Source: an uncultured Gemmatimonadales bacterium
Lineage (GTDB): Bacteria > Gemmatimonadota > Gemmatimonadetes > Gemmatimonadales > GWC2-71-9
Assembly: GCA_963828735.1 (NCBI GenBank)
Contig: CAWHFW010000005.1
Coordinates: 416,001-480,000 of the forward strand
Reading direction: 5' to 3'
Length of the DNA stretch: 64,000 nt
Shown: positions 1 through 64,000 of the stretch, piece after piece
Position numbering within the stretch: the stretch's first letter is position 1
How the letters are laid out: every line of letters begins with the position of its first letter
Position numbers and translations under genes: made by a program
Notes under the pieces: model-generated
The model's input: the letters and a program-made list of their open reading frames with translations, nothing else
What the model was told of the DNA's origin: nothing
Database searches by the model: none

Positions 1-232
1 ACTCCCGCCGCAAGCCGTTCACATCGATCTCGAGCACCTCCAGGCGAGCCGGCAGGTCACCCGCGACGGCGCCGTGTAGGCGCTGCGCCCACAGGCCGAA
101 CGCAACGGCGAGCAGGGCATGAACCCCCGCGTGCCAGGGCTCCGCCGCATTGGCGGCGGCGCCGACGGCAATCAGGTTGATGCCGCTCAGCACGGCGGCG
201 ATGGGACGCCAGAGCGTGGGCTTGAAGGTCAT
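1..232 (-). CDS. Small membrane protein, 3'-truncated by window edge (MTFKPTLWRPIAAVLSGINLIAVG...RLEVLEIDVNGLRRE)
   Basis: Manual translation from ATG at 232; two hydrophobic segments then an amphipathic tail; absent from ORF track because no stop in window. Confidence 0.7.
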   Translation of the reverse strand, partial: MTFKPTLWRPIAAVLSGINLIAVGAAANAAEPWHAGVHALLAVAFGLWAQRLHGAVAGDLPARLEVLEIDVNGLRRE

Positions 233-312
233 GGCGACATCCTGTCTTGGAGTCCGCCTGCATCAAAAGCGAAACGACTGGGAAAGAACTACGGCCATTC
301 CGGCTCCAGGGT

Positions 313-717
313 TCAGCCGACCTCGACCGTATTGTGCAACGCGGCGATCTCCCAGCCACCCGGCTCCTTCGTCAGCACCAGGGTGAAGCGTGCCCCATGC
401 CGGCCGGCGAGCGGACCCCGGGGGGCGTCCAATCTGGAGTGAACGTGGACGAGGGCGACGTCGGGACGCAGCAGGCGCGCCGCCTCGACGGACAAGTGGT
501 TGGTGCTTCCGGCGTAGATGGTCTTAAAGATCGCGGCGTGACCCGCCCCGATCGCGGGCCGCCCGCGGAAGTGCTCGCCGCGGATCGTGACGAAGTCCGC
601 ATCATTGGCAAACGGCGCCGCGAACGCCTCGCCGTCCCCCGCGTTCCAGGCGGCCTCCAGCAAGCTTGCGATACGCTCGAACGCAGCCCCGTCCTCCCGC
701 GGCCCGTCGGCCATCAC
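313..717 (-). CDS. SnoaL/NTF2-like protein (SgcJ/EcaC, DUF4440-type)
   Basis: AWNAGDGEAFAAPFANDADFV..GEHFRGRPAI and C-terminal WEIAALHNT typical of the family. Confidence 0.85.
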   Translation of the reverse strand: MMADGPREDGAAFERIASLLEAAWNAGDGEAFAAPFANDADFVTIRGEHFRGRPAIGAGHAAIFKTIYAGSTNHLSVEAARLLRPDVALVHVHSRLDAPRGPLAGRHGARFTLVLTKEPGGWEIAALHNTVEVG

Positions 718-736
718 GGTACTCTCGTCTGGGTCG

Positions 737-1039
737 TCACGGTGCCCGTATATGCTGCATGTTCACCCTCCCTGCGGGGGTCAGGCGTCGCCGACGCGGC
801 ACCGGATCGACGAGATGCACCGCATATCCGGTCGAGGCGAGCCAGAGCGCAGAGGCGCCGGCGGCTCCGCCGACGTCCGCGATGGTGGCGGGAGGTGGCG
901 GCGCGAAGCGCCGGATCAGCTCCCGGCTCCGCTCCTCCTCGAGCTGGAATGGTCCCTGCTCGAGCCGTGACTCCTCGGGTGTCCGATCATAGAAGTCCGC
1001 GATGACCGGGTCGAAGCCCCCGGGGGGCAGCTTGCTCAT
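737..1039 (-). pseudogene. Truncated class I SAM-dependent methyltransferase
   Basis: Motif I (IADVGGAAG) and VHLVDPVP present, then unrelated tail and stop at 100 aa; VGDA* fragment in another frame at 795..781. Confidence 0.7.
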
Positions 1040-1090
1040 GCCGACATTCCTCGCGTCCGGCGAGGCGAAGGCCTTCCCGAGGCAACGATC

Positions 1091-2497
1091 TCACCCCACC
1101 ACGGGGAGCGCCACGCGGAATACCGTCCGCCCTGGCTCGGACTCCACCTCGATCGAGCCTTCGTTCCGGTCGACGAGTCGCCTGACGATGTCGAGGCCGA
1201 GCCCGGTCCCCTGCCCCACGGGCTTCGTGGTGAAGAACGGGTCGAAGATCCTGCTTCTCACGTCCGCCGGGATCCCCGGTCCATCGTCGGTCACGCGGAC
1301 CACGACCTTCCCTCCTTCCGCGCGTGCCGTCACGATCACCCGCCCCTCCTGGCTCACCGCGTCGAGCGCGTTGTCGATGAGGTTGGCCCACACCTGATTC
1401 AGCTCGCCGCCGAATCCGCACACCCGCGGCAGGTCCGGGGGCACGTCCACTGCCAGCGACGCCGACTTCCCGCGCGCTTTGGCCCCCATCACGGCCAGCG
1501 TGTCGGTGAGTCCCTTGGCGACGTCCACCGGCTCGGCAGACGGCGCGTGGTCCATGTACGTGAAGCCCTTCACGGCGCTGACCAGCTCGTGCACCCGCGT
1601 GGCGGCCCGCTCGACGTCGCGCGCGAGCCCGCGCACGGTGCACGCGGCCGCCACCCAGCGGAGCGACGCGCGGAGCCGATCGCTGTCGACCGCCGTCGCG
1701 AGCTCGTCGAGCGTTGCGAGCGTGACGTTCGTCTCGCCCAGCGGGGCCGCGAGCGCATCATCGACGCCATGATCCGTCAGCCAATCGGCGAGCGCCTCCT
1801 CGCGATCCGCGCGCTCGAGCGGCGAGAACACCCCCGTGGAAGGTCCCCCGCTGCAGACCCAGCGGACGCGCTCGACCGCCGCCAGCGCCAGGCCATCGAG
1901 ATCCGCCTCCCCGAGCGCCCGAGACGCCTCCTCCGACTCCGCCAGGGCCGCGGCGATGAGCTGGGCGCTCCTGGCGGCCGCGGACGCAGGGTTGTTCAGC
2001 TCGTGGGCCAGCCCCGCCGCCAGCTTGCCGAGGGAGGCCATCTTCTCCACCTGCAGGTCGCTGACCTTGAACGCCCGTGCCCGGTCGACCATCACGTGCA
2101 CCAGCTCCGCGGTCACGTGCGGGCACTCGATCGGCAGCGCCGGCAGGTGCTCGCGGCCGACGCGCAGCAGCTCGGTCGGCTCCTCGATCACGGAATTCCC
2201 CGGCGCGGTGGCCATCCGAGAGTACGGCAGCAGCCCGGTCGCGTCCCCATCGCGCCAGTCCACGGCCTTGCGCCACGTGCCGCCTTGGTCCAGGAAGTGG
2301 GCCACGTGCCCCTTGAAGATGATGTAGAGCGCTTCGACCGGCTCACCCTTGCGCGCGACCATCGCGCCAGGCTCGTAGCGCTCGAGCGTCCCGTGGGCGG
2401 CCAGCCACTCCAGCTCCTCGCGCGGCGCCTTCCCGAGGGCCCGGTGCGCCACCAGGCGGGCGAAGAGGTCTGCCTCGTCTTTCGGAGTCTCGGTCAT
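1091..2497 (-). CDS. Cytoplasmic sensor histidine kinase with N-terminal cNMP-binding-like domain
   Basis: H-box LAHELNNP, N-box NLIDNA, DDGPG, FDPFFTTK, GTGLGL; start reassigned to MTETPK at 2497. Confidence 0.92.
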   Translation of the reverse strand: MTETPKDEADLFARLVAHRALGKAPREELEWLAAHGTLERYEPGAMVARKGEPVEALYIIFKGHVAHFLDQGGTWRKAVDWRDGDATGLLPYSRMATAPGNSVIEEPTELLRVGREHLPALPIECPHVTAELVHVMVDRARAFKVSDLQVEKMASLGKLAAGLAHELNNPASAAARSAQLIAAALAESEEASRALGEADLDGLALAAVERVRWVCSGGPSTGVFSPLERADREEALADWLTDHGVDDALAAPLGETNVTLATLDELATAVDSDRLRASLRWVAAACTVRGLARDVERAATRVHELVSAVKGFTYMDHAPSAEPVDVAKGLTDTLAVMGAKARGKSASLAVDVPPDLPRVCGFGGELNQVWANLIDNALDAVSQEGRVIVTARAEGGKVVVRVTDDGPGIPADVRSRIFDPFFTTKPVGQGTGLGLDIVRRLVDRNEGSIEVESEPGRTVFRVALPVVG

Positions 2498-2501
2498 CGC
2501 C

Positions 2502-4163
2502 CTATACCGTGCGCAGATACTGGTGGACCATGCTGACCGTGGCCGACCCCTCGCCGACGGCCGCCGCGACGCGCTTCCCGGAGCCGTGGCGCGCATCGCC
2601 GGCACAGAAGACACCGGGGACATTCGTCTCGAAGAGGTATGGATCGCGCAGAGCGGTCCAGCCGGCCGGGGGACGTCCATCGGTCATCACCTCGCGCCCG
2701 GTGAGCACGAAGCCCTGCGAGTCGCGCATGACGAGGTTCCCGCACAGCGCTGTTCGGGGGGTGGTCCCGATGAAGATGAACATGGCGGCCGCCGGCAGCT
2801 CCCGTCGGGCGCCGCTCTCCGCGTCGGTTACCGTGACTGCCTCGAGCCGCCCGTTGCCGCGCGCCGAGGCCACGCTGGCGTTCACCAGTACTTCCACATT
2901 CTGCGCCTCGCGGATCCGGTCCACGAGATAGCTGGACATACCGGCCGCGATGTCGGGCCCGCGCACGAGCATGGTGACCTTACGAGCGTACCGCGAAAAG
3001 AACATTGCCCCCTGCCCCGCCGAGTTCGCGCCACCGACGACGATCACGTCGCAGCCGCGGTAGGTCGCGGCCTCGCTGAGCGCGGCGCCGTAGTACACCC
3101 CCGCGCCGAGGAGCGGCTCGATGCCGTCGGCGTCGAGTCGCCGCACCTCCATGCCCGGCGCGATCATGAGTGCATACCCCGTCAGCTCGGATCCATCGGC
3201 GAGGATCACCTTCCGGTACGGATCCTCGCGCCTGATCTCGACCGCCTCCTGCGTCGCGAGGATTTCGGCGCCGAAGCGCCTGGCCTGGGCCGCCGCACCT
3301 CGTGCGAGATCCGCTCCGGTGACACCATTCGGAAAGCCGAGGTAGTTCTCGATCTTCGAGCTGGTTCCGGCCTGACCACCCGGAGCGCTGCGTTCGACGA
3401 GGATCGTGCGCAGCCCTTCCGAGGCGCCATACACCGCGCCCGCGAGACCGGCCGGACCCCCGCCGACGACGATGAGATCGTAGAACGTCTTCTGGGCGCG
3501 CGTCTGCAACCCGACCCTCTCGGCCAGCTCCCGGATGGTGGGCTGCACCAACGTCGTCCCATCTGGGAACAGCACCATCGGAAGCCGCGCCACGCCGCCG
3601 CTGGCGCCCGAGAGGAGCTCGTGGACGGTCGCCTCGTTGTCCATGTCGAGCCACCTGTACGGCACCTGGTTGGACGCGAGGAAGTCCTTTACCGCGTAGC
3701 TCGCCGGCGAGAGCGCCGTGCCCGCCACGCGGATGCCATCGAACCCGGGCCTGGCGCGGGCGAACCACTCGGAGAGAAGGTCCTCGAGCACCGGATAGAG
3801 CCGGACGCTCGGCGGCTCCCACGGCTTCAGGAGGTAGTGATCGAGCCCGACTTGGTTGATCGCGGTGATGGCGGTGTCGGTGTCGGCATACGCGGTGAGT
3901 AGTACGCGTCGCGCATCCGGATAGATCTTGACCGCCTCGAGCAGGAATTGCGTCCCGGTCATATGCGGCATGCGCTCGTCGACCAGGAAGAGCGCCACCT
4001 GCGCGCCCCGCAGCAGGAGCTGGCGGATCGTGTCCAGTGCCTCCGCGCCGGACGACGCCTTGACCACACGATAGTCCGAGCGGAAATGGTGCCGGAGATC
4101 GCGCTCGATGGCGTTCAACACTTCCGGGTCGTCATCTACTGTCAGCAGGACGGGCTTGCTCAT
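2502..4163 (-). CDS. Response-regulator receiver / thioredoxin-reductase-like FAD oxidoreductase fusion
   Basis: Receiver VDDD..VDERMP..KPW; FAD motif GGGPAG, IENYLGFP, NAD(P) motif GGANSAG, ETNVPGVFCAGD. Confidence 0.93.
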   Translation of the reverse strand: MSKPVLLTVDDDPEVLNAIERDLRHHFRSDYRVVKASSGAEALDTIRQLLLRGAQVALFLVDERMPHMTGTQFLLEAVKIYPDARRVLLTAYADTDTAITAINQVGLDHYLLKPWEPPSVRLYPVLEDLLSEWFARARPGFDGIRVAGTALSPASYAVKDFLASNQVPYRWLDMDNEATVHELLSGASGGVARLPMVLFPDGTTLVQPTIRELAERVGLQTRAQKTFYDLIVVGGGPAGLAGAVYGASEGLRTILVERSAPGGQAGTSSKIENYLGFPNGVTGADLARGAAAQARRFGAEILATQEAVEIRREDPYRKVILADGSELTGYALMIAPGMEVRRLDADGIEPLLGAGVYYGAALSEAATYRGCDVIVVGGANSAGQGAMFFSRYARKVTMLVRGPDIAAGMSSYLVDRIREAQNVEVLVNASVASARGNGRLEAVTVTDAESGARRELPAAAMFIFIGTTPRTALCGNLVMRDSQGFVLTGREVMTDGRPPAGWTALRDPYLFETNVPGVFCAGDARHGSGKRVAAAVGEGSATVSMVHQYLRTV

Positions 4164-4444
4164 GCGGTCGGTGATTCGGGATCAGGTACATCGTGGCGAT
4201 GCGTCTGGGGCAGCTCCACCCGGGGGTGACCCGCGGCGACGGCCCGCTCCAGGAAATCGATCCGTTCGTGCAGCTCCTCGAGCTCCGCCTGGACCCGATG
4301 GATCGCAGGGTCGTCGACGATGCCGGGTGAACCTCCACCCTCGATGCGCTTCGCGAGCGCGCTCGCGACGGGCCCGAGGACCCTGACGAGCACCCAGCCG
4401 GCCGCGAGCAGGCCGCCGAGGTCTATGAGCGTGAAATCGTGCAC
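4160..4444 (-). CDS. Hypothetical small membrane protein with C-terminal ELEELHERIDFLER coiled coil
   Basis: N-terminal hydrophobic helix; stop overlaps start of next gene (ATGA). Confidence 0.7.
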   Translation of the reverse strand: MHDFTLIDLGGLLAAGWVLVRVLGPVASALAKRIEGGGSPGIVDDPAIHRVQAELEELHERIDFLERAVAAGHPRVELPQTHRHDVPDPESPTA

Positions 4445-4523
4445 GGTTCTCAGCCCCGGTAGCTCGGCGCCATCGCGGGAAGCTTGGGGTGCCCGCGCCA
4501 GTCGGCGGCAGGGGGTGCCGAAT

Positions 4524-4685
4524 TCAGTCCGGCTTGACTACGGGCGCCGGGGGCGGCTCGTCGGCCTGGGGTTCCGTCGACGGCACGTCGGCCCGATCGC
4601 GCTTCCGTTGCCGCTTCTCCTCCTGCTTCCGCTGTTTGTTGAGCTCCTTCTGCCGCTTCTCGTATCCATAGTTGCGCTTGGGCAA
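4524..4685 (-). CDS. Small basic hypothetical protein (MPKRNYGYEKRQKELNKQRKQEEKRQRK...)
   Basis: TTG start at 4685 preceded by G-rich RBS-like sequence; coherent Lys/Arg/Glu-rich helix. Confidence 0.65.
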   Translation of the reverse strand: MPKRNYGYEKRQKELNKQRKQEEKRQRKRDRADVPSTEPQADEPPPAPVVKPD

Positions 4686-4803
4686 GCCGACACCCCCGAG
4701 TACTGCCGCGGATCGCTCGTGCGCGACAAGGCGCCGCCGACGGCTTCGCGGATCTCCTCGAAAGTAGCCTCTCACCGGCGGCCTCGCTGCCCCGGCCGGC
4801 CGG

Positions 4804-5127
4804 TCACACGATCTGCCGCTCCTCGGTGACGAAGTAGGCGCTCCGCGAGGGATCCACGAAATTGGCCTCATCGGCCGTCGAAGCAGCCCACTCCGGCGAC
4901 TGCCGCGCCCGTAGCATCGCCGCCAAGTCGTCGAACCAAAGCTCGGCCATGCCGTCGAAATCGGCGGGCCGATCATTGCCGGACATCGCCAGCGCGTAGC
5001 TCTGCACGAGCTTTCGGAGGCCGGGAATACGCGCGCCGATGGGTCCGTGGACGTCCGCCCAGTAGCGGACGAACTCCTCGCGACTGAGCTCCGGCCTTCG
5101 GTGGATGCAATAGACCAGCTTCACCAC
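4804..5127 (-). CDS. EthD family protein
   Basis: KLVYCIHRRPELSREEF..YW..VHGP, FDGMAELWF, DEANFVD. Confidence 0.88.
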   Translation of the reverse strand: MVKLVYCIHRRPELSREEFVRYWADVHGPIGARIPGLRKLVQSYALAMSGNDRPADFDGMAELWFDDLAAMLRARQSPEWAASTADEANFVDPSRSAYFVTEERQIV

Positions 5128-5176
5128 AGGTGGCTCTCCGATCCCGCGCCCCGAGAGCGACGAATGACGGGCGCGC

Positions 5177-5377
5177 TCAGCCCGCGACCGTGGGCTGCGA
5201 CAGGAGCCGCCATGCCCAGATGGCCATCGCTCCTGCGGCCAGGAAGACGATCAACGAGACCGCCGCCGGAACCGGGTGGCCGGCAATCAGGAGCGGCCAC
5301 CGCGTAAAGGTGCGAATCAGGTGAATGATGGCGACGAGACCGAACACGAAGCCGGATATCCGCACATAGGATCGCAT
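5177..5377 (-). CDS. Small two-helix membrane protein
   Basis: ATG at 5377 with AAGGAG RBS; two hydrophobic segments. Confidence 0.75.
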   Translation of the reverse strand: MRSYVRISGFVFGLVAIIHLIRTFTRWPLLIAGHPVPAAVSLIVFLAAGAMAIWAWRLLSQPTVAG

Positions 5378-5506
5378 CCTGTTCTCCTTCCCTCGGTACC
5401 GGAATGGGGTGAGGCCATTGCGGAGCGCCCACGCCGGGTGCATCAGCCGCGCCGGGCACGCTCCCTGCCTCCCGGGAGCTAAACGCGCTTCTTCCCAGGA
5501 GGATCC

Positions 5507-5896
5507 ATGCGTTCAGCCCGACATTTTGGAACGGCTCTGGCGGTTCTCGCTGCAACGGCTTGCAGCTCCTTCACCCCGACCAGCCAGAGTCAGCCGTCCC
5601 CGGCCGTTCGGCGGGGGCCAAGCACCGCCGCCACGCTGGGCATCCCGCCCGGCCACCTACCGCCTCCCGGCCAGTGTCGCGTCTGGCTGCCCGGCACGCC
5701 GCCCGGCCATCAGCCGCGGCCGCGCAGCTGTGCCGACATCGAGCGCACCGCTCCGGCGGGCAGCTGGATCGTCTACCGTCCCAGCAAGGACCGGAAGGTG
5801 GTCCAGGTGCGAGTCGTCGATGAACGGCGGGCCGGAGTCGTCGTACGCCTGCGCGTGTACGACGCCGAGCGGGGAACGCTGATTCGGGAAGACTGA
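5507..5896 (+). CDS. Hypothetical lipoprotein with PPGH repeats
   Basis: AGGAGG RBS; lipobox-like LAATAC; GIPPGHLPPPGQCRVWLPGTPPGHQP. Confidence 0.78.
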   Translation: MRSARHFGTALAVLAATACSSFTPTSQSQPSPAVRRGPSTAATLGIPPGHLPPPGQCRVWLPGTPPGHQPRPRSCADIERTAPAGSWIVYRPSKDRKVVQVRVVDERRAGVVVRLRVYDAERGTLIRED

Positions 5897-5970
5897 CTTC
5901 GGCGCTCGGGCGTCGGTACGCGGTCAGCAGTACGAGAACGCCGGCCCCCGGCACCGGGGCCGAGCCATCC

Positions 5971-6567
5971 TCACCCCGCTTCCGATGTCTCGACCCCTTT
6001 CCACCCGAACGGTCGCTCCCGAAGGATCCAGAGGAGATACGCCACCGGCACCGCCTCAAGTGCCGCAAGCCTCACGCTGCCAACCAGCAGCCGCCCCCAC
6101 GTCGCGACCGGATCGCCGGGGTGCAGCCATTCCATACCCATGAGCGCGGCCAACGCCGCGGGCACGCCCGCGGTGAACGCGACCAGGAGCGCGCCCGGGT
6201 AGCTCCGGGACAGCGACCGCCCGCTTCGCATCACGAACCCGCTGCAGGCGAACGCCTGCAGCACGAGAACGGCGAGCTGCGCTCCCGTGAGTGCCGCGGC
6301 GGTCCGTCTCGGCCAGCCGAGCGTGGCCGAGATCGCCAGCGCCGCGCCGACCACCGCGAAGGTCCCGCTCATCCAGGCGACCAGGCCGTCCCAGATGCGA
6401 TCCGGAATCGGTGTGTCGCTCGGCGCGGTCGTCGCCTCGTCCGAGCGCTCGATCAAGGGACGGCCAGAGGCAGATGCCTGCGGGCAAGATGGGGAGGCGT
6501 CATCCGCTCCTCGCGTGTGATCGAGAATTGCCGACTCATTCTCACCCACCAGGCCATGACGGGTCAA
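5971..6567 (-). CDS. Hypothetical membrane protein (about 4 TM helices); start uncertain
   Basis: Hydrophobic segments in C-terminal two thirds; fills gap between genes. Confidence 0.55.
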   Translation of the reverse strand: MTRHGLVGENESAILDHTRGADDASPSCPQASASGRPLIERSDEATTAPSDTPIPDRIWDGLVAWMSGTFAVVGAALAISATLGWPRRTAAALTGAQLAVLVLQAFACSGFVMRSGRSLSRSYPGALLVAFTAGVPAALAALMGMEWLHPGDPVATWGRLLVGSVRLAALEAVPVAYLLWILRERPFGWKGVETSEAG

Positions 6568-6712
6568 GCCAGACTGGCATCGTCGTCCACATTGACGGCT
6601 CGGCCCGTCACCTGTTCCTTACGCTGCTCGAGCAGCGAATCCGCGTCCAAATTCCGAAGAGCAGACCCGCCGGCCGGACGAACCGGAATTCCGGCGCCAC
6701 ACGGGTCAGGAG

Positions 6713-7690
6713 ATGCCGCCGTTGAAAGCCCTGAAGATCGCCGGAATGGTGTTCGCCGTGCTGATCGTCGCTGCCCTCGGCCTCTACGCGTGGGCCGCCG
6801 CGGCATCGAGCCGGAAGCTCGCCCGCCGGTACGAGGTGCACACGGTTGACTTCCCCATTCCGTTCCCCCTCAGCGCGCAGGAGGTCGCGAGCGGCCGGCT
6901 CACGACCGACTCGGCCAACGAGCTCGCACGGAACCGGGCGCTCGAGCGGGGGAGACATCTGATCGAGGCCCGCTACGCCTGCAGCGAATGTCACGGGTCG
7001 GGGTTCGGCGGGGGGGTCATGATCGACGATCCGGCCATCGGCCGCATCCTCGGGCCGAACCTCACCGCCGGGACCGGAAGCCGAACCGCGGGTTTTCGGC
7101 CGGCGGACTGGGACCGGATCGTCCGCCACGGCGTCAAGCCCGGCGGCGTGCCCGGGCTCATGCCGTCGGTGGACTTCCGGAGCATGAGCGACCAGGAGCT
7201 GTCCGACATCGTGCTCTACATCCGGTCGCAGCCACCGGTGAACCACCTGGTGCCCTCGTCGACGCTTGGCCCGGTCGGGAAGATGCTGGTCGCCACCGGG
7301 AAGTTCACCCTGTCCGCCGATCTCATCGGGTCGCACCCCGTGCCCCATGCCCTCACGCCACCCGAGGCCGCGCCGACGATCGAGTTCGGCAAGCACGTCG
7401 CGACGACCTGTTCGGGCTGCCATCGGGACGACCTCGGCGGGGGACCGATCGTGGGCGGCGATCCGAGCTGGCCGCCGGCGGCCAACTTGACGCCGGGAAG
7501 CGGCGGGATCGGCGGCTGGACCTTCGCGCAGTTCACCACCGCGATGCACGAGGGAAAAAGACCGGACGGCACGTCGCTCCGCGCGCCGATGTCGGGCGTG
7601 GTGCAATACGCGCGGAACTTGACGGACGTGGAGATGCAGGCGCTGTGGAGCTATCTGCGGTCGCTGCCCGCAGTCGCCGCCCGCAAGTGA
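6713..7690 (+). CDS. Membrane-anchored di-haem c-type cytochrome
   Basis: Two CxxCH motifs (CSECH, CSGCH), PNLT motifs, N-terminal TM helix, AGGAG RBS. Confidence 0.92.
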   Translation: MPPLKALKIAGMVFAVLIVAALGLYAWAAAASSRKLARRYEVHTVDFPIPFPLSAQEVASGRLTTDSANELARNRALERGRHLIEARYACSECHGSGFGGGVMIDDPAIGRILGPNLTAGTGSRTAGFRPADWDRIVRHGVKPGGVPGLMPSVDFRSMSDQELSDIVLYIRSQPPVNHLVPSSTLGPVGKMLVATGKFTLSADLIGSHPVPHALTPPEAAPTIEFGKHVATTCSGCHRDDLGGGPIVGGDPSWPPAANLTPGSGGIGGWTFAQFTTAMHEGKRPDGTSLRAPMSGVVQYARNLTDVEMQALWSYLRSLPAVAARK

Positions 7691-7788
7691 GGTCGGCGAG
7701 GGGGTGAGCCGCCCGGGGTGATTGCTGGCGCATCCGGCACTGCGCACGTATGCTCCCCGCGTCGTCCCCCTGCAACAAGGGACCTCAC

Positions 7789-9771
7789 ATGCTCGACCAC
7801 CTGAACGCGGCGCTGGCCGACCGGTACACGGTGGAGCGCGAGCTGGGCCGGGGCGGCATGGCCTCGGTATGGCTGGCGCGCGACCGGCGCCACGATCGCG
7901 TCGTCGCCATCAAGGTGCTGCACCCGGAGCTCGCGGGCGCGATCGGCGTGGACCGGTTCGTTCGCGAGATTCGTCTCACCGCCAGGCTCCAACATCCCAA
8001 CATCGTCCCCGTGCTCGACTCCGGCGTCTTTCCGGGGCCGCGTGGCGATCCCCTCCCCTGGTACGCCATGGCGTACGTCCCCGGCGAATCGCTTCGCGTT
8101 CGGATGCAGCGCGAGCGCCACCTGCCGGTGGACGACGCGCTGCGCATCGTCGAAGACACCGCGTCGGCGCTCCAGGTCGCGCACCGCGAAGGCATCGTGC
8201 ACCGCGACATCAAGCCAGAGAACCTGCTGCTCGCCGAGGGGCGGGTATACGTCGCCGACTTCGGAATTGCGAAGGCGCTCCTCGAAACCGGCAGCGAGCG
8301 GCTCACCAGCACCGGCCTCGCCATCGGGACCCCCGTGTACATGAGCCCGGAGCAGGCCAGCGCGCAGCCGGTGGATGCCCGGAGCGACCAGTACAGCCTT
8401 GCCAGCGTGCTGTACGAGATGCTCGTGGGCGAGCCCCCCTTCACCGGCCCCACCGCGCAGGCGATCGTCGCCCGCCGGCTGGCGGAGCCGGCCCGCGCCA
8501 TCCGACCGGTGCGCCCCACGGTGCCGGCGGGCGCCGAGGCCGCGGTGCTGCGGGCACTCGAGCGGGTGCCGGCCGACCGGTTCCCCGACGTCGCGGCGTT
8601 CGCCGGCGCGCTGCGGGCCACGTCCACGCCGGTCGAAGGAAGGCGAGTCCGGCCGGGGAGGTCGGCGATTCGCGCCGTCGGCGGAACGCTGCTGGTCGCG
8701 GCAGTCGTGCTCGGTGTGTGGCTTCTGGCTCACCGGCAAAGCGAGGTACGAGACGCTCGGGACCCGGACGTGATCGCGCTGTACCAACGCGGCGTCCATG
8801 AGTACGACAAGCGCACGCCGGAGTCCATCGGCGAGGCGGTTCGCGCCCTCACGGCCGCCGTCCGGCGGGACTCGACATACCGCGAAGCATGGGCGGCGCT
8901 CGCCAAGACCTACGTCCGCGCCTACGACCGGCGGTTCGTCTTTTCCGGCATGGCCCGCGACAGCGTTCTCCGGCTCGCGGTGGCGGCGTCGGATCGCGCC
9001 ATGGCGGGGGCTCGCCCCAGCGCGGAGGCCTGGGCGACCCAGGCGATCGTGAGCCGGATCGTGGACCCGACCGATCGCACGTCGCCCATCCGATCGCTGC
9101 GGCAGGCGCTGGCGCTCGACTCGACCGATGCGGAGGCCTGGCACTTCCTCGCACTCAGCCTGGCCGAGGCACGCGACCTGGACGGCGCGTTCGAGGCCTG
9201 GCGCCGCTCGGTCGCGGCGGACCCAAGCTATGCCGACGGGCAGGGGCTCGCGTTCCTGGCCCTCGGCCACTACTGGCGGCACCAGTACGACAGCGCAGCG
9301 CGCTGGGCGGACAGCGCCATCGCTCTGCAGCCGAATTCCCTGCTGGCCCGGGGGGTGGTGGGTTACATCGCCATCGAACGAGGTGACGTCGCGCGAGGGC
9401 GGGCGGCCTTCGACGCGGCGGAGCGGCTCAGCACGGGCATCGAGGTGCCCAACGCACTGGGCGGAAGGGCGCTGGCCGAGGCACGCGCGGGCGCTCCGAG
9501 AGCGGCGCGGGGCATTCTCCAACGGGCCGAGTCGCTGGCCGCCTCCTACTCGCCGACGCCGCTGCACACCGCGGTGTTCCTCGCCCAGGCGTATGCCGGT
9601 CTCGGAGACAGGGACCGCGCCATCGCATGGTTACGGCGGTACGCGCCGCGCAATGATCTCCACTTTCAGCTCCACCTCCGCTGCGATCCTCCGTTCGCGG
9701 CGATCGAGGCCGATCCGCGTTTCCGTTCGCTCCTCCTCGCCCCCAGGCCGGCCGGGTCGCAGGGCTGCTAG
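7789..9771 (+). CDS. Hanks-type Ser/Thr protein kinase with TM helix and C-terminal TPR-like repeats
   Basis: GRGGMA, VAIK, HRDIKPEN, DFG, GTPVYMSPEQ. Confidence 0.95.
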   Translation: MLDHLNAALADRYTVERELGRGGMASVWLARDRRHDRVVAIKVLHPELAGAIGVDRFVREIRLTARLQHPNIVPVLDSGVFPGPRGDPLPWYAMAYVPGESLRVRMQRERHLPVDDALRIVEDTASALQVAHREGIVHRDIKPENLLLAEGRVYVADFGIAKALLETGSERLTSTGLAIGTPVYMSPEQASAQPVDARSDQYSLASVLYEMLVGEPPFTGPTAQAIVARRLAEPARAIRPVRPTVPAGAEAAVLRALERVPADRFPDVAAFAGALRATSTPVEGRRVRPGRSAIRAVGGTLLVAAVVLGVWLLAHRQSEVRDARDPDVIALYQRGVHEYDKRTPESIGEAVRALTAAVRRDSTYREAWAALAKTYVRAYDRRFVFSGMARDSVLRLAVAASDRAMAGARPSAEAWATQAIVSRIVDPTDRTSPIRSLRQALALDSTDAEAWHFLALSLAEARDLDGAFEAWRRSVAADPSYADGQGLAFLALGHYWRHQYDSAARWADSAIALQPNSLLARGVVGYIAIERGDVARGRAAFDAAERLSTGIEVPNALGGRALAEARAGAPRAARGILQRAESLAASYSPTPLHTAVFLAQAYAGLGDRDRAIAWLRRYAPRNDLHFQLHLRCDPPFAAIEADPRFRSLLLAPRPAGSQGC

Positions 9772-10232
9772 CCGCCTGCCGATCGCCGCAGCCGCGTCAC
9801 CACCCGGTCGAGTGCAGCCGCGAAGGCCTGCCTGGCTCGAGCGTCGTATGGGGGCGGTCCTCCCGTGACCATGCCGGCGATACGGGCCTGATCCATGAAG
9901 TCGCGCACCGAGAGCCGCTCGCCGATCGTCTCGGCGGTATGCTCCTCTCCGCGTGGATCGAGAACGGCCACGCCCTTGGGCACGAGCAGCGCGGCGAGCG
10001 GCACGTCCTGGGTGACGACGAGATCGCCGGCGGTCGCGTGGGCCGCGATGTACTGGTCGGCGACGTCGGCGCCGCCGTCCACCCTGACCGCCTGGACGTG
10101 CGGGTTCCCGGGCGGCGTCTGCAGCCGCTGGTTGGCGACGAGGACGGTTTCGATCGCCAGGCGCTTGGCCGCGCGGAACACCAGTTCCTTCACGTCTCGG
10201 GGCGCCGCGTCGGCGTCGATCCAGATCTTCAG
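9768..10232 (-). CDS. yaiI: YaiI/YqxD (DUF188) family protein; probable CTG start
   Basis: KIWIDADAAP, DLVVTQDVPLA, TGGPPPY..RQAFAAALDR. Confidence 0.85.
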   Translation of the reverse strand: MKIWIDADAAPRDVKELVFRAAKRLAIETVLVANQRLQTPPGNPHVQAVRVDGGADVADQYIAAHATAGDLVVTQDVPLAALLVPKGVAVLDPRGEEHTAETIGERLSVRDFMDQARIAGMVTGGPPPYDARARQAFAAALDRVVTRLRRSAGG

Positions 10233-10386
10233 GGTGGGCTCGCGCGGTGGAGGGGAGACGGAGTTACGGCGTGCGTGTGCCCACGGCGTCGTCCCCCCAC
10301 GTGAGCGTCGAGCAGCAGCGGAAGCCGCCACACTCCCCCGCGCGACGGGCCACCCCCGAGCCTCACCACCGCGAGCGTGACCATCG

Positions 10387-12033
10387 CTAGCGCTGAACCA
10401 CCGGCGATGTGGCGGGTTTCGGCTCGTCGAGCAACCCAGGGTCGGCCCGGTAGAAGCGGTACGGCTGCTCGCCCGACACGTACATGTCGTCGTCGTTTGG
10501 CGGGAGGTCGGCATTGAAGTAATACCGAAGCACGTTTCCGAGGACGTTCACCAGCGTCACCGGCTCGCGGAACGCGCTGGCACCTTCCGCCGGGAGGTAG
10601 AAGGCGCCGAACGCCCCGAAGCGCTCGCGAATGAACGCCTTCGAGACGCGTTCCGGGTGTCCATAGAACCCGACATCGGCGAACCGCGGACCGTGGTCGC
10701 CGACCACGAGGATCACCGGCGGTGTCGGCGAGCGCCGGAGCAGAGTCGTCACCAGATCGAGCACCAGGTGGTCGACGCACCGCACCTGGCCGATGTAGTC
10801 GGCACGTTGCTCGGGTGTATCGGCCTCCTGGTCGTCCGGAATCCCATGGGCGAGAGGACGGCACCGATCGTCCACCAGGTACGGCACATGGGGGAGGAGG
10901 ATGTGCGCGAAGGTGAAGGTCGGCGCAGGGTTCGCCGCCACCGCGCGCAGACCCTCGAACGAGCGGAGAAAGTGCTCCACGACCGGGACCGGCGCTCGAT
11001 CCGCCCCGAGGACGAAACGCAACAACGACGAGCGCAGCACGGCGAGCCGCAGCTCCGTGCGGCGGACCTCGTGCTCGAGCTCGAACGCCGGGCCGGGGTC
11101 GAACTCCGCGTCGGCCAGCGGACTGGTCGACGTGGCCGCCCACCACGCCGACGGGAAGAGCACATACTCGTACCCACGTGCCTTCAGGAATCGTGCGGCG
11201 CGGTTGTACTTCACCAGATACGTGGGCAGCGAATGGTCCTTGCTCGTAACACCCGCGTCCCTGGCGAGCCTCGTCACGTGCGCGAAGTTCAAGAGCGACG
11301 AGACCGACAGGTAGGTCTGCACGTAGTTGCTCCGCACGTTCCGGGGCACCAGAAACCCGAGCGCGCGCAGGCTGTCCTCGAACCGCGAGTTGTCGAACCC
11401 GAACACCTCCTCCAACACTCTGGCATTGGCGTGCCCGTCGAGCACGATCAGATAGATGTCGCGGGGTGGCGTGTTCCGGCTCGGCGGCGGCGCGCCGACG
11501 GTGCGTACCGGTACCGCGAGCTCGCGTGCGAGGCCGCTCCGCCGCGCCGCCCGTGGCCCGCGCGCCTGCGAGAGCACCACCTGCGACCCTACCATGAGCA
11601 GCAGCAGGAGGCCGAATCGCGTCATGAGCGCGCTCACGCCGAGCAGCCGCTCGCGCGGCTGACGGAGCAGCCAAGCCGCCGCCGCGAGCGTGGCGAGGAC
11701 GCCGACCGGCACGAGCACGCTATCGCGCGAAACGCCTGGGCTGAGAGCGGCGATCGCGTTCCGCGCAGGGACATAGTAGAAGAACCACGCCACGGCGAGC
11801 ATGGCCAGCGCCGCCGCCAGGGGCGCCGCTCGATCGGCCCGGTCGAGCAGGCGCACCACCGCGTACGTAGCCGCCACCGCCAAAACGGCTAGGAGGGTCA
11901 CCGCGGCGAGCACCACGATGAGGTCGGATGGGCGGTACTGTCCCGTGCTGGTCGCCGCGATGCCCAGCACGAGCGAGGCGGCGAAGAACACCGGGTACAG
12001 CAACGGATAGAATGGCCCCCCGCGGGGTGCCAT
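10387..12033 (-). CDS. Membrane-anchored alkaline-phosphatase/sulfatase-superfamily transferase (NoeB/LtaS-like)
   Basis: About 5 N-terminal TM helices; DIYLIVLDGH, SNYVQTYLS, HILLPHVPY, GDHG metal motifs. Confidence 0.82.
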   Translation of the reverse strand: MAPRGGPFYPLLYPVFFAASLVLGIAATSTGQYRPSDLIVVLAAVTLLAVLAVAATYAVVRLLDRADRAAPLAAALAMLAVAWFFYYVPARNAIAALSPGVSRDSVLVPVGVLATLAAAAWLLRQPRERLLGVSALMTRFGLLLLLMVGSQVVLSQARGPRAARRSGLARELAVPVRTVGAPPPSRNTPPRDIYLIVLDGHANARVLEEVFGFDNSRFEDSLRALGFLVPRNVRSNYVQTYLSVSSLLNFAHVTRLARDAGVTSKDHSLPTYLVKYNRAARFLKARGYEYVLFPSAWWAATSTSPLADAEFDPGPAFELEHEVRRTELRLAVLRSSLLRFVLGADRAPVPVVEHFLRSFEGLRAVAANPAPTFTFAHILLPHVPYLVDDRCRPLAHGIPDDQEADTPEQRADYIGQVRCVDHLVLDLVTTLLRRSPTPPVILVVGDHGPRFADVGFYGHPERVSKAFIRERFGAFGAFYLPAEGASAFREPVTLVNVLGNVLRYYFNADLPPNDDDMYVSGEQPYRFYRADPGLLDEPKPATSPVVQR

Positions 12034-12034
12034 C

Positions 12035-13417
12035 CTAGGCCTCGCGCCGATGCATCAGGTACAGCGAGCGCTGCGAATCGTCGATGGGCGCCTTCGTTGC
12101 GATCTCGTAGTGACGCTCGAATGCGCGCTCGAAGCCGTCCTGCGTGTATTCCGGGAAGATGTCCGGGCGGTTCCGGAGCAGCCGCTCGACCTGCGAGTCC
12201 GATTTCGGGACGAACTCGACCACCAGGCTCCGGCCGAGTCGGGCGAAGAGCTCGGCGATGCGCTGGAGCGGGACGTTGTTCGGGATGGCCAGGTGATGGA
12301 CGAGCGCCAGCGCGATGACGGCGTCCGCCGGCCCACGAGCCTCGAGAGACGAGCGCTCCTCGTGCGCCCATCCGATGGCGGGGGACGGGTTCATCAGATC
12401 GAGCTGCAGCGGGAGGAGTCCCGTCTCCCCACGCCGGCGGACCTCGCGGTAGTTCAACTCCACTGCCGCGGGGTCGGCGTCGAAACAGACAACCGACGGG
12501 ACTATCTCCCGCGCCGTACGGCTGAACTCACCCGTGTTTCCGCCCAGGTCCCACACCGTCCGTGGCTTGGCCGAGGCGAGGTAGTCGCGCACCAGACGTT
12601 GCTTCGCCGCTCGCGCGCCCTCCGAGTAATTGTGGTCCCTGGCGTAGTCCGCCCACGGCGTGCCCGCCGGCCGCCAATTGAGCCGCTCCACCGCGTTGCG
12701 CAGGCTGGCCACGAACCCTAGCAGTCCGCGCTTGCTCAGCCCCCGGCTCCGCGTCACGGCCGCGACGGATGCCCCCTGGTATCGCTTGGTCGCCCGCGCG
12801 TGCATGTGCACGTGCAACAGCATGCCGGCGCGCGCCCAGGTCCACCGGGGAAGCAGCGCGCTCCCAAGGTCGACCGGGACACCGTCCATGTACTCGCGCT
12901 GGAGCCGGCCGCAGCGAACATCGCGCATGCTCATCAGCGCGAGCGGTACGAGGAAGTGCTCGCAGAACTGCTTGTAGGCCGCCCAGGGCTCACCCTCGCG
13001 GTAGCGAGCGAACGAGAGCGTGTCGATCAGGATCGGGCGCGCGTCGCGAAATTGCACGTTGTAGGCGCTCGCATCCCGCAGGACGAACCCACGGGCCAGT
13101 GCGCGCTCCTGTACGTCGAGGGTCAACAAAGCCGCGTCCTTGAGCTCTCCGAACGTCCACTCGTACGGGTACGAGACGAACTCGATGCGCGTCGGTTCGA
13201 TCACCGCGTGGGCATCGGGCGAGGATGCCCGCTCGATGCCCACGGGACGGTGCGGGATCAGGAGCCCACCGGCCGCGAGCTCGTCGTAGAGCCCGGAAGC
13301 CACACACGCGTCGAACTCTTCGGCGAAGACCCGGTTGACCTGCCGATAGAGCACACCATCGGCGAGGTAGACGAATCCGCTCGGGTCGCGGAACGAGCCC
13401 CGCACGTCTTCCACCAT
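12035..13417 (-). CDS. NoeA-like class I SAM-dependent methyltransferase
   Basis: SFRDPSGFV N-terminus, SYPYEW, DASAYNVQF, C-terminal VWDLGGNTGEFS and LALVHHLAI. Confidence 0.85.
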   Translation of the reverse strand: MVEDVRGSFRDPSGFVYLADGVLYRQVNRVFAEEFDACVASGLYDELAAGGLLIPHRPVGIERASSPDAHAVIEPTRIEFVSYPYEWTFGELKDAALLTLDVQERALARGFVLRDASAYNVQFRDARPILIDTLSFARYREGEPWAAYKQFCEHFLVPLALMSMRDVRCGRLQREYMDGVPVDLGSALLPRWTWARAGMLLHVHMHARATKRYQGASVAAVTRSRGLSKRGLLGFVASLRNAVERLNWRPAGTPWADYARDHNYSEGARAAKQRLVRDYLASAKPRTVWDLGGNTGEFSRTAREIVPSVVCFDADPAAVELNYREVRRRGETGLLPLQLDLMNPSPAIGWAHEERSSLEARGPADAVIALALVHHLAIPNNVPLQRIAELFARLGRSLVVEFVPKSDSQVERLLRNRPDIFPEYTQDGFERAFERHYEIATKAPIDDSQRSLYLMHRREA

Positions 13418-13560
13418 CAGGGTTTCTCGCTCCGGCCGAGCAACCTCCGGAAGAAGCGCTTCACCGATTCCCGCGCGCTCTTGACGCTGGCCGTCACGGC
13501 GAGGACGCCGGCAGCCAGCACCTGCAGGATCAGGCTTCCAGCTGCAGGATCGATGTACAT
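13417..13560 (-). CDS. 47-aa membrane peptide MYIDPAAGSLILQVLAAGVLAV...
   Basis: GAGG RBS before ATG 13560; single TM then basic tail; TGATG overlap with methyltransferase start. Confidence 0.8.
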   Translation of the reverse strand: MYIDPAAGSLILQVLAAGVLAVTASVKSARESVKRFFRRLLGRSEKP

Positions 13561-13633
13561 GCGGACCTCATCGTGAGAGTGTGACCCAGCGTGTGTTCCC
13601 GACGCACAGATCCCGCAGACCGACCGAACGACG

Positions 13634-14164
13634 TCAACCTTGCCCACCGCCATTCGATCCCGACGTGACGTGCGCACCCCGGGCGTAGGACATGGCCGGC
13701 TTGGCCAGCTGTCGCCGAAGGAAGGCAATCTGGCCCAGATGATAGGAGTCGTGCTGCACCAGGAAAGCGATCAGACCCAGCCGAGTGCTGTCTCCGAGCG
13801 GGAAGCGGTGCACATTGGACTCGGACAGCTCCGCCTCCGTCATCCGCTCCAGAATCTCACGCAAGTGCAGGCTGACAGATAGCCACCCGGTCCGGATCTC
13901 CTCCAGCGTCGGCCATTCGCCAATGTCCGCGAGGCTTCGCGCATCGGCGAGATAGGGAGCGAGCGGATTGGCGAGCGAGTCCCCCAGCCTTTCGACCAGG
14001 AAGTGCCGGGTATCCGTCAGATGGGCGGCTAGGAACGCCACGTTGTTCCCACCCCCGTCGAGGCAGCGCCGCGCCTCCGCGTCCGAGAGATCGCCGATAC
14101 AGTTGAGCAGCAGATCGGTGTTGAGGTCGAAGATGGCGGCCAGCGGAGCGAGCTGGGAATTCAT
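13634..14164 (-). CDS. DinB family protein
   Basis: LAAHL and HDSYHLGQI motifs; AGGAG RBS. Confidence 0.85.
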   Translation of the reverse strand: MNSQLAPLAAIFDLNTDLLLNCIGDLSDAEARRCLDGGGNNVAFLAAHLTDTRHFLVERLGDSLANPLAPYLADARSLADIGEWPTLEEIRTGWLSVSLHLREILERMTEAELSESNVHRFPLGDSTRLGLIAFLVQHDSYHLGQIAFLRRQLAKPAMSYARGAHVTSGSNGGGQG

Positions 14165-14495
14165 GAGGTCATCTCCTGGCGCTGACCGTTCGCTGCCGAC
14201 TCGGACGCGCGTCACCCAGGCACGCATTCGGGTGGCTCACGGGTCGCGGCGGGCGGCGAGAAGATCGGATGGCGAGTCGCCTGTGGCCGTGAGGGTGGGG
14301 AATGGAGAAATCTCGTGCGGCCGATCGGCGGCGCTAAGCGGGCCGAGCCTGGGTCCTGCCGGCCCTCAGGCGGGCCAGGTGGGGGTAAGACATCCCCATT
14401 CAGGCCCCAGATCACCCCAAGAATCACCGGGCCCCGTCGCACGGGCGAATTCTCGACAGGAATCGTGAAGAGCTAGACGCAGTCGCGGTGGGCGG

Positions 14496-15098
14496 TCAGG
14501 CCTGCTTCCGGTTTCGCTCCCGAAGCCGGAGCAGGGCGGCCATCATCTCGCTGGCGGCGGCATGGTGCTCCTTCGCGAGCGCGACCTGGCGGGCCGCGAG
14601 GGAACGCGACTCGGCGGCGTCGGCGCGGGCCAGGCGGGAGCGCTGGCGGGCCGCCTGCGACTCGAGCACGAGCGGCTCGACCACGGCAGCCAGGTGCTCG
14701 ATCGAGAATGGCTTGTGGACGAAGGGGACTTCCTGGAGGTCGGGCGGCAGCTCGGACGATCCCGACATCGCAACCAGTGAAAGGTCTGGGCGGCACTCCT
14801 GGAGGACGGCGATCAGCTCGGCCCCGGAGACCACCGGCATCTCGAGATCGGTGACGACGGCGTCGAACAGATGCGCCTCGTCCCGCCCGATGACCTGGAT
14901 GGCATGCTCCCCGTCGGCCGCCTCGACCACCGTGATACGACTGAGCTCGAGCATGCGCCGCACCGAGCGCCGGACCATCGGATCGTCGTCCACGACCAGC
15001 AACGTCGATCCTTCCGGCAGGTTGCGCTCGGTCGAGCTCGAGATCGAAATCGGCCATGCGAGCCACCGTGTCGATGGTGATTTCGGGGGAGGGTGCAT
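14496..15098 (-). CDS. Response regulator receiver protein with C-terminal helical tail; start uncertain
   Basis: LLVVDDD, VVTDLEMP, AMSG, HKPF. Confidence 0.8.
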   Translation of the reverse strand: MHPPPKSPSTRWLAWPISISSSTERNLPEGSTLLVVDDDPMVRRSVRRMLELSRITVVEAADGEHAIQVIGRDEAHLFDAVVTDLEMPVVSGAELIAVLQECRPDLSLVAMSGSSELPPDLQEVPFVHKPFSIEHLAAVVEPLVLESQAARQRSRLARADAAESRSLAARQVALAKEHHAAASEMMAALLRLRERNRKQA

Positions 15099-15158
15099 CC
15101 GTAATATGCGGCCGCCGAACGCCGGAGGCCAGCGCCCATGCCACGCGCCTGGTACCGC

Positions 15159-16916
15159 CTACTTGGAACGCGTCCCCTGGGGATCCACGTGCAGGACCGC
15201 CATCATGCCCGCGCCGAGGTGCTCCGCGATGTGGCAGTGCAGCATCCACGCGCCGGGGTTGGACGCGTCGATCAACAGGTCCACCGTCGAGCCGACCGGA
15301 ACCAGCGCCGTATCCTTCCACACGAGGTTCCTGGTTGGGACGCCGTCACGCGCAACGACCAGCATGCGCTGGCCGTGCAGGTGAATCGGATGTTGCATCG
15401 GATGGAACGAGCGCGGGTCGTTGAAGATCCTGAGCTTGACCACCGACCCCTGCTTCACGTGCCAGTCGATGGCGTCGTTTTCCTTACCCGTCGCGTCGTC
15501 CCGCAAAATCCAGCGCACCTGCGCCGAGGTCGAGAGCCAGTTCATGTCCGGCATGCCGTCCACCCACTCGACCGGCGCGTAGTAGGCGGTATCGATCGTC
15601 ATGAACTGAACTGTGGCGAGCGGCAGCCCGGACGTGCGCACAGTCAGCGTGAGGCGCTTGTCGGGCGGCGTGCCGAAGTAGGGCCGGAACCGCTCGATGT
15701 CCTTGGACACCTCGGCGTTGGCGCGGAGTCGGTCGAACGCGGCGCCGTGGTCCGGCGTGGCCGGCGCGGAATCCACCATCACGACGCCGAGCGTATCCGC
15801 CTGCGCCTCGAACTCCCCGCGATAGTGGTTGATGGCCTGCACGGCGTTGACCAGCGGATAGCGGCCCGGACGATCGAACCGCACCTCCGCGATGTAGCGC
15901 TCCGCCGGCGCCAGCACGACGCTCGGCACCCGGACCTCGCGCTCGAACCGGCTCACGTCAGAAGCGAGAACCTTGATCGGCGCGCCGCCGAACGAAAGGT
16001 TGAACGTCCGTGAGCTCGCGGCGTTGGTGAGGTAGAAGCGCACCACCTCGCCGCGATGCACGTGCAGCGTGTAGTCGGGCTCGCCGTTCACGAGCAGCAG
16101 GTTGCCGACCCGGCCCATCAGGGTGAAGTCCGGCGCCTCGCGGCCGTACGGGATGAGAGTGTCCCGCTGCATCAGCAGATCGCCCAGTACCAGCGCCTGC
16201 TCCTGGTTGGCCGGCGAGTAGTAGTCCTGCTCGGGCGAGTCCACGAGCATGTTGCCGACGAGACCCATCGCCTGCTCGATGTCCTCGCGCACGTGCGGGT
16301 GATACCAATAGACGCCGGCGTCGGGAAACCGGACCGTATAGACGAAGTCGCCTCCCGGCGGCACCGGCTCCTGGGTGACCCCGACCGCGCCGTCCGAGCG
16401 ATTGTCCAGCCGCACGCCGTGCCAGTGCACGCTGCTCGGCAGGTCGATCCGGTTGTGGAAGCGGACGGTGATCGTGGCCCCCTGAGGAACACGGATGAGC
16501 GGCCCCGGCACCTGGCCGTTGAACCCGTACATGGCGAACGCGTGCCCGCGAATCGTGCGTCGGAGCAGCGCGGCCGTGAGGTCGAGGGTGTCGCCGCGCC
16601 GGAGCGGCGTGAGCGATGCGGGCCTGGCGACCGGAAGGCGCATCGGATCGGAGCCCCCGCCCGGGACAAAGGACGCGACGGCGGGGGTGAGGCCCACGAG
16701 TCCCGGCATCATCGCCATCCCCCGGGGCATCGGTACGGGCATCGCCATCGCGGTGTCCGAAGGCGCCATACCGGGCATGTCCTTCATGCCACGCATGTCG
16801 TGCGCCGGCTGCTGTGCGGGTTGCTGCGCCGCGAGGGACGAGCTCGCCATCGTGCTGGCGGCGACGGCGGCTCCGAGCGTCGCCCGCACCAGGCGTGCGC
16901 ATGCGGTGCCGCTCAT
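15159..16916 (-). CDS. Multicopper oxidase with Met-rich N-terminal region
   Basis: HWHG, YWYHPH, HPIHLHG, HCHIAEHLGAGM copper motifs; ATG 16916 overlaps upstream stop. Confidence 0.93.
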   Translation of the reverse strand: MSGTACARLVRATLGAAVAASTMASSSLAAQQPAQQPAHDMRGMKDMPGMAPSDTAMAMPVPMPRGMAMMPGLVGLTPAVASFVPGGGSDPMRLPVARPASLTPLRRGDTLDLTAALLRRTIRGHAFAMYGFNGQVPGPLIRVPQGATITVRFHNRIDLPSSVHWHGVRLDNRSDGAVGVTQEPVPPGGDFVYTVRFPDAGVYWYHPHVREDIEQAMGLVGNMLVDSPEQDYYSPANQEQALVLGDLLMQRDTLIPYGREAPDFTLMGRVGNLLLVNGEPDYTLHVHRGEVVRFYLTNAASSRTFNLSFGGAPIKVLASDVSRFEREVRVPSVVLAPAERYIAEVRFDRPGRYPLVNAVQAINHYRGEFEAQADTLGVVMVDSAPATPDHGAAFDRLRANAEVSKDIERFRPYFGTPPDKRLTLTVRTSGLPLATVQFMTIDTAYYAPVEWVDGMPDMNWLSTSAQVRWILRDDATGKENDAIDWHVKQGSVVKLRIFNDPRSFHPMQHPIHLHGQRMLVVARDGVPTRNLVWKDTALVPVGSTVDLLIDASNPGAWMLHCHIAEHLGAGMMAVLHVDPQGTRSK

Positions 16917-17389
16917 TGGGTGATGCCGCGGAAGAGCGGATGGGTCACGAACGATTGCAGCCAGCCGCTCGGCGAGGTGCCGTGCAGTACGGTGGGGCCC
17001 GTGTGCGCGGCCGCCGCGGAATCCGACTCGGCCGTGATGACGAGGAGGAACTTGTTGAGCTCCGCCGGCCCGACCGTCGATGTGCCGTTGTTCACGAGCC
17101 CAAGGCGCACCCACTGGCTCAGATCGGGCAGGACCGCCCAGGCGACGTAGGCGGTGAAGCGCCCCAGCCTGTCGGGCCTGGGGAGATGCGAGGCGGTGAT
17201 GGTGATGTTGTAGCTCGCGTGGCCGTCGGCCGTGACGCCGACGCCGAAGGGCGAGTCCGTCGGGATCAGGCGGGCCCGGCCCTCCGCGCCGGGCGCCGCC
17301 GTGGTCGGGTGGAGCGCGATGTCGTACGGGCCGGCCGGGACGACGAGCAGGAGCAGGCCCGCGGCCAGCGCACCGAGCCGGGGGGTCAC
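16913..17389 (-). CDS. Exported hypothetical protein
   Basis: Signal-peptide-like N-terminus; 4-nt overlaps with both neighbours. Confidence 0.75.
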   Translation of the reverse strand: MTPRLGALAAGLLLLVVPAGPYDIALHPTTAAPGAEGRARLIPTDSPFGVGVTADGHASYNITITASHLPRPDRLGRFTAYVAWAVLPDLSQWVRLGLVNNGTSTVGPAELNKFLLVITAESDSAAAAHTGPTVLHGTSPSGWLQSFVTHPLFRGITQ

Positions 17390-18774
17390 CGCGTGCTCTT
17401 GCCCTCGGACGTCGCCGCCGCGGCCACGACGGGCCCCCGATCGTAGTCCTGTACGCTCGAGATGTTCGGCATCCCGTGGTCATGGCCGTTCCAGCCCTTG
17501 AACCCGTCGAGCTTGAACAGCCAGAGCCCGCTCCGCATGTCGCTCATCGCGATCAGCCCGTCGCGGTTTCGCACGTCGATGCCGAAGGCGCCCTGCTCCA
17601 CGCTGTTCGAGCCCTGCCACCCGTTGTCGAAGTTGCCACCGAAGCCCTTCCCGTGCTCGCATTCGCAGGTGTAGTACCAGCCGTCGGTCTTGGGCGCCGT
17701 CGGATCCTTGAGGTCGAACACCTGAAAGCCGTCCTCGTAGGCGGCGACGAAGACGTAGGGCCAGCGGACCTCGTGGTTGTGCGACAGGTCGCGCCAGTCC
17801 GCGGTCCACGCGCTGATGGCGAGGTCCAGGTTCTTGGTCGAGTCGCGCTGGCCGGGGCCGAGGTCCCAGATCCGGAGTGGGGTGTACTCGTACTCCGTCA
17901 TGGTGACGGCGTAGCGGCCATCGGGCGACGGCGTGAAGGTATGGGCGATGTCGAAGCCCAGGCCGGTGAGGGTGAACATCTGCGTCGGCGCCTCGGGATG
18001 AGTCACGTCCCACACCGAGTAGCCGCCCAGGCCGGCGCCGTAGAACTTGTCCTGCTTGGTCGCGGGATCGTAGCCGACGTAGAAGTCGTGATAGCCGCCG
18101 GCGCCGATCTGCTTGAACGGCGTCGGATTCGGCACTCCGCCGACGATCCAGCTGCTCGAGTCGGCCCCGCTCACCACCTTGCCCAGGTCGTAGACCAGCG
18201 CCTTGGTGTCGTTGATCGTGGCGAACAGCAGCACCCGTCCGTCGGAGTGTTTATAGGCGAAGATGTTGTGGAAGCCGCCCGGCGCCGCGGGATAGCGGAG
18301 GCGAGCCACCTCCTTGACCTTGCTCGAGGCGGGCAGGCCGGTCACGTCGAACACGACGGCGCCGAGATCGGCGTCGGGGCTGCCCTGCATGAACTGGAGC
18401 GACTGCACGAAGTAGTATTTCTGGCCGATCTTGAAGTACTTGCCGTCCATGGCGCCGATGCCGCGGTGCAGCTCCGGGTTCGCGATGTGCCAGTCGAAGA
18501 TCTTGCGGGGATGGGACGGGTCCTTCACGTCGTAGATCTGGGTGCCGAAGTTCACGAAGCCGCACACGTAGACGTAGGGCCGGCCGGGGTCCTGCTCCAT
18601 CTCCATGTCGGCTGCTTTCCACGCGCCGGGATTGTTGACGATGTGGGCCAACAGGTGCACCGACTTGCTGCCGCCGTGCTTCTGGTCGAACGGGCGCACC
18701 GCGACGCCGGGATCCTGGGCCCACGCCGCGGCGGGGATGCCGCACAGCGCCAGCAGGACGAGCAACCGGGACAT
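17386..18774 (-). CDS. Secreted LVIVD-like beta-propeller protein with repeated His motifs
   Basis: Signal peptide AAWA; repeats IYDVKDPSHP, VWDVTHPEAP, VFDLKDPTAP; GGAGG RBS. Confidence 0.8.
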   Translation of the reverse strand: MSRLLVLLALCGIPAAAWAQDPGVAVRPFDQKHGGSKSVHLLAHIVNNPGAWKAADMEMEQDPGRPYVYVCGFVNFGTQIYDVKDPSHPRKIFDWHIANPELHRGIGAMDGKYFKIGQKYYFVQSLQFMQGSPDADLGAVVFDVTGLPASSKVKEVARLRYPAAPGGFHNIFAYKHSDGRVLLFATINDTKALVYDLGKVVSGADSSSWIVGGVPNPTPFKQIGAGGYHDFYVGYDPATKQDKFYGAGLGGYSVWDVTHPEAPTQMFTLTGLGFDIAHTFTPSPDGRYAVTMTEYEYTPLRIWDLGPGQRDSTKNLDLAISAWTADWRDLSHNHEVRWPYVFVAAYEDGFQVFDLKDPTAPKTDGWYYTCECEHGKGFGGNFDNGWQGSNSVEQGAFGIDVRNRDGLIAMSDMRSGLWLFKLDGFKGWNGHDHGMPNISSVQDYDRGPVVAAAATSEGKSTR

Positions 18775-18927
18775 CGAACCTCCGTTGAGGGTGATCGGGG
18801 AAAGATAGCGGCGCCAGCAAGCCGGAGGCTTCCGGGACGACTGTGAACGGGCCTGCCGCCGGGCTGGCGGCGTGGGTGGCGCATTCGGGCTAGATTCTTC
18901 CCGTCACGAACCCTCCGACGGGAAATC

Positions 18928-21118
18928 ATGCACGCCCTCCTGATCCTTCTCTCTGCCGCCACCACCATCGTCCAACTCCCCGCTCAGAACCCGCGCGACG
19001 GCGACGTCGCTCGCTGGGAGCGCGAAGCCCGTGCGGTCACGATCGTGCGGGACGACTGGGGGATCGCCCACGTCCATGGGAAGACCGACGCCGACGCGAT
19101 CTTCGGGATGATCTACGCCCAGGCGGAGGACGACTTCAACCGGATCGAGACCAACTACCTCAACTCGATGGGCCGGCAGGCCGAGGCCGAGGGCGAGGAC
19201 GCGATCTGGCAGGACCTCCGGATGAAGCTCTTCATCAATCCGGACAGCATGCGGGCCAAGTACGCCGCCAGCCCGGTCTGGCTCAAGCGGCTGATGGACG
19301 CCTGGGCCGACGGTCTCAACTTCTATCTCCACACCCATACCGGGGTGAAACCACGCGTCATCACCCGCTTCGAGCCGTGGATGGCGCTGACCTTCAGCGA
19401 GGGCAGCATCGGCGGGGACATCGAGAGCGTGGACCTCGACGGGCTCCGGGCGTTCTATGGCGACAGCGCCGGTCGGCCCGGTCCGGCAGTGGGAAGTCGA
19501 TCGGGCACGGACACCCGCGAGCCCTCGGGCTCGAACGGGTTCGCGATCGCGCCGTCCAATACGGTGAACCACCGAGCGCTGCTCCTCATCAATCCCCATA
19601 CCTCGTTTTTCTTCCGCGCCGAGCAACAGGTCACGAGCGACGAGGGCCTCAACGCCTACGGCGCCGCGACCTGGGGACAGTTCTTCCTCTATCAGGGGTT
19701 CAATCAGCGGGTCGGCTGGATGCACACCTCGACCGGCGCGGACGCGATCGACGAGTACGTCGAGGTCATCGTGCAGAAGGGCGGTCGCCTCTTCTACAGG
19801 TACGGGCGAGAGGAGCGGCACCTCGTCGCCGAGCGGATCGCGGTACCCTATCGGACCGCGCAGGGAATGGCGGAGAGAGCATTCACGGTCTACCGCACCC
19901 ATCACGGGCCCGTCGTGCGAGCGGCGGATGGGCGGTGGATCAGTGTCCGGCTCATGGAGAAGCCGATCGAAGCGTTGAGCCAGTCGTACCTCCGGACCAA
20001 GGCGCGGACGCTCGCCGAGTACCGGAAGGCCATGGAGCTGCACGCCAACTCGTCCAACAACACCGTCTATGCGGACGCCGATGGGCACATCGCGTACTTC
20101 CATCCGCAGTTCGTGCCCAAGCGGGACGGTCGGTTTGACTGGACCCGTCCGGTCGACGGGAGTGACCCCGCGACCGAGTGGCGCGGCGTGCACGGGGTCG
20201 AGGACAGCCCGCACGTGGTCGACCCACCCAACGGCTGGATCCAGAACACGAACGACTGGCCCTACTCGGCGGCGGCGCAGTACAGCCCCCGGCGCGAGGA
20301 CTTCCCCGCGTACATGGACGAGGCCGGGGAGAGCCCGCGCGGGCTGCACGCGATCCGGGTGCTCGAGGCCCGGAAGGACTTCACGCTCGACCGGCTGAGA
20401 GACGCTGCCTTCGATAGCTATCTCACCGCCTTCGCCCGGCTGGTGCCGCCGCTGCTCGAGGCGTACGATGGCCTCCCCGCGGCCGACTCGCTCCGCCGGA
20501 AGCTCGCCGAGCCGATCGCGCGACTCCACGAATGGGACTTCCGCTGGTCCGCGGGCTCGGTGCCTACGTCGCTCGCGGTCTACTGGGGCGACACGCTCTG
20601 CGACCCTCTCCCAGCGCGACGCGCGCGCGGCCCATCTTGGGCTGTACGACTACATGGCGACGCGAGCGACGGCGGCGCAGCGGCTCGGCGCGCTCGACGC
20701 GGCGGTCGGACGCCTCACCCGCGACTTCGGCACCTGGCGCACCCCCTGGGGAGAGATCAACCGATTCCAGCGGCTCACCGGAGCCATCGTGCAGCGGTTC
20801 GACGACGCGGGGGCGAGCATCCCGGTGCCGTTCACCTCGGCGCGATGGGGCTCGCTCGCGTCCTTCGGCGCGCGCACGTACCCGGGCACGAAACGGATGT
20901 ACGGCACGAGCGGCAACAGTTTCGTCGCGGTGGTGGAGTTCGGGCGGGACAGCGTCCGGGCCAAGGCGGTCACGGCGGGCGGCGAGAGCGGGGATCCGCG
21001 GTCGAAACACTTCGGCGACCAGGCCGAGCGATACGCCGAAGGTCACCTGCGCGATGTCTACTTCTATCCGGCGCAGCTCGAGGGTCACATCGAGCGGACA
21101 TACTCTCCGGGGGAGTGA
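18928..21118 (+). pseudogene. Penicillin/GL-7-ACA acylase family Ntn hydrolase with a +1 frameshift near 20600 (real or sequencing error)
   Basis: IVRDDWGIAHV, GSNGFAIAP (Ser nucleophile), LLINPH; C-terminus (WRTPWGEINRFQR, GNSFVAVVEFG, GGESGDP) continues in frame of ORF 20468..21118. Confidence 0.85.
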
Positions 21119-21143
21119 CCTGGTCCGCCCGTGGCGGCGGCGG

Positions 21144-22007
21144 TCAGGGTCCCCCGCCGCTCACGATGAGCGCGATCGCGGCGAGGGCGCAGACCACGCC
21201 GGCCATCTGCCGCGTATTGAGGCGCTCGCCGAGCACCACGCGCGCGAGGAGCACGGTGCTTGCCGGGTAGAGCGACACGAGCGTCACCACGACACTGAGC
21301 GGCCCGATGCGCGCGGCGACCAGGTACAAGGCGTTCGCGAACATGTCGATGACGCCGCACGCGATCGTGAGCAGCAACACGCCCGGCAGCCGGAGCGACT
21401 GCCGGGTGACTACGGCCGCGAGCCCGAAGGCGATCGTGGCCAGGGAGCGCGAGACGAGAATGGGCCACATCCCGGCCTCGCGGCGCGTCTGCGCGAGGGA
21501 CAAGAGAAAGAACCCGATGGCGACGCCCGACACGAGCGCGATGCCGATGCCTGGGGGCAGGCGTCCACCGGCGACCGCGCCGGCGTGTGACGCGTCCGGC
21601 GCGCTCTGCTGGCTCACCAGGACGATCGCGACGATGCCGAGGAGGATGCCGAGTGCCGCGACCGGCGCGGGCCGCTCGCCGAGCCCGATCGACACCAGGA
21701 CCGGAATGGCGACGGCGCACACCGCGGTGGTCGGCGCTACGACCGCCATGCGCCCGATGGCGAGCGCGCGATAGAGGAGCGCGACGCCCACGCCGCCGGT
21801 GAGCCCCGCCGACGCGCCCCAGAGCAGGTCGGCGCGGGAGGGCGCGGCAGGCGGGAGGAACGGCATCAGCACGAGAAGCAGCACGAGGCCGCTCAGCTGT
21901 GACAGCACGACGACGGGGAGCATGCCCGCGCGCCGTGTGACCAGACCGCCGGCAAAGTCACCGGCGCCGTAGAGCGCAGCGGAGAGGAGGGCGAGGAGGA
22001 ATGCCAT
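21144..22007 (-). CDS. DMT/EamA family transporter
   Basis: About 10 hydrophobic helices, two repeats ending GERP / VLGERL. Confidence 0.88.
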   Translation of the reverse strand: MAFLLALLSAALYGAGDFAGGLVTRRAGMLPVVVLSQLSGLVLLLVLMPFLPPAAPSRADLLWGASAGLTGGVGVALLYRALAIGRMAVVAPTTAVCAVAIPVLVSIGLGERPAPVAALGILLGIVAIVLVSQQSAPDASHAGAVAGGRLPPGIGIALVSGVAIGFFLLSLAQTRREAGMWPILVSRSLATIAFGLAAVVTRQSLRLPGVLLLTIACGVIDMFANALYLVAARIGPLSVVVTLVSLYPASTVLLARVVLGERLNTRQMAGVVCALAAIALIVSGGGP

Positions 22008-22090
22008 GGGCGGCGAATCATACACGGACGCCGCCCCGTCCGGATCTTGCCACACATACCTGCAGATCGAACCGCCCGCCTTCGTGAATG

Positions 22091-22402
22091 TCAGCCGTCC
22101 CGGCGAACATCCCACGCTTCGAGCACCTCCATTACCTCGCGCTCGAGCGTCACACCGCCGGGAAACGTGCGCACAAACTCGTCTCGCAGCCGCGCCGCGT
22201 GCTTCGCCAGGTAGCGGTCGAGATCTGCCTGGCACTCGGCGTCGTACCGCATTCGGTATCGGCCCGGTGCCGAACGGGCGAAGGCCGCCGCCCGAAAGCA
22301 ACCGGTGGCGAGGAGCGCCGGGATGTGGTGCTCGCGCATGTAGCGCTCATACGCGGGAGTCAGGCTCGCTTCGACCGTCGCGGTGACCTCGTAGCTCAGC
22401 AT
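22091..22402 (-). CDS. DUF4286-like protein
   Basis: YEVTATV..YMREHHIPALLATGCF..LDRYLAKHAARLR. Confidence 0.75.
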   Translation of the reverse strand: MLSYEVTATVEASLTPAYERYMREHHIPALLATGCFRAAAFARSAPGRYRMRYDAECQADLDRYLAKHAARLRDEFVRTFPGGVTLEREVMEVLEAWDVRRDG

Positions 22403-22656
22403 GAATTGGGTCGGAACGGGTGGTCGAACCGCAGGTGAAGGCACTTGATGCTGAATGCCTCTCGAAAACCTACTCGAAGGCCGTTCAGATGTCAGTTTAT
22501 GTAGATCTGTTATCTGCTTACATTGATGATACTTACAGAGTAGTTATGAGTCATCTTCGAGCTCACGATGCGCTGGCGCGCTAATAACTTCACGCCATCT
22601 CGAGTGCTGAGCGGTTCGGTCCAGACGCCAGGGTAGCGCCCCCGGGCGTGGCGCCA

Positions 22657-22851
22657 TCATGACGACGGCCTGGGCGATCCCCGGAAGAGCTGGATGATCC
22701 CCATCAGGCTCACGCCGAACAGCACGCCGCTCGCGAACAGCAGCACGAAGTCGACCGTGCGCACGTGCGGCGCCGCACGCATGGCCGACACGAGGGCTAC
22801 GAGCATCGGCGCCGCGAAGACGGCGGCGCGGCGACGAGCTGGGCTCTCCAT
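22657..22851 (-). CDS. Small hypothetical membrane protein
   Basis: GAGGGAGG RBS, two hydrophobic segments. Confidence 0.6.
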   Translation of the reverse strand: MESPARRRAAVFAAPMLVALVSAMRAAPHVRTVDFVLLFASGVLFGVSLMGIIQLFRGSPRPSS

Positions 22852-22943
22852 GGCCGGCCCCTCCCTCAAGGTGATCCTGCCACGGCAACATCCCGAACGT
22901 GGTGTGCAGAGGCACGGACGGTCGCTCGGCGCGGCATCGCAGG

Positions 22944-25595
22944 TTACCCCGCGAACTCCAGTCGCACCGTACTCACACCGGACCCCTCGAGCGCAACCGG
23001 CACCGCGTGTCCGCCATCCGCGAGCGGGAGCTCCACCCCAGCATCGTCACGCTCGTCCGCCCGAAGCCGGACCGCGCGTGTGGCCGGGCGCCCAAGCCGC
23101 CAGACGCCAGACACTGGCTCCGCTCGCGCGTTCCAGCAGCGGAGCACGAGCCCGTCCCCGGCTTCCGGCGGCTTGGCGGCGGAGAAAACAAGTCCGCGGC
23201 CTTCGAGGCGGACGTGGCCTGGCGGGATCGAGAGTGGGCTCGCCTGACGAAGCCAGAGCGCCCGCGGGGGCAGGAAGACGTCCTCCCACAATTCGGGAAG
23301 CGAGCTACCCATCCAGAGATCGGCGGCTTGGACCGGGACGATGGCCAACTGCAGCTCGTCCGTGCCCAGGCACTGCGCCTCTGGTGTCGGCGTGGGCCAG
23401 CCGGCGTGGCCGGGCCTGGTGGGCAGATCGTCGCGCGAGAGCTGCCCGACGGCGCGGAGCAGCGTCACGCGGAGGTCGCCGTCCGAGCCCAGCTCGTATT
23501 CGAAGAACCCCGGAGCCAGGACGGCGAGACCGCGCTCGCCATCCGCCACCGCGACAAATCGCTGCGCCGGTGCCGTGGTCACGGGCGTCTCGCGCGGGTA
23601 GCGGGCTGCGTCTGCGGCGACCGCCGAGCGGACGACGGTCCCGAACTGGGCCCCCGCCACGGCAGCCGCCGCCGGCACCCCGGACGGGACGTGAAGGCGA
23701 AGCCGGTGATCCGTCGCCTGGTTATCCAGCTGGACAGTACAGCGAACCGCGGGGCTCCCCGCGTGGAGCGTGACCACGAGCCGCATACCCACCCACCCGT
23801 TCGCGCAACCGAGGCGACCGCTGACCTCGAGTGCCGCGACGACGGGACCCCGTGCCAACACGCGTACCGCCACCGGCCCGTTCAGCCGATGCACGCGATC
23901 CCGCGCGCGCGGCGCCCAGGTGTACGTGTCGCCCGCATCGCCGGCGGACTCGAGGCCGAGCAGCGAGGGGTACAGCAGGCCCGTCCGGCGATCGGCCAGC
24001 GCGATGGTCCCGTCCCGGCCGACCGTGAGAGCGAGCATCCCGTTGTCGAGGCTCCGCTCGGCGGCGCGCGCGCCGCCCTCCACGCTGGCGCGCTGGCGCT
24101 CGATCGGCTCGAGAAGGGCAACCCCAAGGCCTCCCAGCGCCGGCGCCTGGAAGGCGACGCGCACCACGTCCACTTCGTCCTGATCTGGGTAGTGGCGCGG
24201 CGCGTCGAGTCGCTCGTGCTCCAACGCACGACCGAGCGGCTGGAGCGGGATCGGACCGTCGGGTCCGAGCAGCGAGATGGCGCGCGCGCCGTCTCCCCGT
24301 CGGGGCTCGCGGCCGCCAGGCGGTCCGATGAGCACGTCACGCCGGAACCATGTGAGGTCCGCGACGACCACACCTCCTCCCCGCACGCGCGCCGCGGGAT
24401 TCCACAGGACGAGGCGCGGGGCCGTGTCTTCGGGATGATCGCGCGCGCGATCGGGATCGTTCCCCGTGAGGGCGTCGAGGCTCGCCCGGGCGATCTCGCG
24501 CGCGCCCTGCACGGCGTCGTCGAGACGGCCGGCGACGCGCCTCGCGACCACATCCGACGTGCAGCCTCCGATCGAGTCGTGGAACTGGGAGCGCACCAGC
24601 GTGCGCCAGCCGTCTCGGAGGAGCGGCCGCCGGTCACCGCGCCCCGCGGCGAAGGCCAGCGCGGCCAGCGGCTCGGCGGTGCGCTCCAGCAGCAGCTCGG
24701 CTTGGGCATGGCGGCGCTTGAGCGGGGCGCGGGTGGCGTGAACGCCCTGGAGCGTCCAGGTGTAGCCGTAGCTCCAGCGAAGCTCGCCGCGGAGCGCCGT
24801 CACGCCGTTCGCCTGCGCCTCGACCGCCTGGAAGAACTCGTCGAACCGCGAGACCCGCACCTCGGCGTTGGGCTCGAGCGCTGCGATCAGATCGCGTACG
24901 CGCCCGATTGCCGCCGGAGCCGCGTGATGATCCGCCCCGACGGTCACCGCCAGATGCGAGCTGGCCGCGCGGCGCACGAGCACGGGCTTGAGGATGCTCC
25001 AGGCCTGGCGCAGCCGTGGCGGATCATCCACCAGGCCCGAGCCGGCTTCGTAGCCGTCGGGCGGGAGGTGGTATAGCAGGATCGAGCGGCCGTCGGGCGC
25101 GTACCAGCGGAAGAGGTCGCCCTCCTGACCGACCTCACCGCCGAGCCCTCGCCACAGCACGCCGTGGCCGATGCCGAACTCGGCGGCGAGCGCGGGCCAT
25201 ATCGCGGGGTGGCCGAAGGCGTCGGGCGAATACAGCACGCCGGGCCGTCCACCGAGCGACTCCGCGTCGGCGCGACCGAGCAGCAGGTTCCGAACCAGCG
25301 ACTCGCCGGACGGGATCAGCTCGTCCGCGAGCACGTACCACGGCCCGACCTGCAGCCGGCCGGCGCGGACGAGCGACGAGACGCGCTGGCGCTGATCGGG
25401 GCGCACGCGGAGGTAGTCTTCGAGCAGGACGGTCTGCCCATCGAGAAAGAAGCTGCGAAACTCGGGCGAGGCGTCGAGCCGGTCGAGGAGGTCGTCGAGG
25501 GCGGGAATCAGGCGGGCGACGAAGGCGGCGCGCGGGAGGTACCACTCACGATCCCAGTGGGTGTGCGGGATCAGATGGACCGTCAGCCCGGACAC
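22944..25595 (-). CDS. Glycoside hydrolase family 38 (alpha-mannosidase / MngB-like)
   Basis: HLIPHTHWDREWY zinc motif, LDGQT, GPWYV, PDAFGH nucleophile, QFHDSIGGC, TLLRAVG. Confidence 0.92.
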   Translation of the reverse strand: MSGLTVHLIPHTHWDREWYLPRAAFVARLIPALDDLLDRLDASPEFRSFFLDGQTVLLEDYLRVRPDQRQRVSSLVRAGRLQVGPWYVLADELIPSGESLVRNLLLGRADAESLGGRPGVLYSPDAFGHPAIWPALAAEFGIGHGVLWRGLGGEVGQEGDLFRWYAPDGRSILLYHLPPDGYEAGSGLVDDPPRLRQAWSILKPVLVRRAASSHLAVTVGADHHAAPAAIGRVRDLIAALEPNAEVRVSRFDEFFQAVEAQANGVTALRGELRWSYGYTWTLQGVHATRAPLKRRHAQAELLLERTAEPLAALAFAAGRGDRRPLLRDGWRTLVRSQFHDSIGGCTSDVVARRVAGRLDDAVQGAREIARASLDALTGNDPDRARDHPEDTAPRLVLWNPAARVRGGGVVVADLTWFRRDVLIGPPGGREPRRGDGARAISLLGPDGPIPLQPLGRALEHERLDAPRHYPDQDEVDVVRVAFQAPALGGLGVALLEPIERQRASVEGGARAAERSLDNGMLALTVGRDGTIALADRRTGLLYPSLLGLESAGDAGDTYTWAPRARDRVHRLNGPVAVRVLARGPVVAALEVSGRLGCANGWVGMRLVVTLHAGSPAVRCTVQLDNQATDHRLRLHVPSGVPAAAAVAGAQFGTVVRSAVAADAARYPRETPVTTAPAQRFVAVADGERGLAVLAPGFFEYELGSDGDLRVTLLRAVGQLSRDDLPTRPGHAGWPTPTPEAQCLGTDELQLAIVPVQAADLWMGSSLPELWEDVFLPPRALWLRQASPLSIPPGHVRLEGRGLVFSAAKPPEAGDGLVLRCWNARAEPVSGVWRLGRPATRAVRLRADERDDAGVELPLADGGHAVPVALEGSGVSTVRLEFAG

Positions 25596-25604
25596 CGGCG
25601 CGCC

Positions 25605-25778
25605 TTAGTAGTTACGCGGGCGGAAGGCCCAGAGTGCGATCTTGAGGGCGATCAGACCGACTAACCCGTAGGCCACGATGTCCCAGCGAATGCCCGAGGC
25701 CCAGAACTCGACGTTGGCGCCGAGGGTCCGGAAGGTCGTTCCGGCAACCTGGGCGAGAATGAGCGCGTATTCCACCAT
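25605..25778 (-). CDS. 57-aa Flp-pilin-like membrane peptide (MVEYALILAQVAG...)
   Basis: Manual translation, below ORF-track cutoff; VEYALI N-terminus, second hydrophobic helix; ends 9 nt before GH38 start. Confidence 0.7.
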   Translation of the reverse strand: MVEYALILAQVAGTTFRTLGANVEFWASGIRWDIVAYGLVGLIALKIALWAFRPRNY

Positions 25779-25965
25779 GGGTGCCTGCCGGGGCGAGCGC
25801 GTGTCGCGAGCGGATACGTGCGGCCGGGATCGCCGTCGCGATCATCATCGGAGCCGGATGTCGGGGTAGCCATTCCGAGCGGACCACGCACCCGCCGGCG
25901 AAGCCCGCTTCCGGTGGAGCTCCCGCTCGGTACGGCCCCCACGACATTGGACTCGATGGCTTGCC

Positions 25966-27096
25966 TCAATCTAACCGGCGCGCCGCCCGCCGGAACACCG
26001 CCTGGTCGAGCTGACCCGCGACCGACGTGGCCGGCACCTCCATCATCCCGTCCGCGGACATCCGCAGCTCGATCACGTCCGCCGCCGGACCGAACCATCG
26101 GGTGCTCGGCTCGATATCCGACGGGTACACGAACTCCGGCAGCGCGGCCGCCGCCAGCGCCGCCTGGGAGCCGAGCCCTGATTCGGGCATGGTTCCCGCC
26201 CACAGGCGGACCCCGTGCTCGCGGGCGAGCCGGACGACGCGGCAGACTTCGGTGAGTCCGCCCATCCGGTGAACCTTCACGTTCCAGACGCGCGGGCCAT
26301 CGAGCTCCAGCAGCTGTCGTCCCGCTCGGGCTGAGTGAAGGGACTCGTCCACGCACACCGGCGTTCGAAGCGTCTGAGACAGCCGGGCGTGACCGACCAG
26401 CTCGTCGGGCGCGAGCGGCTGCTCGAAGTAGAGGAGGCCGGCATCGTCGAGCGCGCGGATGGCGGGCTCGTGGGCGGGCCACTCGTATCCGCCATTGGCG
26501 TCCACCGTGAGCGGGACGCCGGTGCCCTCGAGCAGGTGGCGCGCCGTCGCGACGGGCTCGGCATCCCACCCGGGCGCGATCTTGATCTTCACGCGACGGT
26601 AGCCGTCCCCCAGCGCGTCCTCGATCCACCGTGTGAGCGTCGCGGTCGAGCGGTCCGCCGGAATGCCGAGCGCGACGCCGCAGGGAATCGCGGCCGCCGG
26701 GGCGACGCCCAGTCGCTCGGCGAGGAGTGCCGCGATCCCGGTGCCGCGGCGATGCGCCTCGAGGTCCCAGGCAGCGGTCTCGAGCGCGGCGCGAGCGAAC
26801 GCGTTGCCGCGGACGCCCTGGCGGAGGAGCGCGTCCACGGCCTCGGGGCTTTCGATCTCCCGACCCACGAGCCGTGGGATGAGGACCTCCTCGAGCATCA
26901 AGCGGGCGGAGCCGAGGGTCTCCTCGGAGTAGAACGGGAGCTCGAACGGAGGCGACTCACCGTAGCCGACGTGGCCGGTGTCGTCGTGCAGGATGACGAC
27001 CAGCGACCGGCGCACGGTCATCGTCCCGCCCGAGATGATGAACGGCTCGTCGAGCGGGAGGGCGAGATCGAGGAGGTCGATGGACGTCAGGCGCAC
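25966..27096 (-). CDS. Enolase superfamily OSBS / N-acylamino acid racemase-type enzyme
   Basis: KIK, VDAN, FEQP, VDES, NVK..RMGG, GTMPESG, YPSD; PFYSEET N-domain. Confidence 0.88.
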   Translation of the reverse strand: MRLTSIDLLDLALPLDEPFIISGGTMTVRRSLVVILHDDTGHVGYGESPPFELPFYSEETLGSARLMLEEVLIPRLVGREIESPEAVDALLRQGVRGNAFARAALETAAWDLEAHRRGTGIAALLAERLGVAPAAAIPCGVALGIPADRSTATLTRWIEDALGDGYRRVKIKIAPGWDAEPVATARHLLEGTGVPLTVDANGGYEWPAHEPAIRALDDAGLLYFEQPLAPDELVGHARLSQTLRTPVCVDESLHSARAGRQLLELDGPRVWNVKVHRMGGLTEVCRVVRLAREHGVRLWAGTMPESGLGSQAALAAAALPEFVYPSDIEPSTRWFGPAADVIELRMSADGMMEVPATSVAGQLDQAVFRRAARRLD

Positions 27097-27103
27097 GTCC
27101 CGC

Positions 27104-28247
27104 TCACGCGCTCTCGCACAAATCGAGGAACCGGAGCTCTCCACCCTGGCGATGCATCACGCCGCTCCGCTCTAGGTCGAGCATCCCCGCCACCAGGCCC
27201 TCCTCCGGGTGAAAGAACAGGGCGTGCAGCGCCCGCTGGGTGCGTGATCCCTCGACCGCCGGATACTCCGTGAGCGGGAGCTGAAAGTAGGTATGCAGCT
27301 CGACGCTCTCACACCCGGCCCGTGCGTAGTCCAGCACCATCCGCCCGGAGCAGACGTTTCCGGTCCCGACGAGCGGCGGCAATCGTCGCCCCTCCTGTCG
27401 CGCCGCGCGGAGCACGCGCAGATTGCGCTCGCTCAGGTCCCAGCCGCCGTACGCGACGCTCGATCCGGCGTCCCACAGCCGGTTGAAGCACACGAGGGCG
27501 TCCGCCCCGGCCACGGCCGCGAGCATCTCGCGCTGGAAGGCGTCGTCGAATCGCGCGTTCATGAGCTTGATCGCGAGCCGGAGCGGCGCAGCTCCGGCGG
27601 CCCGACGGATCTGGCCCGGCACCTCGCGCACCCAGCGGAGGATTCGGCCCCGCTCGTCGGCGAGCGCGTCCCCGGCGAGCGTGGGCGAGAAGTCCTTCTC
27701 CAGCGGCAGATCGCCCGCGCCCCAGGCCTCCGCGATCCGGCTGGTGGTGTACCGGTATTCCTCCGAGCGGAACGGCTCATCGCAGGCGCGGCAGGTGGTA
27801 CTTGACCGACGGCACGGCGAGCAGGGCGCCCGCGCGGGTCAAGTCGCCAGCGGCACGGACCAGCGCGAGATAGTCGCCGAACGAGCGGTCCCAGCCCCTG
27901 CCCTTCCAGGTCACGGTCCAGCCGGTCCTCCCGCCCGTCGCCTCTCGAGGCTCGACCTTCATCCGGGACTCGTGGATCGCCCACGCGCCCATCGACCGCT
28001 CGCCCTCGGCATCCTCGGCGATCACGGTCTTGAGCACGACGAAGGCGAGACCCGCCTCGCGATCCGTGTCGAGCTGATCGACGTTGAGCGAGAGCTGGCC
28101 CGAGCCCTTGCCGACGGGGTGCGGAATCTCGAATCCCAGGTAGCGCGCGGTGAGGTCGATGCCGTACGTCTCGCGCACGTACGCTGCCGGGGCGGGCGGC
28201 ATTGCGCGGCCGAACCGCTCGAAGTCAGCCGCCAGCCGCTCGCGCAT
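27104..28247 (-). pseudogene. Dihydroorotate-dehydrogenase-like FMN TIM-barrel protein split by a +1 frameshift at about 27782
   Basis: DLTARYLGFEIPHPVGKGSG and VVLKTV N-terminal; LVGTGNV..AGCESVELHT C-terminal; joined product about 380 aa. Confidence 0.7.
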
Positions 28248-29115
28248 CGCGGACGGCGCGCTCGACCTCGTCGCGCTCTTCGGGTGGCAAAGCCGGTCCC
28301 CACGGATCGTTGCACGCGTCCGCCGGCAGCGCGCCGTCCGCCGCCGCGGCCCACAGCATTCGGCGGACGTAGCCTTCCATCGGAGGAATGAACGTCGCCT
28401 CGGCGAGCCGGTCGCAGGCCGCGGATCGGGCGTGGAAGGCCGCCCAGTCACGGTCGGCGAACGCCCGGAGCAGCCCCGCCTGGAGGCCCGGCAGCGCGGC
28501 GCCCATCCCGATGAGGGCCGCGCGCGCCCCCAGCATGAGGGAGTAGCCGAGGAAGCGGTCTTCGCCGGTGATGAGCACCTTGTCGGGATGGGAGCGGAGC
28601 AGGCCGGCGAGGTGCTGGAAGGTCATCACGGAATCGAGCGTCGCGATCTTGATGCCGATGACCCCGGGCAGATCCATGATCGCGTGAAGCGTGGCGTCAT
28701 CGTAGGCCACCCCACCCGCGGCCTCGTACAGCCAGAAGGCGATCACCGGCAGCTCGCGGCTCAGCCGCGCGTGGTACCTCACCGGATCATCGCGCTCGGG
28801 AAAGGCGAGCAAGGCGTCGGCCCGGCCGCGGCGCGCCTCGATGGCCATGGTGATGTCGCGCGCGCCGGCGACGATGATCCGCTCGGGCAACGCCTCGCGC
28901 CAGGTCTCGAGCACGACGCGTCGCTGGTCCGCCGAGAGGTGCGGCCCGCGCCCCGTGTGCGCCCACACGGCGACTCCGGCCACCGGCTGATGGCTCATCC
29001 AGGCGGCGTACCCACGCTGAGCCGCCTCGTCCAACGCATCGCCGCGAAAGGGCACCGGTACGGCCGGGATCAGGCCCCACTGCAGCCGTTCACCGAGCGA
29101 GGTCACCGCACTCAC
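28225..29115 (-). CDS. Dihydrodipicolinate synthase / N-acetylneuraminate lyase family aldolase
   Basis: GLIPAVPVPF, AHTGRG, GIKIA Schiff-base Lys, TGEDR; GTG overlaps upstream stop. Confidence 0.85.
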   Translation of the reverse strand: MSAVTSLGERLQWGLIPAVPVPFRGDALDEAAQRGYAAWMSHQPVAGVAVWAHTGRGPHLSADQRRVVLETWREALPERIIVAGARDITMAIEARRGRADALLAFPERDDPVRYHARLSRELPVIAFWLYEAAGGVAYDDATLHAIMDLPGVIGIKIATLDSVMTFQHLAGLLRSHPDKVLITGEDRFLGYSLMLGARAALIGMGAALPGLQAGLLRAFADRDWAAFHARSAACDRLAEATFIPPMEGYVRRMLWAAAADGALPADACNDPWGPALPPEERDEVERAVRDARAAGG

Positions 29116-29885
29116 CGGCCGGCGAGAGTGCGGGCGTTCCCACTCTCGATGGCCGCCCGATCGCCGGGCGCGAGGTCCAGAAGGTCGAGCTTGGCGCCCG
29201 CGTTTTCCGGCAGCCGCAGCGGCTGGCCGGTGCCGAGGACGAAGCGGGCGGGGCCCACGGTGCCGAGGAGCGTCTGCAGGTGATCCTCCGGCGGACCCCA
29301 GATCCAGCAGATGTCCCACCAGATGCGCGACGCCTCGGCGGGCGTGGACCCGAAGTGCACCTCCTCCACGAACGGGCGGTCCGCGTGGGTGACCAGCACC
29401 CGAACGCGCGGATCGCTCCGGATCAGCGCGCGCACCGCGGCGGCCGGCAGCTCGGGAGCGATGTCGTTCGGATGCCGCTGGCGGCCGTCCTCGAACCGCA
29501 CCGCGAGCGAGAGCGCGACGTTTGCCTCGCCGCATGCCGCGGCGAGCGCGCGCATGGCCGGGCCGGCGGGATCGATACCGTAGAACGTGGGATCCGCCCG
29601 GACCGCCGGCGCGCCGGCGTCCGCCGCCGCGCGCAACGCGTCGCGCCAGTCGGCGAGCCCCGGATGCACCGCCGGAACCGGGCGGAGGCGCCGGTGCCCG
29701 CGGGTGAGCTCGAGGAGCCAGGCGTTGCCCTCGGTCGGGTCGCGCCAGAAGACGCTAGGCAGATGGGTCACCCAGGCGTCGTCGATTCCCACCCGGTCCA
29801 TCGCCGCCACCACGGCCTCGGGCGCGGTGCCCGGCACGCGGCGGAAGGGATAGGAGCCGACGAACGCGTTGACGTCGGTTCGCAT
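29112..29885 (-). CDS. Amidohydrolase_2-like protein with degenerate first metal motif (DVNAF)
   Basis: TIM-barrel pattern, RFVLGTGQP C-terminus; TGATG overlap with upstream gene. Confidence 0.78.
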   Translation of the reverse strand: MRTDVNAFVGSYPFRRVPGTAPEAVVAAMDRVGIDDAWVTHLPSVFWRDPTEGNAWLLELTRGHRRLRPVPAVHPGLADWRDALRAAADAGAPAVRADPTFYGIDPAGPAMRALAAACGEANVALSLAVRFEDGRQRHPNDIAPELPAAAVRALIRSDPRVRVLVTHADRPFVEEVHFGSTPAEASRIWWDICWIWGPPEDHLQTLLGTVGPARFVLGTGQPLRLPENAGAKLDLLDLAPGDRAAIESGNARTLAGR

Positions 29886-30685
29886 CAGTCCGTGGGAAAC
29901 GCGCCGGCAGGGAAGATCGCCGCGGCGTTGCGCCAGCGGACGCGATCGAGGTCGGCGGCCGGCAGCAGATGCTCCAGGTAGCGAAGCTTGGCCCAGCCGG
30001 TCTCGATGGTGAGATCGCAGCCCCACAGGAGTCGCTCGACGCCGACCGCCTCGAGGCAAGCCTCGAGCATGCCACCGTCTACCCCGCTCCCAGACAGGTC
30101 CACGTACACGTTGGGCAGCGAGCGGAGATCGTGCAGCGAGTGGAGCCAGTCGCCGCCGCCGCCGATGTGCGCGAGCAGGAACGGCACGCGCGGGTGACGC
30201 ACGGCCAGCTCGCCAAGCTCGCGCGCGTCCGACGCCTCCTGCCCGGGCCAGTCGCGGCGGCGGTGTTGCCAGATGTGGTGCAGGACGGGGACCCCCCGCT
30301 CGGCGGCGAGGCGGCAGATGGGGTCGAGCAGCGGATCGTTCGCGCGGCGGCTGGCGGCGAGCTTGACCCCGACCATGCCCGCATCGAGACAACGCCCGAT
30401 CTCGGCGAGGGACTCCTCGGTGTAGTTCGGGTTCACGGCGACGTAGCCGCGGACGCGATCGGGGTGTTGGCGCTGCAGCGCGAGCAGCCAGTCGTTCGCG
30501 TAGCGCAGGTCGGGCAAGGACGGGAAATAGGTGGGCGACGTCGCGCCCCAGCTTCCGAGGATCGACGCGACATGGACGGTGATGCCCACGCGTTCCCCCG
30601 CCCCGAGCCGGCTGGCGTTCCGTTCACGCCAATCGCTGCGTGGCGTGCGATCGTGCAGGAAGTGCGCGTGGACGTCGATCAGCAA
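29885..30685 (-). CDS. Amidohydrolase_2 family metallo-hydrolase
   Basis: IDVHAH, VLHH, LAHIGGG, VYVDLSGS, LLWGCD. Confidence 0.88.
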   Translation of the reverse strand: MLIDVHAHFLHDRTPRSDWRERNASRLGAGERVGITVHVASILGSWGATSPTYFPSLPDLRYANDWLLALQRQHPDRVRGYVAVNPNYTEESLAEIGRCLDAGMVGVKLAASRRANDPLLDPICRLAAERGVPVLHHIWQHRRRDWPGQEASDARELGELAVRHPRVPFLLAHIGGGGDWLHSLHDLRSLPNVYVDLSGSGVDGGMLEACLEAVGVERLLWGCDLTIETGWAKLRYLEHLLPAADLDRVRWRNAAAIFPAGAFPTD

Positions 30686-30759
30686 CCGGGGTCGGCTCCG
30701 GGCAGGGGGTGCCTGGACAATCTAAACGGGAGTCAGGGAAAGCCGGGTAGCGGGAGTCG

Positions 30760-31938
30760 CTACGAGCCCAGCCCTCCCAGCACCTCCCCCAGCACGCCGA
30801 CCACCCGTTCCACGTCGCGCTCCCCGTGCGCCATGCTCACGAAGTTGTACGGACTTCGCTTGAACAGCACTCCGCGCCGTGCCGTCTCGACCGCTACCCG
30901 CGCGCCGACAGCTTCGTCGTGGAACAGGAGACAGCACATCTCGGGGAGTCCACCAACGCCACGAACGTGGCTCGGGTGGCGCTCAGCGAGCCCGCGGAGC
31001 CCGTCCATCAACCACGCGCCGATCCTGCCGAGCTGCTCGGGCACGCGGCGAGCCTCCAGCACGCCCAGCGTCGCGCGGGCCGCGGCGAGCGAGACGAACT
31101 CCGTCGCGAGCGTGGAGGAGACCCAGGTACGAGCGACGCCGGCCATGAGGTCGGTGCGTCCGCCGACCGCGGCGAGCGGAAATCCGTTGGCGATGGCCTT
31201 GCCCATCACCACGAGATCAGGCCGGACCCCGAACCGCTCGCACGCGCCGCCCAACGCCAGGCGACCGATCGTCTTGATCTCGTCGGCGATCAGCACGGCC
31301 CCGGCCCGATCCGTCTCCTCGCGCAGCACCGCGAGCCACTGCGGATCCGGCGCGGCGAGGATCACCGGCTCGAACACCACCGCCGCCAGCGTGCTGCCTG
31401 CGCGACGGATCAGCTCGCGGGACCGCTCCGGGTCGTTGAACGGGATCTCTGCATACAGCGCCCGCGTCCCTGCCGGAACACCGCGGGCGTCCTGGCCCTG
31501 GCACCAGTCGAGCCAGCCGTGGTACCCGCACCCGAGCACGGCCTCCCGCCCCGTTGCGGTGCGCGCGAGCCGCACGGCGGCGGCCATCGCCTCCGCGCCC
31601 GTCTTGAGAAAGCGCACCTGTTCGATCCACGGCATGATCCGGCGGAGGTCGGCGGCCAGCTCCGCCTCGAGCACCGGCGGGAGCGGTCCCACCACGCCGT
31701 TTCCGACCGCGAGGACGGCGGCGGCGTTCACCTCCGCGTGGCCGTACCCGAGGGCGACCGCGCCGAGCGCCATGATCAGGTCGAGATATTCCCTGCCCTC
31801 CTCGTCCCACACCCTGCAGCCGGACGAGCGGGTCATCCTGTGCGGGAGCTCGGGATAGTCGCCGGCGAAGAGGGCCTCGGGCCGCTTGCTCCCGGTGGAC
31901 GTGTACCCCGCGACGGCGCCGACCGTCTCGTCGCTCAT
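30760..31938 (-). CDS. Class III PLP aminotransferase (GSA-aminomutase-like)
   Basis: VWDEEGREYLD, LGYGH, KTGAEA, GYHG, IADEIKT, GKAIANG. Confidence 0.9.
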   Translation of the reverse strand: MSDETVGAVAGYTSTGSKRPEALFAGDYPELPHRMTRSSGCRVWDEEGREYLDLIMALGAVALGYGHAEVNAAAVLAVGNGVVGPLPPVLEAELAADLRRIMPWIEQVRFLKTGAEAMAAAVRLARTATGREAVLGCGYHGWLDWCQGQDARGVPAGTRALYAEIPFNDPERSRELIRRAGSTLAAVVFEPVILAAPDPQWLAVLREETDRAGAVLIADEIKTIGRLALGGACERFGVRPDLVVMGKAIANGFPLAAVGGRTDLMAGVARTWVSSTLATEFVSLAAARATLGVLEARRVPEQLGRIGAWLMDGLRGLAERHPSHVRGVGGLPEMCCLLFHDEAVGARVAVETARRGVLFKRSPYNFVSMAHGERDVERVVGVLGEVLGGLGS

Positions 31939-34661
31939 CCGAGCTCCAGCGTTCCGAACGCCTCGAGCGCCTGGCGATCGCCGCGGAGATAAACCCACCC
32001 GCCGCCGCCGCTCCAGACGAGCTGCCCGGCCCGCCGCAGGCGGTCGGGGTGCATCTCGTTCACGATGAAGTCGAAGCCGACGGCATCGCCCCCGCGCGGA
32101 CCCCACTCCGGCAGCGCGACTCGAAGCGCCATCGAGTAGCCGGTGCCGGTGCGCCGCCAGGCGCCCGTCACCGGATCCGGGGATCCGGCGCTCCCCGACG
32201 TGAGCCGCACGCGAACGCGACCCTCGTCGTCCGACGGGACGACCAGAAAGCCGTACACGGGTCCGTCCCCCTCCGGCCGGAGATAGACCTGAATCCCGTC
32301 GGCATGGATGTCGTCAGGCTCGTTGTCGAGCCGGAGTGGCGGGGCGTCATCCGGTCGCACGGTTACTTCGGCCTTCACAACGTCCACGCCCAGGTAGAGC
32401 GCGTCCTCGTTCCAGTTGGCCAACAGCGTCGCGGAGAACTCCTCCGCGCCGTGATAGGGCTCTTCGCTCCGCCGGTACTGATCGTCGTAGTCGAGGGCTA
32501 TCGGCTCGCTCGCGTCGAAAGTGTCGAGACGACCGTCGAGGTCGGGCGCGACCCGGACATACAGCGCCTTGCCGGCGGCCCGCACCGGGCGGTTGAGGTC
32601 GATGAGCGGCGCGCGGGCCACCTCGGCGCGCCGGAGACCGCCCAGCTTCGTGGTCCCCGCGGGGCCTGCGATTTCCCATCCGACCGGCCCGACGACGTGC
32701 CGGTCCACGCCGGCCGTGGTCTCAACCTCGATCACATCACCCTCCGTGCCGAGCGAGCGCAGAGTCGGAGGGGCCAGTGTGCTCTCGAGTGCGGCCACGA
32801 TGCGCGCGCCGCGGCCGGTCGAGCGGACCAGATACATCGTGCCGCGCGCGGGCCCGCCCGGCCGGCCCGGCGCGCTCGCGCGGAGCAGCGTGCCGTCGAA
32901 CCGCAGATGCAGGGTCAGCGTCGCCCCGTTCTCGCCGTGGGACCGGAGCACCACCCCATCCTCGGTTCGGCCGGTGAACCGCTCCACGCGCTCGAGAAAC
33001 TGCTCATCCCACGGCTCGGCGGTCCAGTCTCCGGGCGTTACCATCTCGATGCGACCGGCCAGGTGCCACGGGAGCTCGATGGTGCGATCCTCGCTCGCGT
33101 CCAGCTCGACGACGTCCACCACGTACTCGCCGGCGACCAGCGTTCGCGACATCTCGCCGTACCGTCCGCGTACCCAGCTCCAACCCCCACGGACGTCGAA
33201 GGCTTCGCAGGTCGCATCGCCCGGGACCTGCGAGCGCCCGTCGAGGCGCGGCGCGTCGTGCGCGAGCGTGGAGCGGTACCAGAAGAGATCGCCGGCGACG
33301 TAGGAGCCGGTGCCCGGGTCCGCGAGCCAATGGACGCCGTCGGCGAAGAGGGTGAGGTGCAGTCGGTCGGGATGGCCGTGCCCGCCGCCGAGCCGGCCGC
33401 ACTCGAGGCTGGCATACCGGTCGCCGTCGCGCAGGATGGCGAGCCCTTGGCGCTCGAGCAGCACCGCCCCCGGCGCCCAGGGTGCCGCCTGTTCCGGCGC
33501 CGCGGGGGCCATCTCGAGCAGGGACCACCAGGAAAGGTCGGCACGTCCGCGCCTCGACGGTGCGGGCTCCCCGGCCTCGTGCAGGTAGGAATCGAATGTC
33601 TCCGCCTTCGGCGCGGGAGTGGCGTACAGCTCGCGGAGCCAGCTCCAGAGATCCGAGCGCTCGTCGCCCAGGCGAGCGAGGCCGACCTCCCAGAGTTCGA
33701 TGTACATCGGCTGCGCCAGCGACAGGCCGAACCTCGAATCCTTTCGAGCCGGGAAGGTGTCGTCTGGCAGCGCCGTGAGCGCCGGCGCCCGGAGCGCGGC
33801 GGCGAGGCGGGCGGCCAGGCGCTCGTCCTCGAGCAGGTCCACCCCGGCATGCCTCGCCCAGCCCATGGCGACGAGCTGCCCGCGCAGCGCGAACAGATGG
33901 TAGTTCTCACCCTCGTACCACATCCCGTCATCGCCGAATCCTTCCATCAAATGCGCCAGCATGCCCGTCGGCGCCTGCACGGCGCGCGTCAACAGCTCTT
34001 CGTCCTCGAACCACACGGCGATGGCGGCCAACGCCGCGTTGTGCCACGTCTGCCGATTGGAGAACCCCTCGTCGAACTCGCCGATCAGGTTCGCGGCCTC
34101 CTCGGCAACGACCCCCACGCCCTCGGCGACGTCGTCCGGGAGGCGCCCGCTCTCGCGGAGCAATGTGGCCGCCGAGAGATAGTTGGTGAGCCAGATGGAC
34201 TCGAGATAGGTGGAGAAGAAGAGGCGGCTTGGACCGAGGACGTTGTCGCGGTTGGGATAGTCGAAGTAGGACGAGGCGTAGGCCGAGAGGATCCCGGCAG
34301 CGCGCTCCGCGGCGCCGTCGTGCCCCACCAGCGCGGCGAGCGTCGCCAGGGTCGCGCCGCGCTCCGCGAGCCAGAGGTGTCCGAAGCGCGCCCACGCCCG
34401 GTCGTGCCGCTCGCCGGCGAAGGTTCGGCCGCACCGGGAACAGCGGTGCGAGGCGGCACTCCTGGGGTCGAACTCGAGCGCGGCCCCGTCGTCGGGACAG
34501 ACGCCCCCGTCCGCCGAGAGAAGCGCCTTGTGCGGCGGCACGGTCGGCGGCCGCGCGATCAGCGGCGCCACCCGCTCGGCGAGGCGGCGCGCGAGCGCGG
34601 ACAAGTCGGCCGACGCGGCGAGCAGCTCGCGGCGGGCGTCGAGATCCGCGGTGCTCAGCAT
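31935..34661 (-). CDS. Heparinase II/III-like polysaccharide-lyase-type protein with C-terminal CBM9/DOMON-like domain
   Basis: SNRQTWHN, GMWYEG..YH, GGHGHPD, DPGTGSY, STLAH; C-terminal DGRLD..ANWNEDALYLGVDV..DGIQVY. Confidence 0.78.
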   Translation of the reverse strand: MLSTADLDARRELLAASADLSALARRLAERVAPLIARPPTVPPHKALLSADGGVCPDDGAALEFDPRSAASHRCSRCGRTFAGERHDRAWARFGHLWLAERGATLATLAALVGHDGAAERAAGILSAYASSYFDYPNRDNVLGPSRLFFSTYLESIWLTNYLSAATLLRESGRLPDDVAEGVGVVAEEAANLIGEFDEGFSNRQTWHNAALAAIAVWFEDEELLTRAVQAPTGMLAHLMEGFGDDGMWYEGENYHLFALRGQLVAMGWARHAGVDLLEDERLAARLAAALRAPALTALPDDTFPARKDSRFGLSLAQPMYIELWEVGLARLGDERSDLWSWLRELYATPAPKAETFDSYLHEAGEPAPSRRGRADLSWWSLLEMAPAAPEQAAPWAPGAVLLERQGLAILRDGDRYASLECGRLGGGHGHPDRLHLTLFADGVHWLADPGTGSYVAGDLFWYRSTLAHDAPRLDGRSQVPGDATCEAFDVRGGWSWVRGRYGEMSRTLVAGEYVVDVVELDASEDRTIELPWHLAGRIEMVTPGDWTAEPWDEQFLERVERFTGRTEDGVVLRSHGENGATLTLHLRFDGTLLRASAPGRPGGPARGTMYLVRSTGRGARIVAALESTLAPPTLRSLGTEGDVIEVETTAGVDRHVVGPVGWEIAGPAGTTKLGGLRRAEVARAPLIDLNRPVRAAGKALYVRVAPDLDGRLDTFDASEPIALDYDDQYRRSEEPYHGAEEFSATLLANWNEDALYLGVDVVKAEVTVRPDDAPPLRLDNEPDDIHADGIQVYLRPEGDGPVYGFLVVPSDDEGRVRVRLTSGSAGSPDPVTGAWRRTGTGYSMALRVALPEWGPRGGDAVGFDFIVNEMHPDRLRRAGQLVWSGGGGWVYLRGDRQALEAFGTLELG

Positions 34662-35647
34662 GCCTCGACGCCTGCGGGCGACCACCGTACGGGCAGGATC
34701 GTCATGCCGAGCCCACGCACGGCGGCGATGGCCGCGGTCGGATCGTCCGGGCCGAGGAAGAACATCGAGCCGCCGGCACCCGCGCCGGCCGCCTTGCCGC
34801 CCAGGGCGCCGGCCTCGCGCATCGCGTTCGCGAGCCGGGCCATCGGCGGCGTGCACATGGCAGGGTCCAGGATCTCCTGGTGCCGCCAGTTGGCGTCGAG
34901 CAGCCGACCGATGGCCGCAAGGTCGCCGGCGCGGAGCGCCTCCGCCATGCGCTCGGCGACGCCGCGGAGCCCGTGCAGCGCACCGGTGACCGCGGCGTCC
35001 CCGCGCTCGTACGCCTGCATCACGCGGCCGATCGTCGCGCCCGAAAAGCGGGACGCGCCTGTGTAGACCAGGATCATGCGGCGCGCGAGCTCGGCGAGCA
35101 GTCCTGGGTCGAGCGCGAGCGGCTCCACGGTCGCCTCGGGGTCGCGGAAACCGAGTCGCAGGAACCCACCGAACGCGGCGGTGAACTGGTCCTGCCGGCC
35201 GCCGGGGATCCCGGCCTCGATGCGCTCGAGGTGGCACGCGAGCCTGGCGACCTCGCCCGCGGCCAGGACCTCGCCGCGGGCCGCGGCCAGGGCGCCCACG
35301 AGGGCGACGTCGAGCGCGCCCGAGCTGCCGACGCCAGAGCCGGGTGGGGCGTCGGAGCGGGTGCTGAGCGCACACGCACCGACCGGCAGCATGCGCAGCC
35401 CCGCCTGCAGCAGCGAGAGCGGGCCGGTCGCGGTGAGCGCGGCCTCGTCAGGGAGCTCGAGCGTCGCGCCCAGGTCCTCGGCGACGAGTCGAAATCCCAC
35501 GCCACCCGGCCGAACCTCGGCGTGCGCGCGAAGCCCGATCGCCGCGGACACGACCACACCGCCCTCGCGCGCGGAGAACGGCGGCACGTCGGTCCAGCCG
35601 CCCGCGAAGTCGAGGCGGACCGGCGCCGATGCGCGAAAGGCCGTCAC
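34655..35647 (-). CDS. GHMP kinase (HddA / fucokinase-like sugar kinase)
   Basis: APVRLDFAGGWTD, PPGSGVGSSG, GGRQDQ, GGKAAGAGAGG. Confidence 0.9.
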   Translation of the reverse strand: MTAFRASAPVRLDFAGGWTDVPPFSAREGGVVVSAAIGLRAHAEVRPGGVGFRLVAEDLGATLELPDEAALTATGPLSLLQAGLRMLPVGACALSTRSDAPPGSGVGSSGALDVALVGALAAARGEVLAAGEVARLACHLERIEAGIPGGRQDQFTAAFGGFLRLGFRDPEATVEPLALDPGLLAELARRMILVYTGASRFSGATIGRVMQAYERGDAAVTGALHGLRGVAERMAEALRAGDLAAIGRLLDANWRHQEILDPAMCTPPMARLANAMREAGALGGKAAGAGAGGSMFFLGPDDPTAAIAAVRGLGMTILPVRWSPAGVEAC

Positions 35648-37068
35648 GGCGCGACCCACCAGTCGTGCACCGTCGGCAGCTCACCCCTGAGGTCCATCCG
35701 CACCCCACGTACCCGACGATTCATGCCCTGGAGTCCCCGCGCGTGGTAGAGGACGACGGCCGGCAGCGAGTCGGCGAACATCCGTTGCGCCGCGGCGGCG
35801 TCGGTGGGCGCGTGGAGCCCGGCGACGGCCGCGAGGGGGCGAAGATAGGCCAGGCCCGCGTCGCCCGTCACGCCCAGTACGGCCGCGTCGAAGTCATGCG
35901 CCGGGCCGTACACGCGGGCCAGAAATGCGGAGAGCTCGAGCTGGCGAATCGTGGCGTCGATGCCCGCAGCGCGGAGCCGCGCCTGCACCATCTGCTCGAG
36001 CGGCGCCTCGCCGCTGCCGACGGTGAGCAGCTCGAAGCGGAGCGGCGGACCGGAGGCCACCCGTGCATCCCCGGCGGCGGACACCGGAACATAGCCCGGA
36101 ACGTCCGCGGGCACGGGCGAGCGTGACGGCGTGCCGTAGCCATACAGATAGCCGTCGACGATCTCGCGCCGGTCGACCGCGGCATCCACCCGCCGGCGGG
36201 TCTCGAGTAGATCGAACGGTGGACGGCGGGCGTTCAACGCGATGACGTAGGTGAAGAGGAGCGGGTAGCTCAGCACGGCGAGATCGGGATCGCGCGCGAC
36301 GAACGCCGCGTGCGCCGGCTGGATGCCGGCGAAGTCCAGCTCACCCGCGGTCAGCGCCGCGAGTTTGGTGGCGGGCTCGTCCACGACGACGATGATGAGG
36401 CGGTCGAGCTTGGGCGGACCGCCGAGCGCGACGGGAAAGCCGGGGTTGGCCGCAAAGACCCAGCGGCGGTTGGGCTCGTGCGCGACGAAGCGGAAGGGGC
36501 CGTTGCCGACGGGATGCTCGTTCCAGGAGGCCTGGCGCAGCCGGCCTCGCGGCACGGTGTCGAGCAGATGCGCGGGAACGATGGCGAGGTCGGTGAGCAC
36601 GTCGGGAAACCGCGCCCGGGGTGCGTCGAATCGAAGCATCACGGTCGAGTCGTCCGTCGCTTCGACTCGCTCGAGCGCCGTGAGCTCGCCGGCCCGAGGA
36701 TAGCCGACGACCGGATCCCGCGCCGCCTCGAGCGTCCAGCGCACGTCGCGCGCGGTCGTCGGCGCGCCGTCGTGCCATCGCACGCCCGTGACGAGGTGCA
36801 TGACGAGGGTCCGCCGGTCCGCGGCCCAATCCCACGATCGTGCGAGGTAGGGCTGCGCAACGAGCGCCGAATCGTACCGGGCGAGGGTCATGAGCAGGAC
36901 GTAGCGCTCGACCTGGCGGGCAAGCGGATGGAGCGTCAGCAACGGATTGATGCTCTGCAGGTCGGCGCCCGAGGCGAACATGACGGTCGCGCCGCGTCGC
37001 GCCGCGCCCGGCTGGCAGCCGGTGAAGGCGACGAGCGCCGCCAGCAGGACGGAAAGGCGCGAAGGCAC
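35644..37068 (-). CDS. ABC transporter family-5 substrate-binding lipoprotein
   Basis: Lipobox-like FTGC; VRWHDGAPTTARDV, PVGNGPF; start uncertain. Confidence 0.88.
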   Translation of the reverse strand: MPSRLSVLLAALVAFTGCQPGAARRGATVMFASGADLQSINPLLTLHPLARQVERYVLLMTLARYDSALVAQPYLARSWDWAADRRTLVMHLVTGVRWHDGAPTTARDVRWTLEAARDPVVGYPRAGELTALERVEATDDSTVMLRFDAPRARFPDVLTDLAIVPAHLLDTVPRGRLRQASWNEHPVGNGPFRFVAHEPNRRWVFAANPGFPVALGGPPKLDRLIIVVVDEPATKLAALTAGELDFAGIQPAHAAFVARDPDLAVLSYPLLFTYVIALNARRPPFDLLETRRRVDAAVDRREIVDGYLYGYGTPSRSPVPADVPGYVPVSAAGDARVASGPPLRFELLTVGSGEAPLEQMVQARLRAAGIDATIRQLELSAFLARVYGPAHDFDAAVLGVTGDAGLAYLRPLAAVAGLHAPTDAAAAQRMFADSLPAVVLYHARGLQGMNRRVRGVRMDLRGELPTVHDWWVAP

Positions 37069-37202
37069 GGCGAAAGGTAGAGCGCTTCGGGCCACAGGGT
37101 CCAGGCGCGTGCACGAGCCAAGCCGCGCCGCAGGATGGCCCGGCGCTCGCCGAAGCGCCCGTGCGCTGGCGCGGCAACCCCGACCCGCGAAGATTGCATC
37201 CC

Positions 37203-38156
37203 ATGCACGCACTCGCCCGCCGCGCGATCAGCGGCTTTGCCGTGGTCCTCGGCGTGGTGACGCTGATGTTCGCCCTCCTCCGTCTCGCGCCCGGCGACCC
37301 AGCGCTCCTCCTCGTCGGCCCCGCGGCCAGCGCCGAGCAGCTCGCCGCTCAACGCCACACCCTCGGCCTCGACCGTCCGTTGCCGGCCCAATACGCCGCG
37401 TGGCTCGGCCGCTTCGCCCGCGGGGACTGGGGCACCAGCATCGCCACCGGGCGCCCGGTCCGCACGATGCTCGGCGAGGCGTGGCCCGCCACCGTGTGCC
37501 TCGTCGGCCTCTCACTGGTGCTGAGCTACCTGCTGGGCATCGCGGTCGGCGTCGTGCAGGCCGCGCGCGGCGGCACCCTCGATACGGCGCTCTCGGTGGC
37601 CACGGTCACGCTGTTCGCCCTGCCCGGCTACTGGCTCGGGCTCATGCTCGTCATGCTGTTCACCTACCGGCTGCGGTGGCTGCCGGCCTTCGGCGCGGCC
37701 GGGTTCGATGCGGACTTCCTCCCGCCGGCGGCGCGCGTAGCCGATCGCCTGCGCCACCTCGCGCTTCCGCTCGCCACGCTCACGCTGGTCGGCGTCGGCG
37801 GCACCGCGCGCTTCGTGCGCGGCGCGATGCTCGACGTGGCCGGCGCGCCATTCGTGACGGTGGCCCGATCCAAGGGGCTCTCCGAGAGCCGCGTGACCGT
37901 GCGGCACGTCCTCCGGAACGCCCTCATCCCGGTGCTCACCCTGCTTGGGCTCTCGCTGCCGACGCTGTTCTCGGGCGCCGTCTTCATCGAGGCCATCTTC
38001 GCCTGGCCCGGAGTGGGACGGGTCCTGGTCGAGGCGGTTCAGGCGCGCGACTATCCGGTCGTGATGGCGGCGACGGCGGTGAGCGCGGTCCTCGTCGTGC
38101 TCGGCAACCTGCTCGCGGAGGTGCTCGTGAGCTGGGCTGACCCGAGAGTACGATGA
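37203..38156 (+). CDS. ABC transporter permease (DppB/OppB-like)
   Basis: PGDP, LGLDRP, GDWGTS, ARSKGL EAA loop, RDYPVV. Confidence 0.92.
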   Translation: MHALARRAISGFAVVLGVVTLMFALLRLAPGDPALLLVGPAASAEQLAAQRHTLGLDRPLPAQYAAWLGRFARGDWGTSIATGRPVRTMLGEAWPATVCLVGLSLVLSYLLGIAVGVVQAARGGTLDTALSVATVTLFALPGYWLGLMLVMLFTYRLRWLPAFGAAGFDADFLPPAARVADRLRHLALPLATLTLVGVGGTARFVRGAMLDVAGAPFVTVARSKGLSESRVTVRHVLRNALIPVLTLLGLSLPTLFSGAVFIEAIFAWPGVGRVLVEAVQARDYPVVMAATAVSAVLVVLGNLLAEVLVSWADPRVR

Positions 38157-38192
38157 GGCCGAGACGATGAGACTCGCCACGAGGGACCCAGG

Positions 38193-39044
38193 TTGAGAGG
38201 CGAGGCACGCCGGCTCTTCCTCGATCGCCGCGCGGCCGTGGGCGCCGGGCTGCTGGCGGCTGCCGCGCTCGCGGCGGTCCTCGCTCCCCTCCTCGCGGGC
38301 GATCCGATCGCCCAGCACGACATCGTGCTGACCCGGTTCCTGCCACCGCTCGCCACCGATCCCTTCGGCGCCTTCCACCTCCTCGGCACCGATCGGTTCG
38401 GCCGGGACGTGTGGGCACGACTCGTGTACGGGGCGCGCGTGTCGCTCGGCGTCGGCGTGCTGGCCGTCCTGCTGTCGGTGGTCGTCGGCGTGGCGGTCGG
38501 AGCGGCCGCGGGCTTCTGGCGCGGGTGGCTCGGGACCACCCTGCTCGGACTCACCGATTTCGCGCTGGCGCTCCCGCGGGTCGTGTTGCTCCTCCTTCTG
38601 GCCTCCCTCTGGCAGCCGAGCGCCGGGCTCGTGATCGTGGTGCTCGGGCTCACCGGCTGGATGACGATCGCGCGACTGGTCCATGCGGAGGTGCGGACGC
38701 TCACGGGACGGCCCTTCGTGGAAAGCGCCATCGGGCTCGGTGTCCCGGGTACACGTATCCTCGTGCGGCACATCCTGCCCAACGCGATGACGCCGGTGAT
38801 CGTCGCCGCCGCGCTCGGCCTTGGCAACGCGATCCTGCTCGAGGCGGGTCTGTCGTTTCTCGGGTTGGGCGTGCAACCGCCGACCCCGTCGTGGGGCAAC
38901 CTCATCGCCTCCGGGCGGGACACGCTGGTCAACGCGCCGTGGGTCGCAACGGCTCCGGGAGTCGCGCTGGTGCTCGTCGTCGTGGCGGCGACACTGTTGG
39001 GCGATGCGGTGCGGGACCGGCTCGATCCCGGAAAGATCGGGTGA
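38193..39044 (+). CDS. ABC transporter permease (DppC/OppC-like)
   Basis: LLGTDRFGRD, HILPN, EAGLSFLGLG..PSWG. Confidence 0.92.
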   Translation: MRGEARRLFLDRRAAVGAGLLAAAALAAVLAPLLAGDPIAQHDIVLTRFLPPLATDPFGAFHLLGTDRFGRDVWARLVYGARVSLGVGVLAVLLSVVVGVAVGAAAGFWRGWLGTTLLGLTDFALALPRVVLLLLLASLWQPSAGLVIVVLGLTGWMTIARLVHAEVRTLTGRPFVESAIGLGVPGTRILVRHILPNAMTPVIVAAALGLGNAILLEAGLSFLGLGVQPPTPSWGNLIASGRDTLVNAPWVATAPGVALVLVVVAATLLGDAVRDRLDPGKIG

Positions 39045-39135
39045 GGGCGGGGATCAACGAGGGGAGCGCCGGTAGAACATCGGCATGAAGCCGATCACTC
39101 GAGGGGTTCCATAACTGCTTTCCATTACACCACGC

Positions 39136-39636
39136 CTATCTCCCGACCCACCTCCGCACGCCTGCTACCTCATCGATCCGCTGCTCGAGCGCCGCGAGCT
39201 GCTCGGGCGCGCCCATGCATCCATGATCGTGTTCGATCCGCTTGGTGCGCCCATTCATCCGCACCTCCGTGATGACGGACGGCAAGTCGGTCGCGTAGCG
39301 CTCGCAGTCCGGCTCGCCCATCGCGTACCGGTCGGCGAAGGCGAACCACCCTGCCGCTTCGACCTCGCGGAAGAGGCTGTCGGCCCGCGCGGGCGGAATC
39401 GAGCCCGTATGCGCGCCGCTGTCGGCGACGAAACGCCGCCCCTCATAGGCGACCTCACCGGTGCGTTCGAGCGTGACCGTGTACACCGGACAGGCGCCGA
39501 AACATGGCCGCCGCTCCAGCGTGATGCGGCCGTCGGCCAGCGCCGGATCGGTCTGCGGCGGTGGTGCCGGCCGCTGACCGCACGCCGCGGCCACGGCGAT
39601 CAGAACAGACCAACGGACAGGCGCCAGCCGCATCAT
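39136..39636 (-). CDS. DUF6438-type lipoprotein
   Basis: VAAAC lipobox; LERRPCFGACPVYTVTL; ATGA overlap with upstream gene. Confidence 0.75.
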   Translation of the reverse strand: MMRLAPVRWSVLIAVAAACGQRPAPPPQTDPALADGRITLERRPCFGACPVYTVTLERTGEVAYEGRRFVADSGAHTGSIPPARADSLFREVEAAGWFAFADRYAMGEPDCERYATDLPSVITEVRMNGRTKRIEHDHGCMGAPEQLAALEQRIDEVAGVRRWVGR

Positions 39637-41792
39637 CGAGCCGGCACCGCGACACGCACCGAGCGTCCCACGACCCCGTTTGACAGCTGAACGTCGAGGC
39701 TGGTCCGGTCGGTCGCGACCTCCGCCGAGCCCCCGCTGGCGAACGAGAGCACCTGCCCCGTGCTCGGGTCCCGGACCATCACCATCGGGTGGGCCGAGGC
39801 ATCCCACCGGACCGACACCCGGCCCGCCGCCGAACGTGCGGTCCGCACATCGACCGGCGCGCCGGCGGAGGCGACCCCGCGAACGGACACCGACGGCCGC
39901 CCGGGGACACTGAGCCGGATCTCGTCGAGTCGTCCGGCCCGATCGGGCTGAAGCGGCACCGCGAATGCGAAGTGCCGACCGCCATTCGGATCGTCGGCGA
40001 CTTCCTGAGGCTCGAAGCTCACCTGGAACACCCGGTCCCCGGTAGCGTCGCGACCCTCGACGCTGTATGCGCCCGCTCTGGACGGCAGGCGCGGCCGGGT
40101 GACGACCTGGAAGGCCGGCTCGAGGACCGGCTGGCCGTTCTCGATGCGTCCCCATACGAGGAGACAGGGCTGCATCGCCTGCGCGAACGCCGAGGCGACA
40201 TCGGTCTGCGTCTCGCGCCAGTCGAGCACACCCTTGTAGGTGTAGTCGCTGATCCACTCGTTGTTGCAGTAGCCCATGACGTCCGTGAAGGTAGGCGGCT
40301 TGAGCGAGAGGATCGCCACATCGAGCCCGTAGGCGCCGATCGCGCCGCCCGCGTAGGGATAGTTCCCATCGGGGCCGGACGGATTGCCGCACGGCGCATG
40401 GCTCCGGCCCCAGTTGTGTCCCCACTCGTGCGCCGCGACTTGGTCCGCCCCGTTTTTGTCCCAGCCGATGGCGGTCTCCCCGCCGACGTACCCGATGCCC
40501 GCGACGCCGTTGCCGTAGGGCGGGCTCACGACGCCGAAGTAGTAGCGTGAGCTCGCGTCCGTGGCGCGCAGCGCATCCACCTGGCTCAGGATCGTGGTCC
40601 AGGCGTTGTTGTCGTTGCCCGCATCCAGCGCGGGCGCGGTCGTGGTGTAGGGCGCGCGGAGATCTGCGTCGTACGCCGCCAGCGGGTGCATCCTCATCGT
40701 CGCGGCGAGGAAGTCGTCCTTGTTGGCGTTGGTGACGTTGCCCTGCCGGCCATTCACGCTCTGCAGCACCGGCACGAACCGCACGCTGAAGGTGGGGCTC
40801 ACGTGCACGTCGAGCGGCAGCGGCGTACCGGCCGCCGGGAACTCGTTGTCGGTCTCGTCCGCCTCCGCCACCGAGTTGCCCGGATCCACGTCGGCGAGCA
40901 CCGCGAGGCCTGGCTGAATGAGCGTCCTGGACACGGCCACGTTCCATGACGAGCTCAGCGTCCCCTCGTCGGGAAAGAGCGGCACGGACGTGGAGGGAGG
41001 CGCGAGGGTGAGCGTCGATACCAACGAGGGGCCGTTGTAGAACCGCACCCGCACCTGGGGAGCAACGATGTTCGAGGCGTTGGCGGTAACGAACACACGC
41101 AGGTATCCGTCCCGGCCCTTCACCAGAGGCACGGTGCCGGTGTAGGTCTGGATGCTCTGCGTCAGGTAGAGCCCGTCGATACGCAGGTTGAACCCGCTGC
41201 CGGAACCCGCGGTATAGCTCACGTTGGAGGTCGCGTTGCCGCCCGCCCCCACGCTCACCACCTGGCTGCCCGGGCTCGGATTGTAAGTCGTGCCGCCGGG
41301 TGAGACGCTTTGCGCGGTGAGCGTGTACACCCCGGGGTCGAGGCCGATGCGTGTGGCGGTCGCGGTCACATCATCGGCGTACCCGTTCGGGCCGGCGACA
41401 TGGATCGCGGCTGTGGCGCCCGCCGGCAAGCCCGCCACGTTCACGGTGAGACTCCCGTCGGCCAGGCCGTAGACCACGTTCGCCGTCGCGGTCGAAGCGG
41501 ACACCGCCACGGTCTGGGTAGGCACCGTCGCCTGGTAGGACTGACCGCCGCTGCTCACCACGTCGGCCACCACCGTGTAGCTGCCCGACGCGAGGCCGCC
41601 CAGCGTCTCCGACGCGCTCAGGTCGTGGGCGTACCCATCGGGGCCGGTGACCGTGACGGCCGCATCGGCCCCGTTCGGCAGGCCCGTGACGCTGACCATC
41701 AGGCTGCCGACGCTCGGTTCGATTGGGTCACCTCCTGCACAGCCGACCAGCAGCACGAGGATGCCCGAGAGCAGTCGACGCGAGGCGATCAT
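39633..41792 (-). CDS. Lipoprotein zinc metallopeptidase (M66-like metzincin) with two N-terminal beta-rich repeats
   Basis: LVGC lipobox; HEWGHNWGRSH, Met-turn DVMGY; repeats GSLMVSVTGLP / GSLTVNVAGLP. Confidence 0.85.
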   Translation of the reverse strand: MIASRRLLSGILVLLVGCAGGDPIEPSVGSLMVSVTGLPNGADAAVTVTGPDGYAHDLSASETLGGLASGSYTVVADVVSSGGQSYQATVPTQTVAVSASTATANVVYGLADGSLTVNVAGLPAGATAAIHVAGPNGYADDVTATATRIGLDPGVYTLTAQSVSPGGTTYNPSPGSQVVSVGAGGNATSNVSYTAGSGSGFNLRIDGLYLTQSIQTYTGTVPLVKGRDGYLRVFVTANASNIVAPQVRVRFYNGPSLVSTLTLAPPSTSVPLFPDEGTLSSSWNVAVSRTLIQPGLAVLADVDPGNSVAEADETDNEFPAAGTPLPLDVHVSPTFSVRFVPVLQSVNGRQGNVTNANKDDFLAATMRMHPLAAYDADLRAPYTTTAPALDAGNDNNAWTTILSQVDALRATDASSRYYFGVVSPPYGNGVAGIGYVGGETAIGWDKNGADQVAAHEWGHNWGRSHAPCGNPSGPDGNYPYAGGAIGAYGLDVAILSLKPPTFTDVMGYCNNEWISDYTYKGVLDWRETQTDVASAFAQAMQPCLLVWGRIENGQPVLEPAFQVVTRPRLPSRAGAYSVEGRDATGDRVFQVSFEPQEVADDPNGGRHFAFAVPLQPDRAGRLDEIRLSVPGRPSVSVRGVASAGAPVDVRTARSAAGRVSVRWDASAHPMVMVRDPSTGQVLSFASGGSAEVATDRTSLDVQLSNGVVGRSVRVAVPAR

Positions 41793-42157
41793 GCGGCCTT
41801 CCGACAAGCGGTGGACGATGGATGACGTGGAAGCGTGCGAGGCCAGCGTTTCTGCCGCCGCGTGGCGAACCGCAGGGCCACCGGCGCGATCCTACATGGC
41901 GTAATTCCAGGCAAGTCCCTGCCTCAGCGAGGCTTGGCCGGAAGGACGCGAGGCACCGTCACCGCGTGCGGCAACAGGCGCGCCAAGGTGACGAAGTCAT
42001 TGCGACAGAACACAGGCAACAGAACACAGATAATGGAAGGACGCCCAGAGTGCACTTTCTGTCACTCAGAGGCCGGACTAGAGGCATTCATGGCGGCACA
42101 CGGAGCGCGCGGGCCAGGGGTACCGAGCGCGCCGCGCGCAGCTTGGGCTGTGGCAGG

Positions 42158-42745
42158 CTATGACGCGCGCGCCAGTCCCCGGCCAACCCGCGCCGCCCGC
42201 ACGTGCGCGAGCAGGTGAGTTCCATCGGATCGAAAGCACGGAAACAGATTGAGGTAGCCCGTGAGGTTGCAGGCGATGGCGATCAGCAGCAGATCGCCCA
42301 GCGTGGTGCCGAGGGCGGGTTGGCCCATCCAATCCCACCATCCGGACAGCAGCAGCGCGCCGGCGAGGTTGCTCAGGCCCCCGGCCGCGGAGATGATGGG
42401 TGCCCGCCAGGCCTCCGGCCCCCACTCGAACCGCCAGCGGCCTCCCACGATGTCTCGATATCCGATGGCAGATGCGTCCTCATCGAGTAGCTGGACGGCG
42501 CCGACAAACGGCAGCAATGCCAGATGCACCCGGCAATCCGCGATCGTGCCGCGCCAGAGGATAGGACCGACGCCCAGGCGGACGCCCCAGATACGGACGC
42601 CAACCAGCAGCGCGGCGCAGGCGTGGCCCAGCTCGTGGAACAACAACGCGATCCAGGAGGCCGCGACGGCGGCCAGAACGGTGTTCGCCACCTGCCCCAG
42701 GATGGCGCCGAACAACGGGTCGATCTCCATCACGTGCGCGTGCAT
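42158..42745 (-). CDS. Site-2 protease (M50) family membrane metallopeptidase
   Basis: HELGH, AAGGLSN, NLFP..SDG; GGAGG RBS. Confidence 0.8.
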   Translation of the reverse strand: MHAHVMEIDPLFGAILGQVANTVLAAVAASWIALLFHELGHACAALLVGVRIWGVRLGVGPILWRGTIADCRVHLALLPFVGAVQLLDEDASAIGYRDIVGGRWRFEWGPEAWRAPIISAAGGLSNLAGALLLSGWWDWMGQPALGTTLGDLLLIAIACNLTGYLNLFPCFRSDGTHLLAHVRAARVGRGLARAS

Positions 42746-42959
42746 TCGTTCGAACCTCCACGTCCTTTCGGCGCATCACGTTCAACGCTGAACCTGGGAG
42801 CTCCGACTCTCTTCAGCGTAATCCAATTCGCGCGGGCCTCGCCGGGTTCCAACTCACACCGCGTGGCGTCCACGAGGGGTCACGTCGTCTCGGACGATCG
42901 ACCCTCCGGGCTGGAACTCGTCGCTCGGCAGTCCGCGGGGTGAGCCTGATCACACTGGT

Positions 42960-42988
42960 TTGACGCGCGGCTCGTTATCTAGTACCGT
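42960..42988 (+). promoter_or_regulatory. Candidate sigma70 promoter TTGACG-N17-TACCGT
   Basis: Consensus-like hexamers with 17-nt spacer, 16 nt before ATG 43005. Confidence 0.6.
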
Positions 42989-43004
42989 CCCATTGGAGAC
43001 AATC

Positions 43005-43349
43005 ATGGACGACTTTGAAGCGCAGACGTACTGCCAGCGTGCGCAACTCGAGCTGGTGGCCCTGATCATGCATCAGCGCAGGCCGCGCGGCCGGTTGCGC
43101 CGGGATCCTGTGTTGCTGCGGCGCTTCATCTCGGTCGTGCTCGGCGGGGGACCGCCCGCGCACCTGCTGCAGGGTGGCCCATGGAAGATCGGAACCAAGC
43201 CGCTCAAGAAGCCCGGACGCGGCGGACTGGACTTCATCCCGCTCGTCCAGCGCGGCGACACCACGATCATGGTCTCGACGCCGCAGGAGGCCGAGGACAT
43301 GGTCGCATTCCTCAACTATTGCGGGATGGACGAGTTCTCCGGCCGCTGA
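43005..43349 (+). CDS. Hypothetical protein
   Basis: GGAGA RBS and promoter upstream; no recognised domain. Confidence 0.65.
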   Translation: MDDFEAQTYCQRAQLELVALIMHQRRPRGRLRRDPVLLRRFISVVLGGGPPAHLLQGGPWKIGTKPLKKPGRGGLDFIPLVQRGDTTIMVSTPQEAEDMVAFLNYCGMDEFSGR

Positions 43350-43354
43350 TCTGC

Positions 43355-43383
43355 TTGACCGCATCGCCCCAGCTTCCTACGTT
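43355..43383 (+). promoter_or_regulatory. Candidate sigma70 promoter TTGACC-N17-TACGTT
   Basis: Consensus-like hexamers, 17-nt spacer, directly upstream of the riboswitch. Confidence 0.7.
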
Positions 43384-43399
43384 GGAACCACTACCTCAA

Positions 43400-43498
43400 A
43401 GTGAAACGCATACCCGGCGAAAGCCGGTGACGCAAAGCCACGGGTCCTCGACGCCCGCAGGGATCTCCCTGCGAGCACCACGACCGCCGAGCTACCGC
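43400..43498 (+). ncRNA. GEMM-I / c-di-GMP-I class riboswitch aptamer (variant)
   Basis: GCATAC-CCGGC-GAAA-GCCGG-T-GACGCAAAGC..CGGGTC..GAC.GCCGAGCTACC follows the GEMM-I architecture; in a 5' UTR. Confidence 0.85.
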
Positions 43499-43582
43499 AG
43501 ACTCGCTCGCCGAACGTGCGCCCGAGCGAGCCGAGGCGTTTGGTCCCTGCACGCAATTCTCCCCAGCGGAAAGGATGCGGAC

Positions 43583-44404
43583 ATGTGGTGTCTCGCACGC
43601 GGGCGTGCCGCGGCGTGGGCCGCGGCCTTCGCGATGGTGCTGGCGATCGGCGGTTGCAGCGACGACAGTGAGGACAATGGCTCGGTGGGACCGGACGCGA
43701 GTCCGAACCTCCCGACGCTGGATCAGGTCAAGGCGCTCCTCGATCCGATCGTGGACTCGGCCAACAACGGAGGGTTCAACCTCCAGATGTGGGCCACGAT
43801 CGTGGATCGAAGCGGCATCGTTCGCGTCGTCACCTTCTCGGGCACCGCCGAGGACGATCAGTGGCCCGCCTCCCGGGTCATCTCCGCCCAGAAGGCGAAC
43901 ACGGCGAACAGTCTCAGCCTGGACGGGCTGGCGCTTTCCACCGCGAATCTCTACAGCGCCGTTCAGCCGGGCGGGAGCCTTTTCGGCCTGCAGGAGAGCA
44001 ACCCCGTAAATCCGGACGTCGCGTACGGCGGAAACGCCGACGACTACGGGACGGCCAACGACTTCATGCTGGGGAAGCGAATCGGCGGAGTGAACGTGTT
44101 CGGCGGAGGACTGGCGCTCTACGACGTCAGCGGGCAGGTCATCGGCGCCCTCGGCTTGAGCGGGGACACCTCGTGCGCCGACCATACCATCGCGTGGAAG
44201 CTGCGGCACGCGCTGCTGCTCGACTACGTCCCGGGAGGCGTCGACCCCGCCAGCGGCACCGACAACATCGTGTTCGACATCGACGGCAGCGGCCAGAGCG
44301 CCAGCGGATGGGGACATCCCACCTGCCCGCCGGATCCGGCGGCGGTCGTCGCGATCGGGGAAGCCCTCCCGGTCACCCACCCGGTCAGAACCTCGACACC
44401 CTAG
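43583..44404 (+). CDS. GlcG/HbpS-type (haem-binding family) exported lipoprotein
   Basis: IGGC lipobox; TIVDRSG, ISAQKANTA, VFGGGLAL, IGALGLSGD. Confidence 0.8.
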   Translation: MWCLARGRAAAWAAAFAMVLAIGGCSDDSEDNGSVGPDASPNLPTLDQVKALLDPIVDSANNGGFNLQMWATIVDRSGIVRVVTFSGTAEDDQWPASRVISAQKANTANSLSLDGLALSTANLYSAVQPGGSLFGLQESNPVNPDVAYGGNADDYGTANDFMLGKRIGGVNVFGGGLALYDVSGQVIGALGLSGDTSCADHTIAWKLRHALLLDYVPGGVDPASGTDNIVFDIDGSGQSASGWGHPTCPPDPAAVVAIGEALPVTHPVRTSTP

Positions 44405-44410
44405 CCGCGA

Positions 44411-44441
44411 TCGCGGGGCCTCGCCTCAGGAGGCCCCGCGA
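44411..44441. terminator. 12-bp perfect hairpin between convergent genes
   Basis: TCGCGGGGCCTC / GAGGCCCCGCGA, 7-nt loop; no U-tract. Confidence 0.55.
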
Positions 44442-44457
44442 CGCCCCGGAGAGCGGC

Positions 44458-44982
44458 TCAGCCGCCTCCGGCGGACTCCGACCGCCCGCCGCCCTGCTCC
44501 GCCAGCGCGGATTCGAGCCGACCGATCAGCTCCGCCTGGGCCGGGTTCATGCGTCCTCGCGCCGTCTCCGGATCGAACCACGCGCACCGGTCCACCTCGG
44601 GGTACGTCACCCAGCGTCCCGAGCCCGGTGGCCACTCGACTCGCGCCATGTTGCTGACGATGGCGCTGGCGTCCGCATCGCCCTCCCACGCCCAGGCATG
44701 CACCACCTTTCCCGCCTTCTGTCGAACGCTGCCGAGGGCGAGGAATGGACCCACGGGACGGATGCCGGTCTCCTCCACGAACTCTCGGCGCGCGGCGTCG
44801 AGCAGCTCCTCGCCCTCGTCCACGATGCCCTTCGGAATCGTCCAGGCGCCGGCGTCCCGGTCGCGCCAGAACGGGCCGCCCGGATGGGCCAACAGCACCT
44901 CGAGCCCGTGCCCGCCTCTGCGGTAGAGCAGCAGGCCGGCGCTCACGTTGGGACGGCGGCGGCGCGGAGCGGACTCACTCAA
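44458..44982 (-). CDS. NUDIX family hydrolase
   Basis: SAGLLLYR, HPGGPFW, WTIPKG..AARREFVEETG. Confidence 0.9.
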   Translation of the reverse strand: MSESAPRRRRPNVSAGLLLYRRGGHGLEVLLAHPGGPFWRDRDAGAWTIPKGIVDEGEELLDAARREFVEETGIRPVGPFLALGSVRQKAGKVVHAWAWEGDADASAIVSNMARVEWPPGSGRWVTYPEVDRCAWFDPETARGRMNPAQAELIGRLESALAEQGGGRSESAGGG

Positions 44983-46610
44983 TGCGCATCCCTCGGCGGC
45001 GCCGCGCCGCCCGTGTGACGTCGCAGCAGCAGAATCGCGGGCGAAACCACGAGGAAGCTGATCAGGAGCAGCATCCAGGCGTTGTTATAGCTCAGCATCG
45101 CCGCCTGACGCGAAACTTCCTGGTCGAGCAGCGCGAGAGCGGCCCGATGGGCCGCGTCGGGGCCATAGCCATGCGCCACCAGGGTGGCGGTGAGCGCCTG
45201 AATCCGCTCCTCCAGCAGCCGCTGTCCGGGATAGACGTTCGTCAGCAGGTCCACTCGGTGGTACTGGTTGTGGACGGTGAGATAGGTCGCGAGGATGGCG
45301 ATGCCGAACGAGCCGCCGAGCTGCCGCGCGAGGTTGATGAGTCCCGCCGCCTGCTGGGCCTCGCTCGGCTTGAGGCTGGCGTAGGCGACGTTGTTGATCG
45401 GCGTGAACAGGAAGCCGAGCCCGGCGCCGCGCACGATGAGCGCGAACCGCACGTCGGGCTCGCCCGCTGCCGTCGTGAGGTGGCCCAGGTCCCACATCGC
45501 GGACACGAAGATCGCGACGCCGATCGCGATGAGGATCCGCGGGTCGACCAACGGCCGCGGGCCGTTGAGCAGGCGCCCGCAGATGAGCGCGGTGGCCGCG
45601 GTCGCGAGACCGCCCGGTAGCAGGGCGAGCCCGGTCTCCGTGGGCGTGAAGTGGAGGATGGTCTGCGTGAACAGCGGAAAGATGAACACGCCGCCGTAGA
45701 GGCCGAACCCGAGCGCCACGAACAGGAAGATGGACGCGGCCAGCTCGCGGTTCTTGAGCACCCGGAAGTTCACCACGGGGTGCGTGTTGCGCGGCGTGAG
45801 CTCCCACCAGACCATGGTGATCAGGCACCCGGCCGCCACGATCGCCAGACGGAGGATCAGCGGGTCGGAGAACCAGTCGTCCTGATTGCCCTCCTCGAGC
45901 ACATACTGAAGCGCGCCGAGGCCCACCGTGAGCAGGCTTATGCCGAGCCAGTCGACCCGTCCCGCCCGGCGCGTCTGGCCCGGCGGATCCTTGAGAAACG
46001 TCGTCACCAGGAAGGTCGCCGCGATGGCGATCGGCACGTTGATGAAGAAGCACCAGTTCCAGGTGTAGTTGTCCGTGATCCAGCCACCGAGCGTGGGCCC
46101 CAGGGTCGGCGCGACGATGATACCCAGCAGGAAGATGGCCTGAACCAGGCCCTGCTGTTCTCGCGGGAAGATCTGCCGAATGGTGGCCTGGGCCGTGGAG
46201 AGCAACGCCGCGCCGCCCGCGCCCTGGACGATGCGCCAGATGACGAGCTCGACCAGCGAGTGGGAGGTGCCGCAGAGAAACGAGGCGACCGCGAACAGGA
46301 TGATCGAGGCGGTCAGGTAGCGCCGGCGGCCGAACCGCTCGGTGAAGAACGCGGTCATCGGGAGCACGACCACGTTGGACAGGATGTACCCGGTGCTCAC
46401 CCAGCTGATCTCCTGCTGGGTCGCTCCCAGATTGCCGGCCATCTGCGGCAACGCCACGTTCACGATCGTGGTGTCGAGCACCTCCATGATGGCGGCGGTG
46501 ATGAGACCGAGGAGGATGAGCCAGCGGGTGCTCCCGATGCGCTCGGCTTCGTCGTCGTGGGGGGCCGGCCTGGCCGTGGGCTGCGGTTTTTCGATGGCGT
46601 CCGTGGTCAC
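44979..46610 (-). CDS. DHA2 (EmrB/QacA) MFS efflux transporter
   Basis: EVLDTTIVNVALP, WVSTGY, APTLGPTLGG, FFINVP. Confidence 0.93.
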   Translation of the reverse strand: MTTDAIEKPQPTARPAPHDDEAERIGSTRWLILLGLITAAIMEVLDTTIVNVALPQMAGNLGATQQEISWVSTGYILSNVVVLPMTAFFTERFGRRRYLTASIILFAVASFLCGTSHSLVELVIWRIVQGAGGAALLSTAQATIRQIFPREQQGLVQAIFLLGIIVAPTLGPTLGGWITDNYTWNWCFFINVPIAIAATFLVTTFLKDPPGQTRRAGRVDWLGISLLTVGLGALQYVLEEGNQDDWFSDPLILRLAIVAAGCLITMVWWELTPRNTHPVVNFRVLKNRELAASIFLFVALGFGLYGGVFIFPLFTQTILHFTPTETGLALLPGGLATAATALICGRLLNGPRPLVDPRILIAIGVAIFVSAMWDLGHLTTAAGEPDVRFALIVRGAGLGFLFTPINNVAYASLKPSEAQQAAGLINLARQLGGSFGIAILATYLTVHNQYHRVDLLTNVYPGQRLLEERIQALTATLVAHGYGPDAAHRAALALLDQEVSRQAAMLSYNNAWMLLLISFLVVSPAILLLRRHTGGAAPPRDAH

Positions 46611-46682
46611 GTACCATCCGGTCGTTGGGCGTCTTGGACCGGAAAACTAGTCGGGGTCTGCAGCGACGGTGGCCCGGCGAGG

Positions 46683-47156
46683 TCAGCGTGGCCAGGCCCC
46701 CAGCAGCCGGCGCGCCACGATCAGCTCACCGAGATGGAAGGCCGTGTGGTCGAGGACCAGCAGGATCTCGCGCAGATATGTCTGCCCGCTCCCGTGCGGG
46801 ATGGTGGCCGCGAGGTCGATGGAGGTGTCGCGCGCCAGCGCCTGAAGCGCGGCGCGATCCTCCCCGACCTTCCGCACACTCGTGTCCCAGGCGGCCTCCG
46901 ACGGTGGGGCCGGCGACTTCGGCCAGTAGTCGTCCGGCCAGGTGATCTCCTCATAGTCCGGGTTGCGGCAGAAATCCAGGATGTCGTGCTGAGTAATCCG
47001 AATGTGCTCGAGGAGCTGCCAGGGCGAATAGGGCAGTCCGGCCGGCGTGCGGCTGCGGAGCGGCGGCGCGAGGTCGGCGACCGCGTCATCGAACGTCATA
47101 TGGGCCTCGCCCCATGCGAGGCTTCGGGCGAGATGGTCTCGAAAGTCCTGGTCCAC
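46683..47156 (-). CDS. DinB family protein
   Basis: EAH, SPWQLLEHIR, DHTAFHLGE. Confidence 0.85.
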   Translation of the reverse strand: MDQDFRDHLARSLAWGEAHMTFDDAVADLAPPLRSRTPAGLPYSPWQLLEHIRITQHDILDFCRNPDYEEITWPDDYWPKSPAPPSEAAWDTSVRKVGEDRAALQALARDTSIDLAATIPHGSGQTYLREILLVLDHTAFHLGELIVARRLLGAWPR

Positions 47157-47176
47157 GGTGGGGGGTTCCGCCTCTC

Positions 47177-47205
47177 TTGTGCTTCGGGTTTTGTTCGGGT
47201 ACTCT
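47177..47205 (+). promoter_or_regulatory. Candidate promoter TTGTGC-N17-TACTCT containing a TTCGGGT direct repeat (11-nt period)
   Basis: Seen directly upstream of the radical SAM gene. Confidence 0.5.
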
Positions 47206-47234
47206 AGTGCAGGTCCCAGACCGGAGGAAGCCCG

Positions 47235-48497
47235 ATGCTGCACGTGCCCGACTTGGAGCGAAAGCTCGACACCCTGATCACCTTGGCCCAGGACGACCGG
47301 GAGGGGCCGCCAACCCCGCCCCGCCTCCGCCACGCGCGGCAGTCCGGCGCGCTCGGGCCGCTCAACATTCGTCGCCTCCGGTCCGGCGGACGGGAAACGC
47401 GTCTGCTGCGAATCTTGATGACGAACGCGTGCAGCTACAACTGCCACTACTGCCCCATGCGCCGGGACCGCAACATGCCGCGCACGCTGCTCAAGCCCGA
47501 GGAGCTGGTGCGCATCTTTCTTGGCGCCCTGCGGCGCGGCTGGGTGGACGGACTCTTCGTCACCACGGGCATTCCGAGCAACCCCGTGAAGGTGATGGAC
47601 AACCTCATCGCGGCCCTCGAGCTCCTCCGCGAGCGCCACGGGTTCACGGGGTATATCCACGTCAAGCTGGTCGCCGGCGCGGAGCCGGCGCAGATCGAGC
47701 GCCTTACCGCGCTCGCGAGCCGGGTGTCACTCAACCTCGAGGCCCCGTGCGGACAGAGCCTGTCGCGCATCGCGCCGGAGAAGAGCCTGCCCGTCGCCAT
47801 CGAAAATCTCGAGCGTGTGCGCGCTCTGGTGCTCGAGGAGCGCACGGCCCGGGCCCATGGCCGGCCGGGGGATCCGCTGCACCCCGGTGGGGTCGCGGGC
47901 ATCACGATGCAGTTCGTCGTGGGCGCCACGCCGGACACCGATCGCACGCTCATCGAGACGGTAGGCCGGCTGCAGGCCCGCGGTGGCATCCACCACGCGC
48001 ACTTCGCGGCGTTTCGCCCGATCAAGGACACGCCGATGGAGGGGGTGCCGGCGGCGCCGGCGCTCCGCGAGCACCGGCTGTATCAGGCAGACTATCTGCT
48101 CCACGACTACGGCTTCGGCGCGGAGGAGGTCGTGTTCGAGCCCACCGGCAATCTGCCGCTCGGCGTGGATCCGAAGACCGCGTGGGCCCTGGCGCATCCC
48201 GAGCGATTTCCGGTCGAGGTCACACGCGCGGACCGGGAGACGCTGCTCCGGGTGCCCGGCATCGGCCCGGTGGCCGCGCGCCGGCTCGTCACCGAGCGCA
48301 GCGGCGTCACGCTTCGCGGGCTCGCGGACCTGCGGGGACTCGGCGTGGTCACGACGCGCGCCGCGGGATTCCTGACGCTGCGCGGACGGAAACTGCAGAC
48401 CACTCGGTGGACCGAGCAGCTCGGCTTCTGGGCGCCGGAGGAGGAGGCGGGGCGCTATCACCTGACCTATGAGGTGAGCCCCGGGACGTTCCGGTAA
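47235..48497 (+). CDS. Putative DNA modification/repair radical SAM protein with helix-hairpin-helix (TIGR03916-like)
   Basis: CSYNCHYC, FTGYIHVK, REHRLYQADYL, LLRVPGIGP; GGAGG RBS. Confidence 0.88.
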   Translation: MLHVPDLERKLDTLITLAQDDREGPPTPPRLRHARQSGALGPLNIRRLRSGGRETRLLRILMTNACSYNCHYCPMRRDRNMPRTLLKPEELVRIFLGALRRGWVDGLFVTTGIPSNPVKVMDNLIAALELLRERHGFTGYIHVKLVAGAEPAQIERLTALASRVSLNLEAPCGQSLSRIAPEKSLPVAIENLERVRALVLEERTARAHGRPGDPLHPGGVAGITMQFVVGATPDTDRTLIETVGRLQARGGIHHAHFAAFRPIKDTPMEGVPAAPALREHRLYQADYLLHDYGFGAEEVVFEPTGNLPLGVDPKTAWALAHPERFPVEVTRADRETLLRVPGIGPVAARRLVTERSGVTLRGLADLRGLGVVTTRAAGFLTLRGRKLQTTRWTEQLGFWAPEEEAGRYHLTYEVSPGTFR

Positions 48498-48600
48498 CCG
48501 GGGATGATGCCTCCCGCACGCGGTCATTCCTGGCGGAGCATCGCTCCCGGGGCAGGCCGTCCGGTTCGATGAACCGGGAACTTCGCGGCGAGACCCGGGG

Positions 48601-48636
48601 TTGACACGGTGGAAGGAGTTCGATAACCATTGAACT
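48601..48636 (+). promoter_or_regulatory. TTGACA promoter with overlapping palindromic operator AGTTCGAT-AACC-ATTGAACT
   Basis: Perfect -35 at 48601; near-perfect inverted repeat 48617..48636 abutting the GTG start. Confidence 0.7.
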
Positions 48637-48948
48637 GTGACTACACGTGATGGTGCCGAGCACCGCCTGACCAGCCGCCAGTTCGAGCTCATCGCCAAGG
48701 CGCTGGCGGACCCGAGGCGCATGGCGCTGCTGGAAACGATCGCAGGGGAGCGTCCGTGTCCCTGCAGCCGTCTCCGGGACCAGTTCCCGGTCTCCAAGGC
48801 GACGATCTCGCACCACATCAAGGAGCTGGTCCGTGCCGGGCTGGTGGACGCACGCAAGGCGGGTCAATACCTGCACTGCGAGGTACGGCGGGACGTCCTG
48901 CGAGCCTACACGGCCGAGCTGATGCGTAGGATCGGCAAGACGGCATAG
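48637..48948 (+). CDS. ArsR/SmtB family transcriptional regulator
   Basis: KALADPRR, SKATISHHIKEL..AGLV. Confidence 0.9.
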   Translation: MTTRDGAEHRLTSRQFELIAKALADPRRMALLETIAGERPCPCSRLRDQFPVSKATISHHIKELVRAGLVDARKAGQYLHCEVRRDVLRAYTAELMRRIGKTA

Positions 48949-49076
48949 GAGAAGGTGTAGAAGAGGGCCAACGCGAAGCGTGGCGCCGCGTTCCCACGAA
49001 GGTGTTAGATGGTTGTAAAACTATCGTAACGGTTGACCGGCCCCCTCGTGGGGCCGCGGCGCTCATGGAGGATGGC

Positions 49077-50246
49077 ATGCCGTCCCGATCGCTTCCGCTG
49101 GTCGTTCTGGTCGCCTCGTTCCTCGGTGTCCTCGCGGGCTGCTCGGCCAAGCCGCCGGCCCAACCCCCGCCACCGGCCGTCAGCGTGGCGCCGGCCCTCC
49201 AGCGCGACATCGCCGAGTGGGACGAGTTCAGCGGCCGACTCGAGGCGGTCGACCACGTGGACATCCGACCCCGCGTGTCGGGCTACATCAAGCGGGTCAC
49301 GTTCACCGAAGGGCGCGAAGTCCGGAAGGGCGAGGTGCTCTTCGAGATCGACCCGCGGGAATACCAGGCCGACCTGGCGCAAGCGCAGGCCCAGCTCGAG
49401 CAGGCGCGCACCGCGTCCGATCTGGCCGCGCGTGAAGTCGCCCGCGCCGAGAAGCTGGTGAACGTCCAGGCCATCTCGCGCGAGGAGTTCGACAGCCGGG
49501 TCAGTGCCCAGGCCAACGGCGTCGCATCGGTCCAGGCCGCCGAAGCCGCGGTCGCGAACGCCCGGCTCAACCTCGGCTGGACCGTGGTGCGCTCGCCGAT
49601 CACCGGCCGCGTGAGCCGCGCGGAAGTGACCGAGGGAAACCTCGTGCAGTCGGGGCCGCCCGACGCCACCTTGCTCACGACCGTCGTGTCGCTCGACTCC
49701 ATGTACCTCTACTTCGACAGCGACGAGCAGACCTACCTGCGCTACTCCGGGCGCGCCGCCGCCGCGGGCCACCGGGGCTGGAGCGACGCACGCTTCCCCG
49801 TGTACCTCGGGCTGGCCAACGAGACCGGCTTCCCCCACGAGGGGCGGCTCGACTTCGTGGACAACCGGATCGACCCGGCCAGCGGGACCATCCGGACCCG
49901 CGCGATTTTCTCCAACCGTGACCGCCGGTTCACCCCGGGCCTCTTCGCCCGGGTCAAGCTCGTGGGCAGCCAGAGCGCACCGGCTCTCCTCGTGCGCGAC
50001 GCGGCCGTCGGCACCGACCAGGACCGCAAGTTCGTCCTGGTGCTCGGCAAGGGCGACAGCCTCATGTATCGGCCGGTCCAGCTCGGCCGCCTCTCGGACG
50101 ACGGCTTGCGCATCGTGCGCTCGGGCATCGAGCCCAGTGACAAGGTGGTGGTCAACGGGCTCATGCGGGTGCGGCCGGGGATGAAGGTCACCGCGAAGGT
50201 CGTCGCCATGACCGACTCGTCCGATTCGACCGTCGCGGAGCGCTAG
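49077..50246 (+). CDS. RND efflux periplasmic adaptor (MexE/OqxA-like)
   Basis: LAGC lipobox, RPRVSG, LFEIDPR, SPITG, DPASGTI. Confidence 0.93.
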   Translation: MPSRSLPLVVLVASFLGVLAGCSAKPPAQPPPPAVSVAPALQRDIAEWDEFSGRLEAVDHVDIRPRVSGYIKRVTFTEGREVRKGEVLFEIDPREYQADLAQAQAQLEQARTASDLAAREVARAEKLVNVQAISREEFDSRVSAQANGVASVQAAEAAVANARLNLGWTVVRSPITGRVSRAEVTEGNLVQSGPPDATLLTTVVSLDSMYLYFDSDEQTYLRYSGRAAAAGHRGWSDARFPVYLGLANETGFPHEGRLDFVDNRIDPASGTIRTRAIFSNRDRRFTPGLFARVKLVGSQSAPALLVRDAAVGTDQDRKFVLVLGKGDSLMYRPVQLGRLSDDGLRIVRSGIEPSDKVVVNGLMRVRPGMKVTAKVVAMTDSSDSTVAER

Positions 50247-50249
50247 ACC

Positions 50250-53200
50250 ATGGGACTCTCCCGCTTCTTCATCGATCGGCCGATCTTCGCGGCCGTGCTG
50301 TCGATCGTGATTTTCATCTCGGGCCTGATCGCGATGTTCACGCTGCCGATCAGCGAGTACCCGGAGGTCGTGCCGCCCTCGGTCGTGGTCCGGGCGATCT
50401 ATCCGGGCGCCAACCCCCGGACGCTGTCCGAGACCGTCGCGACACCGCTCGAAGAGCAGATCAACGGCGTCGAGAACATGCTGTACATGCAGTCCCAGGG
50501 CACCTCGGACGGCGTGCTCACGCTCACCGTGACCTTCCGGGTCGGCACCGACGTGGACCTGGCGCAGGTGCAGGTGCAGAACCGCGTGAGCCAGGCCCTG
50601 CCCCGCCTGCCGGAGGAGGTGCGCCAGCTCGGCGTCACCACCGTCAAGAGCTCGCCCAACTTCATCATGGTGGTGCACCTCGTCTCGCCCGATAACCGGT
50701 ATGACGTCGTGTACCTGCGGAACTACGGGCTGCTGCAGGTCAAGGACGTGCTGGCCCGGATCCCCGGCGTGGGGCAGGTCCAGGTGTTCGGCGGCGGCGA
50801 CTATGCCATGCGGGTGTGGCTCGATCCCGGCAAGGTGGCGTCCCGCGGCTTGACCGCGAGCGACGTGGTGAGCGCCATCCGTGAACAGAACGTGCAGGTC
50901 GCGGCCGGCGTGGTCGGGGCCCCCCCGATGCCCGTACCGGTCGATTACACGCTCAGCGTGAACGCCCGCGGCCGCCTGCTCGACGAGAAGGAGTTCGGCG
51001 ACATCATCCTCAAGACCGGCGAGAACGGGGAGATCACGCGGCTCCGCGACGTGGCGCGCCTCGAGCTCGCGGCCGGAGACTACGCGCTCCGCTCGTTGCT
51101 GAACAATCGGGAGGCGGTCGGCATCGGCATCTTCCAAGCGCCGGGATCCAACGCGCTCCAGCTCTCCACCACCGTCCGCCAGACGATGGAAGGGCTCAAA
51201 AAGAACTTCCCGGAGGGCGTGGAGTACCGGATCGTCTACGACCCGACGACCAACGTGCGGGACGGGATCCACGAGGTGGTGAAGACGCTGTTCGAGGCGA
51301 TCCTGCTGGTCGTCCTCGTGGTGGTGCTGTTCCTCCAGACCTGGCGCGCCTCCATCATCCCGCTGGTGGCGGTACCGATCTCGATCGTGGGCACGTTCGC
51401 CATCCTGCTGGGCTTCGGCTTCTCGATCAATACGCTGTCGCTGTTCGGGCTGGTGCTTGCCATCGGCATCGTGGTGGACGACGCAATCGTCGTGGTCGAG
51501 AACGTCGAGCGCAACATCGAGGCCGGCCTTTCGCCGCGGGACGCGTCGCACAAGGCCATGGAAGAGGTGAGCGGGCCGATCATCGCCATCTGCCTGGTGC
51601 TCTGCGCCGTGTTCGTGCCGGTGGCGTTCCTCAGCGGCCTGACGGGCGAGTTCTACCGCCAGTTCGCGCTCACGATCGCCTTCTCGACCGTCATCTCGGC
51701 CTTGAACTCGCTCACGCTGAGCCCCGCCCTGAGCTCCATCCTGCTCAGGAGCCGCGAGGCGCCGCCCGACCGGCTCACGCGGCTTCTCGATCGGAGCCTC
51801 GGGTGGATCTTCCGTCCCTTCAACCGGGGCTTTCAACGCGCGTCGACAGCCTACGGCCACGGCGTGGCACGGGTCATCCGGACGGGAGGTATCGCGCTCG
51901 CGGTGTACGCCGGGCTGCTGGCGCTCACGTTCGTGGGCTTCAACAAGGTGCCGCACGGGTTTGTGCCCACCCAGGACAAGCAGTACCTCGTGGCGTTCGC
52001 GCAGCTGCCCGACGCCGCGACGCTCGACCGCACCGAGAAGGTCATGCGCCAGATGGCCGATATCGGCGGCCACGAACCCGGCGTCGCCAACTCGGTGCAG
52101 TTCCCCGGGCTTTCGATCAACGGCTTCGTCAACTCGCCGAATGCCGGCATCGTGTTCTTCCCGCTCACGCCGTTCGACGAGCGCAAGAGCAAGGCGGAAT
52201 ACGGGCTCACGCTCGCGGGGACGCTCAACGGCAAGTTCTCGAGCGTTCAGGATGCGTTCGTGGCCGTGTTCCCGCCCCCGCCCGTCAACGGCCTGGGCCA
52301 GGTTGGCGGGTTCAAGCTCATGGTTGAGGACCGCGCCGGCCTGGGAGAGGCGGCACTCAACGACGCCACTCAGGCGCTGATCGGGCGGGCGTACCAGACC
52401 CCCGAGCTCGCCGGCGTGTTCACCAGCTACCGGATCAACGTTCCCCAGCTCGAGGTCGTGGTCGACCGCGAGAAAGTGAAGCAGGAGGGGATCTCGCTCA
52501 CCGATCTCTTCCAGACGATGCAGGTGTACCTGGGCTCGGTGTACGCCAACGACTTCAACCGCTTCGGCCGGACGTACCAGGTCAAGGTGCAGGCCGACGC
52601 GCAGTACCGCGCCACCGCCGACAACATCACGCAGCTCAAGGTGCGGAACGCGGCGGGCGCCATGGTGCCGCTTGGCTCGGTCGTGCAGGTCCGGGAATCG
52701 CACGGGCCCGACCAGTCCCTCCGGTACAACGGATACCCGGCGGCCGACATCAACGGCGGCCCGGCGCCCGGCTTCAGCTCGGGGCAGGCCGAGGCCGCAA
52801 TCGAGCGGATCGCGGCCGAGGTGCTGCCCAACGGCATCGGCTATGAGTGGACCGACCTCAGCTACCAGCAACGCCTGGCCGGCAACAGCGCGATTTTCGT
52901 GTTCCCGCTGTGCGTGCTGCTCGCGTTCCTGGTCCTCGCGGCGCAATACGAGAGCTGGTCGCTACCGCTCGCGGTTATCCTGATCGTCCCCATGTCGCTG
53001 CTCTGCGCCATCACGGGCGTGTTTCTCACGAAGGGCGACAACAACATCTTCACGCAGATCGGGTTCCTCGTGCTCATCGGCCTGGCCTGCAAGAACGCGA
53101 TTCTGATCGTCGAGTTCGCGCGCGAGCTCCACATGCGGGGCCGGTCCGCCGTCGAAGCGGCGCTCGAGGCCTGCCGCATCCGGCTTCGGCCCATCCTCAT

Positions 53201-53435
53201 GACGTCGTTCGCGTTCATCATGGGCGTGCTCCCGCTGGTGTTCTCGAGCGGGGCCGGCGCCGAGATGCGGCACGCGATGGGCGTGGCGGTGTTCTCGGGC
53301 ATGCTTGGCGTGACCTTCTTCGGCCTCGTGCTCACGCCGGTGTTCTACGTCGTCATCTCGCGCATCGTCGAGCGCCGGCAGCGCTCGAGCACAACGCCTA
53401 CCGAGCGGCCGGCCGCGGAGGCGATCCATGCGTAG
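50250..53435 (+). CDS. RND efflux permease (MexF/OqxB-like)
   Basis: FFIDRPIFA, IGIVVDDAIVVVEN, KNAILIVEF, RLRPILMT; 1061 aa. Confidence 0.96.
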   Translation: MGLSRFFIDRPIFAAVLSIVIFISGLIAMFTLPISEYPEVVPPSVVVRAIYPGANPRTLSETVATPLEEQINGVENMLYMQSQGTSDGVLTLTVTFRVGTDVDLAQVQVQNRVSQALPRLPEEVRQLGVTTVKSSPNFIMVVHLVSPDNRYDVVYLRNYGLLQVKDVLARIPGVGQVQVFGGGDYAMRVWLDPGKVASRGLTASDVVSAIREQNVQVAAGVVGAPPMPVPVDYTLSVNARGRLLDEKEFGDIILKTGENGEITRLRDVARLELAAGDYALRSLLNNREAVGIGIFQAPGSNALQLSTTVRQTMEGLKKNFPEGVEYRIVYDPTTNVRDGIHEVVKTLFEAILLVVLVVVLFLQTWRASIIPLVAVPISIVGTFAILLGFGFSINTLSLFGLVLAIGIVVDDAIVVVENVERNIEAGLSPRDASHKAMEEVSGPIIAICLVLCAVFVPVAFLSGLTGEFYRQFALTIAFSTVISALNSLTLSPALSSILLRSREAPPDRLTRLLDRSLGWIFRPFNRGFQRASTAYGHGVARVIRTGGIALAVYAGLLALTFVGFNKVPHGFVPTQDKQYLVAFAQLPDAATLDRTEKVMRQMADIGGHEPGVANSVQFPGLSINGFVNSPNAGIVFFPLTPFDERKSKAEYGLTLAGTLNGKFSSVQDAFVAVFPPPPVNGLGQVGGFKLMVEDRAGLGEAALNDATQALIGRAYQTPELAGVFTSYRINVPQLEVVVDREKVKQEGISLTDLFQTMQVYLGSVYANDFNRFGRTYQVKVQADAQYRATADNITQLKVRNAAGAMVPLGSVVQVRESHGPDQSLRYNGYPAADINGGPAPGFSSGQAEAAIERIAAEVLPNGIGYEWTDLSYQQRLAGNSAIFVFPLCVLLAFLVLAAQYESWSLPLAVILIVPMSLLCAITGVFLTKGDNNIFTQIGFLVLIGLACKNAILIVEFARELHMRGRSAVEAALEACRIRLRPILMTSFAFIMGVLPLVFSSGAGAEMRHAMGVAVFSGMLGVTFFGLVLTPVFYVVISRIVERRQRSSTTPTERPAAEAIHA

Positions 53436-54921
53436 GAACCTCCTCATTCTCGCGACCCTCGCGCTCCCCGGCTGCTCGAGCGCGCCGGGGTACCGGCCGT
53501 CGCCCGTCGCCGTGCCGGCCGAGTTCCGCGAGAAGGCGCGGGACACCACCACGGCGGAGCTTCCGCCGCCGACAACCCCCGACACCGGCGTCCAGGTGGT
53601 TCCGGTCGCTCCTGAGCGAACGGCAGCCGGGACCGTGGACGTCACCACCTACTGGCACGCGCTCGGGGACACGACGCTCGATCGCCTGATGACCGAGGCG
53701 CTGGGCGCCAATCTGGACATCCACGCGGCCCTGGCGCGTGTGCGCGGGGCACGCGCGGCTCGTACGGAGACCGCGCTCGACCTGGCGCCGACCGTCGTCG
53801 CGGTCGGCGGATATACGCGGCAGCGGCTCTCCTCGGCCACGTTCCCGATCAGCGGCGGGGCGCCGTTCCCGGACCAGAACATCTGGGACGTCGGGTTCGA
53901 CGCGTCGTGGGAGATCGACCTGTTCGGCCGGGTCCGGCACAACGTGCAGGCGCAGGGCGCGCTGGTCGGCGCGGCCGACGAGGACCTGCGCGATGTGCAG
54001 GTGGTCCTCACTGCGGAGCTTGCGCGGACCTACTTCGAGCTGCGCGGCGCGCAGGAACGGCTGGCCGTGGCCCGGCGTAACGGCGACAACCAGCGCCGCA
54101 CGCTCGAGGTCACGCAGCAGCGGCTGGATGCCGGGCGCGGCACGGCGTTCGATACCGAACGGGCCCGCACGCAGCTCGGGTTCACGCTGGCGTCGATCCC
54201 CTCACTCGAGGCTCAGGTCGCCTCGTCGCAGTACGCCATCGGGGTCCTGGTCGGCCGGTCTCCGGCCGCGGTAGCGGTGGAGCTCGCACCCGTCGCGGCC
54301 GTTCCGGCGTTGCCCGCGGACGTGGTGGTCGAGCGCGCCGACTCGCTCGTGCGCCGCCGGCCGGACGTGGCCTCGGCCGAGCGTCAGGCGGCGGCGGAGC
54401 ACGCGTTCGTCGGCGCGGCGAAGGCGGATTACCTGCCGCGCATTACCCTCAGCGCGACCGCGGGCTACACCGCCGACGAGCTCGGCCGCATCAGCGACGA
54501 GGGCACCTCACGCTACGCCGTCGGGCCGATCGTCACCTGGCCGTTTCTCAACCTGGGCCGCGTGCGGGCGCGCGTCGATGAGAGCCGCGCGCGCGCCGAG
54601 GAAGCGGACGCGCGGTATACCCAGACCGTGCTGCGGGCCCTCCAGGAAGTCGAAACGGGACTCTCGCGATACCGGACGTCGCGCGCGCGGGTCGAGCGGA
54701 TCCGCGACGCCGCGGCGGCGAGCGCCCGCGCCTCGGATCTCGCCCGCCTCCGATTCGAGGGCGGCGTGGCGGACTTCCTGGAGGTCCTGGACGCCGAGCG
54801 AACGCAGCTCGACGCGGAGGACCAGCTGGCGCAGGCGCACACGGATGCCGCGACGTCCTATGCGGCGCTGTATCAGGCGCTGGGTGGGCAGGTCCCGGCC
54901 TCGGGGGGTGGATCCGAGTAG
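53428..54921 (+). CDS. Outer-membrane efflux factor (NodT/OprN-type lipoprotein)
   Basis: LPGC lipobox, WEIDLFG, RRPDV, LYQALGG. Confidence 0.93.
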   Translation: MRRNLLILATLALPGCSSAPGYRPSPVAVPAEFREKARDTTTAELPPPTTPDTGVQVVPVAPERTAAGTVDVTTYWHALGDTTLDRLMTEALGANLDIHAALARVRGARAARTETALDLAPTVVAVGGYTRQRLSSATFPISGGAPFPDQNIWDVGFDASWEIDLFGRVRHNVQAQGALVGAADEDLRDVQVVLTAELARTYFELRGAQERLAVARRNGDNQRRTLEVTQQRLDAGRGTAFDTERARTQLGFTLASIPSLEAQVASSQYAIGVLVGRSPAAVAVELAPVAAVPALPADVVVERADSLVRRRPDVASAERQAAAEHAFVGAAKADYLPRITLSATAGYTADELGRISDEGTSRYAVGPIVTWPFLNLGRVRARVDESRARAEEADARYTQTVLRALQEVETGLSRYRTSRARVERIRDAAAASARASDLARLRFEGGVADFLEVLDAERTQLDAEDQLAQAHTDAATSYAALYQALGGQVPASGGGSE

Positions 54922-55224
54922 GATTGCAGTAGTCGATCACACGTCGTCGCGCGGGATGGAGGCAGTAGTGGTCGTCATCTTCATCCCGGGCGACCACCTC
55001 GCGGCATCTGCGCCGTATCCGTGCCGTCCGCGATGCCCGCGCCCTTCGTCTCAGTCTCGCCCTCCCTCCATCGCCTCCCCGCCCGTGCAGCTTCCGCTCC
55101 CGTCAGCCACTGTCCCCTTTCGCTTCTGGCTCTCACGCCTCGATCACATCCGCATCCTCGACCTGAAACCCCTGAGCGCCACCCGCCCGTAGAGCAGAAG
55201 ACCCTCACCGCTTCCGGAGCCCGC

Positions 55225-56664
55225 ATGTGTGGTTCGACCGCTGTCGCCGTGGTCCTCGCGTTCGCCCTCGCACCAGGGGCCGCGGCACAGGCCTCCCGAG
55301 GTGCGCTCGCGACCGGCACCTTCGCCGTGACCAATGTCGCGGTGATCCCGATGACTCGCGACACGATCGTCACCGATGCGACCGTCCTGGTGCGCGACGG
55401 CCGGATTGTCCGGATCGAGCCAAGCGCGGCGGCCAAGCTTCCCAAGGGGGCGCGTCGCATCGACGGGCGCGGCAAGTACCTGATTCCCGGCCTGGCCGAC
55501 ATGCACGTCCATCTCTACTCGGACGAAGACACGCCCGACTCCGTCGCCCCAGCCGAGCTCGGCGTGATGATCGCGAACGGCGTCACCACGGCGCGACTGA
55601 TGATCGGAACGCCGGAGCATCTCGCCCTCCGCCGGGAGATCCAGGCGGGCCGCATGCTTGGTCCGCAGCTGTGGGTCGCGAGCCCGCAGCTCACCGGCCA
55701 GGCCACGTCCAATGCTCGAGTCGTCACGGATTCGGCGTCGGCGCGAGACGTGGTCAAGGCGCTGGCCGACACCGGATACGATTTCATCAAGCTCACCACC
55801 GACATCACGGTGCCCGTGTACGAGGCGGTGGTCGCCGAGGCCGCCCGCAACGGGATCCGGGTCGTGGGCCACGTGGATCCAAGAGTCGGCGTGGCGCGCG
55901 CACTCGCGGCGGGACAGCAGATCGAGCACCTCGACAACTACGTCGAGTCGGTGCTCGCCGACTCGGCTCCCTCGCGCGAGTCGGTCTCCGACCTCGGCGT
56001 GTTCTATCCGAAGCGGTGGCCGACGATCGATTACATCGACGACCGGAAGGTCGAGCAGATCGCCGGCGCCACGGCACGCGCCCGCGTCTGGGTCACGCCG
56101 ACGCTCACGATGTTCAAGGAGGCGTTCGGGCTCGGCCAGTCGGACTCGCTCATCCGGTCCCGGCCGGACTGGCGCATGATGCCCGCCGCCGAGCGCGAGC
56201 TCTATCTGGGCGCGCGGAACAGCTACTGGGCCAAGGCGCCGAGCGAAGCGCGACGCATGCGCTGGATCGGGGTGCGGAACCGGCTGGTCAAGGCGATCGC
56301 CGATTCGGGCGGCGGCATCCTCGCGGGGTCGGATACGCCCGAGTGGTTCCTGGGCTACGGCTTCACCCTCCACCGCGAGCTCGAGAGCCTCGTCGCGGCG
56401 GGCCTCAGCCCCTGGCAGGCCCTCGCAGCCGCGACGCGGAATCCGGCGGAGTTCCTCCACGCGCTCGGCGAGTGGGGAACCGTGGAGCCGGGGAAGCGGG
56501 CGGACCTGGTGCTCATCGCGGGCAACCCCCTCGAGCACATCGGCAATACCGCGCGGATCGAGGGCGTGGCGGTGGGAGGACGATGGCTGGCGAGGCCGGA
56601 GCTCGATCGCATGATCGAGACGGCGATGCGCGAACTCGGACCGCACGAGCGCGAGCAGCCCTGA
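55225..56664 (+). CDS. Exported amidohydrolase family protein
   Basis: Signal peptide; PGLADMHVH, IEHLD, AGSD, ATRNPA, GKRADLV. Confidence 0.88.
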   Translation: MCGSTAVAVVLAFALAPGAAAQASRGALATGTFAVTNVAVIPMTRDTIVTDATVLVRDGRIVRIEPSAAAKLPKGARRIDGRGKYLIPGLADMHVHLYSDEDTPDSVAPAELGVMIANGVTTARLMIGTPEHLALRREIQAGRMLGPQLWVASPQLTGQATSNARVVTDSASARDVVKALADTGYDFIKLTTDITVPVYEAVVAEAARNGIRVVGHVDPRVGVARALAAGQQIEHLDNYVESVLADSAPSRESVSDLGVFYPKRWPTIDYIDDRKVEQIAGATARARVWVTPTLTMFKEAFGLGQSDSLIRSRPDWRMMPAAERELYLGARNSYWAKAPSEARRMRWIGVRNRLVKAIADSGGGILAGSDTPEWFLGYGFTLHRELESLVAAGLSPWQALAAATRNPAEFLHALGEWGTVEPGKRADLVLIAGNPLEHIGNTARIEGVAVGGRWLARPELDRMIETAMRELGPHEREQP

Positions 56665-56672
56665 GCAGTTGC

Positions 56673-58391
56673 TTACGGCGTGCCGTCGCCCGGACGCCGA
56701 TAGACGGTCCGCCCCTCCAGCAGCGTCCGCACGACTTTCGCCTCGTGAATCCGGGAGGCCGGCAGGTCGAACAGGTTCTGGTCCAGCACCACGAGATCGG
56801 CCAGCTTTCCCACCTCCACCGACCCCGTTTCCCGATCGAGATGATGTGCCCAGGCAGCGTTGATCGTGTAGAGCGCCAGCATGGTGGGGAGGTCGACCCG
56901 CTCCACGGGGTTCCACGGCCGCGTGACGGTGTCACCCGGCTCACGATGGGTGATGCCGACCTCGATGGCCTCGAGCGGATCGAGCGACGACACCGACCAA
57001 TCGCTGCCGCCCGAGACGACCGCACCGCTCCGGACCACGCTTGCGATCGGATACTGCCAGCGGGACCGCGTCGGGCCGAGACCGGGCTCCGCCATCTTCG
57101 TGAGATACTCGTCGCCGTTGGCCCAGCGGGCCTCGAAGTTGGCGACGACCCCCAGCTTCCGGAACCGCGGAACGTCGGCGGGGTCGATCACCTGCAGGTG
57201 CGCGATGGCGTCGCGGCGATCGCGGGGGCCGTTGACCGCCGCGGCGTGCTCGAACGCGTCGAGCGTCATCCGGATGGCGCGATCGCCGATGGCGTGCACG
57301 TGGATCTGGAAGCCGTCGCGGTCGAGCGCGGCCGTGAGGGTGTCCAGCGTCGCCTGGTCACGTACGGGCTCGCCGGCGTCGCCGTGCCGGTCCAGGTAGG
57401 GCGCAAGCATCGCGGCAGTCCGGGTCTCGATGACCCCATCCTGGAACAGCTTCACCGCGACCGGTCGAACGTGTGGCGTCGCGTACCGGGCACGCCAGTC
57501 GCGGAGCCGCGCGAGCATCGTGTCGCCCCCGCCCGAGGCGGTCAGCGCGGCGATCACGCGAAGCCCGAGCCGGCCCGCGCGGTCGGCGTCCGCAAAGGTG
57601 CGGAGCTCATCCTCGCCGGTGTTGGCGGCGAAGATCGTGGTGATGCCGAACGAGTGGGCCAGCCGCTGCGCGCGCTCGAGCCCGTCGGAGAGCTCGGCGG
57701 CGGTCGGGGTGGGCACCACGGAATCGAGCAGATCGCCCGCCGACTCGCGCAGTGTGCCGGTCGGCTCGTGGGTGCGCGGATCGCGCTCGATGCGCCCGCT
57801 CGGCGGGTCGGGGGTATCGCGCGTGATGCCGGCGAGGGCGAGGGCGCGGGAGTTGGCCCAGGCGGAATGCCCGTCGCCAGACCAGAGGAGCGCGGGCCGG
57901 TCGGGGACCAGGCTGTCGAGCAGCTCCTTCCGGGGGTTCGCCTGGGGAAAGTAGGGGAGCTGCCAGCCCGAACCGCGAACCCACGGCAGCGTCGGGTGCG
58001 CCGCGGCATACGCGCGGATCGTGCTCAGCACCTCGGCGGCGCTCGCCGCATCATTGAGATCGCACAGGCCCAGGTCCACGCCGCTCTCGACCAAGTGTAC
58101 GTGCGCGTCCTGAAAGGCGGGGAGGAGCATCCGGCCGGCGAGGTCCACCACTTCGGTGTGCGGCCCAAGGACGCCCGGCGGGAGGCTGTCGGTGCCGACG
58201 TAGACGATCCGCCCGCCGCGGACGGCCACGGCGCTCGCCCAGCTTCGGGCCGCGTCGATCGTGTAGACGGCGCCGTGCCGGAACACGAGGTCGGCCGGGG
58301 GCACGCTCGGGGCGCCGCGCTGGACCTCGCAGGCCACGACCGTGGTCAGCCAGGCGGCGACAAGACCCCGGCGGATCACGCCGCCGAGCAC
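56673..58391 (-). CDS. Amidohydrolase_3 (YtcJ-like) exported protein
   Basis: PAFQDAHVH, DGHSAW, KLFQDG, HAIGD, GGSD, YTINAA, GKLADLVVLD. Confidence 0.92.
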   Translation of the reverse strand: MLGGVIRRGLVAAWLTTVVACEVQRGAPSVPPADLVFRHGAVYTIDAARSWASAVAVRGGRIVYVGTDSLPPGVLGPHTEVVDLAGRMLLPAFQDAHVHLVESGVDLGLCDLNDAASAAEVLSTIRAYAAAHPTLPWVRGSGWQLPYFPQANPRKELLDSLVPDRPALLWSGDGHSAWANSRALALAGITRDTPDPPSGRIERDPRTHEPTGTLRESAGDLLDSVVPTPTAAELSDGLERAQRLAHSFGITTIFAANTGEDELRTFADADRAGRLGLRVIAALTASGGGDTMLARLRDWRARYATPHVRPVAVKLFQDGVIETRTAAMLAPYLDRHGDAGEPVRDQATLDTLTAALDRDGFQIHVHAIGDRAIRMTLDAFEHAAAVNGPRDRRDAIAHLQVIDPADVPRFRKLGVVANFEARWANGDEYLTKMAEPGLGPTRSRWQYPIASVVRSGAVVSGGSDWSVSSLDPLEAIEVGITHREPGDTVTRPWNPVERVDLPTMLALYTINAAWAHHLDRETGSVEVGKLADLVVLDQNLFDLPASRIHEAKVVRTLLEGRTVYRRPGDGTP

Positions 58392-58465
58392 GGGGTGACG
58401 CGCGATCGGGTCAACGGCTCGCGTGCCCCATCCTGGAGGGCGAGAGCGGAGTCGGCATCGCGGAG

Positions 58466-58735
58466 CTAGAGACCGAAGAACGCCAGCGTGTCGACCACGT
58501 TGCCCAACGTGGACGAGAGGACCGGATGGGAAGCCTCGAGGCGGCGCAGGGCGTCGGTGGCCCGTTCGCGAAGCGACGCGCTGAACTCGGCGTCCGCACC
58601 GGCCGGACCCGCCAGGGTCTCCAGGTCGCGCACCAGCTCCTCGAGCGAGCGCCGGGTGCCGGCCGGCAGTCCCTCGGCGCTCGCGAGCTGCGCCCGCATT
58701 TCCTCCACGACATTTCGAAGGCGGGGATCGGACAT
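58466..58735 (-). CDS. DUF4404-like small helical protein
   Basis: LEASHPVLSSTLGNVVDTLAFFGL C-terminus. Confidence 0.75.
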   Translation of the reverse strand: MSDPRLRNVVEEMRAQLASAEGLPAGTRRSLEELVRDLETLAGPAGADAEFSASLRERATDALRRLEASHPVLSSTLGNVVDTLAFFGL

Positions 58736-58847
58736 GGTCCCATTATGCGGTGTCCGCCCGGCCCGCGCGAGCCCGGGCTTCCAATCCGGAGCCCTTCCGG
58801 CTAGCCTCATCCCCCGAACGGATGTCACCACGACAGGGGAACGACCG

Positions 58848-59444
58848 ATGAAACGGGGCCCAAAGGTCAGGATCGCGCGCGCGTTGGGCATCGCCCTCAC
58901 GCCGAAGGCGGCGCGGATCATGGAGCGCCGGCCCAACCCGCCGGGTCAGCACGGCGCGACCACGCGGCGCAAGGTGAGCGACTATAAGAAGCAGCTGCTC
59001 GAGAAGCAGCGTCTGCGCGCGCAGTACTACATCAGCGAGCGCCAGCTTCAGAACGCCTTCACCCACGCGACCCGGCAGCCGGGCAACACCGGTGTGCGGC
59101 TGCTGCAGCTGCTCGAGCTGCGGCTGGACGCCGTCGTGCTGCGGTCGGGCTTCGTTCGGACGATCTACGCCGCCCGTCAGGCGGTGGTGCACGGGCACGT
59201 GCTGGTCAACGGCCGGCGGGCGGACCGGCCCGCGCGCCGGTTGCAGCCTGGCGACACTGTGGCCCTCGCGGCCAAGAGCCGGGACCTCCCCATGTTCACG
59301 GTTCCGCTCGAGAACGCCCGGCCGGGCGCCCACCTGGATCTGGACCGCGAGCGCCGGAGCGTGCGCGTCCGGGAGATTCCGGAGCGGGAGCAGATTCCGG
59401 TACAGTGCGAGGTCTCCCTGATCGTCGAGTACTATTCGCGGTAA
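58848..59444 (+). CDS. rpsD: 30S ribosomal protein S4, stand-alone form lacking the zinc-ribbon cysteines
   Basis: PPGQHG, SDYKKQLLEKQRLR, LELRLD, ARQAVVHGHVLVNG, IVEYYSR. Confidence 0.93.
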   Translation: MKRGPKVRIARALGIALTPKAARIMERRPNPPGQHGATTRRKVSDYKKQLLEKQRLRAQYYISERQLQNAFTHATRQPGNTGVRLLQLLELRLDAVVLRSGFVRTIYAARQAVVHGHVLVNGRRADRPARRLQPGDTVALAAKSRDLPMFTVPLENARPGAHLDLDRERRSVRVREIPEREQIPVQCEVSLIVEYYSR

Positions 59445-59570
59445 GACTCGGGCGCGGGGCGACTCGTCAATGTGCCCGGCTCGCAAACTCGAGGGATCTT
59501 CTCCGGACTGACCGTTCCTGTCCGGGCAGATCCCTCGCTTCGTTGGGGCCGGTGACCGTGGACCGTCGCC

Positions 59571-60347
59571 TTACGCTCCGATGAGGGTGAGGGCGCGCCC
59601 GCGCTCCGGCCAGCATAGGCGTGGCTCGAGCCCGGCGCGCCTGAAGGCCGCCTGCACCTCCGCCCGTGACTCGCTGAAGTGTTCCCACCCCTCGAAGTGG
59701 AGCGGCACCACGACGGCGCCGGCGAAGGCCCGCGCTGCCTCCACCGCGCCGTCGGCGGTGAGCGTGAGCGGCCATGGGCCCACCGCCGCCACCTGTGCCG
59801 CGCCCAAGAAGAGGATCGCCGCCGCCGCGGAGTACCGGCGCGCCACCTCCGCCATCCCATCGTACCAGACGCTGTCGCCCGAGATGTAGACCGGAGCGCC
59901 GGCGTCAGCCGATTCGAGCACGAACCCGACGACCGGCCCGCGGTCGAGATGCTCCGGTCCGTGGCGCGCCGGGGTCGCCGTCACTCGCAGCGTCCCGCCG
60001 TCCGGCCGTGCCAGCTCCGTGGCCTCCCAGGGCTCGAGACCCAGGGCGGCTCCGCCGAGCCGCTCCGCCCCGGCGAGCGTGGTGAGCACGCGTGGCACGT
60101 CCGCGAGAAAGCGTCGCCCCGCGGCGTCGAGATTGTCGAAGTGGTGATCGTGGCTGAGCAGGACCGCATCGACCCGGCCGAGCGCCGCGGGCGCGATCGC
60201 GGGTCCTTGCGTCTTCCGGAGCACGTACGCGCCTGACCGGAACTCGGATCCGGGTGGATCGAACGTGGGATCGGTCAGGAGCCGGAGCCCGCCCCATTCG
60301 ACCAGCGCGGTCGGCCCGCCGATGTACGTGAGGCTGGGAGCGTTCAC
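59571..60347 (-). CDS. MBL-fold metallo-hydrolase
   Basis: LLTDP, SHDHHFDN, PARHG, SGD, PLHFEGW. Confidence 0.9.
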   Translation of the reverse strand: MNAPSLTYIGGPTALVEWGGLRLLTDPTFDPPGSEFRSGAYVLRKTQGPAIAPAALGRVDAVLLSHDHHFDNLDAAGRRFLADVPRVLTTLAGAERLGGAALGLEPWEATELARPDGGTLRVTATPARHGPEHLDRGPVVGFVLESADAGAPVYISGDSVWYDGMAEVARRYSAAAAILFLGAAQVAAVGPWPLTLTADGAVEAARAFAGAVVVPLHFEGWEHFSESRAEVQAAFRRAGLEPRLCWPERGRALTLIGA

Positions 60348-60354
60348 GGGGCGG

Positions 60355-61755
60355 TCAGGGACGGACGGACGACGGGCCTCGCGTCGCGAGGAACGCCACG
60401 AGCGTCCGCACCTGGTCCGGCGTCAGGGTCCGGGCGTACGCCGGCATGTTGAGGCTGCCGTTCGTGATCCGCGCGGCGATCTGATCGGGCGCCATGCGGC
60501 TGCGCACGTCGGACAGGTCCGGGCCGCGCTTCCCGCCGTATCCCTCGATCGCATGGCAGTACTCGCAGCCCTTCGCGCGGAAGAGTCGCGCGCCTTCGGT
60601 GACGAGGGAATCGGTGCTGCGGACCACGGCCGGCGGCAGGGCGGCCGCCGAGAAGTTGGGCGACCAGTCGGCCCGCTCGCCCGCGGCCCAGAAGGTCAGG
60701 ATGATCGTCCAGATAAAGACGACGAGCAACGCCGCCAGCGGGCGCTCGCGCATGCTGCGCGGCCCCTTGTTGAAGAACGGCAGCAGCAGCAGCACGGCGC
60801 CGAAGACGAGTGGCCCGGCGACGATGATGAAGTTCTCCAGGTTCTGCGGGGCGAGGGCCAGCAGCGCGAAATACCACAGGAAGTACCAGTCGGGGCGCGG
60901 ATACGCCTCGAGAACGCTCGGGTCGGGGGGCCTGGAAAGCTCGGGTGGCCCGACGACGAGCGCGAGGACCACGATCGTCGCGACGACCGCGGCGCCGAAC
61001 ACGACGTCGCGCCACGCGGCGTCAGGCCAGAACGGTACGCCTTCCTTCTGAAGCAGCCGGGCGTAGCGGTCGCGATAGGTGGCCGGGTCCACGTGCTCGC
61101 CGCTCTTGGGGCGCTCCGAGATGCCGTGCCGCAGGACCAGCGCGAGGTGGAGTCCGATGAAGGCGAAGACGATCGCTGGAATGAAGAAGACGTGGAACGC
61201 GAAGAAGCGGCTCAGCGTCGCCCCGCCGATCGTGTCCCCCGCCAGGATGAAGCGCGCGATGTCGCCGCCGATCACGGGCATGCGGCCCGCCTGAGCGGCG
61301 CCGACGATCACCGACCACACGGCGTTCTGGTCCCAGCGGAGCAGCTGGCCGGTGAACGCGAGCGCGAGCGTGAGGAGGAGCAGCACCGCGCCGGTGAGCC
61401 AGTTGAGCTCGCGAGGATACTTGAACGCGCCCATCAGATAGGTGCGGGAGACGTGGATCCCGATCAGCAGCACCATCGCGGAGGCGCCGAAGTAGTGCAT
61501 CCCGCGCAGGAAGCGGCCGAGCAGCGCCTGCTCGGAAATGAACTTGAGGCTGTCGTACGCCTGGCCGCTCGAAGGCACGTACGCCGTGGCGAGCGCGATG
61601 CCGGTGGCCACCTGCAGGACGAAGGCGATGAACGTGGCGCTGCCGAACACGTACCACCAGCCGGTGCGCGGCGGCACCGGATGCTCGAGCGCGTGACGCG
61701 TCGCGGTGAGGAGGCCGCTTCGATCGTCGAGCCAGGCGAGAACGCGCCGGAGCAC
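60355..61755 (-). CDS. Cytochrome b of a Rieske/b complex fused to C-terminal c-type cytochrome
   Basis: RGMHY..GIHV, FHVF..LHL haem b ligands, PDWY, CEYCH. Confidence 0.92.
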   Translation of the reverse strand: MLRRVLAWLDDRSGLLTATRHALEHPVPPRTGWWYVFGSATFIAFVLQVATGIALATAYVPSSGQAYDSLKFISEQALLGRFLRGMHYFGASAMVLLIGIHVSRTYLMGAFKYPRELNWLTGAVLLLLTLALAFTGQLLRWDQNAVWSVIVGAAQAGRMPVIGGDIARFILAGDTIGGATLSRFFAFHVFFIPAIVFAFIGLHLALVLRHGISERPKSGEHVDPATYRDRYARLLQKEGVPFWPDAAWRDVVFGAAVVATIVVLALVVGPPELSRPPDPSVLEAYPRPDWYFLWYFALLALAPQNLENFIIVAGPLVFGAVLLLLPFFNKGPRSMRERPLAALLVVFIWTIILTFWAAGERADWSPNFSAAALPPAVVRSTDSLVTEGARLFRAKGCEYCHAIEGYGGKRGPDLSDVRSRMAPDQIAARITNGSLNMPAYARTLTPDQVRTLVAFLATRGPSSVRP

Positions 61756-61762
61756 CGTGTGC

Positions 61763-62266
61763 TCAGGCGATCGGGATGGGGCTGGTCAGAATTTCGACCT
61801 GGCCGTTCCTGACGCGGACGGGATACTGCGGCAGGTTTCGGGGCGGCGGTCCGGCGGATACCGTGCCGTCCCGGTAGTAGACCCCGCCGTGACACGGGCA
61901 GAGAAAGAGCTGCGCGTCCGCCACCCAGCGCACGGGACAGCCGAGGTGGGTGCAGTGCACGCTAAAGGCGGTGAACCGCTCGGCGTCGTCGCGCCGGAGC
62001 CACGCCGCGGTCCGCGCGGTGACGCCGGCCCACGGGAGCGGAGACGCGTCCTCGAAGACCACGTCGACGGTGTCGCCGACGGTGAAGCGGTCCACCGGTC
62101 CCACTCCGCGCCAGATCCGCGGCGTCTTCCGGGTGAGCGGCGAGAGCAGGAAGCCGATGACGGGGAGCGTGGCGACGGCGCCGATGGCGCCGGATAGGAC
62201 GAGGGAGAGACGCGAGAGAAAGCGGCGTCTCGACGGGGACATTTCGGCTGGGACTTCAGGCTCCAT
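61763..62266 (-). CDS. Rieske iron-sulfur subunit with Tat signal
   Basis: SRRRFL, CTHLGC, CPCHGG. Confidence 0.92.
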
Positions 62267-62361
62267 GCGGGCTCCGCCGAGCGGGACGATCGGAGGTGTG
62301 AAACGCCAACTTATGCCAAACCGTCGAGGCGAACAAGCTGCCCCGCTCGACCAAAGGCTAC

Positions 62362-62390
62362 TTGACAAGCTCCGTCCCGCTTCCCATCGT
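62362..62390 (+). promoter_or_regulatory. Candidate promoter TTGACA-N17-CATCGT
   Basis: Perfect -35, weak -10; precedes about 170-nt leader. Confidence 0.5.
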
Positions 62391-62566
62391 GCCCACGTCG
62401 CGAGCACTCGAAAATGAGATGGCGCCGCTCTGGCGACCATTCCTCGCGAACCAACCAGAACTCCACCGCAGCAGCCCCAGCACCCGACAACCGACAACAT
62501 CTACGTCGGCCGTTCTCGTGGATCGGCCGCCCCCTGCTCCGTTTCCTTCCGCACGGAGGAGCGACC

Positions 62567-64000
62567 ATGTCGCGTCCGCTCGTTTACCTGGCGGCGACGC
62601 TCTTGATTGTTGCCTGTACTGATCAAACCGATGTTTCCGCGCCCGAATCCGAGCCCGCCGACGAGGCCGGTCAGACCGCGTCGCCGCTCGAGCTCTCCGC
62701 CGATCGTATTCCCGGTGGCGCACACACGGCGCTCTCCGGCGGCGCCACTACCGTGTTCGACGCGACGGCGAACGCGTTTTCGCTGGCCGCGCCGAACCTC
62801 GCGGGCGAGGCCGTCGACCAGCACGAGCGCGGTGACGAGGACTTCGAGGACGCCTTCGAGCCGGGGCCCGGCGCCGAGCACAGCGGGCTCGGGCCCGTGT
62901 TCGACAACGTGTCGTGCGAGGGGTGCCACGCGGGCGATGGCCGCGGTCGCCCGCCGCGCCCCGGCGAAGAGATCAGCTCGCTGCTCTTCCGCGCGAGCGT
63001 GTCGGGGGTCGGCGCGCACGGAGGCCCACTGCCGGTGCCGGGATTCGGGGGGCAGCTGCAGCTCCGCTCCATTCCGGGCTATACGCCCGAGGTGCAGGCC
63101 GCCATCAGCTATGTCGAGACGCAGGGCGTGTTCACCGACGGCACTCCCTTTCAGTTGCGGGTACCCACTTATACGCTGACGGGACTGTATGAGGCCCTTC
63201 CGCCTGGCGTCCTCGTGTCGCCGCGCGTGGCTCCGGTCGTATTCGGGCTCGGACTGCTCGAAGCGGTGCCCGCGTTCGACCTTTTCGCGATGGCGGATCC
63301 GAGAGACCGCGACCACGACGGCATCTCCGGGCGGGTGAACTCCGTGTGGGATGAGGCGCGTCAGCGCCTGGCCGTCGGACGCTTCGGATGGAAGGCGAAC
63401 GCCCCGAACCTGTTCCAGCAGTCGGCGGGCGCGTACAACGGAGACATGGGCGTCACCAGCCCACTCTTCCCGGCCGAATCGTGCGAGGGACAGTTCCCGG
63501 GCTGCGAGGGGCACGACCCCGAGGTGGACGACGCCACCGTCGGGGACGTCGCGTTCTATACGCAGACGCTGGGCGTCCCGGCCCGGCGCAATCTGGACGA
63601 TCCCCAAGTGAGCCGCGGTGAAGTCCTGTTCCACGCCGCGGGGTGCGCCGGATGCCACGTCGCGACGCTCCGCACCGGCACCCTGGACGGGGTCGATGCC
63701 GTCTCACACCAGATCATCCATCCCTACACCGACCTGCTGCTCCATGACATGGGGCCGGGGCTCGCGGACGACCGTCCCGACTTCAGGGCCTCGGGCAGCG
63801 AGTGGCGCACCGCGCCGCTCTGGGGCATCGGACTGGTGGAGATCGTGAACGGACACACGAACTTCCTGCACGACGGCCGAGCCCGGTCGCTGCTGGAGGC
63901 GGTCATGTGGCACGGCGGCGAGGCCCAGCGCGCGCGCGATCGCGTGAAGGGCTTTTCGGCGGAGCAGCGCGCGGCGCTCGTGGCGTTCCTGCAGTCGCTG
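62567..64000 (+). CDS. Di-haem oxidoreductase (DHOR family) lipoprotein; stop lies beyond the window
   Basis: Manual translation: GGAGGAG RBS, LIVAC lipobox, GLGP..SCEGCH, GRFGWKA, GCAGCH, LLHDMG, WRTAPLWG, LHDGRAR. Confidence 0.88.
   Translation, partial: MSRPLVYLAATLLIVACTDQTDVSAPESEPADEAGQTASPLELSADRIPGGAHTALSGGATTVFDATANAFSLAAPNLAGEAVDQHERGDEDFEDAFEPGPGAEHSGLGPVFDNVSCEGCHAGDGRGRPPRPGEEISSLLFRASVSGVGAHGGPLPVPGFGGQLQLRSIPGYTPEVQAAISYVETQGVFTDGTPFQLRVPTYTLTGLYEALPPGVLVSPRVAPVVFGLGLLEAVPAFDLFAMADPRDRDHDGISGRVNSVWDEARQRLAVGRFGWKANAPNLFQQSAGAYNGDMGVTSPLFPAESCEGQFPGCEGHDPEVDDATVGDVAFYTQTLGVPARRNLDDPQVSRGEVLFHAAGCAGCHVATLRTGTLDGVDAVSHQIIHPYTDLLLHDMGPGLADDRPDFRASGSEWRTAPLWGIGLVEIVNGHTNFLHDGRARSLLEAVMWHGGEAQRARDRVKGFSAEQRAALVAFLQSL

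Follow-up and report, generated by a model that had tools for sequence, protein, structure and literature searches.

The window analysed here, 64,000 nucleotides of the genome of an uncultured Gemmatimonadales bacterium, carries an RNA element that covariance-model evidence confirms as a genuine GEMM-I (c-di-GMP-type) aptamer, with a cytosine at the ligand-specificity position 20. This C20 is a rare, recurrent natural variant that is not unique to the window, and it is conserved under selection where the aptamer is kept. The explanation that we favour, with a confidence somewhat above even, is that it represents a rare natural C20 subtype of GEMM-I, which would sense guanine-containing purine cyclic dinucleotides (c-di-GMP and probably 3',3'-cGAMP) with lower affinity and less selectivity than its G20 paralogues, and which would likely control translation of an HbpS-like gene.

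A cmscan of the whole window gave a single Rfam match, RF01051 (E 6.4e-07), in which the 5' half is aligned gap-free. The aptamer had been proposed in an earlier, sequence-only reading of the window, and the covariance-model scan bears this out. Its parts are the following.

43397-43499, forward strand: c-di-GMP-I (GEMM-I) aptamer, RF01051, 50.5 bits against a cut-off of 35.
43401-43403, forward strand: 5' strand of P1 (G14-U15-G16), with the predicted partner 43496-43498 in a register shifted by two.
43407, forward strand: C at position 20, from the sequence, the Rfam alignment and independent DNA runs.
43408-43433, forward strand: P2 with GAAA tetraloop; its C44 (43431) pairs across to G83 (43486), the interhelical pair.
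43434, forward strand: A47, a ligand-contact base, kept according to the Rfam alignment and the sequence.
43436-43493, forward strand: P3, whose distal extension varies (hairpin 43456-43473), from the Rfam alignment, the leader alignment and the fold.
43495, forward strand: C92, kept according to the Rfam alignment and the sequence.

Position numbers are those of Vc2, the GEMM-I prototype of Vibrio cholerae, transferred via the Rfam alignment and not by alignment to the Vc2 sequence itself. The features of RF01051, i.e., P2 with a GNRA tetraloop, P3, the C44-G83 pair, A47 and C92, are all present; G20 is absent, as C at 43407 faces the consensus G that precedes the G21-C46 and C22-G45 pairs, and A20, the mark of the GEMM-Ib cGAMP riboswitch, is absent too. 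The retention of A47 and C92 and the C at position 20 had all been noted from the letters, and the Rfam alignment agrees on each. C92 is invariant in 21 of 21 leaders, though it was not part of the search pattern; that pattern partly fixed positions in P2 and the 5' strand of P3 and left the 3' strand of P3 and G83 free. Four orthologues score best against RF03167 (c-di-GMP-I-GGC), at 46-57.2 bits and thus under its cut-off of 59, and they keep A47, where that family has G; the window aptamer itself is assigned to RF01051, not RF03167.

An assembly error behind C20 was ruled out. Contigs of the DNA runs X5 and X6, which come from two studies and are independent of the assembly, match the leader, 43407 included, with no difference, a contig of the RNA-library run X16 with 13 differences elsewhere still has C at position 20, and the orthologues speak likewise. 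The X16 contigs over the leader begin upstream of the promoter and therefore give no sign of transcription, and the parts they leave uncovered are uninformative. Where labelled, the sequencing runs that contain window DNA are from soil or rhizosphere.

The hairpin in P3 had been described as an extra feature. Its location is right, and it is better drawn as seven pairs with a 4-nt loop, but its sequence is not conserved and other forms are found in most paralogues. Its novelty was therefore dropped, and it is regarded as the ordinary variable distal P3 extension of the family. The closing helix P1 is short. In the textbook register, it has one or two pairs, the successive positions being paired in 21, 13 and then 3-4 of the 21 leaders, and only G14-C93 is always paired; in the shifted register, it has three pairs, found in 21, 18 and 21 of the 21 leaders and showing no two-sided change. 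In the clade, C20 is fixed together with a changed junction, i.e., G14-U15-G16, mostly U24 and a probably shifted P1. GEMM-I aptamers with little P1 still bind, and P1 has been suggested to tune affinity (PMC9262584). Clostridioides difficile Cd1 and Geobacter pilM are likewise GEMM-I members that bind with little or no stable P1 (PMC9262584), although Cd1 has a purine at position 20, unlike the window aptamer.

At position 20, the aptamer recognises the alpha nucleobase of the ligand along its Hoogsteen edge. G20 gives two hydrogen bonds to the alpha guanine, whereas A20 forms a pair with an alpha adenine and can also pair with guanine once it is protonated, so that both ligands are bound (PMC6140456). 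C92 is the Watson-Crick partner of the beta guanine (PMC6140456; PMC4744006). Since C92 is kept, the beta site is expected to hold guanine, and c-di-GMP, cGAMP or a hybrid of G and a pyrimidine remain as candidate ligands. In the mechanism that we favour, C92 would read the beta G as usual, and C20 would lose both hydrogen bonds of G20 and offer an amino donor and a ring-nitrogen acceptor as A20 does. It would thus fit the Hoogsteen edge of adenine directly and that of guanine if protonated, with a longer reach given its smaller ring. The short P1 would lower the affinity further, and the gene may consequently answer only a high signal, or the summed pool of two signals. Position 20 has been described as a selectivity factor and no hard filter (PMC9262584), and Vc2 G20U retains binding of c-di-GMP in the low micromolar range (PMC4686816). 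A 30,000-fold loss upon mutation of G20 in Vc2 is cited in PMC4744006, and the same paper reports that the substitution G12U in Vc1 abolished the in vivo response to c-di-GMP depletion. The losses of G20 mutants lie mainly in the off-rate (bioRxiv 617340). As a pyrimidine at position 20 is costly and P1 has three base pairs, the C20 aptamer may bind too weakly to switch, which speaks against our favoured explanation.

Natural C20 members or affinities of G20C mutants may already be on record, unnamed. Smith 2010 reportedly measured G20 point mutants, Kellenberger 2015 is said to have listed the base at position 20 for the whole family, and Weinberg 2017 reportedly screened pocket variants for distinct gene associations, from which the GGC and UAU families originate. 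A search of the literature outside the key primary papers and supplements found no natural C20 members, no binding data for C20 and no c-di-GMP riboswitches of Gemmatimonadales.

The conservation of C20 was assessed with the help of the genes that surround the leader.

43005-43349, forward strand: ORF of 114 amino acids, the upstream synteny marker.
43355-43383, forward strand: predicted sigma-70-type promoter, -35 at 43355-43360 and -10 at 43378-43383 with a 17-nt spacer.
43583-44404, forward strand: gene for a GlcG/HbpS-like protein (PF03928) of 273 amino acids, a predicted lipoprotein (Cys25).
44405-44449, no strand assigned: strong G+C-rich hairpin lacking a U tract, between the converging HbpS-like and NUDIX genes.

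Homologues of the HbpS-like protein are present in 33 of 36 genomes of the same genus and in none of 24 genomes from other families. Among 30 loci with such a homologue, the aptamer is confined to the closest group. A syntenic set was chosen via the upstream 114-aa gene and hence without selection on the aptamer. At the best 30 loci of this gene, the HbpS-like gene comes next in 15; the other 15 are without the cassette, and by eye the NUDIX gene seems to follow directly in most. Among the 15 syntenic copies, the aptamer is intact in seven, represented by its 5' half in one, reduced to remnants in four and absent in three. C20 is found in all eight copies with a readable P2, which answers the earlier question of whether the base is conserved in orthologous leaders. 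A metagenome scan in which position 20 was free and the neighbouring bases were fixed returned C in 15 of 15 copies (two identical). Records titled Gemmatimonadales share the leader type.

The seven intact orthologues form 21 pairs. In the 18 distant pairs, a 64-nt core of the aptamer is 86-98% identical, whereas identity is 33-54% at four-fold sites in the neighbouring gene and 18-59% in the promoter spacer. Because the core stays so similar where synonymous sites are saturated, C20 is considered to be under selection in the clade; the copies were selected as intact, so the comparison speaks for selection where the aptamer is kept, not for a universal need. Stems and spacers vary, but the unpaired bases of pocket and junction (14-20, A47 and C92) are the same throughout, as is the C44-G83 pair. 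The metagenome copies, the syntenic orthologues and the core identity together rule out C20 as a one-off decay mutation. Two observations weigh against our favoured explanation. The strict fixation of C20 in the clade speaks for a specific role of C and against a merely relaxed site, and the aptamer is decayed or absent in seven of the 15 syntenic copies, with one more lacking its 3' half.

Outside the cassette, position 20 is variable. The genome contains 12 matches to RF01051 (nine over the cut-off), with G in five, A in five, C in one and U in one. A pattern scan of 103 genomes of the genus gave, among the 150 listed of 161 matches, G in 90, A in 40, C in 15 and U in five (hand tally); nine of the 15 C20 rows are the HbpS cassette, and subtraction of two rows from G065, a genome marked unpublished that no other result here depends on (one C, one A), leaves G 90, A 39, C 14 and U 5. 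A draw of 151 genomes from the phylum to which a Paenibacillus record belongs (Bacillota) gave, among the 150 listed of 393 matches, G 137, A 11, C 2 and U 0, and one of the two C20 rows is the seed genome. The exact C20 pattern occurs at no fewer than 120 GTDB loci across many phyla, with titles that include Bacillota, Chloroflexota, Actinomycetota, Planctomycetota, Armatimonadota, Geobacteraceae, Omnitrophota and others. C92 is kept in at least 108 of 121 GTDB C20 aptamers, as placed by a heuristic under which several of the 10 non-C cases look mis-registered by eye.

Downstream of the GTDB C20 loci, 104 ORFs were scanned, after 27 of 131 candidates had been dropped as duplicates or alternative frames; the choice of ORF was heuristic, and 40 loci have short flanks. 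Pfam matches were obtained for 29 ORFs. They are of the customary kinds (membrane proteins, motility, secreted enzymes) and include type IV pilin leaders (3), a flagellar rod protein, PilZ, GGDEF, response regulators (2), proteases of the S8, M10, C1 and M73 families (8), transglutaminase, CAP and sortase. One genome has a C20 aptamer that is flanked by genes for an Asp-type GGEEF protein and a PilZ protein. Fourteen hand-picked epoxide-hydrolase loci of the genus have G (5), A (5), C (3) or U (1) at position 20, and their coding tree requires at least six changes among the four bases, while all 14 retain one terminator-type platform. An Actinoplanes-genus scaffold has, of 19, G in 10, C in five and A in four; a family-level draw around Actinoplanes gave six matches only, and an Atlas search with the protein downstream of this scaffold gave no match. 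As position 20 is labile and C20 occurs in many phyla and before ordinary genes, C20 has arisen repeatedly and is tied to no particular kind of gene.

The junction in 118 C20 aptamers measures 5 nt in 65, 4 nt in 29, 3 nt in six, 3 or 5 nt in three and 6 nt in three, with 12 unplaced; these lengths lack a fair G20 control, and no enrichment is claimed. On viral contigs, the 11 matches to a loose C20 pattern included none with an Rfam match and were attributed to chance; a stricter pattern gave nine matches in eight loci, G in eight and A in one.

The sources of the signal bear on an alternative that we regard as unlikely, i.e., that C20 is a second route to cGAMP selectivity and the leader a GEMM-Ib-like sensor of 3',3'-cGAMP, with an Asn-type GGDEF enzyme as unrecognised synthase of the genus. 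C and A share a donor/acceptor pattern, as inferred from the A14-A-alpha geometry (PMC6140456), A20 is common both in the genome (5 of 12) and in the genus (40 of the 150 listed), and C20 and A20 share similar scaffolds both within a Geobacteraceae genome and within the genus Actinoplanes. Among the 10 GGDEF matches of the window genome, six intact sites are Asp-type, one is Ser-type and one is Asn-type. Ser together with GGDEF is the Hypr signature (PMC6456294), and the Ser/GGDEF domain of the genome bears it. However, this enzyme has no close relative in 101 of the 102 other genomes of the genus, and the sole match has Asp. As it is nearly private to the window genome, it was rejected as the cGAMP source of the clade. 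The Asn-type GGDEF, which is combined with Fe-S and hydrogenase-like domains, is found in 38 of 61 genomes of the genus and has Asn in 30 of 30 cases read, but nothing in the literature searched supports Asn as a cGAMP signature. In five genomes with an intact cassette, the 28 GGDEF sites read (30 loci of 47 matches) comprise 25 Asp, three Asn and no Ser or Thr, and in five C20-bearing genomes of other groups all 25 sites read (30 loci of 62 matches) are Asp. Also the position of C20 aptamers before PilZ and Asp-type GGDEF genes argues against a cGAMP-selective sensor. Similarly doubtful, in our estimate, is that C20 defines a third GEMM-I specificity subclass in many phyla, which would read 3',3'-cGAMP or a G-containing hybrid via a C-A reverse-Hoogsteen-type pair and a shortened junction, and which in Gemmatimonadales would receive its signal from the Fe-S-sensing Asn-GGDEF. 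If so, cGAMP-type signalling would extend to soil lineages without a known synthase.

It is highly improbable that C20 marks a sensor for some other molecule, for example a cyclic dinucleotide with a pyrimidine (c-GMP-UMP or c-GMP-CMP) or another guanine nucleotide signal. The changed junction with which C20 is fixed in the clade would suit such a sensor, variant ligands have hidden in the GEMM-I class before (PMC5473149), and the conserved Asn-type GGDEF would be a candidate source. However, C20 lacks a distinct gene association, and position 20 is labile at other loci. GGDEF sites have been argued to select against pyrimidine NTPs (PMC6456294). A search for CD-NTases (SMODS) found none in the window genome and in three of the four other cassette genomes, i.e., in four of five at a completeness of 73-97%, and one in the fifth. 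Diadenylate cyclase, the c-di-AMP synthase, is present in all five, but C92 should exclude adenine at the beta site. With downstream genes of the ordinary c-di-GMP type, C92 kept, position 20 interconverting and SMODS absent, a new ligand is unlikely. Thus, of the two consequences of C20 put forward in the sequence-only reading, tuned affinity fits the data and another cyclic dinucleotide, if a new molecule is meant, fits them poorly.

How our favoured sensor might act on its gene was analysed in an alignment (A1) of 21 distinct leaders, which gave the following elements.

43502-43530, forward strand: P4 hairpin of the expression platform; 85.7% of cells paired and two-sided changes at five of eight pairs.
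43515-43553, forward strand: predicted pseudoknot of the P4 loop (43515-43520) with 43548-43553; 78.2% of cells paired and weak covariation.
43535-43545, forward strand: predicted anti-aptamer, a strand able to pair with the 3' strand of P3, from RNAalifold on the alignment and a single-sequence fold.
43568-43575, forward strand: Shine-Dalgarno-like sequence; the ATG at 43583 follows after 7 nt.

The two-sided changes in P4 uphold the suggestion that this stem is part of the platform. Its loop is complementary to a strand 28 nt downstream. For this pseudoknot, the tool finds a two-sided change in two cells only; by eye, one position is U-A in seven leaders and G-C with a bulge in eight, and in these eight the pseudoknot strand is also complementary to the purine-rich stretch of the ribosome-binding site. 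The anti-aptamer strand is G-rich and lies downstream of P3. Compared with the free ensemble, keeping the aptamer in its folded state costs 1.1-11.0 kcal/mol, the energy that a ligand would have to pay. When no ligand is bound, the 3' strand of P3 would pair with the anti-aptamer strand, and 43548-43553 would be free to help hide the ribosome-binding site. When ligand is bound, the aptamer would hold P3, the P4 loop would capture 43548-43553 in the pseudoknot, and the anti-Shine-Dalgarno strand would be withdrawn, turning translation on. A translational platform consisting of a hairpin and a pseudoknot is likely, and the odds that ligand switches expression on are about even. An intrinsic terminator was rejected as the platform of the window, as a scan of 42500-45500 found none. 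The paralogous epoxide-hydrolase leaders do have a stem and a U tract. Against the ON-switch model stand two of three leaders before a more distant HbpS paralogue, which have a short, different platform, the lack of a terminator, the weak covariation of the pseudoknot and nested folding, which revealed neither a consistent shift in access to the ribosome site nor the direction of switching.

That the leader has stopped responding to ligand at the levels found in cells, and persists as a structured leader (for stability or default translation) or as a relic, is quite improbable in our view. It would agree with the short P1, with the large affinity losses of G20 mutants (PMC4744006), with the damage or loss in eight of the 15 syntenic copies and with the P4-loop pairing that is still visible by eye in four remnant copies. 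In addition, nested folding of the 21 leaders, a model outside of which pseudoknots fall, revealed no consistent change in accessibility of the ribosome site between the free and the aptamer-constrained state (0.32 vs. 0.33 for the window leader), and the fold of the whole leader is no better than that of shuffles (z -1.54). However, a purely structural leader would not need invariant positions 14-20, A47, C92 and C44-G83, and the conservation of the anti-aptamer strand also argues for a leader that still senses.

The window aptamer shares with Vc2 the GNRA tetraloop of P2, P3 with its receptor, C44-G83, A47, C92 and a location upstream of a gene for an exported protein. It differs from Vc2 in C20 instead of G, in U24, in a 3-bp P1 that is probably shifted and in the predicted hairpin and pseudoknot platform; Vc2 is a translational OFF switch (PMC9262584), whereas the platform of the window is predicted to be ON. 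With the GEMM-Ib cGAMP riboswitches of Geobacter (Gs1761 and Gm0970), it has in common the fold, C92 and, at position 20, a base other than G that offers an amino donor and a ring-nitrogen acceptor, but that base is C and not A, and no Ser/Thr Hypr GGDEF is common to the cassette genomes. The families c-di-GMP-I-GGC (RF03167) and c-di-GMP-I-UAU are likewise natural pocket variants, in clan CL00126. The combination of C20, A47 and C92 has no family of its own among the matches or among the clan members that PMC12452182 names.

In the textbook view, position 20 decides between c-di-GMP and cGAMP sensing, and annotation assigns ligands by the G/A rule. A natural, selected C20 subtype at more than 100 loci shows this rule to be incomplete. 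If C20 is of low affinity or bispecific, biosensors could profit from it as a natural allele that tunes the threshold; if it favours cGAMP, cGAMP signalling would reach further than now mapped and a new type of synthase would be indicated. The G, A, C and U versions, which occur on nearly one scaffold in one genome and gene family, are ready test RNAs, and the predicted hairpin and pseudoknot platform is a second testable feature.

The product of the gene behind the leader matches Pfam PF03928 (HbpS-like) with 52.5 bits against a cut-off of 25 (E 6.7e-14) and weakly matches PDB entries 6bws (EfgA) and 2a2l. Its likeness to the GlcG/HbpS family thus consists of a domain match above cut-off. The protein is longer than family members and has a lipobox-like N-terminus and two conserved C-terminal cysteines; the lipobox-like Cys25 is invariant in five of five aligned orthologues. 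Its designation as a GlcG/HbpS-type lipoprotein is thereby supported, whilst a haem or redox role is a family label only. A link between second-messenger signalling and an exported protein had also been proposed. This link is not special, as most other GEMM-I copies of the genome precede ORFs with signal-peptide-like or lipobox-like starts (by eye).

The promoter seen in the earlier reading (TTGACC-17-TACGTT, eight of 12 consensus matches) falls below the threshold of a consensus promoter scan, which called none. Nevertheless, the hexamers are conserved and the 17-nt spacing is kept in seven of seven intact orthologues, with a mean identity of 44% in the spacer, which supports the predicted promoter. 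The upstream 114-aa ORF has no match in Pfam or NCBIfam, and homologues are found in 78 of the 103 genomes of the genus. The hairpin at 44405-44449, with a folding energy of -33.5 kcal/mol, was not called as a terminator.

The 114-residue protein encoded directly upstream of the cassette, i.e., the C20 GEMM-I aptamer with its HbpS-like gene, has no match in Pfam or NCBIfam. Homologues are present, often in multiple copies, in 78 of the 103 genomes of the genus. At the best 30 loci, the gene usually adjoins a NUDIX gene, and in half of these loci, the cassette lies between the two. The genes concerned are:

Window 42158-42745: M50 peptidase, flanking the cassette
Window 43005-43349: 114-residue protein
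Window 44458-44982: NUDIX protein, flanking the cassette
Window 46686-47147: DinB-family protein, near the cassette
Window 47235-48497: radical SAM/helix-hairpin-helix protein, near the cassette

No connection to the riboswitch was seen in the window for the M50, NUDIX, DinB-family and radical SAM genes.

Within the aptamers of this genus, positions 24 and 43 change together, as judged by eye from the listed aptamer matches of the genus and an alignment of 21 distinct leaders of the cassette type. By the same inspection, C24 is accompanied by C43 or U43 in most paralogues of the genus, and U24 or A24 mostly by A43, the pattern found in the cassette of the window.

C20 aptamers also occur in other contexts. 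At three loci (L224, L225, and L228), the gene behind the aptamer is a more distant HbpS paralogue, and at two of them the platform is much shorter; these sequences indicate that the downstream gene was swapped and that the C20 leader survived the swap. Another (L157 and L288) lies between two signaling genes:

G128:C3:22723-23365 (another genome): C20 aptamer with an Asp-type GGEEF gene on one side and a PilZ gene on the other

This aptamer is a good RNA for testing the binding of c-di-GMP by C20. Two C20 aptamers in tandem were found in an Erysipelotrichaceae record (L131).

The genome of the window contains further GEMM-I aptamers, including a cluster (L265):

G000:C5:1048203-1056704: five units of promoter, riboswitch and gene within 8.5 kb

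Four G20 aptamers stand here in tandem, with a single A20 aptamer on the opposite strand, and every unit precedes a small ORF whose start resembles a signal peptide or lipobox. Two nearly identical A20 aptamers of the genome, on separate contigs (L001 and L004), are altered in the P2 loop and pocket region. In a subgroup of the hydrolase-associated aptamers (L007, L072, L086, L338, and L347), which takes in the U20 copy of this genome, inspection by eye showed that the C92 equivalent is followed by G and that a 5' strand could pair with C92 itself; such pairing would close the β pocket.

Two cyclase-like proteins deviate from the Asp type:

L263:874-2217 (G000:C5:2314234-2314695): membrane-anchored Ser-type GGDEF protein
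L264:730-2439, minus strand (GGDEF domain G000:C5:1083629-1084099): Asn-type GGDEF protein; orthologues L298-L327

The former combines Ser at the Hypr position with an intact GGDEF motif and is predicted to be a cGAMP synthase; no close relative was found in 101 of the 102 genomes of the genus searched. The latter carries N-terminal 4Fe-4S and Fe-hydrogenase-like domains, its nucleobase-reading position is occupied by Asn instead of by Asp or Ser, and it is a candidate redox-sensing cyclase. It is present in 38 of 61 genomes of the genus, with Asn at all 30 sites read. In this same genus, A20 is found in 40 of the 150 GEMM-I aptamers among the matches listed.
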